The notes beneath the pieces were generated by a model that was given only the letters and a program-made list of their open reading frames with translations, ran no database searches and had not been told where the DNA came from. DNA of 64,000 nt from a virus. A program made the position numbers and the translations under genes. Of this stretch, positions 1 through 64,000 are shown one piece after another (the stretch's first letter is position 1; every line of letters begins with the position of its first letter). The stretch covers positions 119,759 to 183,758 of the IMG/VR virus record IMGVR_UViG_3300021962_000025; one strand, given 5' to 3'.

Positions 1-87
1 GAAATGAATCTAAGACTTGGTGAAATCGATAACATAGGAGAATTAGATATCTATGGTAACGGATTTTTTCAAGTTAAAAAACAATAG
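1..87 (+). CDS. 3' end of an upstream gene (partial; EMNLRLGEIDNIGELDIYGNGFFQVKKQ*)
   Basis: Frame 1 is open from the window start to TAG at 85-87, followed by the late motif and the next ATG. Confidence 0.6.
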   Translation, partial: EMNLRLGEIDNIGELDIYGNGFFQVKKQ

Positions 88-92
88 AATAA

Positions 93-100
93 TATTTATT
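93..100 (+). promoter_or_regulatory. putative late promoter element (TATTTATT variant)
   Basis: Same motif class recurs shortly upstream of most structural genes. Confidence 0.45.
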
Positions 101-112
101 AATTAAAAGAAT

Positions 113-1030
113 ATGGCAATAGGAAGTTATGGTACTGTAAGACCTTCAGATGTTTCACCTTCAGACGTGGAAATCTTCTTTCACTATGTGACAGGGAGGA
201 CTTCTAACGCTCCGGTGCAGTTTAAAAAATTAGATTCGGAAGATATTTTGACACCCGTATATCATAATTCATTTACTACGAATGCTGCTTCGGCGGTAGA
301 TACTGAGATTTTAGGTGGTTTATACAACCTAAGGTTAGATTCGGACGATTTTGATGAGTTGGGGATTTACACTCTCCACATTAGACCTAAACAGATAAGA
401 ACCTCAATCACTGATTGTGGGATTTTAGCATCTCTATCATCTGTCAGAGGGATTATTATTGATTTAAGTAATGTCCCCTCGGATGACAGAAATAAATTTA
501 CACCCCAAGGATTGGTGGGATATAGAATAGAATATTTGAATAGTGATGGTAGTAAAATACCAAACTTTTACAGAATGGTTACGTCCTCATTCTACTGTAA
601 TCCAATCGCATCTAATTTAACTAGTACAACACAAAAAGCCATTAGATATCAGTACACGGATCAAGCAACTAATTTATTGTTTCTTACTGTGACCCCGTCA
701 TCGGCACCAACCAATAAACCAAACACAGTTCCTTTTATTGGTGAACCATCACAAAACATCATTTTAACTAATACCTTCTTCAATCCAACAACAATTGAAA
801 TTGAAATGGTTGAACATGATGACACCACATTGGCATACGCACTTTATGGTAATCAAAGTAAATCCGTCTCTGATGGTATTTACACAATTTACACTGCGGA
901 TAACAATATATACAAACAGTTTAACCTGTTTGAAATCAAAGATGAGTTCAACGAAACACTTTACGAAATACGTGAAGAAAGGGACGAAATTGATGATACT
1001 AAAAACTTTGATGATATCACTGAATTATAA
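113..1030 (+). CDS. hypothetical protein, probably structural (baseplate region), 305 aa
   Basis: Long ORF coupled (TAATG) to the wedge-like gene; no recognised catalytic motif. Confidence 0.6.
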
Positions 1031-4000
1031 TGGCGAAAAGAAAAGTTCCAAGTCAAGCGGCAAGTGGAAGGGAAACCTTTAACGACAACTTGATCGGTAA
1101 CCAAATTACCGATGGGTCTAGCCAATTTACTGCTACGAACTTTTCAGTTGAAAAAACCATTCCTCAGAGAGATAGTAAAACTTTTAAATCAGTACCATTT
1201 TCTGAGTTTCTTACCTTAGAAGATCTTGGGGAAGAAACTAAGGCACCGACAACATCATCACCAACCACCAGTAAAAAAGATAATAAAGTAAAGTTTAGGG
1301 ATTCTAAACAAGATGGTGGAAAATCACTTTATGGATCTCTTAAAGAGAGATTATCGGTATCCGTACAAAGAATTGTAAGGAAGTTCCCTGCGGGGTTCTA
1401 TGTTGATGGAGACACCCCTGTGGCATCCACCATCTACACCGCTGAAAACATTTCATACAATCAAAGAACTAACGTTACAACGTTTGAGTTTGAAAAGTCA
1501 AAAATATTCAATCCACTTGAGGTTGTTTTCACTAAACCTAAGAGTAATACTCAACCAACAGTTGACAACGAGTTTAAAAATTTCTTTTCAAACTATTCAA
1601 AATATGCTTTATCGTTAAATAATAAAACTTATAATGTTTTAAGTTTTACTGACGATACCTCCACAATTACTTTAGAGGTTAGTGGTAGACCATTTACCTC
1701 ATCAACATACAGTGAAAGTTTTTTAATAAGACCTGTTGATTCTATTGTCGAGGAATTTTTTACAAATCTAGATGATTTAGAGTCTGTTTTACTTAATAGG
1801 GAAACTAGTCCAATTTATACTGCTAGTTTTAAGGTACCACAGAATTCTTTAGATGGGTCTAGAACTGAATTAACCACTGTTAAACTTAAGTGGCCACTTT
1901 TTAAGGATGGGTGGAACATAAAGATAACAGGGTTAGAATACTCTAATTACCTCACCAGGCTTAAGGACATTGGGGAGGAAATAGATAACTATAAATCTAA
2001 TTTGGTTGTCAGGTTCCTAACAACCGCATCCCTTAACGAATTCGATACCGAAGACAAAAGGATGGGTTCGGTTTTACAACTGTACGGTACATCCTTTGAT
2101 CAGGTAAAAAAATTCATTGATAATGTGGCTTACATGAGAAATGTAAGTTATGATGGGATTAAAAACGTACCGGACATTTTATTAAAAAATCTATCTAACA
2201 CTTTAGGATTAGATTCGGTAAATCTATTTGATGAAAAATCATTAGAGGACACACTTTATAATAGAATAGAAAGTCAATATGGTGGTGTAGGTCTCGGTAT
2301 GAACATGGTTGAGGCCGAAACAGAATTCTATAGAAGATTAGTAATAAACTTAGTTCATATCTATAAATCTAAAGGAACTAGAAAGGCGTTAGAATTCTTT
2401 CTGAGATTTATAGGGGCACCCGAACCTTTAATTAAAATAAACGAACATGTTTATAGGTTTGATGATGTTAGAAAGGTGGATGAGGATATTGATTCGGATA
2501 TCTACGATTTAGTACAAGGAAATAAGACATTTAATGTTGCGGAACTATCCACAACAGGTTTCACATATTCAAACACAACAACCACAGGATCAACAATTTA
2601 CTCTGATTCTGAATATCCAATTGTACTTACGGGTGTTACAAAATATGGTGACGTAAAACCAATTGTAAGTGAGGATAATGATGTGTTTTTCCAAAAAGGT
2701 GCGGGTTGGTATGATATTACATTAGAACACAGATCTTCTTTAGAAATTGATACGGAAAGGTCTAATCTAACCAGTAACCCAAAAGTAATTAAGACGAAAA
2801 ATAAGGATTATACATATGGTGAGGAATACTTCACATTGTATAGACAATTTTATGGTTTAGATTATGGGTATGAATTACACAATACCGTCAATAACGAAAA
2901 GGCGGAATTATTGGGTGACACAGATAGTAAAACACTTAACAGAAAGAATATACAAATCTATCTTTCCTCTGCCCAAGCATTGGAGTATGATGTTTATAGA
3001 CAATCGAGAAAATTAAGGGTAACCTTTGGAACCAACACGATGAAACCTCAAACAGGTTTTACGTTTGCGGAATTTTTAGATCAAGTATTAAACGAACAAA
3101 TAAGGAATTCTCACACTGTTCGTTACCAAAAGTCCTATATCCAATTAGAAGATATATACACTAGTTACTTGGAGAAGGTTCCAAATCCTTATAGTAACCC
3201 AACGGTAAGTGAATTCATTAATAGAATGAGTCCATATTGGGTACAAGTAATTGAACAATTTGTGCCTGCAACTACACTATGGACCGGTGGTAACATTATT
3301 GAGAATCATAAGTTAGGGAGGTCAAAATATGAATACATTAAACCTTGCCAAACAAATGAGTTTGTACAAAATGTCTTCCCCGAATTTGAAACCGCAATTG
3401 AGGAGGATTTAGAAACACTGATTTTAGGTGATAAGGATGTCTTTAGAGGTCTTACCATTCTTAGTGGTGTGACATATACCCTTTTCATTGAGTTAGAGGG
3501 CGAGATCTACCAAGGTGACGACTCTATAGTTTTAAGTGGAGAAACTCAAAACGTAAACTCTTTAGCTTGTGAAAATATTATCCAATCACACACTCATGCG
3601 GGTTTATTTGAACCTTTTAATATCACATCCGAATGTACATCAATAAACGATGTAGAGTTTAACGGGGTTCCATTTGATAAAACAAAACACCTCCCATTAC
3701 TTTGTGATTTTAAATGTCATTTAGAACCACAGAGAGAGATATTAGATTGTTTATGGATTGAAGAATTAAAAGATATTATCGATAATCAAATCAATACCAA
3801 ATACTATAAAAGAACACTTTATAGTGGGGGTGAAACCATAAATAATCACGCGGGATGGGTGGACTATCAAGTAAGTGGTAACACAACCTTAGAAGGTAAT
3901 TACTTAGGTGAATTAACAACAAATTCGGAAATCTATGGGTATGAGATAGCACCTATTATCTCCTACGAGATTTTCACAGATACTGATGGTGTTAAAAAGA

Positions 4001-7000
4001 TAAGTGTTACCCCATTTAAGTACGATACACCACTATACATCCATACCCCAAACAGTAAAGATGAATATACACTTGTAGAAATTGAGTGTATCGACCCATC
4101 AACATTTGATTTTTATTGGGCTGCGGAATACCTAACAGGTAGTACGGAATGCAATCCTCAGGTTGAGGTTACGGGTACCGGAGAAATGTTCGTTTTACCT
4201 GAAGATACAGATCACTGTGTTTTAAGTTCGGACATTTACTTAGAGATTTCGGGAATTACATTCGGAAATGAGGATACTGTAGATAATGGTGATCCATGTG
4301 ACGATTGTCCCGCATTCAATACTGAGTGGCCCGTTAACATATTTTTAAATTGTGTTGGTGGATATAATGAATCAATCACTGGTTATACTGTTCAACACGT
4401 GTCGGGATGTACGTTTGTAATTAAAGACGTAAAAGAGACCGATGTTTTTGATGTGATCATCACTGACGGTGCGAACTGTGATCAAAAAATAAGGATAGAG
4501 GGTCTACAACAAAAATTAGAATGGGACCCAACAGGAAAAAGTCATTATTTTAACTATTCTGTCGATACATTCTTACCTAATGACATTTATACTCCAATAG
4601 AGAGTCAAAGTGGTATAACTTATTGTGATAACTACTTAGGATACACTCTACACCCAAAAGTACAATATAGACCAACGTTTGATTATGGTTTAAGACAAGG
4701 GAGTTATGTTTTAAAAATTGATAACAACTTCACAGAGGACTTTAATACGTTTACGTGGAGAGATATTAACGAACATCTCGGACATGGCCATATCAGTAGA
4801 GTAAAGATTGAAGATATCGTTATTGGTGATAAAGTATTATCCGCAACATATAAAGATTGTCCTTATAGTTCACAAGACTTCTTTAATTCTCCTATTGAAG
4901 GTTACGGATTCTCAATGGAATACCAAGTTCTCTTAGTTGAAAATAAAGATTGTTTAGGTTCCATAAAAGTTAATAGAATCAATGATAGGTTTAGTGTATT
5001 ACCCAATAGTAAACTCAGAGTTTTAACAAACGATTCAGGACGTTTTGAATTCACAGAAAAATATCCTGAACAACTAACTGTTAGACCTGAGGAGGACGTT
5101 ACGCCATGTTGTAGTCATGACGTGACTTATCATGAAAATGGTGACTACATGATCAATGAGTTCGGTTTCCCCGTGGAAGTCCTTTCATTGGATTTGGATT
5201 ATTGTGATAGGGACATATATTATCATTTAAACGTAAGTACTGTTGGTAAAATAGATCAGACAGGTTGTGGTAATGTTGTTATTTTCAACGGAGACATCAA
5301 TGACTCCGTCTTATTAGAACATATTGAACAGAAGTTTAATACTTTAGATTTAAAAACACAACAATACTTCCAAGACAATCTAGATTGTGAGGACATACCA
5401 AGTATTGATGAATTGGAAAGACCTGTTTATACAATTGATTGTGAAGAGGTTAATGCGTTTAAGGTTCAAAACTTTATTACGGGTGACATTAAATATGTTA
5501 CATACAATCCTGATTTCTCAGTTGGTGATTATGTCGAATTAAGATTATTACCCGATGGACAAAGAAATAGAATCCAATTTATTAATTTGGATTGTTATGT
5601 TATTGTGGATCTGGCGAGTTATGGTAACATTACTTTTGAGATAAGTAGATACTGTATCGGATCAACCAGACCACCTCAACCAACCCCAACACCATCATCT
5701 ACTCCTCATCCTACACTACCACCAACCCCAACACCTAGTCCATCACCTAGTGTGACTGCTAGCCCAACACCGAGTACAACAGCCAGTCCTACACCAAGTC
5801 CTAGTCCATCACCAAGTACAACTGCGGATCCTACACCAACTCCAAGCACAACTGCGGATCCTACTCCTACACCTAGTAGTTCACCGACACCTTCTGTGAC
5901 TCCAGATCCAACTGCGAGTCCGTCACCATCCCCTGCACCAACAAATACTCCAACCCCAGATCCAACATCTAGTTCAACTCCTGCACCTACAGGTACACCA
6001 ACACCTACCCCAACGGCGACAATTGATTGTAATTTCGATGCGGATTTTGACGAGTATTTTGAACCAACACCAACACCTACCTATACTCCTTCACCAACAC
6101 CGAGTACAACCGCTAGTCCTACTCCGTCTCCTTCACCGTCTCCTTCACCGTCTCCATCACCAAGCACAACCGCTAGTCCTACACCAAGTCCTAGCCCATC
6201 ACCAAGTACAACTGCGGATCCTACACCAACACCATCGCCATCGGTTACCGCTAATTGTGACTTTGGTGTGGATGTAGATATTGCCACCCCAACCCCAACT
6301 CCAAGTAATTCACCAACACCTTCTCCATCACCAAGTACAACTGCTAGTCCTACACCAACACCGAGTAGTACTCCGAACTGCGACTTCGGCGTAGATGTAG
6401 ATATTGCTACTCCAACACCAACACCTAGTCCATCGGCTACACCTAACTGCGACTTTGGTGTGGATGTAGATATTGCCACTCCGACACCAACACCATCTAA
6501 TAGTCCAACTCCAACACCTAGCCCATCGGTTACCGCTAATTGTGACTTTGGTGTAGATGTGGATATCGCAACACCTACTCCGAGTCCAAGCCAAACTAAT
6601 ACTCCAACACCAACACCATCACCAAGCCCATCACCTTCGGTAACTCCGAATTGTGATTTCGGTGTGGATGTGGATATTGCCACTCCGACACCAACACCAA
6701 GCAATTCACCTACACCTTCCGTAACTGCGAGTCCTACTCCATCACCATCTCCGAGTAGTTCTCCAACTCCATCACCTTCGGTAACTCCGAATTGTGACTT
6801 TGGTGTAGATGTAGATATTGCTACTCCGACACCTAGCCCAAGTCAAACTAATACTCCAACCCCATCACCATCACCATCACCAAGTACAACCGCTAGTCCT
6901 ACCCCAACCCCATCACCTTCGGTAACTCCGAATTGTGACTTTGGTATTATTGTAGACATCGCAACACCTACTCCTACACCATCTAATAGTCCAACACCAA

Positions 7001-9192
7001 GTACAACCGCTAGTCCTACTCCTACACCATCTAATAGTCCAACACCAAGTACAACCGCCAGTCCTACTCCAACACCTAGTAGTACACCTAACTGTGACTT
7101 CGGAATTATAGTGGATATTGCCACTCCAACCCCAAGCGCTACTAACACCCCAACCCCATCACCTAGCCCATCACCGTCATCAACTCAGGTACCAACAGAA
7201 ACGCCTCAACCAACGGCAACATTTACACCCACACCAACCCCATCACCTTCGGTAACTCCGAACTGTGACTTCGGAGTAGATGTGGATATTGCTACTCCAA
7301 CACCTACACCATCTAATAGCCCAACACCGAGTACAACCGCTAGTCCTACACCAAGTCCTAGCCCATCACCAAGTACAACCGCCAGTCCTACTCCAAGTCC
7401 TAGCCCATCACCAAGTCCTTCGGTAACTCCGAATTGTGATTTCGGTGTGATTGTAGATATCGCTACCCCAACACCTACACCTAGTAGTTCACCAACCCCA
7501 TCTCCATCACCAAGTACAACCGCTAGTCCTACACCAAGTCCAAGTCCGAGTCCTACCCCAAGTAGTACACCTAATTGTGATTTCGGTGTGATTGTAGATA
7601 TCGCAACACCTACCCCAACTCCAAGTAATTCACCTACACCTTCCGTGACTGCGAGTCCGACCCCATCACCGTCTCCATCACCAAGTCCTTCGGTAACTCC
7701 GAATTGTGATTTCGGTGTGATTGTAGATATCGCAACACCTACTCCTACACCATCTAATAGTCCTACACCAAGTCCTAGCCCATCTCCATCACCTAGCCCA
7801 TCTCCATCACCATCGGCTACACCTAATTGTGATTTCGGTGTGATTGTAGATATTGCTACTCCAACACCTACACCATCTAATAGTCCTACACCAAGTCCAA
7901 CCGCTAGTCCTACACCAAGTCCTAGCCCGTCGCCATCACCAAGTACAACCGCTAGTCCTACTCCAACACCGAGTAGCACCCCAAATTGTGATTTCGGAGT
8001 TATAGTGGATATCGCAACACCTACTCCTACACCATCTAATAGTCCAACACCATCACCTAGCCCATCGCCGTCTCCATCACCGAGCCCAACACCACCACCT
8101 ACCGCTAGTCCTACACCAAGTCCAACGGCTATTGATTGTCCACCTAACTGTGGCACCTCAATATACCAAAACATCTTTGTTAGTACAGGTACAACCGTTG
8201 CGGGTCTTGGAATCTATGAATTAGGTGGATGGTGTGCTGAAACACCGGGTGTGGATAGTCAGGGACAAGAGTGGTGGTACGATAGATACACATGTACTAT
8301 TTACACTCGAGAATATTCGGGAGGATCTAACACAACATGTATCGGTGAACAAGTAACACCTGTTGGTACTCAAGTTTCAAGTGTTACTCACTCAAACGGA
8401 ACACTAACCCCAACGGGATCTAACAAGTTGTATAACACAGGAATTAGATTCATTGATTCTAATAATAATGCGGTATTCATCGTAACCGAATGGCACTCAA
8501 CATTACTCGATTTGGTTTATGTCCATATTTTATGTGATTGTACGTTTGAGGCGATAGCTACAGAATACATTGAGGGTGAGATTGTAATTGATGAGAATAC
8601 TGAAATTAATATCTTCTTTGATTCATCAGGTTCAATGAATACAACGTTGTCACCCCTTCAAACAATGAGAAATACAATACTTAAAGATTGTTTGTTACCA
8701 TTCTATAATAATGATAGTACCAAATACGATGAAAATGTAACAATAATACAAAGTGGAACTGAAAGAACATTTAATTGGCTACAAACAACAGGTTCTACTA
8801 GTGGAACCACTAAGGTTATAAATTTAGTATTCACTGATGAGAATAGTCCTTACGATAATGGTTCGTTGATTTGGCAGACAAATAGAACGTCACAGTATGA
8901 CACTGATATGTCCGCATTAAGAAATGTATTGTCAACAACTCCTAACTCAGACTATTATAGAGGTGTAATATTTAGAGTTAATACGGGACCAAATAGTTAC
9001 GACTTCTTTAGACAGTTTTTAGTGGCGGTCATGAACGGTACATATCTATATAATGGAATAAATGGATTATCTGATAAGACAGAAATTGGTTTAGAGCAAA
9101 CTGTAATTGCGGGTTCAACGCCAACCTATTACGCTAATACTATAATAAATGCATTGAATAATTTGGGGTACAGTATCCCTAATTGTAACTAA
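1030..9192 (+). CDS. giant baseplate wedge-like protein (P2 gpI/T4 gp7-like N-terminal region) with Cys-rich middle, Pro/Thr/Ser repeat linker and C-terminal VWA domain, 2720 aa
   Basis: [10 protein letters not shown]...[29 protein letters not shown] resembles the gpI-type wedge motif; [11 protein letters not shown] is a VWA MIDAS DxSxS motif near the C-terminus. Confidence 0.65.
5671..8127 (+). repeat. in-frame Pro/Thr/Ser low-complexity array with 14 interspersed NCDFG(V/I)(D/I)VDIA motifs
   Basis: Counted in the translation; first motif at 6253, last at 7984; a diverged [12 protein letters not shown] lies just before them. Confidence 0.95.
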
Positions 9193-9234
9193 AAATGGAT
9201 ACATAAAACGAGATAAAAAGTATATATTTTAATA

Positions 9235-12200
9235 ATGGCTAGAATATTCGACATATTAATTACTTCAGGGACTTCACACAGTCTCTATACCATCTATTAC
9301 GACCAGGTAAATCCATCGAATATTGCCACAAGAGTTAGTACGTCATTACCTGCAACAGGGGTCACATACAGTGATTTAATTTTAAGTCCTGGTGTTAGGG
9401 TTGAAGTACCTGACACTGCGGTATCTGTTTTATTATATAATGAATCCTGTGTAATTGACGACACAATCCTTCTACCAACCCCAAGACCAACTGCAACACC
9501 ATCACCAACTCCTAATCCAACCCCAACACCAAGTAGTACACCTGCACCAACTCCAAGCCCATCACCTAGCCCATCACCTAGCCCATCACCGAGTCCAAGC
9601 CCGACACCATCACCTAGCCCATCACCGAGTCCAAGCCCGACACCAAGCCCAACACCTAATTGTGATTTCGGAGTTATAGTGGATATTGCCACTCCAACCC
9701 CGACTCCATCCCCAAGTCCAACACCATCACCTAGCCCATCACCCAGCCCATCACCATCACCATCCCCGAGTCCGACACCAACACCGAGTACAACCGCTAG
9801 TCCTACTCCTACACCGAGTACAACTGCCAGTCCTACTCCATCACCATCCCCTAGCCCAACACCAAGCCCAACACCTAATTGTGATTTTGGTGTAGATGTT
9901 ACTATTAATGAAAGGCCAGTTATTGAGAACACAATACTTACACAAACCGAGGGAACCGCGACAGGTAGTACTATTGGTACTCTAACCGCATTGGACCCAC
10001 AGGGAGGCCCATTAACATGGCAATTATATGATAATACGACTTATCCCGATAACACATCGTTCACATTATCGAGTAGTGGGGATTTAAAGAACGCTGTCGT
10101 ATTTGATTATGAAACAAAAAATCAATATACCATTAATGCTCAAGTTACCGATTCTGGAGGATTAACTGACGAAAACTCATACATCGTTTCCGTGGGTAAC
10201 TTAAACGAAACACCATACGGTTTAACATTATCAAACAACACAATTAATGAAAATTCTGTCACAGGTACCACTATTGGTACATTCATAGGTTTAGACCATG
10301 ATGCTGGCGAAACGTTTACATACGCATTCACAGGTACAGGAAATGACAACTCATCGTTTACATTAACATCGGTATCTCAAACTGCGGCGGTTCTTAAAAG
10401 TGGTGTAGTCTTTAACTATGAAGTAAAGAATTCATATACAATACAAGTAACCGTAACAGATAGTGGAAATAATACATACACCGATACATTTACTATTAAC
10501 GTTAATAACGTAAACGAGGCACCAACCTCGATAAGTTTAAGTTCAAATACTTTAGCGGAAAACAGTGCTTCGGGAACCACTATTGGTACTTTTAGTGCGG
10601 GTGATCCTGACGCGGGATCGACATTTACTTACACATTAGTAACGGGAACGGGTGATACAGATAATGATTCTTTCTCTTTAACCGCTGCGGGTGTACTTAA
10701 ATCTAAATTCATCCCCGATTATGAAACAAAAAATTCTTACTCGATAAGAGTTAGGGTTACCGATCAAGGTGGATTAACTAGAGACGGTGTTTTCACAATT
10801 TCTATAACTAACGTTAATGAAGGTCCTTATGGTCTAACATTAGATAGTAATACGATAAATGAAAATAGTTCAACAGGAACAACAATTGGAACATTTACAG
10901 GATTAGATTATGACAATCCTGAAACCTTAACATACACATTGATAGATGGTGGAGAGGGTTCCGATGAAACTCATTTTACCTTGACAACTGCGGGTGTATT
11001 GAAAAATGCCTCAGTGTTTAATCATGAAGTTAAAAGTTCATACGTCATTACTGTTAGGGTTACCGATTTAGGTGGGTTATTCCATGAGAATGATTTTACC
11101 ATAACTGTCTTAGATGTAAACGAAGCCCCGACAGCAATAGCATTAAGTAATAATAGTGTTGCGGAAAATTCTGCCACAGGAACTACGGTGGGAACATTCT
11201 CAACAACAGACGTTGATGATGGAGATACATTCACCTATAGTTTGGTGACGGGAACGGGAGATAGTGGAAATGGTAATTTCTACATTGATGGTAATAGATT
11301 AAAAACAAATGCGGTATTCGATAGGGAATCAACATCCTCTTACTCTATTAGGGTAAGAACAACAGATAGTGGTAACTTAACGTTTACAACGACATTTACT
11401 ATTAATGTTACTAACGTAAACGAAGCCCCATCAAACATTCAACCATCTTCAATAGGTTTTAATGAAAACAACTCTATTGGTGATACAGTAACGACGTTTA
11501 GTGTTACTGATCCTGATGTTGGTGACACCCACACATGGTTATTAGTGGCGGGTCTTGGGGACACAAATAACGATTCTTTCTCATTATCAACATCGGGAGT
11601 TCTTACCGCAGAGGAATCCTTCAACAAGGAGGTAAAAGATTCTTACTCAATTAGAGTACAAGCAACAGATGCGGGTGGACTAACAACGGTTAGGGTAATA
11701 CCAATTACAATTAACAACGTAAATGAGACACCAACTGATATTTCATTAAGTAATAGTAGTGTTGCTGAAAATAGTTCGACAGGAACAACTGTAGGTACGT
11801 TCAGTACCACAGACCCCGACGCATCTAACACTTTTACCTATACTTTAGTCACAGGAACTAGTTCTACAAATAACGCTAGTTTCTATATTGATGGGTCTAC
11901 ACTAAAAACAAACGAAGTATTTGACAGGGAAACAAAATCGTCTTATACAATTAGAGTAAGATCCACAGACCAAGGAGGTTTATATCGTGAAGAAGCGTAT
12001 ACAATTACAATTAACAACGTAAATGAGACACCAACCAACATAGGTTTAAGTAGTAGTTCTGTCTCTGAAAATGTTGCCACAGGAACCACTGTTGGAACAT
12101 TCACCACTACAGATGTTGATTCGGGAGATACTTTCACATATATATTAGTTGATGGTGTAAGTTCTGAAGATAACGGTAGTTTCTATATCAGTGGATCTTC

Positions 12201-15200
12201 GTTAAAAACAAACGAGGTGTTCAATTACGAAACTAAGTCGACATATAAAGTAAGGGTTAGAACAACGGATGCAGGTGGGTTATGGTTTGAAAAGGCATTA
12301 ACCATATCAGTGACAAACGTAAATGAGTCACCTACGGCGATTAGCCCAACTTCAGTCTCCTTTGCGGAAAATCAAGCAACGGGAACCACCGTTACCACGT
12401 TTAGTGTTACCGACCCCGATGCTTCTAACACTCACACATGGTCTCTTGTGGATGGTGTTGGTAGTGATGATAATGGTTCATTTGAATTAAGTGCGTCGGG
12501 TACATTAACATCTAAAGAAGTCTTTAATTTCGAGGTTAAAACATCATATAGGATAAGAGTGATGGTCACAGACCAAGGTGGTTTAACATTTGATAGACAA
12601 ATTAATATTAATATTACTAATGTTAATGAGACCCCTACCGACATAACATTATCGAGTAACAGTGTTGCGGAAAACAGTTCGACAGGGACAACTGTGGGTA
12701 CGTTCAGTACCACCGATCCCGATGCTTTAAATACGTTTACCTATACTTTGGTTACGGGGACTAGTTCTACAGACAACGCTAGTTTCTATATCAGTGGTTC
12801 TTCCTTAAAAACAAATGCAGTATTTAACTACGAGGTTAAAAATTCATACACAATTAGAGTAAGATCTACGGATCAGGGATCACTATGGGTTGAAGAACCA
12901 TTTACGATCAATATTACTAACGTAAATGAAACACCGACTAACATATCATTATCGAACTCATCCATAGATGAGAATTTACCTATTGGGTCAGTTGTTGGTA
13001 ACCTATCAACGACAGACCCCGACTCTTCTAATACATTCACTTACAGTTTAGTAACGGGTGTTGGGGATACGAACAATGATAGTTTTACTATCGTTGGGAA
13101 TCAAATAAAAAGTGCTCAAGTCTTCGACTATGAGACCAAATCGTCCTATAGTGTTAGGGTAAGATCGACCGATCAGGGTGGATTATGGTTTGAAAAAATT
13201 ATTACAATAACAATAACCAACATAACGATAAGTGGTACGTTGGAAATTGTAGATGCCGCATGTAATGGAGGTAAAGGTTCTATCACAGTTAGTACTCAGG
13301 AAGGTGGGGATTCCCCTTATCAGTACTCTAAAGATGGAACTAATTACCAAACATCAACTGTGTTTAGTGCCCTATCCGCGGGAACTTACACAATTTACAT
13401 TAAAGACTCAAACAATGAGGTAGGAACAGTATCAGGTACTATTAGTCAACCAACTGCAGTATCTGTTTCAGTTTCTTCATCGGCAAATCCAACATGTAAT
13501 GGTAGTACTGATGGTTCTATTACAGTAACATCTTCAGGTGGTACAGGTACTAAAACATATTCTAAAGATGGAACAAACTTCCAGTCATCGGGAACATTTA
13601 CAGGTTTAACAATCGGCACATACACAATTACTGCAAAAGACGCCAATGGATGTACGGGGACAGTAAGTAGAACTCTCTCTAGAACTGTCATTACTACCAC
13701 ATTAACTAAAGTTGATGTTACATGTAATGGTGCTGGCGATGGTAAGATAACTGTCGCACAACCTACGGGCGGTACAGGGAGCGGATACCAAGTTAAATTA
13801 GGTTTAGGGGGAACGTATGAAGAAGTAACCTTCCCATATCAATATACAAACTTAAGTAACGGAACATACCACATATATGTAAAAGATGATAATGGTTGCG
13901 AATACATGTTCACAACAGTAATCACTCAACCAAATGTTCTAGACGTTACTCAAAGTTCAAAAACTTATCCAACATGTCACAATAGTACAAACGGTTCAAT
14001 AACAGTAACTGGTAGTGGGGGAACAACTCCATACCAATACTCTAAGGATGGAACTAACTATCAAACATCTCCAACATTTAGTACATTATCACAAGGTTCT
14101 TATATAATAAGAATAAAAGATGCCAATAATTGTACGGATTCTGTAACTATTGATATTAGTAGAAACCCTGTTGCGGCAACTATATCACAAACAAATGCCC
14201 CATGTAACGGTCAAAGAGGATCTTTAACCGCATCATCACCTTCAGGCGGTACTGGTAGCGGATATGAAGTAAAATTAGACACCGGAGAATACCAATTATT
14301 CCCAATCGGTGGAAGTGTTGAGTTTAATGATTTATCGGTTGGTGCTCATAGTATAACAGTTAAAGATGATAATGGGTGTGAGACTGTTTATAACAGAACA
14401 ATCACACAACCCGCAGTACTATCTGCATCGACATCGTCTGAAAATAGTCCAACATGTGATGGTGGTAGTGACGGTTCAATTACATGGACAAGAACTGGAG
14501 GTACATCACCGTACACTTATACAGTGAATGGTAGTGCGATAACTAATTTGTCTCAAACAGGTTTAAGTGAAGGGACATATAATTTTATTGTAACTGATGC
14601 GAATGGGTGTACTGCATCAAAATCAGTGACATTATCTAAATCGGCCGTAACGGCAAGTATAAGTCAAACCAATATTACATGTAATGGTGGGTCAAACGGT
14701 AGTATCAGTCTTACTGCAATTTCAGGTGGAAATGGAGCAACCTATCAATACCAATGGCAGGGAGGGGCATGGACTGATTTCGCATTAGAGACGGTTACCT
14801 TTAATAATTTAGGTACCGGTACATATACTTTAAAAGTTAGAGATAGATCACAATGTACCGTCACTTACACTAGAACAATCACACAACCAACGGCGGTTGT
14901 TGCCTCGGCAAGTGTATCACACCCGACATGTTACAATGGTAGTGATGGTTCAGTAACATTAACGGCCACGGGAGGTACGGGAAGTAAGACGTTCTCGATC
15001 AATGGAACAAATTATTATACTTCGGGTACGTTTACTTCATTAGGAGTTGGAACCTATACAGGTTATGCTAAAGATAGTAATGGGTGTGTGGATACGGTTG
15101 GGTTTACGTTAACTAAATCAGCACCATCGGCAACCGTAAGTGTTAGTAATGCCCCATGTAATGGTCAAAGGGGAAGTATAACCGTTTCTAACCCAACAGG

Positions 15201-16917
15201 TGGTAACGGAGGAGGGACCTCACAAAACTATTCAGTTAAATTAGACGCTATTGGGACTTATGAGGCATTCCAAAGTACATCTAAAGTGTACAGTGATGTT
15301 GGTGTGGGGGCCCACACAATTTATCTTAAAGATCAAGACGGGTGTGAAAGAACCTATGATGTCACAGTTGGACAACCTTCAGCATTAACGGCATCAACAT
15401 CGTCTGAAATTAGCCCAACATGTGATGGTGGAAGCGATGGATCAATCACGTTTACTAGATCGGGAGGTACATCACCATACACATACACATTAAATGGTGT
15501 TGCGACAACTAGTTTATCACACACATCATTGGGTGAGGGGGTATACAATTTTGTTGTAACTGATGCGAATGGATGTACCGCAACCAAGTCTGTTACTTTA
15601 TCTAAATCGGCAGTAACGGCCTCAACTTCACAAACTAATGTCACATGTAATGGTGGATCTAACGGTAGTATCAGTCTTACTGCAATTTCAGGTGGAAATG
15701 GAGCAACCTACCAATACCAATGGCAGGGAGGGGCATGGATTGATTTCGTAGAGATAGTGAGTTTTTCTTCACTTTCAGCGGGTAGTTACAGTTTAAATGT
15801 TAGAGATAGATCACAATGTACGACCAGTTATACTAAGACGATTACACAACCGACGGCAGTTACGTTTTCCACATCAAACTCAGCCCCAACATGTTGGGAT
15901 GGGTCGGATGGTAGTATAACCGTATCCGCAAGTGGTGGAAGTGGATCTTACCAATATTCTAAAAACGGCGGAACAACATGGCAGACAAGTAATACCTTCA
16001 GTTCTCTATCAACAGGAACGTATAGTATTAGGGTTAAAGACGGGTCTGGATGTTCAACAACAAACGGTAGTGTTACTTTAAGTAGATCAGCCCCTTCAGC
16101 GACTATATCAGGAACTAATGTTTCGTGTAATGGAGGTTCTGATGGAACTATTTCTGTCTCTAACCCAACAGGAGGTAGTGGAGGTGCGGCACAGAGTTAC
16201 TATGTAAAACTAGGAACTGGTGCGTGGATCCAATTTACTAGTACCTCGTATCTCTATAGTAGTTTAAGTAGTGGAACATATACCATTTCTATAAAAGATT
16301 CTAGCTCTTGTGAAAAATCTTACTCCATAACTGTAACACAACCAACCGCACTGACCGCATCGATTCCCACAATTACTGCAGGGACTAACGGTTCTGTCAC
16401 AGTAACATCTTCAGGTGGTACATGGAATAAAACATATAGATTATATAGAGATTCTACATCACCTTATACAGTTGGTGGGGGTTCCTTAGTCGCAACTATA
16501 AGTAACGTGACCTCGGCCAATCCGTCACAAGTGTTTAACAATTTGGCGGAAGGGTACTACTATGCAATAGTAACCGATGCGAATGGATGTACGGCATCTA
16601 CTACGATTAAGTCAACATTTAGTGGAGGTGAAACCGGAAATGGACCAACAACTGCCGATATGCAGATTACTACATGTAATAATGAGAATCTTACATACTT
16701 TGTTAATAGTTTGATGATTTGTAATGGTGGGGAATATTCACTCCCACTTACATCCTTTAAATTAGGTGATGTGGTTCAATTTGCTGAGAGTGTAAACTGT
16801 CCACATGGAGCAACCTATTGTGGTACAATAACCGCAGTAGGACTAACTGAAACACCTGACGCTATCATAACATTAGACACAACATTGGCTTGTAATAGCC
16901 CACAGTGTTTTGAATAA
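9235..16917 (+). CDS. giant virion adhesin-like protein: N-terminal beta domain, PT linker, 11 cadherin repeats, 14 SprB repeats, Cys-rich C-terminal module, 2560 aa
   Basis: Cadherin motifs NE.P / EN / DPD / FDYE / TD.GG; SprB motifs TC.G..DG.I....GG..PY...L..G.Y...VKD.NGC. Confidence 0.85.
9904..13224 (+). repeat. 11 tandem cadherin-like domains (~100 aa each)
   Basis: Eleven units begin NE(R/T/A/G/S)P, with Ca-binding EN, DxD and DxE/NxE motifs. Confidence 0.9.
13225..16620 (+). repeat. 14 tandem SprB-type repeats (~75-90 aa each)
   Basis: Recurring C..G..G.I...GG...Y and D.NGC motifs; units alternately end TQP and TLS(R/K). Confidence 0.85.
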
Positions 16918-16974
16918 AATAAATTACAAGTCTTAAAAGAATAATATGATTTGTAACATTTCTTAAAAAGAAGA

Positions 16975-16982
16975 TATTTATA
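16975..16982 (+). promoter_or_regulatory. putative late promoter element TATTTATA
   Basis: Intergenic, upstream of ATG 17009. Confidence 0.55.
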
Positions 16983-17008
16983 ATAAAGATTTAAAAAAAA
17001 AGAAAAAC

Positions 17009-17638
17009 ATGGCATATCAAGTAACACTTTCTATGAATCCCGCATTTACGGGTACAACAGAGGCGGATAATTTTACCATAATTGGTAAACACTGCGATGG
17101 ATCTCCATCCGACACAATAATCGCAACCAATGTCACAAAGGCCCAATTAATTGCTGGTGTTACATATCAGGTGGCGGACACAGTAACGGGAGGTACCGTA
17201 ACTTCTACAGGAACATGTACAAACTCAGTCTTATGGACTGGATTAAGTAATTGTCAACCAGGTGAGGGTGTAGGCCCACAGGAACCTGTCGCGACACCGG
17301 TGCCAACAGCAACATCGGCAGAGACACTATACGATTATTATATCACAACGTTTAGAGTTGGTGACGCACAAACCATAGCGGCCGAATTCTGTGAAACTCC
17401 ATTTAGTGCTACTACATTAATTAAGAGTCCGGCTTCAAGCATTACAAGTATCATAAATCAACCTATTTATGACGCTGCGGGAGATCCATACGTAGTCGCC
17501 GCAGGAAGATGGGCATACATTACCAAAGTACAAGGTAGAAATAGTAATAACACTATTGAAGCACCTAGATATATGATTGAATCTAGTTTAGGTGTAGTCG
17601 ATAACCTCGCAACAGTATGTGACGGGGCACAGGTATAA
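17009..17638 (+). CDS. accessory virion protein, 209 aa; short paralog of 18262..20106
   Basis: C-terminal domain ETLYDYYITTFRV...NQPIYD...VVAAGR aligns with the C-terminus of 18262..20106. Confidence 0.7.
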   Translation: MAYQVTLSMNPAFTGTTEADNFTIIGKHCDGSPSDTIIATNVTKAQLIAGVTYQVADTVTGGTVTSTGTCTNSVLWTGLSNCQPGEGVGPQEPVATPVPTATSAETLYDYYITTFRVGDAQTIAAEFCETPFSATTLIKSPASSITSIINQPIYDAAGDPYVVAAGRWAYITKVQGRNSNNTIEAPRYMIESSLGVVDNLATVCDGAQV

Positions 17639-17666
17639 CCATTAATTAATTAAATATTAAACAAAG

Positions 17667-17690
17667 AAACCCTCTTTTGAGGGTTTTTTT
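17667..17690 (+). terminator. intrinsic terminator
   Basis: AAACCCTC-TTTT-GAGGGTTT stem followed by a T run. Confidence 0.85.
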
Positions 17691-17712
17691 ATTCCCCATT
17701 TTAATTAGAAAG

Positions 17713-17720
17713 TATTTATA
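17713..17720 (+). promoter_or_regulatory. putative late promoter element TATTTATA
   Basis: Between a terminator and ATG 17737. Confidence 0.55.
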
Positions 17721-17736
17721 TTAATATACTATCATA

Positions 17737-18207
17737 ATGGGTGTACTTATAACGATAAATAACGAATACGATAATGGGGTGTGTTCAAATCACACCATTT
17801 TAACAGGAACAACATATAACATTGATAATGCAACATCAATGGGTGTTCACACATTACCGTATACGTGGGATGCGGGATTGTTTACAGGAAATTTATTTGT
17901 CTTTATTGAACATTGTGATTCCCATATTGATCCACCACCTTCACTATTACCGAGAAACCAAGGCGGATTTCAAGTACAACTACTAACCATTGATTGTGAG
18001 CAATGTCCACCAATCGCCACACCAGAACCCCAAGACTGTAATTTACAAATTACGGTTGTAGAAATGTTTGAACCATCTACTGACTGTAATTTAACTGCAT
18101 CGTTTACGGAGTTTTTTGAATCAACAACCGATTGTGATTTAACGGTAGATTTTACGGAATTTTTTGAAGTGGATTGTTCGATGGAAATTACTGTAGAAGA
18201 GTTATGA
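17737..18207 (+). CDS. Cys-rich accessory protein with four C-terminal DCx(L/M)xxx(F/V)xE repeats, 156 aa
   Basis: DCNLQITVVEMF, DCNLTASFTEFF, DCDLTVDFTEFF, DCSMEITVEEL. Confidence 0.7.
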   Translation: MGVLITINNEYDNGVCSNHTILTGTTYNIDNATSMGVHTLPYTWDAGLFTGNLFVFIEHCDSHIDPPPSLLPRNQGGFQVQLLTIDCEQCPPIATPEPQDCNLQITVVEMFEPSTDCNLTASFTEFFESTTDCDLTVDFTEFFEVDCSMEITVEEL

Positions 18208-18234
18208 TTATGAAAACAAAAGATAAAAACATAA

Positions 18235-18242
18235 TATTTATA
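18235..18242 (+). promoter_or_regulatory. putative late promoter element TATTTATA
   Basis: Intergenic, upstream of ATG 18262. Confidence 0.55.
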
Positions 18243-18261
18243 TAAATAAAATAAAAACACA

Positions 18262-20106
18262 ATGGCAAGACATTTCACAATTACGTTAACTTCGGGCACT
18301 AATTCAGGACCCTATAGTGTGTATCACTCATCCATATCGGCAGCAAATAGAGCTCTTATATACAATACAACCGATTTTGCGATTAATTTAACCCTGACTC
18401 AGGTACAAAATGGAATATTAGTTACAGTACCGGATAATGCGACTAGTGTCATTCTCTATAACCAAGATCCTTTAGTACAAAGTGATTGTCCGACAAATTT
18501 TATTGAATATCCCTTAGGTGCGGGACCAACGTCAACACCATTACCAACGGGAACTCCAGGTGCGACACCACAACCAACACCACAACCAACACCAAACCCA
18601 ACAGCAACACCAAACCCAACGGCAACATCAATTGTTGTGACTGAAACACCACAACCAACACCAAACCCAACAGCAACACCAAACCCAACGGCAACGGAGT
18701 TAACTAGATATTATTATTACGCACAATGTGCGTCGGGTTGTAGTGACCTACCTTCCTCAGAACAATTAAGTGCGGCACCTATTGGATCCGGTACTCCTAT
18801 TGTGGTATCAAGTACTGTTCCGAGAATAATTGGTAGCTATGTCACATTGAATATTAACCCAGGTTGTTGGCAGATTACTGATACTGCTACAGCACCTGAA
18901 GAAGATAGCGTTGTATCAACATGTTCGCCACCTAACCCAACCGCAACACCAACACCAACAGTTGATTCAAGTGTTTTGTGTGTTGATGTAGAATTTACTG
19001 CTAAGGCAGCGACCGCTGGTGGTACTGTTACATATATTGATTGTAACAACATTCAACGTACACTGACGATCCCTGGTGGTGATAGCGTTGTAGCACCTCA
19101 TTGTGTACAAAATAATTCATGGGTATTCAATCCCGCACAAAACTTCGAACCTACAACCCTATTAATAGGTGATTGTTCAAGTACTACACCAACACCAACC
19201 TCAACACCAACACCAACGGCAACAACTCAGCCAACCGCTAATTATCATACGTTCACGTATTGTGGAGGTCATGAGTTTGAAGATCCGGCAGCAGGTTTAT
19301 TGGTGATAGTTACAACTGCACAGTTAACCACTGCAGGTATGTCGACCTCATCTCCTGTGGCGAATGATACCATAACATTAAGTGGAAGTGGTAATATAGG
19401 TGCCATATATGATTATGTAAGTAGTAGTTCAAGTGGTTCGGCATCACCTGTCACAGTAACTTCATACAATCTTGACCCATGTCCTGGAACAGGAACGGCA
19501 ACACCGGCACCAACGTCAACGGCGGTGGTATCTACTGAGTGTTACGAGTTCTCATGGACTGATAATGGATCTGTAGGGGACCCTGATGGATCAATCGTAT
19601 ATGTGGATTGTAATGGTAGCTCACAAAGTTTCTCATTCATAGCGGGTTCATACGGAACGATATGTGCTAGATCTATAACCGCCACATCCTCAAGAGTGGA
19701 TTACACTAACGATGGAACTGCGGGATGTTTACCAACCGCAACGCCGGCACCAACATCGGCACCAACCGCAACTCCAAATGAAACACTTTACAATTATTAT
19801 ATCACAACGTTTAGAGTAACCGCAGATCCTGATACTGAATTCTGTGATAACGCATATATAACAGGTACATTAGTTAAGAGTCCATCATCGACAATACCGT
19901 TGATGTTAAATCAACCTATTTACGATTCTTTAGGAAACCCATTAGTGGTAGCCGCAGGAAGATACGCATATATAAGTAAGTCTAACGGAAAATCAAGTAG
20001 TGATTCCGCAAATGACCCAAGATATGTGATTGAGACTAGTAATGGTCAGGTAATCGATGTCGCACAGCTTGTCTGTGGTGGCGGAGGAGGAACCGGACAA
20101 CTATAA
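18262..20106 (+). CDS. modular Cys-rich accessory virion protein with PT linkers, 614 aa
   Basis: N-terminus MARHFTITLTSGT...VPDNATSVILYN is homologous to that of 9235..16917; several small Cys-rich modules separated by PT runs; 50-bp perfect direct repeat at 18577-18626 and 18646-18695. Confidence 0.75.
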   Translation: MARHFTITLTSGTNSGPYSVYHSSISAANRALIYNTTDFAINLTLTQVQNGILVTVPDNATSVILYNQDPLVQSDCPTNFIEYPLGAGPTSTPLPTGTPGATPQPTPQPTPNPTATPNPTATSIVVTETPQPTPNPTATPNPTATELTRYYYYAQCASGCSDLPSSEQLSAAPIGSGTPIVVSSTVPRIIGSYVTLNINPGCWQITDTATAPEEDSVVSTCSPPNPTATPTPTVDSSVLCVDVEFTAKAATAGGTVTYIDCNNIQRTLTIPGGDSVVAPHCVQNNSWVFNPAQNFEPTTLLIGDCSSTTPTPTSTPTPTATTQPTANYHTFTYCGGHEFEDPAAGLLVIVTTAQLTTAGMSTSSPVANDTITLSGSGNIGAIYDYVSSSSSGSASPVTVTSYNLDPCPGTGTATPAPTSTAVVSTECYEFSWTDNGSVGDPDGSIVYVDCNGSSQSFSFIAGSYGTICARSITATSSRVDYTNDGTAGCLPTATPAPTSAPTATPNETLYNYYITTFRVTADPDTEFCDNAYITGTLVKSPSSTIPLMLNQPIYDSLGNPLVVAAGRYAYISKSNGKSSSDSANDPRYVIETSNGQVIDVAQLVCGGGGGTGQL

Positions 20107-20117
20107 TAACCATTTAT

Positions 20118-20145
20118 AAAAAACCCTCGAAAGAGGGTTTTTTTT
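20118..20145 (+). terminator. intrinsic terminator, possibly bidirectional
   Basis: AAAAAACCCTC-GAAA-GAGGGTTTTTTTT; same stem as 17667. Confidence 0.9.
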
Positions 20146-20148
20146 ATC

Positions 20149-20595
20149 ATGATAGACATAATTAAAAAAATACAATTCTTAATTGGTGACAATTTTATTG
20201 TTGTTGGTTCTGTTTCTATGAGGTATCACGGTATAGAACCCAATTCAAGAAAAAAAAACGAAATAGATATTGTCGTCAATGATAATTTATATTTTGAAAA
20301 ACTAAGTTGTTTAGGTGAGTTCACCATAAACGTTAACGGAGAAAGAACCCCATTTAATGAAGAAAAACGAATGTTTATCAGGACCACCGAAGGTAGTTTT
20401 ATCGATGTTTACTTTGACACCAACCGAATAGAGTTTCACGAAATAGATGTAGAGGGAACTAAAATTAAGGTTAGATCAAAATCAAGTTACTTAGATTTCT
20501 ACAATTCAATACTTAAAAACTATGATTTCATTAAATACGATACAGGGGGACTTTTTAAGGAGAAAATATTGAAATACATTAACCTTTTATCTTAA
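20149..20595 (+). CDS. putative nucleotidyltransferase-fold protein, 148 aa
   Basis: FIVVGS...HG...EIDIVV resembles the GS plus [DE]xD Pol-beta-type NTase motif. Confidence 0.45.
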   Translation: MIDIIKKIQFLIGDNFIVVGSVSMRYHGIEPNSRKKNEIDIVVNDNLYFEKLSCLGEFTINVNGERTPFNEEKRMFIRTTEGSFIDVYFDTNRIEFHEIDVEGTKIKVRSKSSYLDFYNSILKNYDFIKYDTGGLFKEKILKYINLLS

Positions 20596-20624
20596 TTGTT
20601 TCATATATAAAGTTTATTCGGAAG

Positions 20625-20632
20625 TATTTATA
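20625..20632 (+). promoter_or_regulatory. putative late promoter element TATTTATA
   Basis: Intergenic, upstream of ATG 20639. Confidence 0.55.
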
Positions 20633-20638
20633 TGAAGT

Positions 20639-21223
20639 ATGGGATTACTTATTCGTATATATGATATAAAGTCGGAAAATGATTTCGATTTAAGTGTGGG
20701 GTTCTCACCTTATGGACCTTTCACATCATTACCGAACCCAAATAGGGTTGACGGGTCGTGGCCATCATCTAATTTAAGAAATTACTACACCGAACCAATT
20801 TATATTGGGGACAACGACCCCATGGTACTAAATGGAAAACCATCGATCACGGATATTGTTGAATATGATTTAGAGTTTGACACCCAATATTGGTTAAAAA
20901 TAGAGGATAAAATAAATGTCATTGATTTATGTGGGGGTAATAACACACCTAGGTTTATAGTAGAAAACATTTATATACACGACTCTAAAGCGTTTGAATG
21001 CTATGATAGAGTCGCCTTTGATGTTGTCTACGATCCTGATACGTGTCCTACACCCACACCATACCCATCATCCACACCATACCCAACATCTATTGTTGAT
21101 TGTGATATAAACGCAAATTTTGTGGAGTTCTTTGGAACGGATTGTGATATAGATGCAAATTTTGATGAGTTTTTTGACGTATTAGATTGCCAATTTGAAG
21201 CAACATTTAGAGAGAACACATGA
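20639..21223 (+). CDS. accessory protein with short PT linker and three C-terminal DCx(I/F)xAxFxE repeats, 194 aa
   Basis: DCDINANFVEFF, DCDIDANFDEFF, DCQFEATFRE. Confidence 0.7.
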   Translation: MGLLIRIYDIKSENDFDLSVGFSPYGPFTSLPNPNRVDGSWPSSNLRNYYTEPIYIGDNDPMVLNGKPSITDIVEYDLEFDTQYWLKIEDKINVIDLCGGNNTPRFIVENIYIHDSKAFECYDRVAFDVVYDPDTCPTPTPYPSSTPYPTSIVDCDINANFVEFFGTDCDIDANFDEFFDVLDCQFEATFRENT

Positions 21224-22002
21224 GTAAGTTAATAAGAATAAATCTAGGTGTCGACCCTGATCACAATTTAGCGGATTTTCCCGTTAATATATATACGGGT
21301 ACAACTACAGGAGATACAACAAATTGGGGTTTTACAGAAACCCCCGTTATAACATTTCCTATGGTTATTACCACACCTTTTGAGTTTTGGGTTGACGACG
21401 AACTACTCTCTTTTGGTATAAGGTTAGAAAGCGGTGGATGTAATAATGTTGATCTTTTGGTTAACGCGCCACGAGTTGATTGTGAAATGTGTATGAATGT
21501 AGTACCATACAATGCACCCCAACCGACATCAACTCCCCAACCAACACAACAACCCACAGCAACACCAATCCCATCATCAACACCTAATTCTACCAATTCA
21601 CCAACATCAACACCTAATTCTACCAATTCACCAACATCAACACCCAATGCGACTCCTAACCCAACACCCAATGCGACTCCTAACCCAACACCCAATGCGA
21701 CGCCTAACCCAACGGTTGGTACGTCATCTTATTATCGAATACAGACTTGTAATAATGCATTAGATATACATGTGCCAAAGAATGTTTATTGTGCTGGTGG
21801 ATCACTCTCGACATTGACAAACTCGTTTAGTATCGGTGAAACCGTACAATTAATATTTGCTAATGGGGGATGTGGGTCGGCAACTTATTGTGGTATCATA
21901 GTCGATGAAAATTTCCAAGCACCCTTAAATTCAGAAAATGGTTATATTTCTAGAATCGTTCCAGTGGGGGGATGTGAAGATGACTCACATTGTGTTCAAT
22001 AA
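21220..22002 (+). CDS. accessory protein with PT linker and a Cys-rich C-terminal module shared with 9235..16917, 260 aa
   Basis: TCNN...C.GG...SF..G..VQ...C..ATYCG.I occurs at both C-termini. Confidence 0.7.
   Translation: MSKLIRINLGVDPDHNLADFPVNIYTGTTTGDTTNWGFTETPVITFPMVITTPFEFWVDDELLSFGIRLESGGCNNVDLLVNAPRVDCEMCMNVVPYNAPQPTSTPQPTQQPTATPIPSSTPNSTNSPTSTPNSTNSPTSTPNATPNPTPNATPNPTPNATPNPTVGTSSYYRIQTCNNALDIHVPKNVYCAGGSLSTLTNSFSIGETVQLIFANGGCGSATYCGIIVDENFQAPLNSENGYISRIVPVGGCEDDSHCVQ
21575..21709 (+). repeat. near-perfect in-frame tandem repeats (30 bp x2; 24 bp x3)
   Basis: CATCAACACCTAATTCTACCAATTCACCAA x2; CAACACCCAATGCGACTCCTAACC x3 with one mismatch in the third copy. Confidence 0.9.
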
Positions 22003-22015
22003 ACTTATAATTTGA

Positions 22016-22023
22016 TATTTATT
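22016..22023 (+). promoter_or_regulatory. putative late promoter element (TATTTATT variant)
   Basis: Intergenic, upstream of ATG 22053. Confidence 0.45.
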
Positions 22024-22052
22024 AATAAGATTAAAAAGGATATATTTTAAGG

Positions 22053-24344
22053 ATGAGTTTTTTAAGTCAAAATAATGCAGAATTCCTCTCAGCAAGGTTA
22101 ACCCAAAAGGGTAGAAGATCCATTGCTCAAGGAAATTTTCAAATTAAATTTTTCCAAATAGGAGATTCTGAATTTGATTATACCGCACCGTTCAATAGTT
22201 TGGATGGTATACAAGATAACCCACAACAAAATGTTTTTTCACCTTTCGATAAAGACTCACAAGTTAAATACCCGTATAAATTAGATAATTCTGATACTAC
22301 AACCACATATGGTGTACCTATTATGGATTCTATTACGGAAACAATAAGAAACGGAATGGGACCTGCGGGTTTCGTAACTGAACATAAAGAATACGATTCC
22401 GTGGAGTGTAGTGGTACGACAATTGAATGTACTAGTATTAGATTACCACTATCGGGTTTTACGGGAACTAATACAATTACATTTACTCAGACAATCAATT
22501 ACGGTACATGTACAGGAATTACTCAAACAGATGAGGATATACTTAACATACATAGTTTTAATGATGTTGAATTTATAACAATTGCGTTTGGTAATGAGTT
22601 TGTAAATGAGGATCAGGTTGTTACGGGGAACTCCATGAGTCTTATATATAAGATTACTGGAATAACAACAGTAACAGGTAGTACAACAACACCCAACTGC
22701 GATGTTATAATAACAGGACAAACCACATTATATTTAGACAGGAACACCCCTGACTTATCATCATTGTCGGGATACGCACAAATAATCAGAAATGAGTGTA
22801 GAATTGAAAATCCGATAAGTGGCGAAACTTCACCATCTTGTGTCTCAAATCAGATCGATCCAAGTGAACAACACGATCCATGGACATTAAATGTAGTATG
22901 GCAAGAAAAACCAATTGGTTCAGATGTCAGTGGTAACGATGAAAGTGTAAGTGGTTACACCAGTAGTAAACATATCTCAACTATGGAATATTTGGGTTAT
23001 GGGATATCAGACGGTCAGGTGACGAATACCGGAACAACGTACTACAATTCATATGATGAGGTCATAACGGTGGTCCCTGAAGAACAAAAATGTATTGCGA
23101 TAATTCACTATTCTGAGTTAGGACATATATTTGATGATCCCGATAGATTTTTTAAATACGATGACTATATAGGGTCGTCAAATACTGAGGGTGTGTTGGT
23201 CGAAGACGAATTAGTCACTGACATTGAGTTTTTTAACGTATATATTCCTTTTATACATTATGAAAATAGTACGGGTACAACTATCGGTGCTGAATTTAAA
23301 ATGGATATAACCGATTACTATTTAGATTCAACTGTTGCGGGAACTCCTGGTGATATAAGAACACAATATATTAAGTACAGATACCTATTAGATGAAATCG
23401 GTAAAAAAGTCGGTAAGGTATTCGTTGACAAAAAAATAATTGTTTTTGACGACCAAGAATTGGTAGCCATATTGGATTATAGATCTAATAGAAGATTTAC
23501 TTTACCGGCACCAAAAACATACCATATACCAAGTGATAACTCACCCGCAAATTCAGTAATATCGGGCGGAACGGCACAGACTTTTTGGATGACTTACATG
23601 TTTGAATACACGGGAGATTCACAACTTAATAGTCTACCGTGTAATTATTTCTCTAAAATAGAAGTTAACTCAGGGGGAGAATGTGATGTGACTTACCCAT
23701 CTAATATTGCTTTTAAATTTGGAGGAGAAGAGTATCACCCCAACACCGTTGGATCATTCCAACACATGAAGACGGCATTTTCTGATGTTATAGATGGTTA
23801 TGTTGCGGATAGAATGTGGGTGATAATACAAGAAACAACGGACGAGGTTGATTTATTACCCGATCCAAAATTGTGGCAAAAAATAGATGTTACTAGTAAA
23901 ATACCTAACCATACTTTGGGTTCTCTAATAGATCCGTCAGATTTGAGAGATCATAGTTTTATTATAACAGGGTTAGAATTTCAAAATGCGAGTCTCTTTG
24001 ATTTAGAAACTTACTTAAAAAACAATCCATCAGACACAAATTATTTGGGAGACTTATCGTACACCAACGAACCACAATTCGGTGACGAACAACCATTCCC
24101 CGGAAGTGTCAAATTGGTTAGATGTACAGATATTGAGGAAATGAGGTTCTTAGTTAACTTACCTAATACTCAATTTGTAACTACACAGAACCCGACATTC
24201 AGTCAAGAACAGAGAAATGCCACTAAGTATGTAACAGAAGTGGCCCTTTTAGATCAAAACAAAAACGTTTTGGTTACCGCTAAGACATCGTCACCCATTA
24301 AAAGGGTTGGTACTCAGGTCTTCTCAGTAAAAATAGATTTCTAG
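22053..24344 (+). CDS. baseplate/tail-collar structural protein, 763 aa
   Basis: N-terminal LTQKGR...FQIGDSE and C-terminal VTEVALLDQNKNVLVTAK motifs resemble tail-collar fibre (DUF3751-like) domains. Confidence 0.5.
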   Translation: MSFLSQNNAEFLSARLTQKGRRSIAQGNFQIKFFQIGDSEFDYTAPFNSLDGIQDNPQQNVFSPFDKDSQVKYPYKLDNSDTTTTYGVPIMDSITETIRNGMGPAGFVTEHKEYDSVECSGTTIECTSIRLPLSGFTGTNTITFTQTINYGTCTGITQTDEDILNIHSFNDVEFITIAFGNEFVNEDQVVTGNSMSLIYKITGITTVTGSTTTPNCDVIITGQTTLYLDRNTPDLSSLSGYAQIIRNECRIENPISGETSPSCVSNQIDPSEQHDPWTLNVVWQEKPIGSDVSGNDESVSGYTSSKHISTMEYLGYGISDGQVTNTGTTYYNSYDEVITVVPEEQKCIAIIHYSELGHIFDDPDRFFKYDDYIGSSNTEGVLVEDELVTDIEFFNVYIPFIHYENSTGTTIGAEFKMDITDYYLDSTVAGTPGDIRTQYIKYRYLLDEIGKKVGKVFVDKKIIVFDDQELVAILDYRSNRRFTLPAPKTYHIPSDNSPANSVISGGTAQTFWMTYMFEYTGDSQLNSLPCNYFSKIEVNSGGECDVTYPSNIAFKFGGEEYHPNTVGSFQHMKTAFSDVIDGYVADRMWVIIQETTDEVDLLPDPKLWQKIDVTSKIPNHTLGSLIDPSDLRDHSFIITGLEFQNASLFDLETYLKNNPSDTNYLGDLSYTNEPQFGDEQPFPGSVKLVRCTDIEEMRFLVNLPNTQFVTTQNPTFSQEQRNATKYVTEVALLDQNKNVLVTAKTSSPIKRVGTQVFSVKIDF

Positions 24345-24351
24345 TTTAGTA

Positions 24352-24382
24352 TTTACAATATTCAAAAAAAAGCTTATTTATT
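24352..24382 (+). promoter_or_regulatory. Bacteroidota-type -33/-7 promoter (TTTA-N19-TATTTATT)
   Basis: 19-nt spacing as in the other sites; precedes the replication cluster. Confidence 0.5.
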
Positions 24383-24398
24383 ATTCATAATATATTAT

Positions 24399-25004
24399 AT
24401 GGATAATAAGTTTAAAAACAAGGCGAAGATCTTAGGTTTAGATATTTCGACAAAGACTATTGGATGGGCGTTATTTGATATAACGGGTTCCCATTTATTA
24501 GAATTAACCCATTTCTCACCAAAGATTAAACCACAACCAGAAGACAAGATTGAAGAATTGTTGAAGAAGGCGGACGGGTTTAGAAAACATCTTGAGAATT
24601 ATAAAGATATGGGTATCACCAAAGTCATTATCGAAGAACCATTATTAAACTCTAATAACGTTTATACTGTGGGTACACTACTTAGATATAATAGTATGGT
24701 CTTAAAGTCGTGTTATGATGTGTTGGGTATAGTCCCAACATTTATCTCCACTTATAATGCAAGGAAGTTTGCATTCCCTGATTTAGTTGGACCAAACGAT
24801 AAAGGGAGAAATGTTTTGTTCGGTGGATACCCGAAAAATATTGATAAAAAACACGTTATATGGGAACATGTGAATGATTTGTTTCCTGAAGTTAAATGGG
24901 TTCAAACTAAGACGGGTAACCTCAAAAAAGAGAATTACGATATGAGCGATGCCGCTACGGCGGTTATTGGGTACGTGAATAAATTAAAGACGGAGAAAAG
25001 TTAA
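24399..25004 (+). CDS. RuvC-like Holliday junction resolvase
   Basis: ILGLDIS...IIEE...DMSDA acidic RNase H-fold catalytic pattern. Confidence 0.8.
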   Translation: MDNKFKNKAKILGLDISTKTIGWALFDITGSHLLELTHFSPKIKPQPEDKIEELLKKADGFRKHLENYKDMGITKVIIEEPLLNSNNVYTVGTLLRYNSMVLKSCYDVLGIVPTFISTYNARKFAFPDLVGPNDKGRNVLFGGYPKNIDKKHVIWEHVNDLFPEVKWVQTKTGNLKKENYDMSDAATAVIGYVNKLKTEKS

Positions 25005-25011
25005 AAGGTAC

Positions 25012-25042
25012 TTTACTTTTTATTTTTAATTACGTATATTTA
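25012..25042 (+). promoter_or_regulatory. Bacteroidota-type promoter (TTTA-N19-TATATTTA) driving the candidate sRNA
   Basis: Matches the recurring TT(G/T)A-N19-TAnnTT consensus. Confidence 0.6.
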
Positions 25043-25045
25043 TTT

Positions 25046-25116
25046 ACGGACGGGGCGTGTAGCAATACACGTTAGTTGGTGTGTCCCAGGGAGTGGTGTC
25101 CCTGGGACTTTTTTTT
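25046..25116 (+). ncRNA. candidate ~70-nt small RNA (GCAA-tetraloop hairpin plus terminator hairpin)
   Basis: GC-rich island; CGTGTA-GCAA-TACACG at 25056-25071; flanked by promoter and terminator; no ORF. Confidence 0.5.
25083..25116 (+). terminator. strong intrinsic terminator
   Basis: Perfect 10-bp stem GTCCCAGGGA/TCCCTGGGAC followed by a T run. Confidence 0.85.
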
Positions 25117-25142
25117 CTCATTTTTTTTTCGTATATTTTAGT

Positions 25143-26084
25143 ATGATGACCCAAGAAGTAGACTTCATACCCATAGTTGATGTACTCCACGACGTTTTCG
25201 GTGACAGCCGTTACCATAACGAGTATAGGGGTCAAATTACTTTTGACTGTCCCGTATGTTCTCATGATATAAAAGGATTGGATGATGGGGATGGTAAAGG
25301 TAATTTGGAGATTAACTATAAAATGTATGTCTATAAATGTTGGGTCTGTGCGGAGACTCACGATACTCATGGACACTTAACCAAACTAGTAAAAAAATAC
25401 GGTTCACCTAAACAGATAAAGGATTTTCATTTATATAGTCCTGAAGAAATAGTTTCAGTTGGTAAGGGGGAATACAAAAAAATAAGACTCCCTAAAGAGT
25501 ATGTTGATTTTATGGGGGCTAGTGAGGGTAGAAAGATCACCCATAGATATAAACAGGCACTTAATTATCTTAAAAGTCGAAACATAACAGACGATATGAT
25601 AGAGACGTATAAGATAGGGTATTGTGATAGTGGACAATACGAGAATAGAATTATCATACCGTCGTATGACTCAGAGGACGAAATAAATTATTTTGTTGCT
25701 AGATCTTATTTGAGATATAGTAAACGAAAATATATGAATCCACAAGCCGATAAGGAAAGTCTAATTTGGAATGAACACCTTATCGATTGGGATAAGCCCG
25801 TTTACGTTGTGGAGGGTGCCTTTGACAGTATTTTCCTAAAAAACTCTATACCGATGTTAGGAAAGTACATGACAGATAAATTACTTATGATGATTTATGA
25901 GAGATCATCAAAAGTGGTAATTGTCTTAGATGGGGATGCGTGGGCGGACACTGAAAAATTATACCACAAATTAAATGTCGGTAGATTAATGGGTAAGGTG
26001 TCTGTAATAAAATTACCCTTAGATATGGATATTGCAGATCTTAAAGGAGATCTGTCGTCATACAATGAAATAAAACTTGATTAA
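25143..26084 (+). CDS. DnaG-like DNA primase (Zn finger plus TOPRIM)
   Basis: CPVC...CWVC zinc finger; YVVEGAFD and LDGDA TOPRIM motifs. Confidence 0.9.
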   Translation: MMTQEVDFIPIVDVLHDVFGDSRYHNEYRGQITFDCPVCSHDIKGLDDGDGKGNLEINYKMYVYKCWVCAETHDTHGHLTKLVKKYGSPKQIKDFHLYSPEEIVSVGKGEYKKIRLPKEYVDFMGASEGRKITHRYKQALNYLKSRNITDDMIETYKIGYCDSGQYENRIIIPSYDSEDEINYFVARSYLRYSKRKYMNPQADKESLIWNEHLIDWDKPVYVVEGAFDSIFLKNSIPMLGKYMTDKLLMMIYERSSKVVIVLDGDAWADTEKLYHKLNVGRLMGKVSVIKLPLDMDIADLKGDLSSYNEIKLD

Positions 26085-26938
26085 TGGATTTAAAAAAAGA
26101 GTCAGAAAAAATACGGAAATTATTAAATAGGAGGAGAAAGGAAATTGATCTGACATTTATTGAAGAAGATCACCTTTACTATATGAGAGGTGATGATGGT
26201 ATTATAAGAAATAATTACCCCTCAGTTTCTAAAGTAATAAAATTGTTCTATGAGGAGTTCGATTCAGAGGGTATATCCCTCAGAATGTCTGGAGGAGATA
26301 GACAAAAACAAAAGGAATTACTCAAAGAGTGGGAGGATAAGGGAACCTACGCCACAAATCAAGGGAGTAGGGTACACTTTCTATTAGAAAAAGAACTAAT
26401 CAAACAATACGGAGACTATAAAAGTGTCAGAGAACCCATTTACCAATGTGACTCTGAACAAATAGAACGTAGTGACAATATGATTACGGCGGGTAAAGAC
26501 TTCCTTAAATTAATGCATGAACGAAATGCGGTTCTTTTAGATACTGAGATTGTTTTGGGTGATCCCGAGTTGGGATATGTTGGGCAACCTGACAAAGTTT
26601 GGTTAGTTGAAAATAAATCGGGGACGGACTTCGGGATTTTAATAACTGATTGGAAAACCAATAAACCCGAGAATTTTAAAAAACAGAGGTACACTAAAAA
26701 AATGTACTCCCCATTCGATAACATTGATAGTACCGCGTTAGGACATTACTATCTACAGTTACCGTTTTATGGTAAACTCCTCATGAAAATGTTAGAGGGT
26801 ACCGAATATGCTGACAAAAAATTATTAGGGTCTATTGTTGTATTAGTGAAAGAGGATGGGACATTTGAGGAATATAAAGTACCGTTAGATGTAATTCAAA
26901 AAATTCTCTTAATGGATATGAAAAAGGTTTTAAAATGA
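26084..26938 (+). CDS. PD-(D/E)XK family exonuclease
   Basis: TEIVL...GQPD...ITDWKT...HYYLQL motif order. Confidence 0.75.
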   Translation: MDLKKESEKIRKLLNRRRKEIDLTFIEEDHLYYMRGDDGIIRNNYPSVSKVIKLFYEEFDSEGISLRMSGGDRQKQKELLKEWEDKGTYATNQGSRVHFLLEKELIKQYGDYKSVREPIYQCDSEQIERSDNMITAGKDFLKLMHERNAVLLDTEIVLGDPELGYVGQPDKVWLVENKSGTDFGILITDWKTNKPENFKKQRYTKKMYSPFDNIDSTALGHYYLQLPFYGKLLMKMLEGTEYADKKLLGSIVVLVKEDGTFEEYKVPLDVIQKILLMDMKKVLK

Positions 26939-27438
26939 TAAAATCAATTACACCTAAAAAAATAGTTGGATTTACCGCGGGTAACTTCGATCTACTACAT
27001 CCGGGTTACATATATACGTTTGAGGAGGCTAAAAAACACTGTGATAAATTCATTGTCTTATTACAGAGAGACCCCTCGTTACACAGAAAATCAAAATATA
27101 AACCCGTATTGTCTCTGTACGAAAGGTACAAAGCGTTAATGTCAATACGGTACATCGATGAAGTGTACACCTACCAAACGGAGGATGAATTGTACCACCT
27201 GATAAAATGGATTAAACCTGATGTGAGGATTTTGGGTGAAGACTATGTATGGGAAGGTAAAGACGGTAAACCCAAAAAATTTACAGGTGATGATTTAGAT
27301 ATTAAGGTTATTTACACAACAAGATCCCACGATTGGTCAACAACCAAAATAAAAGATTTAATAACTAAACAAACGTTAGAACAAAATCCAAACATAATTA
27401 ATGAAATCAAAGAAAAGGAAAATGAAACGATTGATTGA
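26935..27438 (+). CDS. cytidylyltransferase, TagD/RfaE-like, copy 1
   Basis: FTAGNFDLLHPGY (HxGH variant); C-terminal R.H.WSTTK motif. Confidence 0.85.
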   Translation: MIKSITPKKIVGFTAGNFDLLHPGYIYTFEEAKKHCDKFIVLLQRDPSLHRKSKYKPVLSLYERYKALMSIRYIDEVYTYQTEDELYHLIKWIKPDVRILGEDYVWEGKDGKPKKFTGDDLDIKVIYTTRSHDWSTTKIKDLITKQTLEQNPNIINEIKEKENETID

Positions 27439-27721
27439 AGATTATAAAGAAAACGATAAGAAAGAGATTTGGGTAGATGGGGTACTTTATAATTTTATAT
27501 ACGGATTCTTAGGTGCCATCGTCATCGTGGCCATCACAATTAAGATTGATATTGGTGTGTTGATTGCGTATCTACTTTACTACTTCTTTTTAGGTAAAAT
27601 AGTTAATCGACCTAAGTATGTGACTGATTTAGGTAAGTTCATTGTATTCCCCGTACCGACTGCGATGGGTGCCTTCATAGGATATAAGATAGCTCCTACA
27701 TTAATAGGGTTTTTATTATGA
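27422..27721 (+). CDS. small membrane protein
   Basis: Two to three hydrophobic segments; ATG 27422 preferred over 27401. Confidence 0.65.
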   Translation: MKRLIEDYKENDKKEIWVDGVLYNFIYGFLGAIVIVAITIKIDIGVLIAYLLYYFFLGKIVNRPKYVTDLGKFIVFPVPTAMGAFIGYKIAPTLIGFLL

Positions 27722-28155
27722 GCGACAAGTTTAAAAAAGGTGTAATTGCAGGAAACTTCGACGTAATCCATCCAGGATACATCGACATGTTTAGAGAGTG
27801 TTCTGAGGTTTGTGAAGAGTTCATAATCTTACTACATACAGACCCATCAATTGAAAGACCTGAAGAAAAATTAAAACCAATCCTCTCTATTGAAGATAGG
27901 TTTAAAATTCTATTTTCTCTTAGGTATGTTTCGAATATATACACATATACATATGAGAAAGATCTAATGGAATTATTAAAAACTATAGAACCAGACGTTA
28001 GGTTTTTAGGTGACGATTATAAGGAAAAGACCTTTACGGGACAGGAACTAAACATACCCATACATTGGATCAATAGAGACCATGGATGGAGTACAACAAA
28101 ATTCAAACAATTGATACATGATGAGTATCGTAAAAAAATGAAATTAGATGATTAA
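27718..28155 (+). CDS. cytidylyltransferase, TagD/RfaE-like, copy 2
   Basis: IAGNFDVIHPGY; LGDDY; RDHGWSTTK. Confidence 0.85.
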   Translation: MSDKFKKGVIAGNFDVIHPGYIDMFRECSEVCEEFIILLHTDPSIERPEEKLKPILSIEDRFKILFSLRYVSNIYTYTYEKDLMELLKTIEPDVRFLGDDYKEKTFTGQELNIPIHWINRDHGWSTTKFKQLIHDEYRKKMKLDD

Positions 28156-28948
28156 GAAAATTATTCACATTGCAGATGTCCACATACGAAGGAATAAGTA
28201 CCATGACACCTACGAGAGACAATTTGAATTGTTTGTTGAAGAAATAAAGGAATGTGTGACAAATCATGCATACGAGGAAATAAGGATAGTTATTGCAGGA
28301 GATATCGTACACGAAAAGATCAACATCTCAAACGAACAATTACTTATCACTTCCAAGTTTCTAAATGATTTATCTGAAATAGGGAAGGTTGTCATAATCC
28401 CCGGTAACCATGACTTCTTAGAGAATAATCATGAGAGAATTGATAGTATCACACCTATAGTTGATATGTTAAGAAATAATAATATTTCTTATTATAAGGA
28501 TAGTGGTGTTTATGAAGATGACAATATTAAGTGGGTTGTTTATTCATTATACCAACACAATCAAAGACCGGAATTTGAAAAAGAAGAGGGGTTTTACGTC
28601 GGACTTTTCCATGGACCCATCCAAGGACTATCAACAGATACGGGATATGAATTTGAGGATGCATACTCACAATTAAACTTCTCAGGTTTAGATCTACTTC
28701 TTTGTGGGGACATACACAAACGACAGGTGTTTGAATTACCTGACGGAGGGAGAGCGATCATGGTTGGATCACTAATCCAACAAAACTTTGGTGAGACCGT
28801 GAAACACCATGGTTATGGTATTTATGATATGGTAAGTGATGAATATGAGTTCCATGATTTAGATAACAAACAACCTTTTCTTCATTTCTCCATAAACGAC
28901 ATCAAAGACATTGATAATGAAAAAGAAATCCTCCTTAATATTGGATGA
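28148..28948 (+). CDS. SbcD/Mre11/gp47-like metallophosphoesterase nuclease
   Basis: HIADVH, AGDIVH, PGNHD, FHG and GDIH motifs. Confidence 0.9.
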   Translation: MIKKIIHIADVHIRRNKYHDTYERQFELFVEEIKECVTNHAYEEIRIVIAGDIVHEKINISNEQLLITSKFLNDLSEIGKVVIIPGNHDFLENNHERIDSITPIVDMLRNNNISYYKDSGVYEDDNIKWVVYSLYQHNQRPEFEKEEGFYVGLFHGPIQGLSTDTGYEFEDAYSQLNFSGLDLLLCGDIHKRQVFELPDGGRAIMVGSLIQQNFGETVKHHGYGIYDMVSDEYEFHDLDNKQPFLHFSINDIKDIDNEKEILLNIG

Positions 28949-29471
28949 CGAGTTCGTTGAATTTTGCGACTTAAATGACGTAAAAGACATCAATAAACTC
29001 GCAAAGGAAACATTCAATAGAGGGTTTTCAATTCTGAAATTCGGTGAAACGCCGACACCACTAAAGGGTAAAGAAACCATAAAAGAAGTGGTTAAGGAAG
29101 TGCCTGTGGAGGTGGTTAAGGAAGTAGAAAAGATTGTAGAGGTAGTTAAAGAAATAGAGAAGATAGTCGAAGTTGAGGTTCCTATTGAGGTCATTGTTGA
29201 GAAAGAGGTTTACATAACAGACGACCAACAAGTAAAGGAACTTGGTAGTAAAATTGTCGAGTTGGAAAAACAACTAAAGAAAAAACCTAAAGAGGTAATC
29301 AAAGAAGTTGAAAAGATCGTTCAAGTAAATAATGAAGATGAGTTATTAAAACTTAAAGAAGAGAACGACAAACTCAAAAAGGACTTGGAGAACTTAAATT
29401 CGGTTCTGAATAAATTCAACAAAGCAACATATTTAAAAAATTCCAATCTATCGTCATTGTACGACGAGTAG
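28917..29471 (+). CDS. hypothetical protein with V/E/K-rich (KEVVKEVEKIVE) repeats and a coiled coil
   Basis: Translation; ATG at 28917. Confidence 0.65.
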   Translation: MKKKSSLILDDEFVEFCDLNDVKDINKLAKETFNRGFSILKFGETPTPLKGKETIKEVVKEVPVEVVKEVEKIVEVVKEIEKIVEVEVPIEVIVEKEVYITDDQQVKELGSKIVELEKQLKKKPKEVIKEVEKIVQVNNEDELLKLKEENDKLKKDLENLNSVLNKFNKATYLKNSNLSSLYDE

Positions 29472-29476
29472 AGGGG

Positions 29477-29507
29477 TTGACTCTTAATTTTTAATTCCGT
29501 ATATTTT
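29477..29507 (+). promoter_or_regulatory. Bacteroidota-type promoter (TTGA-N19-TATATTTT)
   Basis: Consensus match; ATG lies 11 nt after the first T of the -7 box. Confidence 0.65.
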
Positions 29508-29510
29508 AAT

Positions 29511-29822
29511 ATGATCGGAATTATATTATTGTGGGGTTTTATGGCTTATGGTATGACTACCATTTTAGTCTATGGTTCTATTTTCGAAGGGACACGAGCT
29601 TGGATAGTTCGCAATTCAAAGTTTTTTGGTGAATTAATCGGATGTCCTTTATGTACATCTACATGGGTTGGGTTCTTCCTTTCCATAACCTTAGGGGGGT
29701 TAACAAACCAAATTTTTGATGTAGGGTATTTCACAATCTTTTTTGATGGGATGTTCACCGCGGGTATTGTTTGGGCGATAAACTCTTTCATTGAATTTTT
29801 TGAGGAGAGTAGAATAAAATGA
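29511..29822 (+). CDS. DUF1360-like membrane protein
   Basis: Hydrophobic helices around ELIGCPLCTSTWVG. Confidence 0.6.
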   Translation: MIGIILLWGFMAYGMTTILVYGSIFEGTRAWIVRNSKFFGELIGCPLCTSTWVGFFLSITLGGLTNQIFDVGYFTIFFDGMFTAGIVWAINSFIEFFEESRIK

Positions 29823-29829
29823 AAAATGG

Positions 29830-30384
29830 ATGTTTATACCCGGTAAGTTTAATGATACTCTCATTAGAAACGCGGTGATTGAATTTTTTAATCAAAGGTT
29901 CAGAATCAAATTGAAACACAATGAAATCAACAACAAAATTGATTTGGTTGGGGTGAATGACCCCTCCTTAGGAGTCGAAGTAGAACATGGTAAATGGGTT
30001 GGTAATTTTTGGGATAACGATAATTACTCGTTAATATCAGAACAACCATTTAGAACGGCCAATATACCTTCTAGAAAAGAGAAGTATTGGATGGATGAGT
30101 TTATCTCATATGGTAAGGTAAGGGAGAACAGTAGTTCTAATAAAAACATTTTTGTGAGGTCTAACGCAGACTTTACACAGTTTTTAGTAATCAGACCGAC
30201 AACCATTAGAGACAAAGAAAAATTGGTGAGAACCAGATTCAAACCCACAAACAGTAATGATGTGGAAGAATGGTTATCATTTAAAAGAGAGGACGTTGAG
30301 ACATACGATCTAAAGAACGGCAGGTATATAAAACAAAAAATTAATGGAGTACAAAGATCCATACATCAAAGTAACTTGGGCTGA
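29830..30384 (+). CDS. hypothetical protein, possible restriction-endonuclease-like PD-(D/E)XK fold
   Basis: IDLV...GVEVEHGK pattern. Confidence 0.4.
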   Translation: MFIPGKFNDTLIRNAVIEFFNQRFRIKLKHNEINNKIDLVGVNDPSLGVEVEHGKWVGNFWDNDNYSLISEQPFRTANIPSRKEKYWMDEFISYGKVRENSSSNKNIFVRSNADFTQFLVIRPTTIRDKEKLVRTRFKPTNSNDVEEWLSFKREDVETYDLKNGRYIKQKINGVQRSIHQSNLG

Positions 30385-32686
30385 CACACCTGAGTCTTTT
30401 ACGCCTGAGAGGGTTAAGAGAGTTAAAGAATATTTTAAAGAGAAGTACAACACTAGACACGTAAATGTCATAACTAAAATTATTACTAACGGTAATAATA
30501 CTAAGTTAAAGACGTTAGAACTCTCTGAAAGTATTTTAGACCCAACCCATCAGAAGAGATTGATGATGGAGTTTATCAAACAAAACGATTTAAAGGTAAA
30601 TGAAATACAGATAGATCGTTTAGATAATACCGTAAACGAAGATCTATTCCAAAAAGACGAGAATAGGGTTAAGTATAATAGATGGTATATCAAAAATGTG
30701 GAGTTCTCCAACTTCCTTTCTTTTGGCGAGGGTAATAGGATCGATTTTGAAAATATGGATGGTATTACTGTTGTTGAATCAACCCCTAAAAATTTTGGTG
30801 GGAAGTCAACGTCAACAGTAGATCTTCTTCTTTTTCTTTTCTTCAACACAACCACTAAAACAAAAACCAATTCAGAAATCTTCAATAGGTTTACTGATAA
30901 GGATGATGTTAAAGTGAAAGGTATCATCACTATTGATGGTGACGATTATATTATTGAACGAACAATAAACAGAAAAAAGAGTCGTAGCGGCGAATACACT
31001 GTTAGGACCGAGTTAGAATTCTCTAAAATATTACAAAACGGGGAAGTACAGAATCTATCAGGGGAACAGAGAAGGGAAACCGAACAGTTCATCACTAAGG
31101 CAATTGGGACTCAGGAGGATTTTCTCTCCACGATACTCACAACAGGTTACAATTTAGAGGAGTTAATTGATTCTAAACCCACGGCAAGGGGACAAATACT
31201 AAGTAAGTTCTTAGGGTTAGATCAATTGAAGAGTAAAGAGGACGTATGCCGAGAACGGTTCAATGAGTTCCAAAGAAAAATGGTATCAAATACACATGAT
31301 AAGTTTACTTTGGAAAAACAAATTGAGACTTTTCGTGAAACTATTGGGACAAGAGAACAGGACATTGTGGATAGTGAGACTAAACTAAAAACAACCACAG
31401 ATTCTTTAACGGATTTACAAACGACGAAAGATAAGTTGTTAGGTGAAAAACATGGAGATGTTGACAATGACTTGGTTAAGACAAATCCACAAACATTGAA
31501 AAACGAAATCTTAGAGATTGGTCTTAAAATAAAGGGGATAACTAAGACTATTAAGGAAACTATCGTTAAGGAACCGGAACAGTATTATTTGGAGGATAAT
31601 CACGATAAATTAAAAGACACAATACGTGAATTGAATTTTAAAGTTAAGGAGGATGAACTATCCATTGAAAAATTAAACTCACATATAAAACAATTGACCG
31701 AGGGTAGTATTTGTCCTGAGTGTAAGAGACCCTTAGAGAATGTTGATCATAGTAAAGAGATCCTTGAAAAAGAAAGGGGTATAAAGGACATAGAAAAACA
31801 AATCAAGTCAACCCAAAAGTTAATTGAATCAACAATAAAGGAAGAAGAAAAATACTCCAAGTTAAAGAAGCAGTATGAGTTGTACGAAAAAAACAAACTA
31901 ATTAGTGCTAAGTATGAATTAGAGATTGAACACAAGAAATTAGAGTTAGAAACTAAAAATAAAAAGTTAGAATATTACGAAACAAATAAGAAAAAACACG
32001 AAAGAAACATACAAATAGATAAAGAATTAATAATACTAAAAACCAAAATAGAAACCGCAACTTCAGATATAAAACATTTTAATATACTAATAGAGAGATA
32101 TAGAAATGAAATTAATAGTTTAAAAGAAAAGATAGAAACAAATCAAAATCTAATTAAACAAATTAACAAAGAAGAAGAAATACAAAATACATTTAAAGTG
32201 TATATGGCGGTGTTTGGTAAGAACGGTATTTCGAAAAATATTTTGAGGGAGATGATCCCATTACTAAACAATGAATTGGGACATTTATTGGATGATAGTT
32301 GTTACTTTAAATTAGAGGTTAATATAAATGAGAGGAATGAACTCGAGTTCGTAATGATTGATACGGAAACCCGTGTAGTCAAGCCATTGAACGCGGGATC
32401 GGGTTATGAAAGAACAATTTCATCTCTAGCATTACGTAGTGTTTTGACTAAGATTTCTTCATTACCTAAACCTAATATAGTTGTTATGGACGAAGTCTTC
32501 GGTAAAATTGCTGATGAAAACTTAGAAATGGTGGGAGAATTCTTCAAGAAAATTAAAGACTATTTTGAACACATATTTGTCATATCACACAATCCATTGA
32601 TTAGGACTTGGTCAGATAACTTACTAATGGTAGAGAAGGAAGATAATGTTTCTAGAATTCAAAATATAACAATGAAAATTTCTTAA
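30344..32686 (+). CDS. SbcC/Rad50/gp46-like SMC ATPase with N-terminal extension
   Basis: NFLSFG, Walker A NFGGKST, CPEC zinc hook, coiled coils, GSGYE signature, IVVMDEVFG Walker B, ISH H-loop. Confidence 0.92.
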   Translation: MEYKDPYIKVTWADTPESFTPERVKRVKEYFKEKYNTRHVNVITKIITNGNNTKLKTLELSESILDPTHQKRLMMEFIKQNDLKVNEIQIDRLDNTVNEDLFQKDENRVKYNRWYIKNVEFSNFLSFGEGNRIDFENMDGITVVESTPKNFGGKSTSTVDLLLFLFFNTTTKTKTNSEIFNRFTDKDDVKVKGIITIDGDDYIIERTINRKKSRSGEYTVRTELEFSKILQNGEVQNLSGEQRRETEQFITKAIGTQEDFLSTILTTGYNLEELIDSKPTARGQILSKFLGLDQLKSKEDVCRERFNEFQRKMVSNTHDKFTLEKQIETFRETIGTREQDIVDSETKLKTTTDSLTDLQTTKDKLLGEKHGDVDNDLVKTNPQTLKNEILEIGLKIKGITKTIKETIVKEPEQYYLEDNHDKLKDTIRELNFKVKEDELSIEKLNSHIKQLTEGSICPECKRPLENVDHSKEILEKERGIKDIEKQIKSTQKLIESTIKEEEKYSKLKKQYELYEKNKLISAKYELEIEHKKLELETKNKKLEYYETNKKKHERNIQIDKELIILKTKIETATSDIKHFNILIERYRNEINSLKEKIETNQNLIKQINKEEEIQNTFKVYMAVFGKNGISKNILREMIPLLNNELGHLLDDSCYFKLEVNINERNELEFVMIDTETRVVKPLNAGSGYERTISSLALRSVLTKISSLPKPNIVVMDEVFGKIADENLEMVGEFFKKIKDYFEHIFVISHNPLIRTWSDNLLMVEKEDNVSRIQNITMKIS

Positions 32687-32693
32687 AAAATGT

Positions 32694-32725
32694 TTTGGCC
32701 AAACCAAAAAAATTACTTAACTTTG
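32694..32725 (+). promoter_or_regulatory. canonical Bacteroidota promoter TTTG-N20-TAACTTTG
   Basis: Exact match to the established TTTG / TAnnTTTG consensus. Confidence 0.75.
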
Positions 32726-32742
32726 AATAAACCACATTTATT

Positions 32743-33417
32743 ATGATATCAAAAGAATATAAAGACTTTAATCTGTATGCTAAAGACCACAATATCAGTG
32801 GTTCTAAACTACATTACTACAATCAACAGATTGAAAATAGTTTAACACCTTACATCTTAGAAGAGAGACAACTTAACGTTACGGTCATGGATGTCTTTTC
32901 TCGATTGATGATGGAAAGAATCATATGGGTTGCGGGTCCCGTAAATGATAATATGTCAACAATTGTTCAAGCTCAACTTATGTTCTTGGATAGTTTGGAC
33001 AATAATGATATCACCATGCATATTGACACCCCAGGAGGATCCGTTAAGTCGGGTCTATCCATGGTCGATGTTATGGACTACATTAACTCAGACATCCAAA
33101 CCATCAATACGGGTATGGCAGCATCCATGGGATCTATTCTGTTGGGTGCGGGAACTAAAGGTAAACGAGGTTCACTCTCCTTCTCTAGAACTATGTTACA
33201 CCAATCTAGTGGTGGGTTTCGGGGAAATATCCAAGACGCTGAGATCGATATGGTGGAATGGAAAAAACTAAACAAACAATTATTCGACCTTCTTGGTGGG
33301 TATTGTGATAAAAAACCTGAAGATGTGATGGCCGACGCGTCAAGAGATATGTGGTTATCTGCGGACGAGGCGGTTGATTACGGAATCATTGATAGGGTTG
33401 TTAAAAAGAAAAAATAG
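32743..33417 (+). CDS. clpP: ATP-dependent Clp protease proteolytic subunit (host-like)
   Basis: MDVFSRLMMERII, TPGGSV, GMAASMGS (catalytic Ser), MLHQ (catalytic His). Confidence 0.95.
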   Translation: MISKEYKDFNLYAKDHNISGSKLHYYNQQIENSLTPYILEERQLNVTVMDVFSRLMMERIIWVAGPVNDNMSTIVQAQLMFLDSLDNNDITMHIDTPGGSVKSGLSMVDVMDYINSDIQTINTGMAASMGSILLGAGTKGKRGSLSFSRTMLHQSSGGFRGNIQDAEIDMVEWKKLNKQLFDLLGGYCDKKPEDVMADASRDMWLSADEAVDYGIIDRVVKKKK

Positions 33418-33439
33418 GGTGCTATAAATAAACTCATAA

Positions 33440-33447
33440 TATTTATA
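33440..33447 (+). promoter_or_regulatory. putative late promoter element TATTTATA
   Basis: Intergenic, upstream of ATG 33452. Confidence 0.5.
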
Positions 33448-33451
33448 ATCA

Positions 33452-34144
33452 ATGGAATCTCTTTTAAAAATTTTAAAAAAATTAGACTTACGAACAATAA
33501 TCATTGTTGGTCTTGTGATTTTGTTGCTTTTAAGAAATTGTGGGGGTTCTAACGGAGATAAAGAAATCGTTAAAGTTGACGGTAAGAAATACGAATTAGT
33601 AAAGCATACTGTTGATACCGTCTTCGTCGAGAAAAAAGTTATTGTACCGACTTACGTACCTAAGTATGTTACAAAAGTAGTGACTGAAACTGTCCAAGTA
33701 CCTATAGACGTTGATACTCTTAGTATACTTAAAGACTACTTTGCGACTTATGAGGTTAAAGACACCTTGAATCTAACATACGACTTCCCGTCAAATGTGA
33801 TCGATTCCTTGGGACAGAAACCATCACCCAATTTAGGGTATGGACTTCTAACGGATAAAATTTCCCAAAATCAAATTTTAAGTAGAGACATTACGTGGAA
33901 TTTTAAGATACCCACGGTCTACAATACCACGATTGTTAAGGAATTACCAAAATTAGAATTCTATTACGGTTTTAATTTAGGAATGAATAGTCAGGACCTC
34001 TTTAATAATGCGAGTGGTGGTATTATAATGAAAAGTAAGACTGAGAAGTTATATCAATTGAATTTAGGGGTACAGAACGCCCCAAATGGAGTGGCACCTT
34101 ATGTAGGTGGAGGTTTGTATTGGAAAATTAAACTAAAGAAATAA
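33452..34144 (+). CDS. membrane-anchored, possibly lysis-associated protein (DUF6808/spanin-like)
   Basis: N-terminal TM/lipobox-like LLLLRNC; C-terminal amphipathic beta strands ending YVGGGLYWKIKLKK. Confidence 0.45.
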   Translation: MESLLKILKKLDLRTIIIVGLVILLLLRNCGGSNGDKEIVKVDGKKYELVKHTVDTVFVEKKVIVPTYVPKYVTKVVTETVQVPIDVDTLSILKDYFATYEVKDTLNLTYDFPSNVIDSLGQKPSPNLGYGLLTDKISQNQILSRDITWNFKIPTVYNTTIVKELPKLEFYYGFNLGMNSQDLFNNASGGIIMKSKTEKLYQLNLGVQNAPNGVAPYVGGGLYWKIKLKK

Positions 34145-34587
34145 TGAATAGCTACATTTTGTTTATTTACGGAATGTTCGACGACATTGAAGAAATCGAA
34201 TATTACTGTAATGAAGTTCTTCTTACTAACCCCGTAATCAACGGGTTAAAATTCATTGTGGAAAATACCAAGAACCTAATAATCGTATTAGACTCTGACC
34301 TTCCCCAAGACAAACTCACTCAAGAATTACACAAAGACCTACTTGATCAGAATGTGAAGTTCTATTTTATGTTCAGGAGAGACCAAGTAGTGTCGGCACA
34401 TCTACCAGAACAAGTGAAAAAATTTATATTCGAACCTGTTAAGGACTCGTTTATACAAATTACATATAACAGGGTTCAAAAATCTGAGTCCTTAGACCTT
34501 GACGACCTTCTTGAGAAAATTAAGAAGGACGGTATTGATAGTTTAACATCTGAAGAAAAAAAATTTTTAGATGATTATGAGTATTAA
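34144..34587 (+). CDS. hypothetical protein with C-terminal DUF6576-like motif
   Basis: LDDLLEKIKKDGIDSLTSEEKKFLD. Confidence 0.55.
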   Translation: MNSYILFIYGMFDDIEEIEYYCNEVLLTNPVINGLKFIVENTKNLIIVLDSDLPQDKLTQELHKDLLDQNVKFYFMFRRDQVVSAHLPEQVKKFIFEPVKDSFIQITYNRVQKSESLDLDDLLEKIKKDGIDSLTSEEKKFLDDYEY

Positions 34588-34640
34588 AAAAAATATTTTA
34601 TATTAGTCTTATCGTTCGTTCCACCATAAAAAGTCATCCT

Positions 34641-35447
34641 ATGCATCAAAAACTTAACACGTCCTTCCTTAACACTGAGGAAATCGTCTACTACTTAAAA
34701 GACATTAAAAGAATACCAATCACATCTAATGAGAGACTTAAGGAGATCATCAAAGGTCTTAAGTCTCCATCTATTAGCGAGTCTGATAGAAACTCATTAC
34801 TAAATGAGTTGGTGGTCGGTAATTTAAGATTTGTAATTAGTGTTGCGAAACAATATCAAAACCAAGGATTGGATCTACCTGACCTTATTTCAGAAGGTAA
34901 CATTGGTTTGATGAGAGCCGCCCAAGAATTCGACCCCACAAAAAAGGTTAGGTTTATTTCTTACGCGGTTTGGTGGATAAAACAAAGCATCATGGCATCC
35001 CTGAATGACAATGCCAGAACGATACGAATCCCATCTAATATTATCCAAGACTACCAAAAGGAAAAGAAGAAACCCTTAAAGGAAAATGAGTTAGAATTTA
35101 GTGGAAAGGCTTCACATTTAATCCCATATAGTGTATCTTTAAGTGAACAAATAAATGACGAGGGAGACCAACTGATTGATATTGTGATTAATAAAGATTC
35201 AGTAAGTCCCGATTCTTTTATTGATAGTGAAGAGGACATCAAAAAACAAGTACGTAAGGCTCTCTCCATCTTAGATGATAAAGAGAGGGAGATAGTCGAA
35301 AAATATTTTGGTTTAAATGGTGTCCAATGCAATCTTGAAGACTTAGGTGAGGAGTTTGGTTGTACCAAAGAAAGAATCCGACAAGTTAAAGAGAAGGCAA
35401 TGAAGAAGTTAAGAAATGAGAGTTTTACTCTCCTAAAGTATTTATAA
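34641..35447 (+). CDS. sigma70-family factor resembling the Bacteroidota primary sigma (regions 1.2-4, no region 1.1)
   Basis: NLRFVISVAKQYQNQGLDLPDLISEGNIGL...FISYAVWWIKQ; region-4 HTH LEDLGEEFGCTKERIRQ; preceded by ATGA-N19-TATATTAG at 34577-34607. Confidence 0.93.
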   Translation: MHQKLNTSFLNTEEIVYYLKDIKRIPITSNERLKEIIKGLKSPSISESDRNSLLNELVVGNLRFVISVAKQYQNQGLDLPDLISEGNIGLMRAAQEFDPTKKVRFISYAVWWIKQSIMASLNDNARTIRIPSNIIQDYQKEKKKPLKENELEFSGKASHLIPYSVSLSEQINDEGDQLIDIVINKDSVSPDSFIDSEEDIKKQVRKALSILDDKEREIVEKYFGLNGVQCNLEDLGEEFGCTKERIRQVKEKAMKKLRNESFTLLKYL

Positions 35448-35466
35448 TAAAGTAATTGATATAGTT

Positions 35467-35757
35467 ATGAAAAATTTTTTAGAAAAATATTTTGTAGTGA
35501 TTGTGTTTATTGTCTTGATTCTAACATTCTTTAAAGGATGTGGGGACGGTAGAGAGTTATCAAAGATTAGACAAGAAATACAAGACATAAAAGAAAATAC
35601 CTACTCAAAAGAACAACTTGATTTAAGACTTCAAATAGAGGGTTTAAAGAGTGAACACAGGATGATCCAAGCAACGGATAGAAAAATGTTCGACTTGAAT
35701 AGACAAACCCAAATCGAGAAGGAGTTGGAGGTATTAGAAGGTCAACTCAAGAATTAA
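35467..35757 (+). CDS. TM/lipoprotein-like coiled-coil protein (spanin-like), 96 aa
   Basis: N-terminal hydrophobic helix ending FFKGC, then a coiled coil. Confidence 0.5.
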   Translation: MKNFLEKYFVVIVFIVLILTFFKGCGDGRELSKIRQEIQDIKENTYSKEQLDLRLQIEGLKSEHRMIQATDRKMFDLNRQTQIEKELEVLEGQLKN

Positions 35758-37107
35758 ATGGGTAAATGGTTTAGTAGGAATTTTAGGTCCATAATATACA
35801 TTGCGTTTCTTGTACCAATCATAACAGTCGCAATCGTATCCATTTCTCACGTTACAGTGTGGTATGGTATCTCGAACCCATTGTCTTGGGCGGTATACCT
35901 ATCGATAGGTATTGAAATTGCGGCTCTCTCAGCACTTGCAGCAATATCCGCACAAATGGGATCTAAAGTTTACGTTCCATTTGGTATTGTTACCCTCATA
36001 CAGTTTGTGGGTAACATATTTTTTGCGTTCGAGTTTATCAAGATAGATTCGGTACAATTCCTATCGTGGGTTGAACTCACAGGACCAATCTTAGAGTATA
36101 CAGGTATTGAACAGGGTGACCTACAATCACACAGAAGATTCTTGGCAATCTTCGCGGGTGGGATGTTACCACTTATATCCTTATCGTTCCTTCACATGTT
36201 GGTTAAGTTCAATGAGGAGAACACTATTAAATCTAAAGAGAATAAAGAAGATGAAACTCCAAAGGAGGAACCAATTCAAGCTTCAGACTTAGTTGCTGAA
36301 GTTTCTCGTTTTAGACCTAGTGAAGAAGACTTACAAAACTTGGAGGACTTACTTAATAAGTTCAAACCCGAGGAAGAAAAAAAAAGACCCACTAAAGAAG
36401 AACAAAGAGAGATCCTAACTCAAATGATGAGAGAGTCTGAGGAAATGGGACTCTATGATGAACCGTTTGATAATCCATTGATTAAAGAGGAGACACCAGA
36501 ACCACCATCGTGGTTAAATGAGGTGCCAGAACCAACCGAAGAAGATTATAGAGATTGGGATGTTACCTTGACAGATGGTTTAGATCAAGATGTGACGTGG
36601 GATGAAGACCATGCATTGGATATGGTAATGAATGATATGGTATCTGATTTATCTGAAGAAGAGGTCCGAAGTCTTATCGACGAAACGGAGACAGAACCAT
36701 CCCTAACATCAGAAGAGATTAGAAAAATTGAAGTAGTACTGGATGAACTACCAACACCGAGAAATAATTTTGACGTTAATGTTGTGGTATCCGAATTACC
36801 TGATGAGGTAGTAGATGAAATTATTGAATCAGAGGAATTTGAAGTAGAGGATGATTATGAAATCGTTATACCTAAGAAAGTTCCTAACAAATATGAACAA
36901 ATAGAGGAGTACCTTAAATACACGAGAGGATACGACGATATAGAAGAGAATATAGGTGACGCACAATTACCTGATAAAATAGAAAGTGCCGAGTTGGATT
37001 TAGATAGTGGAAAGATAATTTTACCAACACCACAACCAACACCTAACTTTAATTTTAGAACCCCTCTACCACTACAGGATCAAGAAGACCCTGAAAAAAA
37101 AAATTAG
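35758..37107 (+). CDS. multi-pass membrane protein with a long acidic tail, 449 aa
   Basis: About four N-terminal TM helices and an E/D/P-rich C-terminus; ends in an A10 tract just before TAG. Confidence 0.75.
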   Translation: MGKWFSRNFRSIIYIAFLVPIITVAIVSISHVTVWYGISNPLSWAVYLSIGIEIAALSALAAISAQMGSKVYVPFGIVTLIQFVGNIFFAFEFIKIDSVQFLSWVELTGPILEYTGIEQGDLQSHRRFLAIFAGGMLPLISLSFLHMLVKFNEENTIKSKENKEDETPKEEPIQASDLVAEVSRFRPSEEDLQNLEDLLNKFKPEEEKKRPTKEEQREILTQMMRESEEMGLYDEPFDNPLIKEETPEPPSWLNEVPEPTEEDYRDWDVTLTDGLDQDVTWDEDHALDMVMNDMVSDLSEEEVRSLIDETETEPSLTSEEIRKIEVVLDELPTPRNNFDVNVVVSELPDEVVDEIIESEEFEVEDDYEIVIPKKVPNKYEQIEEYLKYTRGYDDIEENIGDAQLPDKIESAELDLDSGKIILPTPQPTPNFNFRTPLPLQDQEDPEKKN

Positions 37108-37382
37108 TAGAGGAAACACCTACAGAAACCCCAATCCCAACATCAACCTCGGAACCTACTAATACTCCGACCGAAACTGTTTCACCCACACCCACGGTGA
37201 CACCTACATCAACAGTTTTACCAACACCAACACCATCACCAACAGAAACTCCATATGTTGATGATTTATACTTAGAAAGTGGGGCGGATCAAATTCCGGT
37301 ACCACAATCACCATACTTAAAATTGGGGTCTAAAGTAATTGTGAGAAATGTTGGAAATACGAGACGTAGAAACAATAGATAA
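37095..37382 (+). CDS. -1 frame continuation of 35758..37107 (frameshift extension; KKKLVEETPTETP...RRRNNR)
   Basis: Frame opens exactly at the A10 tract (TGA at 37092-37094), lacks an ATG, and encodes a PT-rich linker like other genes here. Confidence 0.6.
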   Translation, partial: KKKLVEETPTETPIPTSTSEPTNTPTETVSPTPTVTPTSTVLPTPTPSPTETPYVDDLYLESGADQIPVPQSPYLKLGSKVIVRNVGNTRRRNNR

Positions 37383-37950
37383 AAATTCTTTAAATATTAA
37401 TAGAAGAAAATCTAAGAAAAAACAGATACTTCTCTACGATACTAAAAGACGTATTGATGATTTTGTTAATAAATTAAAATATCGACAAAATGGTCAATAT
37501 GAAGATATTCCACACTTTATCATAAGTAAGTTGGGACATGTTTATAGGGTTATGGACCCCCAATACTCATCTAATACGTTTGGTCAACCCAACATCGACA
37601 AAAAACAAATAAAAATCGCAGTAGAAAATCTCGGTTGGTTAAATAAAAATACCATTACCGGATACTACACTAATTGGGTGGGAGACCCGTATAGGTCGGA
37701 ACCTTATGTTAGGAGTTGGAGGGATAAATTCTATTGGGATAGGTATCCCGAGACACAGATGGAGTCCATTGTACAGTTATGTATAAAGTTATGTGATGAG
37801 TTTAACATTAAGACTAGAGTTGTGCCATCTCATGGATTTATAGAAAATGCGGATAAATTCGAGGGAATACTATGTAAATCCAACTTTTCAAATATTTATA
37901 CAGATATAAACCCTTCGTTTAATTTTAAAATATTTTTAGAAAATGAATAA
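37348..37950 (+). CDS. N-acetylmuramoyl-L-alanine amidase-like protein (Amidase_2), Zn ligands apparently altered
   Basis: PHFII...G.VY, IAVENLGWL, YPETQMESI...L; LLYDT replaces the usual HHT. Confidence 0.6.
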   Translation: MLEIRDVETIDKNSLNINRRKSKKKQILLYDTKRRIDDFVNKLKYRQNGQYEDIPHFIISKLGHVYRVMDPQYSSNTFGQPNIDKKQIKIAVENLGWLNKNTITGYYTNWVGDPYRSEPYVRSWRDKFYWDRYPETQMESIVQLCIKLCDEFNIKTRVVPSHGFIENADKFEGILCKSNFSNIYTDINPSFNFKIFLENE

Positions 37951-38437
37951 AACATACATGAACTACGATAATACAAAGAAGATGTTAAACACATTGAGAA
38001 ACCTCAATGAGTCACATTTTCCAAAGAAAACTCTTTCCGAACAAGAAGAGGAGAAAAAATTAAATGATTCGGTAATAATTGTGGATGGTGTTGAGGTGAG
38101 AATGATTGCATCCACCGACGAAGATTTACAATTAGATGATCAACAAAAAAAGATCATATCAGACGTTATTTCTAATTTTGGTACTCAGGTATCTGATTTG
38201 GGAGATCTACGTCCAGGATTCACCATACAGTCAAATCAAATACGTTTAGATGGTACATTACCTGACGTAGAATTGGATTTTGTAATTATTGCGGGTTCTA
38301 ACAAAGGAGTGTACTTAAACACAGCAATGTTAAAGGTGACCTATGATTTGTTAGAATCGATTGAAAAACTATTAAAATTTGAAGATGTGTTTGCGGATTC
38401 TGTAAACGAATTAATTGTACAAAGAAGAATAGATTAA
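37943..38437 (+). CDS. hypothetical protein, possible internal head protein
   Basis: ORF; LNE/LSE motifs near the N-terminus. Confidence 0.55.
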   Translation: MNKTYMNYDNTKKMLNTLRNLNESHFPKKTLSEQEEEKKLNDSVIIVDGVEVRMIASTDEDLQLDDQQKKIISDVISNFGTQVSDLGDLRPGFTIQSNQIRLDGTLPDVELDFVIIAGSNKGVYLNTAMLKVTYDLLESIEKLLKFEDVFADSVNELIVQRRID

Positions 38438-38438
38438 G

Positions 38439-38678
38439 ATGTCATTAACCGCTACAGATAAAAAAGATATAGAATCAATCGTTAAGAAAGAAATGAAAGA
38501 CTTTCTTAATACCACTCAAGCACATAAGATTGTGGTTGACATGGTTAAGAAAGAAATGGGTACGAGAGATATTAACGATAAGGTTGTAGAATTATCCACA
38601 AAGGTGGTTGTTGAATTATTTAAACAATTATGGCAACGTAAGTCCTTTTGGGAGGGTCCTTTAAAAAATGTGAGATAA
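38439..38678 (+). CDS. hypothetical protein, 79 aa
   Basis: Tightly packed ORF in the operon. Confidence 0.65.
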   Translation: MSLTATDKKDIESIVKKEMKDFLNTTQAHKIVVDMVKKEMGTRDINDKVVELSTKVVVELFKQLWQRKSFWEGPLKNVR

Positions 38679-39175
38679 TGAAAAAAGAAACTAAAGAAGC
38701 TACAATGGCGGGATCTGCAGGGTCTTTTGTTGCCCCTATGGGATTCATCACGAAAAAGGAGATATATAAGATCCACAACAAAAAAAAGTACAACCCTAAA
38801 GACATCAAGGAAGAGGAAGAATTTACCGAAGCAACCACCACAGCAACCTCTGCGGGTGGGATGTACGACGCCCCATTTGGTGACGGGGCAAGTAACCCAT
38901 TAAAAATCGGAGGACCAAACACTATTAAAAAAAGAATGAAAAAACTCCAAAAGAAGAACTTCCCTAAATGGGGTGGTCCTGAAGGAGTGTATGTTGCGGT
39001 CAAAGAGAAATGTAAAAAATATCCATATTGTAATCAAGGTGATGTAAATGCGTTGGAATTCTATGAGAATGAGGAATTAAACGAGGCAGTAAATCAGATA
39101 TCAAAAAAGTATGGATTACCACGTAAGGAAGTGGAGAAACTAGTGATAAAAGAGATAAAGAGTATATTTATATAA
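38678..39175 (+). CDS. hypothetical protein
   Basis: ATG 38678 coupled to the upstream TAA and preferred over TTG 38648. Confidence 0.65.
   Translation: MKKETKEATMAGSAGSFVAPMGFITKKEIYKIHNKKKYNPKDIKEEEEFTEATTTATSAGGMYDAPFGDGASNPLKIGGPNTIKKRMKKLQKKNFPKWGGPEGVYVAVKEKCKKYPYCNQGDVNALEFYENEELNEAVNQISKKYGLPRKEVEKLVIKEIKSIFI
39165..39172 (+). promoter_or_regulatory. putative late promoter element TATTTATA
   Basis: Upstream of ATG 39177. Confidence 0.5.
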
Positions 39176-39176
39176 T

Positions 39177-40322
39177 ATGAAAGTTTCAGAATTAAATAAA
39201 ATTATAGAGGAAACTCTCGAAAACGAGGTTAAAACCACCATCATTAAAGAAAGTGAGGGTAGTAAAACCGCATATTGTATTAAATGTGAGGGAGAATACA
39301 TTGAGATTTGTGACACAAAAGAAGAGGCAGATCAAAAATGTGAAGAGTATAATAAAAACAACCCCGACAAGAAATATGTCGTGGAAACAGAAACCTACGA
39401 ATCCAAAGAAGAGTTATTAGATAAAATGGATGAGTTAGGTGAAGAATTAGATTCAGAAAACATGGAAAAAAATCAACCAATGGACGAAAAATTACACGGC
39501 GACCAACACAAGTTGGACGTGGATAACGATGGGGAGATCGAAGCATCTGATCTTGCATCCTTGAGAAAAGGAGATACTAACGAATCAAATGTTGAAGATA
39601 GTATCGATGACATCCAATGCGAAAAATGTGGAAAGTCCGATTGTGAGTGTTCTGATTCCGAAGAAGATTTGGAAGAGGGTACATGTGAAAAATGCGGTAA
39701 ACAATTATGTGAATGTGGTGAGTTATATGAAACCAAAAAAGAACGTAAAGTTCTAAGGTTGACCGAATCACAGTTGGTGGACATGATTTCTAAGATTGTT
39801 AGTGAATCGGTTCCAGGTTTAACCGCGGTAGAAAACGCACATAAGGGTACTGAAAAAGAGACTAAAGAACATATGGGTCAAGTAGATAAGAAAATTAAAG
39901 ACGCATTATCAATTGAGGGTAATGATAACCCCGAATTCCCTAAAGCGGTAGGTAAAGGTGAAAAAATGGCGGTGAACAACACTGATGAAATGGACGAAGA
40001 AATGTCTATGGATAGAGGTGAAGGAGCACTTGATTTAGATTATGACCATGAACCTTCAGAATCCTTCAAGGATAGAGTTAAGAAAGCTTTAGAAGGTGAT
40101 TCTACAATGGGTAATGCTGACGGTGGTAACACCGTTCCAACAGATACAGGTAAGAAGTTGGCGGACATTGCTGAAAAGAGAAAGAAACACAAAGAAGAAG
40201 CTCCAATGTACGTTAAAGATGTACAACCTGTAAATGAAACTGTGGAGAAAAAGAAAACTTTGTTGGAGGAGGAAATCGAAAAAATGAAGAAAATTTCATC
40301 TTACAACGAAAAGACTCAGTAA
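39177..40322 (+). CDS. acidic protein with EF-hand-like loop and two CxxC ribbons, probable internal head/scaffold protein
   Basis: LHGDQHKLDVDNDGEIEASDLASLRK; CEKCGK x2; LRLTESQLVDMISKIVSE. Confidence 0.55.
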   Translation: MKVSELNKIIEETLENEVKTTIIKESEGSKTAYCIKCEGEYIEICDTKEEADQKCEEYNKNNPDKKYVVETETYESKEELLDKMDELGEELDSENMEKNQPMDEKLHGDQHKLDVDNDGEIEASDLASLRKGDTNESNVEDSIDDIQCEKCGKSDCECSDSEEDLEEGTCEKCGKQLCECGELYETKKERKVLRLTESQLVDMISKIVSESVPGLTAVENAHKGTEKETKEHMGQVDKKIKDALSIEGNDNPEFPKAVGKGEKMAVNNTDEMDEEMSMDRGEGALDLDYDHEPSESFKDRVKKALEGDSTMGNADGGNTVPTDTGKKLADIAEKRKKHKEEAPMYVKDVQPVNETVEKKKTLLEEEIEKMKKISSYNEKTQ

Positions 40323-40366
40323 TCTGATTGTCTTTATTTTCTTTTTTTCTTATATTCTTATTAGAA

Positions 40367-40822
40367 ATGGAAAATAAAGATACATTCATAAAAAATATTT
40401 TGGACAAGGATAGTCAAGGATACCAGACGGAAGTCTGGTATCGTGCTTATGGTATATCTATGGAGAAGATCGAATTGTTTTATGACCTAACAAATTCAGT
40501 TTATGAATTGGTGGATAAAACGTATTTGGGCCCAGATGCAGTAATTACTGAAGAAGAACAAAAAACCCACTTCACATGGTGTTGGGACAAGGTGGTTGAC
40601 GACCTATCAAAAGAAAAGATCCATTTTAATAAAAGGGGCTTCCATTATGAATATTTTTGGGATTTCTTCCTAGAATCGTTTTATTATCCCCAAATGGACG
40701 GGAATGAGGTTAAAATAAAGGAATACCTTTACCGTCTGTTTGATTACAAACATAAAAAGACAAGGTCTGAGTTAGGTGTTTTAACAGAAATATACAAATT
40801 ATTAGAAAACAACTTGACCTAA
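40367..40822 (+). CDS. hypothetical protein
   Basis: ATG 40367 follows TTGT-N19-TATATTCT at 40328-40358. Confidence 0.65.
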   Translation: MENKDTFIKNILDKDSQGYQTEVWYRAYGISMEKIELFYDLTNSVYELVDKTYLGPDAVITEEEQKTHFTWCWDKVVDDLSKEKIHFNKRGFHYEYFWDFFLESFYYPQMDGNEVKIKEYLYRLFDYKHKKTRSELGVLTEIYKLLENNLT

Positions 40823-40844
40823 ACAAAAAAATTCCGTATATTAG
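40814..40844 (+). promoter_or_regulatory. Bacteroidota-type promoter (TTGA-N19-TATATTAG)
   Basis: Consensus match upstream of the Hc1-like gene. Confidence 0.65.
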
Positions 40845-40864
40845 TATCAAAAACGTAATAATAT

Positions 40865-41047
40865 ATGGAAACGTTGTATAAAATCAAGGACCTCGTAGAG
40901 AAGATGTCGGTCGATACCCATAAAGTTTACGATAAGGGTAATAGGTCGGCATCTATTCGTGCTAGAAAGTACGCACAAGAAATAAAAACTCTAATTTCTT
41001 CATATAGAAAAGAGATTTTAGACGAAATCAAGAGACATGATAAATAA
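40865..41047 (+). CDS. Bacteroidota-type histone H1-like (Hc1) nucleoid protein
   Basis: KGNRSASIRARK..QEIK..I...RK resembles the GNKAAGTRARK motif of this family. Confidence 0.7.
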   Translation: METLYKIKDLVEKMSVDTHKVYDKGNRSASIRARKYAQEIKTLISSYRKEILDEIKRHDK

Positions 41048-41216
41048 TATTGAGTTGTACTTTTTAGTACTTTCTATTGTTTTTATATCTAGGTTTGTTT
41101 TAGAGTTTGTTATAAAGTTTTTCTCCACTGACGCGGAGCCTATCAAACTTACACTCTACGAAAAGACAATAACTTATTTTGCCGTTTCATATATAATAAC
41201 ATATATTTTAATTTAA
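41037..41216 (+). CDS. small two-TM membrane protein, 59 aa (below the ORF-track cutoff)
   Basis: Translated by hand: MINNIELYFLVLSIVFISRFVLEFVIKFFSTDAEPIKLTLYEKTITYFAVSYIITYILI; fills the gap exactly. Confidence 0.65.
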   Translation: MINNIELYFLVLSIVFISRFVLEFVIKFFSTDAEPIKLTLYEKTITYFAVSYIITYILI

Positions 41217-41223
41217 AACCATA

Positions 41224-41745
41224 GTGTATAAATTTATAGAATCATTAAGACCCTATTTCTTTTCTTTAAGAGAAATAAAAGAAAACGTTAGTTTAGACTT
41301 AAAACTTCCCGTTTCGTGGAAGTATGAACAAATTGCTCAAGTCTATAAAACTCTCCAAATAAAAATTCAGGATAAAAACGATAAGAGTGTTTTGGTGTCC
41401 TTTGTTTCGACAGCGACCGAAGATGGTTACGAAACGGTTCATCGTTGTGCCAATGAGGTTGTTGAAAAGAATTTAGAGGAGGAGAAGAAACGAGAACTTT
41501 TTGAAAAGAAAGTTAGAGAAATGAGGGAGATATTCGATAAATTAGGTTTAGACGAATTAGAAAAAATAAAGTTCGATAAAGATGCCAAAGAATACGACAC
41601 AGAAGGACTTAGATTGGTTGGAGAAGGAGATGAAGAAAGATCAGTTGGAGTTGGAGAATCAGAAGATGAAGATGATTCGAGAACTGAAGATGATGAACAG
41701 GGAGGATTTTTTCCAATCTCCACCAAAAAAGTCAAGAACAAATAA
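41224..41745 (+). CDS. hypothetical coiled-coil protein with acidic tail
   Basis: GTG start; 173 aa. Confidence 0.65.
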   Translation: MYKFIESLRPYFFSLREIKENVSLDLKLPVSWKYEQIAQVYKTLQIKIQDKNDKSVLVSFVSTATEDGYETVHRCANEVVEKNLEEEKKRELFEKKVREMREIFDKLGLDELEKIKFDKDAKEYDTEGLRLVGEGDEERSVGVGESEDEDDSRTEDDEQGGFFPISTKKVKNK

Positions 41746-41782
41746 ATTTTTTGATAAGTTAAAAAAGATATTCGGATTATGA
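41582..41782 (+). CDS. hypothetical protein, 66 aa, overlapping the previous gene in the +1 frame
   Basis: Helical charge pattern with amphipathic C-terminus; stop overlaps the next ATG (ATGA). Confidence 0.55.
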   Translation: MPKNTTQKDLDWLEKEMKKDQLELENQKMKMIRELKMMNREDFFQSPPKKSRTNKFFDKLKKIFGL

Positions 41783-42018
41783 GTCAGAAAAAGGGAGACT
41801 TACTAAATCAAATTGCCATTATTTCTGATCTACTTGAAAAAGTTAACGTTAAGTCAAAAAACACTACCGCATTTTTTGAGGTAGACGATAAAGAGTTTGA
41901 TAGAATAAAAAAATATGTTGAGGGAAAATACGAATCCGACATTGACGACGCGGATAACTCTACGTTTTCAATACTAATCGGGGAAACCGCATTCGTATTT
42001 AGTAAGAATAGTGTCTAA
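41779..42018 (+). CDS. hypothetical protein, 79 aa
   Basis: Coupled ORF converging on the minus-strand gene. Confidence 0.6.
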   Translation: MSQKKGDLLNQIAIISDLLEKVNVKSKNTTAFFEVDDKEFDRIKKYVEGKYESDIDDADNSTFSILIGETAFVFSKNSV

Positions 42019-42646
42019 ATAGGTCCTTCCTATTATAACCTTTCTTTTCCAAAAGATTGTAAAGTTCTTTTCTTTGTGAAGTGGTAATATCCTTTACAAA
42101 AATAAAATTACCCTTCCCCGATCTTAATAAATCCGACTTTAATAATTCAAAAAGTCTTTCAGAGTCATGTAAGTTTTTGTTACCAAACATTCTTACATTA
42201 TCTTCTATTTGGAGGAATAGTTTCGTGTTTAAGGTGAAGACTTGGGATATCTCCGTTACCTGATCAAATATTTCAAACAATTCATGGTAACGTATCCTTT
42301 TCTTATTATCGTGATCGTGAATTTTTTCCTCCTGCCAATAGGGAATCATTTCTTTCATTCGATACCCCTTAGTATCGACACCTACGTCGATCAACCTACC
42401 AAACTCGTCTCTTTTCGTTATAGTCTTATTCTTAGCCCACCTATTATCGGGGTAGATAAGTGCCAATTCGTAATCTAATTTTAAATTACGTTTACCCCCA
42501 TACTCCTTAACGTAGGGTGGTTTCTTCTCTGTTTTTAGTTCATACCACAGATCACGAATAGAGGCAATACTGATTGTCTGATAAATCAGTTTCTTACGTT
42601 TCTTATTACAGAAAAGTATAATCTTGTATTTCCTTTTTTTACTCAT
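41999..42646 (-). CDS. hypothetical basic protein, 215 aa
   Basis: Only long credible minus-strand ORF; no competing + strand gene. Confidence 0.75.
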   Translation of the reverse strand: MSKKRKYKIILFCNKKRKKLIYQTISIASIRDLWYELKTEKKPPYVKEYGGKRNLKLDYELALIYPDNRWAKNKTITKRDEFGRLIDVGVDTKGYRMKEMIPYWQEEKIHDHDNKKRIRYHELFEIFDQVTEISQVFTLNTKLFLQIEDNVRMFGNKNLHDSERLFELLKSDLLRSGKGNFIFVKDITTSQRKELYNLLEKKGYNRKDLFRHYSY

Positions 42647-42792
42647 ATCAGGGCAGTCACCAACGAGTAAAGACCGTACACGGAGAGTAGGACCACCATT
42701 AATATAATAATCTTTACTCCCCTCTCTACTTTCTCGTATTCCTTAAGTAACTGTTCTCTCTCCTGTTTCTTTTTACAACTACTACATGCCAT
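42643..42792 (-). CDS. small CxxC plus TM protein, 49 aa (below the ORF-track cutoff)
   Basis: Translated by hand: MACSSCKKKQEREQLLKEYEKVERGVKIIILMVVLLSVYGLYSLVTALI; ATGA coupling to the next gene. Confidence 0.7.
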   Translation of the reverse strand: MACSSCKKKQEREQLLKEYEKVERGVKIIILMVVLLSVYGLYSLVTALI

Positions 42793-42795
42793 AAT

Positions 42796-42826
42796 TAAAT
42801 ATATATCTTTTTTTAGATTTTATCAA
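42796..42826 (-). promoter_or_regulatory. Bacteroidota-type promoter (TTGA-N19-TATATTTA), leftward
   Basis: Read on the minus strand; ATG lies 11 nt after the first T of the -7 box. Confidence 0.7.
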
Positions 42827-42846
42827 TAGAAAGGTTGAATACGTGG

Positions 42847-42877
42847 TTGACTTACTCATTCTTTTTCTTTATCTTTT
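42847..42877 (+). promoter_or_regulatory. Bacteroidota-type promoter (TTGA-N19-TATCTTTT), rightward and divergent
   Basis: Consensus match upstream of the Dam-NusG operon. Confidence 0.65.
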
Positions 42878-42905
42878 TTAATAACGTCAACACAAATTCT
42901 CATTA

Positions 42906-43811
42906 ATGATAAGTTATATAGGAGGTAAAGCAAGGATTGGTAAATGGATAGTGCCCTTCATACCAAAAGACATTGAAACATACGTAGAACCCTTTTCGGG
43001 AATGTTCTGGGTATTCTTCAATATGGATCTTAGGCACTACCCAAAACTGAAGACCGTTGTTTATAATGACTTTAACGGGTTGAACACCAATCTCATGAAG
43101 TGTTCTTTAGAATATGATCGTTTGTGGCAAGTACTTAGTACCTACCCTTGCCAACAACTCGGTGTCGAGGATACTCCACCCGAGTACAGAACGATGTTTG
43201 AGACTTATCAAAAAGAAATATTTGACCCATCATTCGAAATAGAAGAGGGTAAAGAGTTTGAAGTTGCCGCTAAGTATGTTTACGTGTTGACACAAGTGTT
43301 TTCGGGTTCTAAACCCGAGACCTCCACTTACACCGATTATAAAGGTAAGTACAGATGTAAGGTTCTGATTTTTATGGATAAACTTAAAAATCCAAAATAC
43401 AGGGCTCATTTTGATAAGATAACATTTGTTGAGAATTTAGATTTCCAAGACGTTATAGAAAAATATGATTCTCCCGGTACTTATTTCTATACTGATCCAC
43501 CATATTGGAAGACTGAGAATTATTATTCTAATCATGACTTTGATAGAACGGATCATGAGAGACTCGCAGACAGTCTTAAAGGTATTAAGGGTAGATTTAG
43601 TTTATCATACTACGATTTCCCAATACTGTCTCAGTGGTTCCCAAAAATGAAATATCGTTGGGAACAACAAAATTTTAAAAAGTCTGCGGCCGCGAAGAAA
43701 GACGGCACCCAAAATGAGGGTACCGAAATTCTGATAATGAACTATGGTCAGAGAGTATATAGAGAAGGAGAACAACTAACACTTTTCGAAAACCCTAGTT
43801 TCTACCAATAA
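42906..43811 (+). CDS. dam: DNA adenine methyltransferase (Dam/D12 class)
   Basis: YIGGK, YVEPFSG (motif I), FYTDPPY (motif IV). Confidence 0.9.
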   Translation: MISYIGGKARIGKWIVPFIPKDIETYVEPFSGMFWVFFNMDLRHYPKLKTVVYNDFNGLNTNLMKCSLEYDRLWQVLSTYPCQQLGVEDTPPEYRTMFETYQKEIFDPSFEIEEGKEFEVAAKYVYVLTQVFSGSKPETSTYTDYKGKYRCKVLIFMDKLKNPKYRAHFDKITFVENLDFQDVIEKYDSPGTYFYTDPPYWKTENYYSNHDFDRTDHERLADSLKGIKGRFSLSYYDFPILSQWFPKMKYRWEQQNFKKSAAAKKDGTQNEGTEILIMNYGQRVYREGEQLTLFENPSFYQ

Positions 43812-43824
43812 AGATCATAAAAAC

Positions 43825-44340
43825 ATGTCGAGTTTTTGGTATCTGATTAAGGTCTTACCCGGAAAGGAAAGACAAATTGAGGAACAATTTAATACCGAAA
43901 TAGAACTTGGGATCTTAAAAGGAATTTTAAGATTTTATTGTCCTATGGAGAAGTATTTTAAAGTAATAAAAAATAAAAGACACGTTAGAGAGAAAGTGGT
44001 TTATACCGGTTACCTCTATTTTGAAACGGATCACGAGTTAGATATTGATGAGTTGAAGTTCTACTCTCACTTACCCAATATAATGGGTATTTTGGGGGAT
44101 AAAAAACCAGTTCGTTTAAGAGATCGAGAAATAGAACGTGTCTTAAATAAAAAGACAGAGGATTTGTCTACCGAAGTAGAATTCAATAAGGGAGAAGTCA
44201 TAAAAGTAATTGACGGACCCTTTAGAACCTTTGAAGGTGAGGTCATGTCTGTTGAGGGTAATAAAGTTGATGTTGACGTTAAAGTTTTTGGTAGATCCAC
44301 TAAACTAACATTAACTAAGGATCAAATCGAAAAATCGTAA
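43825..44340 (+). CDS. nusG: NusG-family transcription elongation/antitermination factor
   Basis: NGN domain (WYLIKVLPGKE, GYLYFE) plus KOW domain (GEVIKVIDGPFRTFEG...VKVFGR). Confidence 0.9.
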   Translation: MSSFWYLIKVLPGKERQIEEQFNTEIELGILKGILRFYCPMEKYFKVIKNKRHVREKVVYTGYLYFETDHELDIDELKFYSHLPNIMGILGDKKPVRLRDREIERVLNKKTEDLSTEVEFNKGEVIKVIDGPFRTFEGEVMSVEGNKVDVDVKVFGRSTKLTLTKDQIEKS

Positions 44341-44630
44341 TGGATTCTGAGATATTGGTTTACATAAATAAGTTGAGGAAGTACTTCGAAACTAACGGTG
44401 AGGCGAGAGATTATTTTATTTCCAACTTACCTGAAGAACTCTTTATGGATAGAGTGATCGAAGTGGCGGAAAAAAATTTTTATGAGAAGGGTGATCCAAC
44501 ACTATCGATGCCGCAATTTGAATTTATAAAAAAGATTTTAGAGGAAGAGTTGGGGGAACAAAAAGATACTTATAAAGAACCAACAATCTTTATAGATAAA
44601 AGAGGACTACATACGATTATAACAAAATGA
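44340..44630 (+). CDS. hypothetical protein, 96 aa
   Basis: Coupled ORF. Confidence 0.65.
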   Translation: MDSEILVYINKLRKYFETNGEARDYFISNLPEELFMDRVIEVAEKNFYEKGDPTLSMPQFEFIKKILEEELGEQKDTYKEPTIFIDKRGLHTIITK

Positions 44631-45700
44631 TATTACCTGAAAATTATTCATTATTTGAACCAACATACAGTGAGGAAATCGCGGGGGAACAATTATACAT
44701 TTTAAAGTATAAGAAGTTACCCTCCACTTTAGTGGATAGGACCGAATACTCTAATAAAGTAGTCCCCGTTTTTGATAAATTCGGATTTAAAATTTTATCA
44801 AAACTACAGACGGTCAATAACCATAAATCAAAATTGTTAGATAGATCGGGTGAAGAGACTTTGTTTTATTGTGATGAAAAGGAATTACTAATAAAGACAA
44901 AAAGAGAAAAGGGGAAGAAAGAGATTAGGTTTACGTTTTACTATTCGATAGAGAATGGTACGGCAGAAGAACAACTTAGTCTTAAAGAGTTAGAAAAATT
45001 TAGAATTAAGAGAAAAAAATCCAACATCTCCCTTATTAAGTCACACGGAGGATATCTAGATTTGGAGGAATATGAATTAGTTACCCCTAAGATAGATTTG
45101 GAATTTAATTATGGTCAGGGTTTTAATACAATACATAATACCATAGTTAAAAGATTAAATAATAGAGATGATAAAGGTATAGTGCTTTTACATGGTGATC
45201 CCGGTACGGGAAAGACCACATATATTAAGTATTTGACATCTTTAATTAAGGACAAACAAGTCATATTCGTACCACCCATGATGGCGGACTCATTGACAGA
45301 CCCATCAATCATTCCGTTTCTCATGGAATATAGAAACAGTATTCTAATTATTGAAGACGCGGAGAAAGTTTTAGGGTCAAGAGAAAGAGGTAACATAAAT
45401 CAAAGTACCTCCAACCTTCTTAACCTGACTGACGGGATATTAGGTGACTGTTTAAATATACAGATCATCGCCACATTTAACACAAAGAGAGAAAATATTG
45501 ATGATGCCTTTATGAGAAAAGGTAGACTAATTGTGGAACACAAATTTACAAAATTAAATGTCGAGGATACCAATAGACTCTTAAAACACATCGGTAAAGA
45601 CGTTGTTGTTGAGGAAGAAATGGTTCTGTCGGATATATACAATATAGACACGGATGTCTATAAATCAACTAATGAAAGAAGTAAAATAGGTTTTAATTAA
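44627..45700 (+). CDS. AAA+ ATPase
   Basis: Walker A GDPGTGKT, Walker B ILIIEDAE, Arg finger RKGRL. Confidence 0.9.
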   Translation: MILPENYSLFEPTYSEEIAGEQLYILKYKKLPSTLVDRTEYSNKVVPVFDKFGFKILSKLQTVNNHKSKLLDRSGEETLFYCDEKELLIKTKREKGKKEIRFTFYYSIENGTAEEQLSLKELEKFRIKRKKSNISLIKSHGGYLDLEEYELVTPKIDLEFNYGQGFNTIHNTIVKRLNNRDDKGIVLLHGDPGTGKTTYIKYLTSLIKDKQVIFVPPMMADSLTDPSIIPFLMEYRNSILIIEDAEKVLGSRERGNINQSTSNLLNLTDGILGDCLNIQIIATFNTKRENIDDAFMRKGRLIVEHKFTKLNVEDTNRLLKHIGKDVVVEEEMVLSDIYNIDTDVYKSTNERSKIGFN

Positions 45701-45701
45701 A

Positions 45702-46007
45702 ATGAATGATTTAACACAATCAGAGGTTCAAACTCTACAAAAAGAAGGAAAGAAAATTTTATTGGATTTATGGGCTCCGTGGTGCGGACCCTGTAGAATG
45801 TTAATTCCAAGATTAGAAACAATGTCATCTGAATATGATGATATTGAATTTGTAAAAATCAATGTCGACGAAAACAGAGAGTTCGCAATGTCGTTAAGGG
45901 TAAGAAATGTCCCGACAGTTATTATCTTCAATGGAGAAGAGGAAATTGGTCGAATTATTGGGGCAAAATCGGATTCAGAGTACAAAGAAATTCTAAACGG
46001 ACTCTAA
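45702..46007 (+). CDS. trxA: thioredoxin
   Basis: WAPWCGPC active site; NVPT cis-Pro loop. Confidence 0.95.
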   Translation: MNDLTQSEVQTLQKEGKKILLDLWAPWCGPCRMLIPRLETMSSEYDDIEFVKINVDENREFAMSLRVRNVPTVIIFNGEEEIGRIIGAKSDSEYKEILNGL

Positions 46008-46034
46008 AAAATAAAAAATTTTCGTTTTTGACAT

Positions 46035-46064
46035 AGGGAATACAAAAAAGTGTTCCCTTTTTTT
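46035..46064 (+). terminator. intrinsic terminator
   Basis: AGGGAATAC/GTGTTCCCT stem (one G-U pair) followed by a T run. Confidence 0.75.
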
Positions 46065-46086
46065 ATTCAAAGATCCATTTACAAAG

Positions 46087-46094
46087 TATTTATA
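46087..46094 (+). promoter_or_regulatory. putative late promoter element TATTTATA
   Basis: After the terminator, upstream of the fibre genes. Confidence 0.55.
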
Positions 46095-46110
46095 GTTAAA
46101 GTATTTTTAG

Positions 46111-46845
46111 ATGGCGTTACAACAAATATATTGGGAACAGATTGCCACTGAGGACATAACCTCAGGACAAACGGTAAATCTTGGTAACCCCACCGCTTCT
46201 ATATCCAACTTATATGTTGATAGTATTGTCTTAGATGGGACCGAATTAGGGGACTTCATCGCGGAAAACATCAACGCACTAGAACAATACACCTCATCTG
46301 TAAGTGAGTCCTTAGAATTTACGGGATCAAATCTAACAGTTAAGGGAGACCTCAACGTTTTAGGAACATTCACATCAATTAAATCTGAAACAGTAGTAAT
46401 TGATGATAATGTAATAGAACTAAACGGTACTGAGGACACATTTGGTGGTTTATTAATTAAAGATCCAACATCACCTAATACGGTTTCGGGGTCTTTACTT
46501 TGGGATACAGCAAATGACGAGTGGATTGCGGGTCCTGTTGGAAGTGAAATTCCTTTAGCGAGGAAAGACCATTTAATATGGGGTAATTCAGGGTCCTTCT
46601 GGGGAGCAACTACCGACCTACAAGTTACAGGTTCAGTAGTGATAAGGGGGGATCTAAGGGTTGAAGGTCAAACAACCCTACAATCGCAAGATTTAACAAA
46701 AGATTCGTTAATTGTTTCGGGGGCGATGAGTATCCTAAAAAACGAATTGAACGCACAAATTAGATCGGCATCATTATCTATAGAGAATTTAGGAAATTTA
46801 GGGGATAGATTGACAAATTCTGTGATGGATCTTGGAAGTTTCTAA
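46111..46845 (+). CDS. tail-fibre-related structural protein, 244 aa
   Basis: LEFTGSNLTVKGDL...DDNVIELN...SGSLLWD domain shared with the next two genes. Confidence 0.65.
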   Translation: MALQQIYWEQIATEDITSGQTVNLGNPTASISNLYVDSIVLDGTELGDFIAENINALEQYTSSVSESLEFTGSNLTVKGDLNVLGTFTSIKSETVVIDDNVIELNGTEDTFGGLLIKDPTSPNTVSGSLLWDTANDEWIAGPVGSEIPLARKDHLIWGNSGSFWGATTDLQVTGSVVIRGDLRVEGQTTLQSQDLTKDSLIVSGAMSILKNELNAQIRSASLSIENLGNLGDRLTNSVMDLGSF

Positions 46846-46854
46846 TAAGTCAAA

Positions 46855-46862
46855 TATTTATA
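46855..46862 (+). promoter_or_regulatory. putative late promoter element TATTTATA
   Basis: Intergenic, upstream of ATG 46898. Confidence 0.55.
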
Positions 46863-46897
46863 ATAAAAACTAAATAAAAAAAAATTAACAAAAGAAG

Positions 46898-48949
46898 ATG
46901 GCTCAAATAATTAAACACAGAAGAGGTTCGATAGATAGTGTTAAGGCAACCACCACAAGAAACGGTGAATTGTTGGTCGCATCAGGATCAATTTCAGACT
47001 TAGCGGGACCCTTTGTATTCATCGGATCACCCGTATCAACAGATGAGGGGGTCGCAGGAGCGTTTAAACCCACGTCAAAAATTTACTCAGGTACTAACGC
47101 ACCAACAATTGCGGTAGATACCTACGGTTCTATCTTAGATGGTACACCATTCTACGCCTCCGCAAACGAGTCGTTATACATTTTAAATAATGATGGTGTT
47201 GGCAATTCTAGAATGGACCTCACAGGTAACATTGAGGGAAATGTAATCGCGAACGTAACCATTACCTCTCTTACAGGATCAAACGCCAATGTAACTAACG
47301 TCACAGGTGGTACAGTCACTGTAACAAATAACCAAACTATTGGTGGAACTCTTGGTGTAACAGGAAACACTTTAATGGGTGGAACTCTTGGAGTGACAGG
47401 TAATACTGTTATGGGAGGAACGTTAGGTGTAACAGGAAACACTTTAGTGGGCGGAGACTTAGATGTAAGTGGAAACATTACGGGTTCTAATTTAAGATTA
47501 AGTGGAAACGCCGACATTGATGGTAATATCAACTTGGGTGGTAACATCACCGTGGGTGATGCAACAACAGACTTTGTTAAATTCGGGGCAGACGTGTCAT
47601 CTTCAATCATACCCGACGTTAACAATGCATTTGATTTAGGTACCGCATCCAAAGCATGGAGAAACTTACACATTAGTGGTACAGTTTACGCTGAAACAGT
47701 ACAAGCACAAAATATCAACCTTGATAGTATTACCGTTGTTAACGATTTAACGGTTAGTGGTAACACCTATTTAGGTGATGCTGCAAGTGACATCGTTCAA
47801 TTCAACGCGGGTGATATCGAATTCAACAACCTACCCGCCGGTTCTACAACAACATTTGTCGGTTTAGACGGTAACAATAAGTTAATTACTGATAGTCTTG
47901 ATAGTAGAGTTTTAGGGGGTACCTTATTAGATAATGGTGGTACGGAACTTACGGCAACAAGAGTACCATTCGCATTGGACGGGGACTCTTTGGAGGATAG
48001 TGAAAGATTTACGTTTGATAAGAGCAGTAATACTTTAGATGTAAATGGAACAACAATTAGTGATGAGGTTAATGTTAATACCTCTTTAGTTGTAAACCAA
48101 GGTTCTGAATTGAAAGGTGCGGTTGGGATTAACTCAACATTAGCAGTTACTGGATCGGCACTATTAAAAAATAATTTAAGTGTTAATGGTAATACTTCCA
48201 TAACAGGTACAACCTCAATCAGTGGTGCTACCACAATCGACGATACTTTAACTGTAACGGGTGTTGTAGATTTGGAATCAAATACAAACGTACACGGGCA
48301 ATTAACTGTAACAGGAAACACTAATTTACAGGCAAACCTTTATGTTTCAGGTAACTTAGAAGTTCTTGGTTCAGCAACCAACGTAATTCTACAATCACAA
48401 ACAGTAGAGATTGATGATAACATTATTAGATTGAACGCATATTCTCCGTTTGAGAGATACGCAGGTTTTGAAGTAATGGACTCAGGATCTTCGGGCGTAT
48501 CAGCATCCTTAGTGTGGGATTCTCAGTTAGACTACTGGATGTTTGTTTCATCTTCGGGTGAATCATCTAAACTTATCGGTACCAGTGCTGGGGCATACGG
48601 TTCTGAAACTAGTTTGGGGACTAACACCATACCAAAAGGAACTGGTGCGAACACAATCGGTGATTCATTATTAATTGAGGATGGAAATAGGTTAACATAT
48701 AACACAAACGTGTTTACTGTTGACGCCGCCGATGGGGCGACTACTATCAGAGGTAACGTTACGTTGACTTCTGCAGGTGGTACCGACGCAGGTGGTAACA
48801 CATCAGCAATTTTATTCAGAGATAACAATAGTTTGTTGGGTTATGTATCAACATCAGAAACAACAGACGTGTTAGATGGTATCTTAGGTTACAAATCATC
48901 TAACGGAGCATTAGTATTCTCAACCGTAATCGACGGAGGAACGTACTAA
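46898..48949 (+). CDS. tail fibre protein, 683 aa
   Basis: N-terminal IKHRRG...GEL (Mtd_N-like) motif; GGTLGVTGNT beta-helix repeats; C-terminal IDGGTY. Confidence 0.75.
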   Translation: MAQIIKHRRGSIDSVKATTTRNGELLVASGSISDLAGPFVFIGSPVSTDEGVAGAFKPTSKIYSGTNAPTIAVDTYGSILDGTPFYASANESLYILNNDGVGNSRMDLTGNIEGNVIANVTITSLTGSNANVTNVTGGTVTVTNNQTIGGTLGVTGNTLMGGTLGVTGNTVMGGTLGVTGNTLVGGDLDVSGNITGSNLRLSGNADIDGNINLGGNITVGDATTDFVKFGADVSSSIIPDVNNAFDLGTASKAWRNLHISGTVYAETVQAQNINLDSITVVNDLTVSGNTYLGDAASDIVQFNAGDIEFNNLPAGSTTTFVGLDGNNKLITDSLDSRVLGGTLLDNGGTELTATRVPFALDGDSLEDSERFTFDKSSNTLDVNGTTISDEVNVNTSLVVNQGSELKGAVGINSTLAVTGSALLKNNLSVNGNTSITGTTSISGATTIDDTLTVTGVVDLESNTNVHGQLTVTGNTNLQANLYVSGNLEVLGSATNVILQSQTVEIDDNIIRLNAYSPFERYAGFEVMDSGSSGVSASLVWDSQLDYWMFVSSSGESSKLIGTSAGAYGSETSLGTNTIPKGTGANTIGDSLLIEDGNRLTYNTNVFTVDAADGATTIRGNVTLTSAGGTDAGGNTSAILFRDNNSLLGYVSTSETTDVLDGILGYKSSNGALVFSTVIDGGTY

Positions 48950-48973
48950 TATTTAGATTTATATTTTATTACG

Positions 48974-49006
48974 AAAAATCCCTTGAGAAATCAGGGGATT
49001 TTTTTT
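48974..49006 (+). terminator. intrinsic terminator
   Basis: AAAAATCCCTTGA-GAAA-TCAGGGGATTTTT stem followed by T residues. Confidence 0.85.
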
Positions 49007-49025
49007 ATATATTGATATTATAGAG

Positions 49026-49033
49026 TATTTATA
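49026..49033 (+). promoter_or_regulatory. putative late promoter element TATTTATA
   Basis: Between the terminator and the structured leader of the giant fibre gene. Confidence 0.55.
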
Positions 49034-49038
49034 TGTAA

Positions 49039-49108
49039 GACCTATATAGGTCGAATAATAACGTGGTATATACCACTACATATACATAACAGAGATCCAT
49101 ATATATGG
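49039..49108 (+). promoter_or_regulatory. structured 5' leader with three perfect palindromes / AUAU-loop hairpins
   Basis: GACCTATATAGGTC (49039-49052), GTGGTATATACCAC (49063-49076), CCATATATATGG (49097-49108, includes the ATG). Confidence 0.7.
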
Positions 49109-52100
49109 GACAGACAGTTAAACTGCGTAGGAGCGCCGTAGCCGGAAAGAAACCGATTAATTCTCAGTTAGAATTAGGAGAATTATCACTAAACACAACC
49201 GACGGTAAACTATTCTTCGCCAAATCAGGTTCACAGGGACCCACCGTTGAGGAAATAATTACAACAAACGCACAGAATACTGGTTCTTTAGAGATCATTG
49301 GTTCTATTACGGGTTCTAACTTTACTGGTTCGTTTGTCGGTGACGCAAGTGGATTATACAACATCCCCGTTTCAGGAGTTACAGGTTTAAGTCTGGATAA
49401 GATCGAAAATGGTCTAGGTACCGCATCGATCGACAGTGACGGATTACAAGTCAACGTCAGAACTTCAATTACAGGATCTCTTACAGCAACAGAATTTACA
49501 GGTAGTGGTTTAGGTTTAACAAATGTTCCCGTTAATATATCAGGTTCTAGTGACTTAGGTACAATATACAATAGACAATATACTAAATTTCATTTCGATG
49601 AAGCTTCAGGTATAAAAGTCGAAGGTGACTCTACAACAGGGGTTGCCAAAATTTACTTATCTGGGGTTGCGGCCGAAGGGTCACAAACAGAGGGTAGAAC
49701 TGCATTATTAGAAGTGACAAGTGCTAGTAGTACATGGACACTCACACATAACTTAGGTGAAAGATATCCCGCAATAACAGTATTTGACTCTGATGGTAAT
49801 GTAATAATCCCACAAAATATTGAGGCGGTTACCGCAAACCAATTGATTGTGAGTTTTGCATCCCCACAAACGGGTACCGTAAGCGCCACGGTTGGTGGTG
49901 GATTACCAACCATATCGGGAAGTTACGGTGGTAGAGTACTAACGGTAAATTCGGATGGTACGAGAGCGGAGTGGAAGGAAGGGATTCTTAGTAGTTCAAT
50001 ATCCTTTAATACTTACACATCATCTATAGATGGTGTCATTTCTTCAATAGAAAATACCACATCATCCTTCGATGGTAGATTAGATTTATTAGAACTTGAG
50101 TCAGGTTCTATTAGAACCATTTTTAATTCATATACCGCATCAAACACTCTTGTTAATAGTAGACAAGATGATAGGTTAAATGCAATCGAAATCTTTACTG
50201 GTAGTATTGACAATACTTACGCAACTGATGCTGATGTCACGGCGTTAAGAGGTACATTAAATAGTTACACTTCCTCTAACAATGTGACTAATTCTACTCA
50301 AAACGGTAGATTGAGTTCATTGGAGAGTGAATCGGGTTCGATCAGGAGTACATTCAACTCTTACACATCATCAAATAATTCTACAAACAATACTCAAAAT
50401 AGTAGACTTTCCTCTTTGGAAACAAAGAGTGGTTCCTTAGAGGGTAGAGTCGGTTCCTTAGAGACTATCTCATCTTCACACGATGGTAGATTAGATTCTT
50501 TGGAGACCACATCCGGATCACACAATTCTAGAATAAACACTTTAGAGAGTTTCAAAACAAGTGTTGATGGGGGATTGGAATTCACGGGTTCAAATGTCAC
50601 AATAAAAGGGAATCTTTTAGTAAAGGGTACTGAGACGAGAGTTAACTCAACAACGGTAGACTTATCTGACAACATTATCTCTTTAAATGGTAGTGCCGCT
50701 TCTAATGGTGGTATCGAAGTTAGAGACAACACATCCCCTGGATTATTATCGGGATCCTTATTATGGGACGGAACTAACAATTATTGGGTTGGTGGAACTA
50801 AGGGTAATGAGGAAAGATTATTATTGGATAGTGACTTAACCCTTTTAGATGGTAGATTAGACAGTATCGAATCTAAAACGGGTAGTTTCCTTACCTCAGC
50901 GAATTTAAGTACGTTAGAAGGTAAAGTATCTTCTTTAGAAGTTGAGAGCGGATCTATTAGGTCCACATTAAACTCATACACGACATCAAACGATAATCTT
51001 AATTCTACCCAAAACGGTAGATTAAGTTCATTAGAGACTGAATCAGGATCCATCAGGTCTACGTTTAACACATACACATCATCTAACAACAATACAAATA
51101 CTACTCAAAATAGTAGATTAACACTACTTGAGACTTCTACAGGATCACTTAATTTATTTACTGGCAGTATCAACACTACGATTAAATCGAAAATTAATAG
51201 TGATAATGTCCATAGTGGATCTTATTTAGGTACCTCGACAACCTCAAATCTTCCTGAAGGGTCTAACCTTTATTATACAGATAATAGGGTTAAAGGAAAA
51301 TTAAATTCCGAAAGAGTAATATCTGGTTCAATACAGGTTGACATCACCTCAACAACAAACTACAATCTTGTTGATGGTAGGTTGGATAGTATTGAATCGT
51401 TTACCGCATCATTAGATAACACATACGCCACAGATGCTGATGTAACGGGTCTTAGAAATGATCTAAACTCATACACCTCAAGTACGGATAATAGAATAGA
51501 CAGTATCGAATCTAAAACGGGTAGTTTCTTAACAACTGAGACACAAACCCTACAAGATGTTACTGATTTAGGGTCAACAACTTCAAATAGTATAACTGCG
51601 GCGGGTTTAAATACCACCACAACTATTTCGGTTAGTGGAACTAATGTGGTGGATTCGAATAGAAGAATATACGGTACGGGAACGGCATCAAACACAACAC
51701 CGGCATTTACTTTCGCGGGTGACACCGATACAGGTCTCTCAAGAATTGGGACTGACTCTGTTGGTTTAATAGCAGGTGCGTCTCGTAAGTTCTATGTTAG
51801 TGGTACAAACGCATTCTTCCAAAACTTAACGGGAGGGTTACAACTATCCGATGTACCGTTAACTGTCAATAGTGATGCAACAATCACGGGATCAACATTG
51901 GCGGGTTCGTTTAGAAAAATTGGTGGTGTATCCACTGAGTTCCTAAAGGCGGATGGTAGTGTTGATACGAATACCTACCTAACATCACACCCTGTCGTTA
52001 GTGCGGCAACATCATCTAATAATGGTGGAAGAACATATATTCAAGACATATTATTAGATCAGTTCGGACATATCACGGGAATTACTACGGGTACTGAGAC

Positions 52101-55100
52101 TGTTGTGGATACTAATAATTACACTACAGGGGTAACTTTTAATACTGCTGATGGTGTCCTTACATTCACAAGAAATGGTTCTGAAACATACACCGTTGAT
52201 TTAGATGGTAGATATTCTTTAACATCACACACACATGATGATAGATACTATACCGAAACCGAGATTGAAAGGTTCTTAGATGGAACAACACCAATAAATG
52301 GTTACAATAAGGATAATTGGGATGCCGCATATGGGTGGGGAGATCACTCCACCTTTGGGTATCTAACTTCATATGTGAACAATTTCACCACAGGGGCAAC
52401 CTTTAATACAACGAGTGGTGTTATTACTTTCACACGTAATAATGGTGACACATTTACTGTTGATATCGACGGTAAGTACTCTGAATTAGGTCACAACCAC
52501 GATGACCGTTACTATACTGAGAGTGAATCAGATTCCCGTTTTGTAAATAGTGCGGGAGACACCATGACAGGTGATTTAGTACTTAGGAATGATACTGCGG
52601 GAGACAATACCATTATTAGAGACATTACGTGGAATAGTACCGCGGCAGAGGGTACTGATGACAGACTAGCAGTAATTAGAGTATACACTTCGGCGGGATC
52701 GACAACCACTAGAGGTGGTCAACTCAATTTCTATACAAGACAATCAAATAGTCCAAACTTTAACACCATGATCTTTGATAGATCAGGTAACCTATATGTA
52801 CCAACTAACGTTTACTCAAACAGTCAACAGTTAGCAACACAAACGTGGGTAACAGGTCAAAACTATTTAACCGCACACCCATCAGTAAGTGCGGCATCTT
52901 CATCTAATAATAGTGGTAGGACATACATTCAAGATATTTTACTTGATTCATTTGGTCATATAACAGGTATAACAACCGCAACTGAGACAGTAGTTAATAC
53001 TGATACTAATTACTATACCACGGGGACAACATGGAATGGAACTACCGCAACATTAACTTTCACAAGAAATGATGGTGGAACATATAACGTTCAAATGTTG
53101 GAGACTCTCTCAGATGTTACCGTTACGGGTGGTACTTACAATAGTGGAACTCAAACATTACGATTGGTTAAATCTGATGGTTCTACCGTTGATGTTAGTG
53201 GGTTCGCCGTAGACACCGATGTTAACTGGTATACCACAGGTGCCACATTTAACACTAGTAATGGAATTATTACCGGTACAAGAAATGACGGTGGCACATG
53301 GACAGTAGACATTGACGGAAAATATTTAAATCTCAGTGGAGGTACTTTATATAACCAAACGAACACCACAGGAACAAGCGGAACATCGTTCTTAACCATA
53401 CACAATAATGTAGGTGGTGATTTGAGTCAACAACAGTCTTTTATAGACTTTATGTTTACCGACAGTAATGCAAACTTTTTTCCACAAGTAAGAATTGGGG
53501 CACAGGTTGGTAGAGATGCCGATGCTGATGCTATTTCTAAAGAAGGTGCGGGTGCTTTTGTGGTATACACAGGTAACGGTACAGATGAAATTGGTGGAGG
53601 TGCCTTAACTGAAGCAATGAGAGTTAGCTACAATGGTAGTATGACTGTTCAAAATACGATTACTGCAACGGGAGGTAACTCTACTCAGTGGAATGCGGCC
53701 TATGGTTGGGGAGATCATGGAACAAGAGGTTATCTAACCGCACACCCATCGGTAAGTGCTGCAAGTTCTTCTAACAATAGTGGTCGTACATACATCCAAG
53801 ATATTCTCTTAGATTCTTTTGGTCATATCACTGGTATCACCACAGGAACAGAGACTGTGGTTAACACAGACACTAACTACTATGTAACGGGGGCAACATT
53901 CAATACGGGTGATGGTGTTATCACTTTCACAAGAAACGATGGTAGTACTGTGACAGTGGATATCGATGGAAGATTTACTGATAACGATTATGCGGATGCA
54001 ATGAACCAACATGTTAGAACTAGTGATTCACCCACATTCGTATCTACCACTTTAACGAGTACATTAACGGCACCAACAATACAAATTGGTAATGCAAGTT
54101 TCAGTAGAAGTGGAGATCAAAACCACGTACATTTTGTTGGAACTGCACTCATACCAAACACAACGACTACATCATCGAATTCGTCGATGGGTAATTCGTC
54201 ATATAGATGGTCTACAGTTTATGGTGGTTATGGTAACTTTAGTAACAGTGTAACCGCAAACGCATTCGCTAAGATTGGTGGTACCTCATCACAATTCTTA
54301 ATGGCCGATGGTTCGGTATCTACTAACCCGGGTTGGTTGACTTCTCACCCATCAGTATCCGCGGCGAGTAGCTCAAACAATAGTGGTCGTACATACATCC
54401 AAGATATTCTCTTAGATTCATTTGGTCATATTACAGGTATCACTACAGCAACAGAGACTGTGGTTAATACCGATCAATACACTACAGGCGCTACATGGAA
54501 TGGTACCACCGCGACTTTAACATTCACAAGAAACAATGGAGGTACTTACAACGTCCAGATGTTGGAAACCTTAAGTGACGTAACAGTAACGGGGGGTACC
54601 TATAACAGTGGAACACAAACTCTTAGATTAACCAAGTCCGATGGATCTACCGTTGACGTTAGTGGATTTGCAGTTGACACTGATGTTAACTGGTATACAA
54701 CGGGAGCTACCTTTAACACATCAAACGGTATTATTACCGGCACAAGAAACGATGGCGGTACATGGACAGTTGATTTAGACGGTAGATATCTAACCTCCTA
54801 CACTGAAACCGATACTTTGGATTCGGTTACTACGAGAGGAAACTCGACCACAAATGACGTTACCGTAGGTGATTTCTTTGCGGTTCACCAATCGGCAGAT
54901 AACGCAACAACTAAGGCGGAAATGTTGAGTATGGCAGTTGCGAAGTTTAAACCAAACTCATTGAATTCAGGAACCTTGGCAGTTGCTCAGGTTGATAGCG
55001 GTAATTCTGTTGGTTTACAATTTACAAATGGTGCAGGTACTGCGGATTGGGATATGGCACTACAACCATTTGGTGGTAATGTCGGTATTAATAAAATTAA

Positions 55101-58100
55101 TCCGAGTGGTGCCCTTCACGTATATAGTGGTACATCAGAAAGATTCTTAATTAGTGGTGATGTACACGTCCAAGGTACAACAGACCTTAACATTAATGGT
55201 GATAGTAGAAGATTTTCATTCACCAGTGGTACGGGTACTATAAGAACAACCACCGCGAATGCACTTTACTTACAAACCAACTCAACCACCGCAATCACAA
55301 TAGACAGTAGTCAAAATGTGTCTATCACAGGAACCCTATCAGCGTCGGGTTATAATAAAACGAATTGGGATACCGCATATACCTACTCAACAGTAGGTCA
55401 CCTACCACTTGCGGGAGGTACTCTTACCGGTGATTTAACTACAAGTGGTAATATTAAAGGAGCTAACCTTCAAATAACCTCTACAACACCAACTATATAC
55501 TTTAATGGTACTTCAGACGGTGGTGATTATGCAAGTTCAGATATGGCTATTAAGGCCACACCTGAAGGTCTAGACTTTTATGAACCCGAGGATGGAAATA
55601 AAATTCATTTCCAAATTCTTGATGACATAGGTGTAAATGCTGCATTTGGTCTACAAGTTGGTGGAACAAGTGTAATTAGTTCGAGTAGAGTTTTACAGAA
55701 TGTTAGTGGTAACATCTCTATGTTCAGTAACGATAGTGGTTATCTAACAACATATACTGATACTAACTATTACACAACAGGTGCGACCTTCAACACGTCA
55801 AATGGTATTATTACCGGTACAAGAAACGATGGAGGTACGTGGACTGTAGATATTGACGGTAGATATGCATACACATCTCATACTCACGATGACAGATATT
55901 TTACTGAAACTGAGTCAGATGCTAGATACCCACTATCAAGAGGATCTATCGGAACCTCATCAACTCCGGGTGATGCGACAGGATTCGGTAACAACCTTGC
56001 TGCGGGTACATACACAAGAAATTATACAGGACACTCGGGACAAATGATAATGTCCCACGATACGGGTGGTAGTGTAGGTAATGTTGGTATTGAGGTAACA
56101 TACTCAGGAGATATGTGGGTTCACACCAACATTGACAGTAGCTCGTGGGGTACAAAAACTATTTGGACATCGAGAAACTTCACATCGTCTGATATATCAA
56201 ATTGGAACACGGCATATGGTTGGGGTAACCACGCATCTGCTGGTTATGTAACTCACGATTATTATACCACAGGAACAACATTTAATAGTAGTACAGGTAT
56301 CCTCACATTTACAAGAAATGATGGTGGAACATATACCGCTAACTTATTATCTACGTTATCTGACGTAACAGTAACGGGAGGTACATACAACAGTGGGACA
56401 CAAACTCTTAGATTAACTAAGTCTGATGGATCTACGGTAGATGTAAGTGGATTTGCGGTTGACACTGATGTTAACTGGTATACAACAAGTGCATCATTTA
56501 ATGCAACTAATGGTATTATTACCGGTACAAGAAATGACGGAGGGACGTGGACCGCTGACTTAGGTAATGTGGTTTATGGTAATGCAAAAGGTACCAACGA
56601 TTCTGTTACTACGGATAATGATGGTTTAGATAAGACAGGTTACTATACTTCGGGTGGGTTCACTACTCGACCTAGTGGTGTGGCAAACTGGATGTACATC
56701 GAACACATTAAATTATATAATAGTAACACAGCATACCAAAAACAAATTGGTTACGACACATACGACAACCGTATGTGGGTCAGAACTAAAAATAACGGCA
56801 CTTGGAGTGGTTGGAAACAAATATGGACATCAGATGTATTTTCTAACAACTCCTCAAATTGGGATGCCGCATATACTTACTCAACAGTAGGTCACCTACC
56901 ACTTGCGGGTGGAACTATTACAGGTGATTTAATTGCTAATAGTAAAATTAGAAGTTACGATAGTAATCAAGGATTCGTGGCAAGATACGCCGCAGGTAAC
57001 GATAACTACGCTGCTTCACTATACTGGAACACTCTCCAGTTAGGTAATAACGGACAAAACGTAATATACGTTGGTAAGACTGCTGCAAATGGTTACTTAG
57101 ATATTTACACCAACGTAACCGGTGATAGAAGTATTACGGGAGCAAATCTTGCAGCCCGCTTCCATGCTAACGGTAGAGTATCGATCGGTACTACAACAGA
57201 TTCAGGATATGGACTAACAGTTGCGGGTGGATTAAATGTAACATCAGACTGGGTAAGAGTATCAGGCAACCAAGGATTATACTTCGAGACCTATGGAGGT
57301 GGCTTCCATATGTTAGACACCTCTTGGGTTAGAATATGGAACGATAAGAACTTATATACAGCTGGTACTATTCAGGCTTCGAGATTTGAAGATGCTAACG
57401 ATAGTGCATACTTCTTAAACCCTAATGGTACGTCCACCCTCCACTCATCATACATAGGTAGAGTTCTTATGGATTGGGATGGTACGGACTCGTGGTTTAG
57501 AATGCAGTCTGGAAATAGAATGCGTATTACAACTACCGGAGGAACAGATTTCATTATTCCGAATACCGGTGATATGACCTATAACGGTAATACCGTATGG
57601 CACTCAGGTAATGATGGAGCAGGAAGCGGATTAGATGCTGACAACCTAGATGGAAGCACTTGGGAATCTACAAACAAAAAGGTTAGATGGGATTCTAGTT
57701 ATGGATACCACGGAAACCCAAGAAGTATGGCTATTGGCTTCTCAGGTGGTAACTATGGTCAGTTTGGATATGGTTTAGATTTCACCTCAACAAGTGGAGT
57801 TCATACTTACGCGATTAATGATATCGTTACTCGTGTTGATATGTTTGGTGGACTTATTGTTTATGGTGCTGCGGGCGGTACCGTTGGTACAAACATTACA
57901 TGGACAGAAACATTTAGGGCCAGATATAATGAATCGGCACCAACCTTTAAGGGTAATACTATTTGGCACGCGGGGAACGATGGTTCTGGTTCAGGATTAG
58001 ATGCTGATACCCTTGATGGTAATCACGCTTCTGCATTTGCCCCAGCATCACACACACACTCATACTTACCATTAAGTGGTGGGTCGTTAACAGGTAATTT

Positions 58101-60126
58101 CCAAGTTAACTCAGGTGGAAGTTACCCCATCCAAGGATCATCCACACAGAAATATATATACCAAGCAAGGAACACTAGTAACACCGCAAATAGTTCTTAC
58201 GGTTGGTGGTGGTACCATGCGAATAATGGGGATATGGGATTCCATGCCGATGGTGTTGCGGACATTTTTAACCTTACTCGTACAGGGGTGGCGACCATAA
58301 GTGGTAACGTTATGTGGCACGCGGGTAATGACGGAGCATCTTCAGGCTTGGATGCGGATTTACTTGATGGACAACATGGATCTTACTACCAAGCGGCGTC
58401 TACGGCGATTAATACGGGTAATATCGGATCTCAGTCGGTAGCATTCGCGTCAGAAGCACAATTGATTAACTTCCCCGATGGACCAAGAAACTTAACTGAT
58501 AGAAACCCTAATTGGAACAATAGATCGGTTTCGTGGGATTTTGTTACCGCAGCAACTGTGGGTGGGGCAGGAAACTACGCGGGTGTTATGACCTTCTCTC
58601 CATGGGATGGAACATCATCATCAACAGGTGATTCGTCTTACCAATTGGCCTTCTATAATGTATCGGGGGTAAATGCGAGTGGTATACCGGGAATGAGATT
58701 AAGAAACGGTATTGATACAACATGGAAGACATGGTATACTGTATGGCACTCAGGTAATGACGGATCGGGATCTGGTTTAGATGCGGATACTGTAGACGGA
58801 ATCCAAGGTTCAAGTATTATTACAACATCCAACATTGCATCACAATCTGTGAGTTATGCGAATTCCGCAGGAAATGCGGATACTGTAGATAATCTACACG
58901 CAACTTCATTTATGAGAACAGATGCTCAGTCAACGACCTCAGGACACCTAATAATAGAATCCAACTGGTCTAATGGTAGTACATACTCAGATCAACTTAC
59001 AATCAAGGGAACCTACCCCTCAATGTCATTTAGAAGTACCAATGCGGATTCTAACGTAGGGGGTACATGGTTAATTCACATGGATTCATCAGGAGATCTA
59101 CAATATTACTCCTCAACTGATGGTCCAACCGAAAACTGGACTAAGAGAATGTCGTTATTCCAAAACGGTACCTTACAACTTAACGGAAGTACGGTATGGC
59201 ATACGGGTAACGATGGATCAGGATCTGGTTTAGATGCGGACTTATTAGACGGCCAACAAGGATCTTACTACACCAACGCGGCTAACCTTACAGGTACCAT
59301 TGGTGATGTATTTACACCCGGTACACGTTACAATATCGGGTTAATCGACGGTAACGGATCACAAACAAGAGATAAGATCAGAGTTTGGGATGGTTCAGAG
59401 TACACCATTGGTATGAAGAGTGGGTATACTTACGGGTGGTTAGGTAAGGGTACTGACGGATATGCGATGTCCTTCCAAATGTCCAATACTCAAGGTAGAG
59501 GTTTCTGGTGGGGTGACACTGGTCATAATGATTCACAAGGTGCCATGTCATTAACCACCGATGGTAAGGCCACTATCGCAACATCATTAACGGTTGGTGA
59601 GGGTGAGTCAATTACGGCACCTTCTTCCACAACATTGTATGTGAAAGGAAATACTGCGGGGTCGAGAGTCTTCGAGGTGTACGGTACACAAGGTCAACTA
59701 TTCTCAGTTACCGACGATTTAACTGGAAGTATATTTAGTGCTTCTGATATCTCAGGTATCCCAATTTTAGATGTGGATGCATCAGGTGTTGTGACCGTCG
59801 ACGATACTTTAAATGTTTATGGTGATGTTACCGCATACTATTCTTCAGATGAAAGACTTAAAGATAATATCACACCAATAACGAATGCTATTGACAAAAT
59901 AAAACTAATTGGTGGTTATGAGTTTGATTGGAATAGTAATTCTAAACATGAGGGTCATGATGTGGGTGTTATCGCACAAGAAATTGAGAAGGTCTTACCT
60001 GAGGTTGTTACAACCAGAAGTAATGGATATAAGGCGGTTAAGTATGAAAAATTAACTGCATTATTAATTCAGGCTAATAAAGAACTAATCAAGAAAATCG
60101 AAGATCTTGAGAGTAAAATTAAATAA
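49105..60126 (+). CDS. giant tail fibre with C-terminal peptidase S74 intramolecular chaperone, 3673 aa
   Basis: N-terminal VKLRRS...GEL; coiled-coil RLSSLE repeats; repeated fibre modules; SDERLKDNI...GVIAQE...V.Y chaperone motif. Confidence 0.93.
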   Translation: MGQTVKLRRSAVAGKKPINSQLELGELSLNTTDGKLFFAKSGSQGPTVEEIITTNAQNTGSLEIIGSITGSNFTGSFVGDASGLYNIPVSGVTGLSLDKIENGLGTASIDSDGLQVNVRTSITGSLTATEFTGSGLGLTNVPVNISGSSDLGTIYNRQYTKFHFDEASGIKVEGDSTTGVAKIYLSGVAAEGSQTEGRTALLEVTSASSTWTLTHNLGERYPAITVFDSDGNVIIPQNIEAVTANQLIVSFASPQTGTVSATVGGGLPTISGSYGGRVLTVNSDGTRAEWKEGILSSSISFNTYTSSIDGVISSIENTTSSFDGRLDLLELESGSIRTIFNSYTASNTLVNSRQDDRLNAIEIFTGSIDNTYATDADVTALRGTLNSYTSSNNVTNSTQNGRLSSLESESGSIRSTFNSYTSSNNSTNNTQNSRLSSLETKSGSLEGRVGSLETISSSHDGRLDSLETTSGSHNSRINTLESFKTSVDGGLEFTGSNVTIKGNLLVKGTETRVNSTTVDLSDNIISLNGSAASNGGIEVRDNTSPGLLSGSLLWDGTNNYWVGGTKGNEERLLLDSDLTLLDGRLDSIESKTGSFLTSANLSTLEGKVSSLEVESGSIRSTLNSYTTSNDNLNSTQNGRLSSLETESGSIRSTFNTYTSSNNNTNTTQNSRLTLLETSTGSLNLFTGSINTTIKSKINSDNVHSGSYLGTSTTSNLPEGSNLYYTDNRVKGKLNSERVISGSIQVDITSTTNYNLVDGRLDSIESFTASLDNTYATDADVTGLRNDLNSYTSSTDNRIDSIESKTGSFLTTETQTLQDVTDLGSTTSNSITAAGLNTTTTISVSGTNVVDSNRRIYGTGTASNTTPAFTFAGDTDTGLSRIGTDSVGLIAGASRKFYVSGTNAFFQNLTGGLQLSDVPLTVNSDATITGSTLAGSFRKIGGVSTEFLKADGSVDTNTYLTSHPVVSAATSSNNGGRTYIQDILLDQFGHITGITTGTETVVDTNNYTTGVTFNTADGVLTFTRNGSETYTVDLDGRYSLTSHTHDDRYYTETEIERFLDGTTPINGYNKDNWDAAYGWGDHSTFGYLTSYVNNFTTGATFNTTSGVITFTRNNGDTFTVDIDGKYSELGHNHDDRYYTESESDSRFVNSAGDTMTGDLVLRNDTAGDNTIIRDITWNSTAAEGTDDRLAVIRVYTSAGSTTTRGGQLNFYTRQSNSPNFNTMIFDRSGNLYVPTNVYSNSQQLATQTWVTGQNYLTAHPSVSAASSSNNSGRTYIQDILLDSFGHITGITTATETVVNTDTNYYTTGTTWNGTTATLTFTRNDGGTYNVQMLETLSDVTVTGGTYNSGTQTLRLVKSDGSTVDVSGFAVDTDVNWYTTGATFNTSNGIITGTRNDGGTWTVDIDGKYLNLSGGTLYNQTNTTGTSGTSFLTIHNNVGGDLSQQQSFIDFMFTDSNANFFPQVRIGAQVGRDADADAISKEGAGAFVVYTGNGTDEIGGGALTEAMRVSYNGSMTVQNTITATGGNSTQWNAAYGWGDHGTRGYLTAHPSVSAASSSNNSGRTYIQDILLDSFGHITGITTGTETVVNTDTNYYVTGATFNTGDGVITFTRNDGSTVTVDIDGRFTDNDYADAMNQHVRTSDSPTFVSTTLTSTLTAPTIQIGNASFSRSGDQNHVHFVGTALIPNTTTTSSNSSMGNSSYRWSTVYGGYGNFSNSVTANAFAKIGGTSSQFLMADGSVSTNPGWLTSHPSVSAASSSNNSGRTYIQDILLDSFGHITGITTATETVVNTDQYTTGATWNGTTATLTFTRNNGGTYNVQMLETLSDVTVTGGTYNSGTQTLRLTKSDGSTVDVSGFAVDTDVNWYTTGATFNTSNGIITGTRNDGGTWTVDLDGRYLTSYTETDTLDSVTTRGNSTTNDVTVGDFFAVHQSADNATTKAEMLSMAVAKFKPNSLNSGTLAVAQVDSGNSVGLQFTNGAGTADWDMALQPFGGNVGINKINPSGALHVYSGTSERFLISGDVHVQGTTDLNINGDSRRFSFTSGTGTIRTTTANALYLQTNSTTAITIDSSQNVSITGTLSASGYNKTNWDTAYTYSTVGHLPLAGGTLTGDLTTSGNIKGANLQITSTTPTIYFNGTSDGGDYASSDMAIKATPEGLDFYEPEDGNKIHFQILDDIGVNAAFGLQVGGTSVISSSRVLQNVSGNISMFSNDSGYLTTYTDTNYYTTGATFNTSNGIITGTRNDGGTWTVDIDGRYAYTSHTHDDRYFTETESDARYPLSRGSIGTSSTPGDATGFGNNLAAGTYTRNYTGHSGQMIMSHDTGGSVGNVGIEVTYSGDMWVHTNIDSSSWGTKTIWTSRNFTSSDISNWNTAYGWGNHASAGYVTHDYYTTGTTFNSSTGILTFTRNDGGTYTANLLSTLSDVTVTGGTYNSGTQTLRLTKSDGSTVDVSGFAVDTDVNWYTTSASFNATNGIITGTRNDGGTWTADLGNVVYGNAKGTNDSVTTDNDGLDKTGYYTSGGFTTRPSGVANWMYIEHIKLYNSNTAYQKQIGYDTYDNRMWVRTKNNGTWSGWKQIWTSDVFSNNSSNWDAAYTYSTVGHLPLAGGTITGDLIANSKIRSYDSNQGFVARYAAGNDNYAASLYWNTLQLGNNGQNVIYVGKTAANGYLDIYTNVTGDRSITGANLAARFHANGRVSIGTTTDSGYGLTVAGGLNVTSDWVRVSGNQGLYFETYGGGFHMLDTSWVRIWNDKNLYTAGTIQASRFEDANDSAYFLNPNGTSTLHSSYIGRVLMDWDGTDSWFRMQSGNRMRITTTGGTDFIIPNTGDMTYNGNTVWHSGNDGAGSGLDADNLDGSTWESTNKKVRWDSSYGYHGNPRSMAIGFSGGNYGQFGYGLDFTSTSGVHTYAINDIVTRVDMFGGLIVYGAAGGTVGTNITWTETFRARYNESAPTFKGNTIWHAGNDGSGSGLDADTLDGNHASAFAPASHTHSYLPLSGGSLTGNFQVNSGGSYPIQGSSTQKYIYQARNTSNTANSSYGWWWYHANNGDMGFHADGVADIFNLTRTGVATISGNVMWHAGNDGASSGLDADLLDGQHGSYYQAASTAINTGNIGSQSVAFASEAQLINFPDGPRNLTDRNPNWNNRSVSWDFVTAATVGGAGNYAGVMTFSPWDGTSSSTGDSSYQLAFYNVSGVNASGIPGMRLRNGIDTTWKTWYTVWHSGNDGSGSGLDADTVDGIQGSSIITTSNIASQSVSYANSAGNADTVDNLHATSFMRTDAQSTTSGHLIIESNWSNGSTYSDQLTIKGTYPSMSFRSTNADSNVGGTWLIHMDSSGDLQYYSSTDGPTENWTKRMSLFQNGTLQLNGSTVWHTGNDGSGSGLDADLLDGQQGSYYTNAANLTGTIGDVFTPGTRYNIGLIDGNGSQTRDKIRVWDGSEYTIGMKSGYTYGWLGKGTDGYAMSFQMSNTQGRGFWWGDTGHNDSQGAMSLTTDGKATIATSLTVGEGESITAPSSTTLYVKGNTAGSRVFEVYGTQGQLFSVTDDLTGSIFSASDISGIPILDVDASGVVTVDDTLNVYGDVTAYYSSDERLKDNITPITNAIDKIKLIGGYEFDWNSNSKHEGHDVGVIAQEIEKVLPEVVTTRSNGYKAVKYEKLTALLIQANKELIKKIEDLESKIK

Positions 60127-60128
60127 AC

Positions 60129-60356
60129 GTGGGTACAATACCGGCAACAGGGACTGAAGTCTCTATGGGAAGAATTTCGAGAGCCTTCGGATTGACGGGG
60201 GCTTACCCCCCTCCTGCCGGTTCTAATATTAAGTTGAACGGTACATTGGGAATAAATCGTGGACTTTCCGCAAGTAATGTAGGTAACATTCCATCGGGTT
60301 CCGCCACTGAAGAATCCTCGGATTTTGGTGGTTTAGATACTCCGAACACTTATTAA
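60129..60356 (+). CDS. small fibre-associated protein, 75 aa
   Basis: GTG start 2 nt after the fibre stop; IPATGTEVSMGRI resembles N-termini often seen downstream of S74 fibres. Confidence 0.5.
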   Translation: MGTIPATGTEVSMGRISRAFGLTGAYPPPAGSNIKLNGTLGINRGLSASNVGNIPSGSATEESSDFGGLDTPNTY

Positions 60357-60383
60357 ACTTTACTATCTACTTTTAATTAGAAA

Positions 60384-60391
60384 TATTTATA
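60384..60391 (+). promoter_or_regulatory. putative late promoter element TATTTATA
   Basis: Context TTTTAATTAGAAATATTTATA nearly matches 17699-17720. Confidence 0.55.
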
Positions 60392-60404
60392 AAAAAACAA
60401 AATA

Positions 60405-61121
60405 ATGGGATTTCACAGAGGACCAACAATTATTAGAGACGGATTAATTCTGGCGTTAGATGCGGGAACTCCTCGATCATACCCCGGGTCAGGAAACATA
60501 TGGTATGACATATCGGGTAATGGTCATCATGCGACACTATACAATGGTGTCACTTATGGTGAAACTGCGGGAGTGCCATCTCTTATTTGTGATGGAACAA
60601 ACGATTGGATAGGTAATACTACATTAACGGGAGGACACAAAGACTTTACTCTTGAATTGATGTTTTATCATAATGGTACCGATCAAGGTGGTTCATATGG
60701 TATCATTTCAATGGGGTCTAATGGTAGTTATGGTCCAATGATGTATTGTCACACATCCTGTATGGGGTCACACTACTTTCCGGGGAGTCCAAGTGGAGAT
60801 TATCCGGGAGGTATATCATCATGGTCAAATGCTGTGTGGAATGTCCATTCATGGGTTTTTCGAAATACAACAGTTAATGATGTGGTGGGTAGTCTAAGAA
60901 CATACGTCAATGGTAACTTTTCAGCCACTCGAACTGATTGGAATTTTCATAATGGAGGTATGGGGAGAGGATCCAATGGGTATGGTTTAAGTACATACTC
61001 CGGTGGTAGTAACCCCTATAAAGGATCATTCGCCCAATTTAGGGTTTATAATCGAGCCTTGAGTGACGATGAAATACTAGATAATTATAACGCCTCTAAA
61101 GGGAGGTATGGATTTTCTTAA
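60405..61121 (+). CDS. LamG/concanavalin A-like lectin domain protein
   Basis: GLILALDAG..SYPGSG..W.D.SGN; CDGTND; RVYNRALS. Confidence 0.85.
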   Translation: MGFHRGPTIIRDGLILALDAGTPRSYPGSGNIWYDISGNGHHATLYNGVTYGETAGVPSLICDGTNDWIGNTTLTGGHKDFTLELMFYHNGTDQGGSYGIISMGSNGSYGPMMYCHTSCMGSHYFPGSPSGDYPGGISSWSNAVWNVHSWVFRNTTVNDVVGSLRTYVNGNFSATRTDWNFHNGGMGRGSNGYGLSTYSGGSNPYKGSFAQFRVYNRALSDDEILDNYNASKGRYGFS

Positions 61122-61461
61122 TAATATGGATATGTTTGAAAATAGAAGATGGTTAGTGATACCAACATCAATGGTAGAGACAATAAATTTTAATGAGATT
61201 TTAGAATCTTCATCTGAATCTTTAAGGTATTCTATAGATGGAAGTAAAACATTTGTAAAGTACGTGGTTAATGTAGTTTCTTCACCATACACTGAAGAGA
61301 TTTTAAATGCCGAAACAAACATTGTTGAAACAAGGACAATTGATGTGGGTGTATATGGAAGACCAAGTTTCTACTCTGAAGAATTGGAGGAATACACCTA
61401 TTCAGAGATAATAGAACTATTGAGTGGTCCTGATTGGACCATGCCCTTAAATAAAGATTAA
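61108..61461 (+). CDS. hypothetical protein between LamG genes (start may be 61126 or 61132)
   Basis: ORF bridging two LamG genes. Confidence 0.65.
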   Translation: MDFLNNMDMFENRRWLVIPTSMVETINFNEILESSSESLRYSIDGSKTFVKYVVNVVSSPYTEEILNAETNIVETRTIDVGVYGRPSFYSEELEEYTYSEIIELLSGPDWTMPLNKD

Positions 61462-61462
61462 A

Positions 61463-62683
61463 ATGGGTGTATCGGGGGGTCCTTATTCTAATAAAGATGG
61501 GTTAATTTTTTCCATAGATTCCGCTAGTCAAACTAGGGGTTTTAGTAAGTATGGTACTGGTGGTGTTAACAATAGTTACAGATACATCAGAAGTTTATCC
61601 CCCGACAAAACATTATACGATATTAGTACTACTAGTTATTTGTCTAATGTTAATTATTACACGCTTTATGGTATAACATATCCTGAAAGCAGTTACACCC
61701 CCGCAAGTAGACACGGTATAACCGCTGGATTTGATAATATTTCATCAGGTAAATTATATAGTGCTTCGAGAGATTTAAACTATTATGTATTCGATGAAGA
61801 TAGAGAAACATGGGTGGCGGACTCCTATTTTAATGGTGAAAGAATCGGTGGTCACTGTTACGATACATACGACGGAGAACCCGCCCAACACTTAACTTTC
61901 CAAACCGACTTTGATAACATTGATAGACAATTCCCAAATGCAACACATATTGTGATTGGGTCTCATGCCGCAGAAAATAACGTTGCTGATGCCGCTACAA
62001 GAACTCGACTAGAGTCAATCGGACTCCCTGCTGACCACACTAGTGGTACGAGATGGGAATATATTTTAGTGGGTAAGATTGGTAAACCGTGGACCCATCA
62101 TTACGTTAGGGAAAATGTTAATAGTGCCGTTGTACACATGAATTTGGCATTACCACTTGAAAGACCTATGGGTGATTTAACATTTGATGGTGTTAATGAT
62201 CACATTAGTATTGGGTCGTTTAATTTACTTTCAATGGCGGGGAGTACTCTAGAAGCAATGATTTTCATGAATGATTTTAGTGGACCTCATGATTCATATA
62301 GTATATTCGGAGGAATATCGAATGAAGGATACCACGGATATCATGAAATAAGAAACAGTGGGAGTGGGTGGAAAATGACCCATTGGACTTCTGCGAATGG
62401 GTGGAGGTACGGGAATACCGCACTATCTGAAGGCACGTGGTATCATGTAACGTGGGTTTGGGAAGGTTTAACACTAAAATTTTATTTAAATGGGGTGTCT
62501 GACGGTAGTTATACATTCTCAACATTTTCACCATATGGTTTGGGTGTCAGTAAGATTGGATATTTCCCTAACGAAAGATATATGAATGGTAGTATACCTG
62601 TTGCTAAAATTTACAATAGGTCTTTAAGTGCTGATGAAGTAAATAAGAATTATAGATCATACAAAACAAGATTTGGAATATAA
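61463..62683 (+). CDS. LamG lectin with an inserted ILEI/GG-type-lectin-like domain
   Basis: LamG ends (GLIFSIDS; FDGVND...KIYNRSLS); insert RDLNYYVFD...YDTY...IVIGSH...LESIG...RWEYILVGK. Confidence 0.7.
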   Translation: MGVSGGPYSNKDGLIFSIDSASQTRGFSKYGTGGVNNSYRYIRSLSPDKTLYDISTTSYLSNVNYYTLYGITYPESSYTPASRHGITAGFDNISSGKLYSASRDLNYYVFDEDRETWVADSYFNGERIGGHCYDTYDGEPAQHLTFQTDFDNIDRQFPNATHIVIGSHAAENNVADAATRTRLESIGLPADHTSGTRWEYILVGKIGKPWTHHYVRENVNSAVVHMNLALPLERPMGDLTFDGVNDHISIGSFNLLSMAGSTLEAMIFMNDFSGPHDSYSIFGGISNEGYHGYHEIRNSGSGWKMTHWTSANGWRYGNTALSEGTWYHVTWVWEGLTLKFYLNGVSDGSYTFSTFSPYGLGVSKIGYFPNERYMNGSIPVAKIYNRSLSADEVNKNYRSYKTRFGI

Positions 62684-63822
62684 TGTATAGTGGACCACAT
62701 ATAAAAAAAGAAGGATTGGTTTTTGGTTTCGACACAGGTTATGGTGTTGCCGATAACGATACATCTACGAGATATTTCAAAGGTAAGCCTACTACAAATC
62801 TCGTAACTAACGCCGCAACATTTAATGGTGGTTGGGCAAGTTACAGTAATGGAAATGACGGTACCTTTATTACTGAATTTGGTACCACCGGTTATAGAAT
62901 GATAAATAGAGGTTCATGGAATGGTATTTATCAAAACTTTAATCTAGGTTCTTCAGGTACCTATACATTCTCGGCGTGGTTTAAATACTTAGGAGGCGCA
63001 TCTGATAACAACGGAGCTACCGTGTATGTAAGTAATTATGGTGCGGGAGACACGGATACAGGTATTAATAAAAGTATTGTTGGTGAATGGCAAAGAATAT
63101 CAAAGACCATTTCGGTGACATCACCAACCAATGTTTACTTCTATATTATTTCATATGGAGGTACCTATGGAGGTAGTAACTCCACATGGGAGGTTACAAT
63201 GCCCCAAATCGAACTCAGTGGAATAAGAACACCATTTGTAAATGGAAGTAGATCAAATAATCTATCCTTACTTGACACCTCAAAAAACTACAGCCTTAGT
63301 GTTGCTAATATGAGTTTTAATGATAGTACGGGAGCCCCTATTTTTGATGGAACAAATGACTACTTCGACATACCAAGCAGTAGTGTGATTTCAGGTACAC
63401 AAGACTTTACTATTGAATCCGCTTACCATATGACAGGACAAGGGGGTGGGGTAATTTTTGGTAATTATGGTCCGGCTTACACGTCTAATTCTATATGGTT
63501 TTCAGGACAATATGGGTTTTATTTAAATGGGGGGGTTTATAAACCCGGGTACCCCATCGCACCAGGTAAATACCATATGGTCGCCACAAGGACCAATGGA
63601 TTTATAAGACTATACTTTAATGGTGTTTTGGTTAATTCAGGAACTCTAAACGCATCCGTTGCTTCAAATATTAACTATAGAGTGGGGATCGATGTTAATA
63701 GTAGTGGTGGAGAACCATTCGCGGGAACAATTTATGCTCTTAGAGTTTATAATAGGGCGATAAGTGAAACCGAAGTTTTGAATAACTATAATATGTATAA
63801 ATTAAGATTGGGTCTTTCATAG
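62683..63822 (+). CDS. LamG lectin with an inserted CBM4/9-like domain
   Basis: TNLVTN...GIYQNF...GTYTFSAWFK...EWQRIS...PQIE insert; FDGTND...RVYNRAIS. Confidence 0.75.
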   Translation: MYSGPHIKKEGLVFGFDTGYGVADNDTSTRYFKGKPTTNLVTNAATFNGGWASYSNGNDGTFITEFGTTGYRMINRGSWNGIYQNFNLGSSGTYTFSAWFKYLGGASDNNGATVYVSNYGAGDTDTGINKSIVGEWQRISKTISVTSPTNVYFYIISYGGTYGGSNSTWEVTMPQIELSGIRTPFVNGSRSNNLSLLDTSKNYSLSVANMSFNDSTGAPIFDGTNDYFDIPSSSVISGTQDFTIESAYHMTGQGGGVIFGNYGPAYTSNSIWFSGQYGFYLNGGVYKPGYPIAPGKYHMVATRTNGFIRLYFNGVLVNSGTLNASVASNINYRVGIDVNSSGGEPFAGTIYALRVYNRAISETEVLNNYNMYKLRLGLS

Positions 63823-63868
63823 AACATTAATCTTTATTATTATAGAAAATTTATTTATATTTTAATCT

Positions 63869-64000
63869 ATGAAATTAAGATATAAAAACAAGTATTCCGA
63901 ATTTGAGTTGATTTACATCAAATGGGAAGGAATACATTACGATAGGGACCTATTAAAAAAATTCGTTTGTAGATACAATTGGGTTAGTATACTCTCAAAG
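63869..64000 (+). CDS. 5' end of a hypothetical protein (truncated by the window)
   Basis: ATG 63869, open to the window end; preceded by TTTA-N19-TATATTTT (63833-63863). Confidence 0.55.
   Translation, partial: MKLRYKNKYSEFELIYIKWEGIHYDRDLLKKFVCRYNWVSILSK

Follow-up and report, generated by a model that had tools for sequence, protein, structure and literature searches.

A giant scaffold-like protein of a marine jumbo phage and its neighbours carry a selected, genome-specific Cys-led β-strand motif

A Cys-led β-strand motif of 11-14 residues, set between Pro/Thr (PT) spacers, recurs in a giant scaffold-like protein and in several neighbouring proteins of an uncultured marine jumbo phage (IMG/VR record, 183.8 kb), and the peptide is under strong purifying selection. 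Judged by its sequence, the motif is the Cys-led closing edge strand of immunoglobulin-like (Ig-like) modules, multiplied without the rest of the domain. Each lineage of related phages has its own version, common to its scaffold and accessory genes. These results bear out an earlier note on this DNA, which had described an amphipathic single-Cys strand common to the giant protein and its neighbours, as a real and selected feature. The analysis covers a window of 64,000 nucleotides of the record; all window coordinates given below are on the plus strand.

The giant protein (1030..9192, 2720 aa; ORF and translation) is encoded in a baseplate/fibre gene cluster, five genes after gp25-like and gp6-like genes. 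Its label "wedge-like" is putative, with gene position as the only basis. It consists of a Cys-containing body of about 1540 aa, a PT/motif array, a Cys-rich C-domain and a vWA-like end. No Pfam family (E 0.01) and no PHROG family was found for this protein, and NCBIfam returned only a sub-threshold match to TIGR02242 (E 0.039). Neither the giant protein nor the conserved 763-aa protein next to it had a tblastn match among 50,697 phage records, and searches of the body against PDB (by sequence) and the ESM Atlas returned nothing usable.

The array (5671..8133; aa 1548-2368, 821 aa) is composed of 71% P/T/S and contains 47 D/E, 15 Cys and no K/R. Translation and a regex scan confirmed the earlier count of 14 short-form copies and one long-form copy. 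The short-form (type-A) copies, NCDFG[VI][DI]VDIA, lie within 6253..8016 (codon table; 33 nt each) and start at nucleotides 6253, 6376, 6445, 6538, 6649, 6790, 6931, 7090, 7261, 7432, 7573, 7702, 7825 and 7984, corresponding to motif starts at aa 1742-2319, with linkers of 12-46 aa separating them. The long-form (type-B) copy at 6025..6066 (aa 1666) is kept as DCDIDGDFEEYFEP in the related genome L009. The array is followed by the Cys-rich C-domain (DCPPNC...HILCDC, 8134..8589), a mobile module that is also present in the small proteins P0022-P0030 and whose last strand (8536-8577) is a type-B copy. The C-terminal module (8578..9189) is putatively vWA-like on account of a D-x-S-G-S motif, present here as D-S-S-G-S; a vWA metal site reads D-x-S-x-S, and the module had no Pfam match even at E 5 and no convincing match among solved structures. 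In L010-L014 the vWA-like module, joined at the type-B strand, is found on the orthologue of the 20639..21223 product instead of the scaffold, standing where that protein carries its copies in the window. This relocation suggests that the scaffold and the 20639..21223 product may sit together.

The two copies claimed for the 2560-aa adhesin (9235..16917; Pfam Cadherin 8e-97, SprB 2e-70) were likewise found: an orphan copy at 9658-9690 (aa 142) and a second one at 9877-9909 (aa 215), which is joined to the first cadherin repeat. The order along the protein is a small N-domain, PT, orphan copy, PT, second copy, 11 cadherin repeats and 11 SprB repeats. The 11 SprB stretches were matched in the C-terminal part (best at aa 2131-2167), and each of these repeats ends with a Cys strand. 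Among the motif proteins, only the adhesin matched a PHROG named virion structural protein.

Four and three terminal copies, with the unit D-C-x-h-x-h-x-F/V-x-E, were also confirmed in two small proteins. The 156-aa protein (17737..18207) has a conserved N-domain of about 90 aa followed by four tandem type-B copies (18034-18204) reaching the C-terminus; the 194-aa protein (20639..21223) has an N-domain of about 135 aa, a PT linker and three tandem type-B copies (21098-21220) at its C-terminus. In the family of the 156-aa protein (16 proteins), two to six copies are present in tandem or split by PT, the last one always being terminal. Copy number shifts fast: a difference of one copy separates proteins with 99% identity across the residues they have in common. 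AF2 modelling of the 156-aa protein from the 16-sequence alignment yielded no usable fold (mean pLDDT 50, motif tail below 50).

Two further accessory proteins carry related strands at the end of a folded domain. The N-domain of the 614-aa protein (18262..20106), which has no orphan copy, is homologous to that of the adhesin (36-40% identity in the alignment) and closes with the Cys strand DCPTNFIEYPLG. In the 260-aa protein (21220..22002), DCEMCMNVVPY (21478-21510) closes the N-domain ahead of a PT linker; its orthologues have DCEICVDFQEII at this point, and the L018 orthologue contains three additional orphan type-A copies. Outside the window, 48 kb upstream, a protease-like protein of 743 aa (genome 70598..72829) carries one copy, NCGFDVDVTIA, between two PT linkers.

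The copies in the window are far above chance expectation. A back-translated DNA pattern of the motif matched the 183.8-kb record 16 times on the forward and 0 times on the reverse strand, and a reversed-pattern control gave 0 matches in the same record. The linkers are flexible PT tracts and the motif is always within or adjoining them: copies are positioned between PT linkers, at a junction of linker and domain, or at the C-terminus. The alternating hydrophobic pattern gives the strand one hydrophobic face (C, F, I/V, V, I/V/L) and another that is mostly Asp. Motif-like strands also open or close folded modules, at aa 1521 and aa 2503 of the giant protein and in the 260-aa protein. Pfam, PHROGs and NCBIfam searches of all cluster proteins gave no match for the motif, and literature searches gave nothing direct on such a motif in phage fibres or in SprB structures. 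Readings as a lipobox, an N-/O-glycosylation sequon, an intein-like N/C junction or a thioester or isopeptide motif were dropped, as no matching feature was present.

Selection acts on the peptide and not on the underlying DNA. Among the 14 type-A copies of the window every codon varies synonymously while 9 of the 11 residues are invariant (pS 0.72, pN 0.057). Within the arrays of six genomes, pN/pS was 0.08-0.15 at a pS of 0.6-0.8; with synonymous sites thus saturated among copies, the peptide is conserved and the DNA is not. Across seven scaffolds, which together supplied 117 copies, C2, D3 and F4 never change, and only I, V, L or T occurs at positions 6, 8 and 10.

The motif had been thought to belong to no described family, which did not hold: it corresponds to the C-terminal Cys strand of Ig-like modules of the HYR (PF02494) and SprB (PF13573) type from Bacteroidota adhesins. 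In these modules, too, a conserved Cys starts the closing strand and hydrophobic residues alternate. The HYR domains of a Saprospiraceae T9SS protein, for example, end in NCDFEIDVDID and NCDFEVTVTT, and in a true HYR domain of L026 (aa 280-355, profile 2-81 of 81) only the last 8-11 residues resemble the motif. In the phage, by contrast, the strand is found by itself amid PT linkers; the remaining ~70 residues of the module are missing, and so is a partner Cys. Taking a full module of ~80 aa above the Pfam gathering score as HYR and a match to the 37-aa repeat profile as SprB, the orphan copies belong to neither: HYR had no match in the 2720-aa protein and the small proteins, and SprB none in the adhesin orphan copies (aa 142, 215) and the copies of the other proteins. 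The motif thereby connects phage fibre proteins with Ig-like adhesin modules of likely Bacteroidota hosts.

Orthologues of the scaffold were identified in L009-L014, L020, L032, L039, L040 and L042. These 11 scaffolds hold 154 orphan copies, and every close relative found retains the motif, so that the earlier proposal, against which absence or variability of the motif in close relatives would have spoken, is not refuted on this point. The version is NCDFGV[DI]VDIA in the window, NCDFDIDVDVV in L010-14, NCDFDVDIDIA in L032, NCEFDV[IV]VDNIT in L039, DCLFDVDVEVIT in L040 and DCNFDVEVIVVT in L042. In 5 of 7 genomes, the scaffold to which the accessory copies have the lowest pN is that of the same genome, with synonymous sites between them saturated. 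A shared genome-specific version is the expected outcome of a shared pairing code; it could also stem from old exchange within the genome, after which all copies came under the same purifying selection, and need not reflect partners that co-evolve. Recent gene conversion between adhesin and scaffold copies was rejected, as the flanks are at background identity and show no recent conversion tract. More distant relatives possess PT linkers without orphan copies, as does an 871-aa PT-rich protein of the same genome; therefore, the strand is not a general need of PT linkers.

An isolated strand with a hydrophobic face cannot stay buried alone, and the best reading of the motif is therefore a self-complementary β-strand "sticker" in a stickers-and-spacers stalk, a view that we hold tentatively. 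The copies would pair with one another by β-sheet augmentation, the Asp face being shielded by Mg/Ca from seawater, and the lone Cys might lock the pairing by a disulfide after the virion has left the reducing cytoplasm. Such pairing would knot the stalk of about 820 residues at intervals and could tie in the proteins with the same strand, i.e. the adhesin, the two small proteins and the protease-like protein, all of which we infer to be present in the virion. Two features count against the sticker reading: the Asp-rich face together with a net charge of about -47, which disfavours self-association in the absence of intervening cations, and the poor fit of Cys-Cys bonds to the geometry of a parallel in-register sheet.

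Pairing within the chain only is a somewhat unlikely alternative that explains most of the same data as a docking string. Here, the strands would stack into one β-sheet or sandwich core, possibly including edge strands of the flanking domains, and the PT tracts would be loops instead of tethers, giving an acidic, compact body that is hairy and mucin-like on its surface and plays no part in docking. Among 140 PT linkers counted, 19 have 12 aa and one is shorter; this minimum, seen in nearly all lineages, is roughly what a return path along an 11-residue strand would take in parallel stacking. Linker length climbs along the array in seven relatives (rho 0.90-0.96), as if more had to be spanned each time, but the window array shows only a weak gradient (rho 0.54, p 0.055) and L040 shows none. 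An origin of this gradient from young N-terminal units was unsupported, since TRF unit identity is ~70-80% along the whole array. The folded modules flanking PT linkers, with a Cys strand at their end or start as well, fit stacking within the chain. In the AF2 model of the shortest complete array with flanks (L014, 707 aa, 7 sequences; mean pLDDT 43), the strands drawn in the array were motif copies only, namely the last four of eleven, but this confidence is too low to count. Against pairing within the chain, and in favour of the sticker reading, no strand that could evidently pair with the single orphan copy of the protease-like protein occurs in that chain; version matching across genes, moreover, is not required by a model of pairing within the chain.

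Quite improbable is a separate catcher, in which the strand completes an incomplete Ig-like domain of a phage protein or of a HYR/SprB-type host adhesin by donor-strand complementation, the array being a multivalent strand mimic for assembly or adsorption. The closing strands of bacterial HYR domains and SprB-type repeats are almost the same as the motif, the phage adhesin itself is made of host-like cadherin and SprB repeats, and a co-evolving catcher would also account for genome-specific versions. However, no domain was recognised as missing its closing strand, and stable Ig-like folds do not usually admit a foreign strand. By sequence, the accessory N-domains retain a Cys strand of their own ahead of the PT linker, and it is unlike the orphan version of the same genome; the related idea that orphan copies equal the closing strand of these N-domains (strand swap) was rejected on this difference. 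That the copies have no function of their own, being decayed leftovers of Ig-like modules or DNA-level landmarks for module shuffling between PT-linked genes, is very improbable and largely refuted by the codon analysis. In its favour, there are clear cases of modules relocated between genes with the motif at their borders, and copy number changes rapidly; but a recombination landmark would show the opposite of a conserved peptide on unconserved DNA and decay remnants would not hold three residues invariant in 117 copies.

The comparison with cellulosome scaffoldins made in the earlier note stands for the architecture, i.e. a long protein with many repeats joined by PT-rich linkers and a related unit on other proteins, including an enzyme-like protein with a single copy. 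It goes no further than architecture, because Pfam found no cohesin or dockerin at E 0.01 on the scaffold or the small proteins. The phage unit has 11-14 residues instead of ~150, and scaffold and putative cargo share the same unit and not complementary ones. With donor-strand complementation (chaperone-usher and type V pili) and split Ig-like tag/catcher pairs, the phage system has in common a free Ig-type edge strand that could complete or extend another sheet, whereas no strand-deficient acceptor, usher, chaperone or Lys/Asp isopeptide pair was found. Mucin PTS tracts are interrupted by CysD domains, and plant extensins carry cross-link motifs; the likeness lies in long Pro/Thr/Ser stalks along which small cross-linking elements with Cys or Tyr are set at intervals, although CysD domains, unlike the phage motif, are folded, ~100 aa long and contain many Cys. 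In the Candida adhesin Als5, the amyloid-forming segment SNGIVIVATTRTV at the junction of Ig-like and Thr-rich regions drives like-with-like clustering of adhesins (PMC9306254). In both systems a short strand, β-aggregating in Als5 and putatively so in the phage, lies where an Ig-like module meets a low-complexity stalk rich in Thr. The critical segment of Als5 is a single one and has no Cys and no acidic face, in contrast to at least 15 copies per chain with invariant C-D-F in the phage.

If the motif is indeed a pairing tag, large phages would build and quickly re-wire a multi-protein receptor-search gear via one tiny element, and an 11-residue, version-specific assembly tag would become available for protein engineering. 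It is unlikely, in our estimate, that the strand goes as far as a genome-specific address code of minimal size, smaller than any known counterpart of the cohesin-dockerin pair. Under such a code, proteins of the right version would be zipped onto the scaffold by like-with-like β pairing and locked by seawater cations and oxygen after lysis. Adhesins and enzymes would then assemble by themselves into a branched mesh at the baseplate, the valency of which would evolve simply via copy number. Whatever the mechanism, more than 150 selected peptide copies, with versions that change together across the genes of one genome, provide a clear testable case. At the DNA level, the array stands out by a local GC content of 0.49 and a GC skew of -0.42, because of its ACN/CCN codons.

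Translation of the window together with a pattern scan confirmed every copy count of the earlier note. The 2720-aa product of 1030..9192 (+), here called the scaffold, carries 14 copies of the short form NCDFG[VI][DI]VDIA (type A) and one long-form copy (type B, D-C-x-h-x-h-x-F/V-x-E). Two motif copies are found in the 2560-aa adhesin (9235..16917), and the C-termini of the small proteins 17737..18207 (156 aa) and 20639..21223 (194 aa) hold four and three tandem type-B units, respectively. The PT/motif array covers residues 1548-2368 of the scaffold; 71 % of these 821 residues are Pro, Thr or Ser, 47 are acidic, 15 are Cys and none is basic. Minus-strand ORFs of 207, 101 and 322 aa in the same region (6081-8174) were rejected as genes, being by-products of ACN/CCN codon repeats; the same repeats also account for the local GC content of 0.49 and the GC skew of -0.42. 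A further type-A copy, numbered sixteenth in the genome, is flanked on either side by a PT linker in a protein of 743 aa encoded 48 kb upstream (genome 70598-72829, outside the window). A GDSGS motif and a weak NAL1_N match tentatively mark this protein as protease-like. In the 871-aa protein adjoining it (genome 67976-70591, also outside the window), a PT(E/N/A) tract extends over about 370 aa and orphan copies, that is, copies lacking the rest of an Ig-like module, are absent.

The 183.8-kb IMG/VR record, which ends with the 64-kb window, is estimated to be 59 % complete and was therefore assigned to a jumbo phage. Upstream of the scaffold gene, genes for tail sheath, tube, gp25-like and gp6-like wedge proteins are followed by five unassigned genes. 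A tblastn search of 50,697 phage records returned no match in cultured phages for the scaffold or its conserved 763-aa neighbour. The nearest match in the genome collection was the 248-kb contig CBFHJJ010000001.1 (L018/L020), which is binned as a Flavobacteriaceae MAG and has the same gene cluster, with 14 copies on the scaffold and three orphan copies in the orthologue of the accessory protein 21220..22002 (260 aa). This contig is probably a jumbo phage caught in binning, or a prophage, and as a hint to the host it makes a marine Bacteroidota likely.

Scanning once by DNA pattern and three times by protein, we found the gene cluster in many uncultured viral contigs, with 154 orphan copies in 11 scaffold orthologues. 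Seven of the scaffolds supplied 117 copies for comparison: C2, D3 and F4 never vary, I, V, L and T are the sole residues at positions 6, 8 and 10, and Asp prevails at positions 5, 7 and 9, so that the strand is strictly amphipathic. More distant relatives have kept the domains and the PT linkers, and the orphan copies are missing there.

The motif peptide is under selection. In the 14 scaffold copies of the window, synonymous variants occur at every codon and nine of the 11 residues never vary; a Nei-Gojobori-type count gave a pS of 0.72 and a pN of 0.057, and pN/pS was 0.09-0.15 in the arrays of five relatives. The copies are therefore old, with a peptide that was kept constant and DNA that was not, which rules out both a recent tandem duplication and a DNA recombination signal.

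Every lineage has its own version of the motif: NCDFGV[DI]VDIA in the window, NCDFDIDVDVV in the related contigs L010-L014, NCDFDVDIDIA in L020 and L032, NCEFDV[IV]VDNIT in L039, DCLFDVDVEVIT in L040 and DCNFDVEVIVVT in L042. Orphan copies in accessory genes have the version of the scaffold in their own genome, and in a cross-genome matrix the own scaffold was the nearest in pN to the accessory copies in five of seven genomes. At synonymous sites, accessory copies have diverged from scaffold copies to saturation, just as the scaffold copies have from one another, and no conversion tract was found in the flanks of the adhesin copy. The matching versions would fit copies that co-evolve through contact with one another or with a shared partner or, alternatively, copies that were exchanged long ago and then kept by the same constraint.

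In the earlier note the motif was not recognised as part of any described family, but it does have relatives, namely the Cys closing strands of HYR and SprB-type modules. Pfam HYR domains of a Saprospiraceae T9SS protein terminate in NCDFEIDVDID and NCDFEVTVTT, and bacterial SprB repeats, like those of the phage adhesin, have a closing Cys strand in the same register, e.g. DNCEISYTVEIED. In the accessory proteins, the small domain at the N-terminus likewise closes with a Cys strand directly before the PT linker, with the sequence ENC[LS]FDV[VT]YSV in distant relatives. The motif also often opens folded modules after a PT linker, such as the first cadherin repeat, the Cys-rich C-domain (L020, P0022) and the vWA-like module (L039). 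On this evidence, the orphan copies are Ig-like edge strands that were multiplied without the remaining module or the partner Cys.

The most likely reading, to which we lean without firm commitment, is a beta-strand sticker that pairs like with like in a stalk of stickers and spacers. Cations would be needed to shield the Asp face, a disulfide could lock the pairing outside the cell, and in this way scaffold chains would be tied together and proteins with the same strand held on. The docking scaffold proposed in the earlier note survives as one form of this sticker reading; since both AF2 models were of low confidence, we only infer pairing, docking and disulfides of the motif. Its comparison with cellulosome scaffoldins holds for the architecture and for nothing beyond it. 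As the nearest functional analogue we found the amyloid-forming strand of Candida Als5, which is located at an Ig-like/Thr-rich junction (PMC9306254).

In a less probable alternative, the strands of a single chain would form a compact sheet and the PT tracts its loops; the strongest argument for such an ordered arrangement is the rise in linker length along the array. PT linkers near the N-terminal end measure 12-18 aa and lengthen to 50-66 aa towards the C-terminus, as followed in the window (6253-8016), L009-L014, L020 and L032; rho is 0.90-0.96 in seven relatives, and in the window the rise is weak (rho 0.54, p 0.055). An age gradient does not explain it, because unit-to-unit DNA identity is uniform at about 70-80 %. 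Of 140 PT linkers, 131 have an even length; the shortest measures 12 aa in nearly all lineages, and a single linker has 8 aa. We consider it rather improbable that the motif serves as a tag recognised by a separate catcher domain, whether of phage or host, and that the copies have no function is very improbable.

The modules around the motif have moved between genes. In the window (8536-9189), a vWA-like module is joined to the scaffold at a type-B strand, and 20639..21223 ends in its three type-B copies where the L010-L014 orthologues (10001-11140) have the vWA-like module; the L010-L014 scaffold ends directly after the last type-B strand. Both orthologues carry the module in the 248-kb relative. 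This fusion pattern hints that the scaffold and the 20639..21223 product may be neighbours in the particle. The Cys-rich C-domain of the scaffold (8134-8589) is mobile too, recurring in the small proteins P0022-P0030 with differing N-domains and with PT linkers and orphan copies present or absent.

Pfam identifies 11 cadherin and 11 SprB repeats in the adhesin, which lacks a signal peptide; the second of its motif copies, with NERPV after it, resembles a cadherin repeat end with a Ca-binding linker. The 16 members of the 156-aa protein family have two to six type-B copies, which stand in tandem or have PT linkers between them, and one copy invariably forms the C-terminus; two members differ by one copy though they are 99 % identical over the shared residues. 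In the N-domain of this family (17737-18030), C16, H59, C60, C87 and C90 are invariant in all 16 members, and this C-x-x-C plus H-C pattern may bind zinc or form two disulfides.

Follow-up and report, generated by a model that had tools for sequence, protein, structure and literature searches.

The window, by which we mean the whole stretch of 64,000 nucleotides analyzed here, forms the final 64 kb of a viral IMG/VR record of 183.8 kb (37.5% G+C), whose completeness is estimated at 59%. An open reading frame at 35758-37107 on the plus strand encodes a membrane protein of 449 aa and has CCT GAA AAA AAA AAT TAG as its 3' end. As reported in an earlier note on this DNA, the gene end contains a run of ten A's at 37094-37103, which is the longest homopolymer of the 64-kb window. 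The -1 frame opens at a TGA just before the run and lacks ATG codons, also as reported; it contains, however, not 93 but 95 sense codons (37095-37379, KKK plus 92 others), followed by a TAA at 37380-37382. The translation agrees with the Pro/Thr linker and basic tail described in the note as running up to an amidase-like gene. The 3' end of this extension overlaps that gene by 35 nt, corresponding to the first 11 codons of the latter. A single added A would join the 0 frame to the extension and give an isoform of 541 aa. The features are as follows.

35758..37107, plus strand: membrane-protein gene in the 0 frame, 449 aa, encoding the short isoform (from the ORF list)
37075..37093, plus strand: hairpin CAGGATC-aagaa-GACCCTG, ending directly before the run's first A; proposed as a stimulator of slippage
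37092..37094, plus strand: TGA closing the -1 frame just before the run, making the extension unreachable from upstream in its own frame
37094..37103, plus strand: A10, the putative slippage run, with A9-A11 at the same place across 69 distinct contexts
37095..37382, plus strand: -1-frame extension, with KKK followed by a Pro/Thr-rich linker, a conserved motif resembling YVDDLY and the basic tail at the C-terminus (..GSKVIVRNVGNTRRRNNR), ending in TAA
37105..37107, plus strand: 0-frame TAG, one codon past A10, ending the short isoform
37348..37950, plus strand: Amidase_2-like gene in the 0 frame of the membrane gene (Pfam PF01510, E 1.3e-7)

The region at 34144-38437 encodes, in order, a DUF6576 protein, a sigma-70-family factor (34641-35447, just upstream of the membrane gene), a 96-aa protein with a transmembrane segment plus a coiled coil, the membrane protein, the Amidase_2-like protein, a 164-aa protein and a 79-aa protein. 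This gene order is unchanged in all close relatives and in the loci where the extension is fused to the membrane protein. A scan of the plus strand between the membrane gene and the next gene found neither promoters nor terminators. A blastn search with the region gave no matches to cultured phages.

The N-terminal part of the membrane protein (residues 1-160) has four predicted transmembrane helices and an amphipathic helix in a low-confidence AF2 model (mean pLDDT 53). Its first 150-160 residues are nearly invariant in the relatives. The rest of the 449-aa protein is long, acidic and mostly disordered. Searches of Pfam, PHROGs and the ESM Atlas gave no informative family, the clusters found being phage-only and lacking a function. 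Residues ~265-298 (window 36550-36650) carry an acidic motif (WDEDHALDMVMNDMV-like), which recurs with 64-88% identity in otherwise unrelated phage contigs (L012-L018). Upon a tblastn search, this motif, 33 residues long, was also found in a hypothetical protein of Flavobacterium phage vB_FspM_immuto; the search gave in addition a weak match to an unannotated metagenomic phage.

The similarity of the downstream neighbor to Amidase_2 is weak (32 bits, PF01510, E 1.3e-7). In the family alignment, which is the basis of the zinc-ligand comparison, this protein has LLYDT at the position of the His-containing ILCHTS of a distant relative (L104), so that an Asp stands in place of the first zinc-ligand His. 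At the position expected for the second one, the residue varies (H/N/Q/S). Searches of the PDB with the single sequence and with a profile found no sequence match. The alignment suggests that the protein may be a non-catalytic peptidoglycan-binding protein. The region had previously been labeled a lysis region. This label is doubtful, and assignment to a lysis cassette is unsafe, because the neighbor lacks the usual first zinc-ligand His and its second His is not conserved. The 449-aa membrane protein, in turn, matches no holin family in Pfam or PHROG.

About 100 related loci were found by scanning viral and metagenome contigs; they stem from marine, estuarine and freshwater samples. These were reduced, after removal of duplicates, to 69 distinct sequence contexts, 64 of them complete, which represent far fewer independent clades. 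The proteins of the relatives are 43-86% identical. A long A-run lies at the end of the gene in all 69 contexts, as A9 in seven, A10 in 48 and A11 in 14, and is never shorter than nine. The 0-frame stop is located 0-7 nt past the run in every context. The frame relation is likewise identical throughout, so that a -1 shift corresponds to one added A whatever the length of the run. The stop codon closing the -1 frame overlaps the start of the run in 42 of the 69 contexts and is at most 24 nt away in the others. Past the run, the -1 frame remains open for 70-149 codons in the complete loci, and the +1 frame is closed after 5-41 codons. Nucleotide conservation in the flanks comprises the run and one or two adjoining bases, and nothing more. 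Database searches with the membrane protein gave 2,897 homologs at an E-value of at most 1e-5. Among the best 120 of these, 116 stop at the run, with termini such as ..KKN or ..KKK, and so retain the run and the stop instead of a continuous reading frame; the other four are in-frame fusions with the tail. Distant relatives (L009-L011 and L104-L109), which are shorter, have neither the run nor the extension.

A run of ten A's is by itself unremarkable in this A-rich genome. Under a first-order Markov model, the 184-kb record should contain about 3.3 runs of at least ten A's and about 8.6 of at least nine, compared with one and seven observed, respectively. The significance of the run is thus due to its conservation in the relatives only, and not to its being improbable by chance. 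A second A9 lies in frame inside the membrane gene (36377-36385, ..EEEKKRP..); a slip there would lead to an end in the +1 frame at 36418. This internal run is not conserved, as 64 of the 69 contexts have no run of eight or more at that place, showing that long A-runs are not merely tolerated in this lysine-rich gene.

The extension comprises a spacer that varies in both length and composition (rich in Pro/Thr in the marine clades, acidic in the freshwater ones), the YVDDLY-like motif and the basic tail. The conserved tail has the pattern (R/K)(N/D)V.N.RRR.. and occurs in 63 of the 69 contexts; five others are cut by contig ends and one, L079, has no tail, which makes 63 of the 64 complete contexts. 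In L079 (3450-3680) the run is A11, and 9 nt separate the end of the -1 frame from the amidase-like gene, itself in the -1 frame here. It is the sole relative in which an A11 run is combined with a tail-less -1 frame. A match of the extension to phrog_15511 falls in the Pro/Thr linker and was therefore treated as compositional.

The coding character of the extension was assessed over its last 60 codons, leaving out the overlap with the next gene. The synonymous share among single-nucleotide codon differences is 0.56 in the -1 frame, as against 0.19 and 0.085 in the other two frames. The -1 frame also varies in length among the relatives, and does so in-frame. In the first 12-20 codons past the run, the synonymous/non-synonymous test shows the 0 frame to be non-coding, while the -1 and +1 frames are not separable from one another. 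A conserved start codon was not found in the 63 complete extensions, of which 25 have no ATG at all, and the position of the first ATG, GTG or TTG ranges widely, from codon 0 to codon 109. The GTG at 37197, which the earlier note had considered as a possible independent start, is thus not a conserved initiator, and the recoding reading holds. Furthermore, the long protein appears to be real, because four natural in-frame fusions exist. These comparisons support translation of the extension as part of the membrane protein. There is, in our judgment, little doubt that the run represents a selected recoding site which would yield two isoforms. The comparative evidence likewise supports the sizes of about 449 and 541 aa suggested previously, and the placement of the site outside the tail-chaperone setting.

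The only other conserved element lies on the 5' side of the run. The window hairpin at 37075-37093 has a folding energy of -4.5 kcal/mol alone and of -5.6 kcal/mol (z -3.3) when folded within 34 nt of context. Folding the flanks without an anchor (45 nt on the 5' side, 60 nt on the 3' side) gave weak z-scores only, and it was a test anchored on the run that brought out the hairpin. A hairpin of -3 kcal/mol or better, ending 0-2 nt before the run, is found in 58 of the 69 contexts (mean -5.2 kcal/mol), compared with 3% for controls 30 nt further upstream; shuffled sequences average -0.5 kcal/mol. The other 11 contexts have no stable hairpin. The signal is present at offsets 0-3 and nearly absent at offsets 4-32 upstream. 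The stems have 33 different sequences, with 4-6 pair types per stem rank. RNAalifold, applied to 29 anchored sequences, gave no single-register consensus hairpin, because the stem and loop lengths and the register differ between clades. The support for the hairpin is thus per-sequence folding compared with controls, and not column covariation.

Downstream of the run, the GUAG..CUAC hairpin pointed out earlier does exist in the window (-3.7 kcal/mol). It is not conserved, however, as the same anchored test showed no enrichment of downstream structure (mean -1.1 kcal/mol, compared with -1.6 kcal/mol for controls and -0.9 kcal/mol for shuffles), and the likely stimulator sits upstream, at 37075-37093. 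No Shine-Dalgarno (SD)-like element at a fixed distance was found in the family contexts either, the tetramers being scattered and their spacing differing across clades. The sequence CAGGAT was considered as an SD-like stimulator and rejected, as its spacing is not fixed across clades; its AGGA forms part of the 5' arm of the hairpin.

The earlier note had left the slip at the run as either ribosomal or transcriptional. A slip at the run is upheld by the present results, and the evidence favors the RNA polymerase over the ribosome. The minimum run of nine equals the length of the RNA:DNA hybrid, the change needed is always one added base, and a hairpin abuts the run while ribosomal stimulators are absent; all of these fit polymerase slippage better than ribosomal frameshifting. 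Runs of seven or eight occur in none of the 69 contexts, although a heptamer would suffice for the ribosome. Homopolymers of at least 8 are the usual motif for transcriptional realignment (PMC3711429), and slippage is efficient on nine A's or T's (PMC5009743). RNA polymerase mainly adds A's, producing 10-15 A's from an A11 template with about 20% of the long form (PMC4256274). Stimulation of polymerase slippage by a 5'-adjacent nascent stem-loop is described for the Roseiflexus IS630 element (PMC5009743). The phage site has three features of transcriptional realignment, namely a run of at least 8-9 at the junction, a conserved relation of run and frame, and a coding trans-frame part. The slip is thus probably mainly transcriptional, and we regard a programmed recoding site of the transcriptional-slippage type as a reasonably likely description of the locus as a whole.

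The transcription itself is probably carried out by the host RNA polymerase, because a sigma-70-family gene lies just upstream and a phage RNA polymerase was not found in the record, which is 59% complete and in which the single-subunit positive control gave no signal. We infer the RNA-level slip, its frequency, the role of the hairpin and the downstream coupling from the comparison of the relatives. Copying of the A10 run would create an RNA:DNA hybrid of 9-10 bp consisting purely of rA:dT. The nascent hairpin at 37075-37093 would form at the upstream edge of this hybrid, thus reproducing the layout of an intrinsic terminator in which A's have taken the place of the U's. The RNA could then realign by one position, giving a share of transcripts with A11. 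On transcripts with A10, translation would stop at the TAG at 37105 and yield the membrane protein of 449 aa. Those with A11 would be read through (..PEKKKLVEE..) into the linker and the basic tail, giving the 541-aa form. Slipped transcripts may also alter translation of the Amidase_2-like gene, since the extension ends 35 nt inside it.

The alternative that survives best is -1 frameshifting or sliding of the ribosome on the lysine-encoding A stretch of a homogeneous A10 mRNA, which we consider unlikely. It predicts the same product as slippage. The heptamer A_AAA_AAA is in the correct phase in 69/69 contexts, which is unavoidable with any run of at least nine, and the 0-frame stop 0-7 nt past the run could pause ribosomes. 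Sliding of E. coli ribosomes on long lysine-encoding A stretches is reported (PMC4363877), and some translational contribution is thus possible. However, a bare heptamer or A_AAA_AAG is found in no relative, the shortest run being nine. An in-phase X_XXY_YYZ is the one property of -1 ribosomal sites that the family has, since the contexts show neither a conserved 3' structure nor an SD-like element at fixed spacing, and the sole conserved element is the hairpin directly 5' of the run. Such a 5' hairpin would be unwound inside the ribosome during decoding of the run. To our knowledge, 5' structures are generally not stimulators of -1 frameshifting.

The length of the run at the DNA level was examined in sequencing runs compared as assembled contigs, in which minor A11 fractions are invisible. 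Three DNA assemblies bridge the run, and all have A10 without an indel. X1 may be the source sample itself, X6 is an independent sample from a lagoon in which the sequence is identical, and X9 is a strain from an estuary that differs by 11 substitutions. Two of the three are independent. Together with the dozens of independent assemblies of the relatives, they make a strong argument against an assembly artefact, which had been listed among the alternatives. The sole metatranscriptome contig of this place (run X20, 171 nt, 36933-37103) ends exactly on the last A. No RNA contig in X20 continues past 37103, whereas the DNA contigs of three runs pass through. The end of the contig fits the behavior of a de Bruijn graph at a run of heterogeneous length, and is a weak hint of such heterogeneity, as it is a single observation from a run of low depth (6 of 30 bins covered) in which DNA carry-over is possible.

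The DNA of three of the four fusions (L110-L112) is at hand and shows two routes to in-frame joining. L110 has A11 (L110:2828-2838) and a continuous ORF of 551 aa. Its sequence is 99.0% identical over 4.3 kb to that of L023, which has A10 (L023:2448-2457), and the run is the sole indel between them. The A11 of L110 is either a real DNA-level length variant with a permanent fusion or an assembly slip. L111 and L112 have an intact A10 with one extra C after the run (L111:2918-2928, L112:2858-2868). The run persists in all three fused loci, and both of their other frames stop within 4-26 codons. Slippage in L111 and L112 would yield truncated forms, which is the reverse of the usual arrangement.

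The pair L110 and L023 is what could be expected of DNA phase variation, another alternative raised previously, in which replication slippage would toggle the gene between A10 (short form) and A11 (long form). This explanation is very improbable, given that L110 is the only one of about 70 distinct contexts that is in frame by the length of the run, that lineages with A9, A10 and A11 all have the same out-of-frame relation, that all three assemblies of this phage have A10, and that L110 itself could be an assembly slip. DNA-level switching does not appear to be the main mode, as only this one context of about 70 is in frame by run length. A last alternative is the absence of any recoding, the arrangement being due to an assembly error, to gene decay or to a small ORF with a start of its own (e.g. 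GTG 37197). In its favor, homopolymers are error-prone in sequencing and a GTG is present. It is scarcely credible, however, and already contradicted by the evidence: independent Illumina assemblies show the same arrangement by the dozen, coding constraint acts on the -1 frame, whose changes in length are in-frame, no start is conserved (25/63 extensions having no ATG) and natural fusions exist.

Transcriptional slippage, the preferred reading, has several known counterparts. Transcriptional frameshifting occurs in the type VI secretion (T6SS) genes tssM1 of Citrobacter rodentium and tssM of Yersinia pseudotuberculosis (Gueguen et al. 2014, PMC4256274). As in the phage family, an inner-membrane protein gene is interrupted near about 11 A's, and no ribosomal stimulators are nearby; added A's give a truncated and a full-length product (~20% long). 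No SD or structure is found near tssM1 of C. rodentium, and both forms of TssM are needed (PMC4256274). The tssM genes differ in belonging to a bacterial secretion system and not to a phage, in having no described adjoining hairpin, and in the position of the stop, which is 28 nt past the run compared with 0-7 nt in the phage family. Moreover, tssM slippage was shown experimentally, whereas the phage site is known from comparative evidence. The Roseiflexus IS630 element (Penno et al. 2015, as reviewed in PMC5009743) resembles the phage site in having a terminator-like nascent hairpin immediately 5' of the motif. Its motif, however, is the heteropolymeric T5C5 and one base is lost, while the phage family has a homopolymer of 9-11 nt and needs one base to be added, so the phage site does not belong to this heteropolymeric, one-base-deletion type.

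In the spa13/spa32 genes of Shigella, a C-terminal extension added by slippage overlaps the start of the next gene, as in the phage family, and affects the expression of that gene (PMC5009743). These genes are part of a type III secretion operon, whereas the downstream coupling in the phage family is put forward by analogy. The dnaX gene of Thermus thermophilus (A9) and two-ORF dnaX genes with A10 (PMC3711429) also give two products from a run of 9-10 A's. The fused loci L110-L112 resemble the Thermus gene in that the long form is in frame and each of the other two frames is soon closed by a stop. Most members of the phage family differ from dnaX in that the long form, and not the short one, needs the slip. 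The G/GT proteins of phage tails, the classical chaperone pair, are comparable in being two nested products with a common N-terminus and a set ratio. Their synthesis is ribosomal and uses a heptamer, in contrast to the run of 9-11 nt, the 5' hairpin and the unrelated membrane protein of the present site.

The extension and the Amidase_2-like gene overlap by 29-35 nt in 57 of 60 contexts, and by 32 or 35 nt in 53 of the 60. This overlap is nearly constant despite a linker length that varies from 120 to 406 nt. The Amidase_2-like gene is in the 0 frame of the membrane gene in 59/60 contexts. The constancy of the overlap suggests a link between slippage and downstream expression, and expression of the Amidase_2-like gene might thus be coupled to slippage. 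A more far-reaching proposal, which is tentative and rather doubtful, is that the hairpin and the A-run form a terminator-like module that is tuned to make the polymerase stutter and not stop, that it sets the ratio of the two isoforms, and that, by way of the 29-35 nt overlap, it also sets the translation of a degenerate, probably non-catalytic Amidase_2-like partner.

A search of the literature found no description of the site or of the gene family, which is new to a known class of mechanism. What is new is the combination of a 5' hairpin with an A-run of 9-11 nt in a widespread phage membrane-protein family, present in uncultured large phages of marine and freshwater origin. The site clearly exemplifies recoding in a phage gene other than that of the tail chaperone. 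Gene callers cut the gene at the run, and the extension is either overlooked or called only in part, leaving the C-terminal module unannotated. The 33 natural versions of the hairpin in front of A9-A11 constitute a comparative series on the promotion of homopolymer slippage by nascent hairpins. If the proposed module does set both the isoform ratio and the translation of the partner, a single event at the level of transcription would determine in what proportions two proteins enter an envelope complex, and would do so across a large group of aquatic phages that are uncultured.
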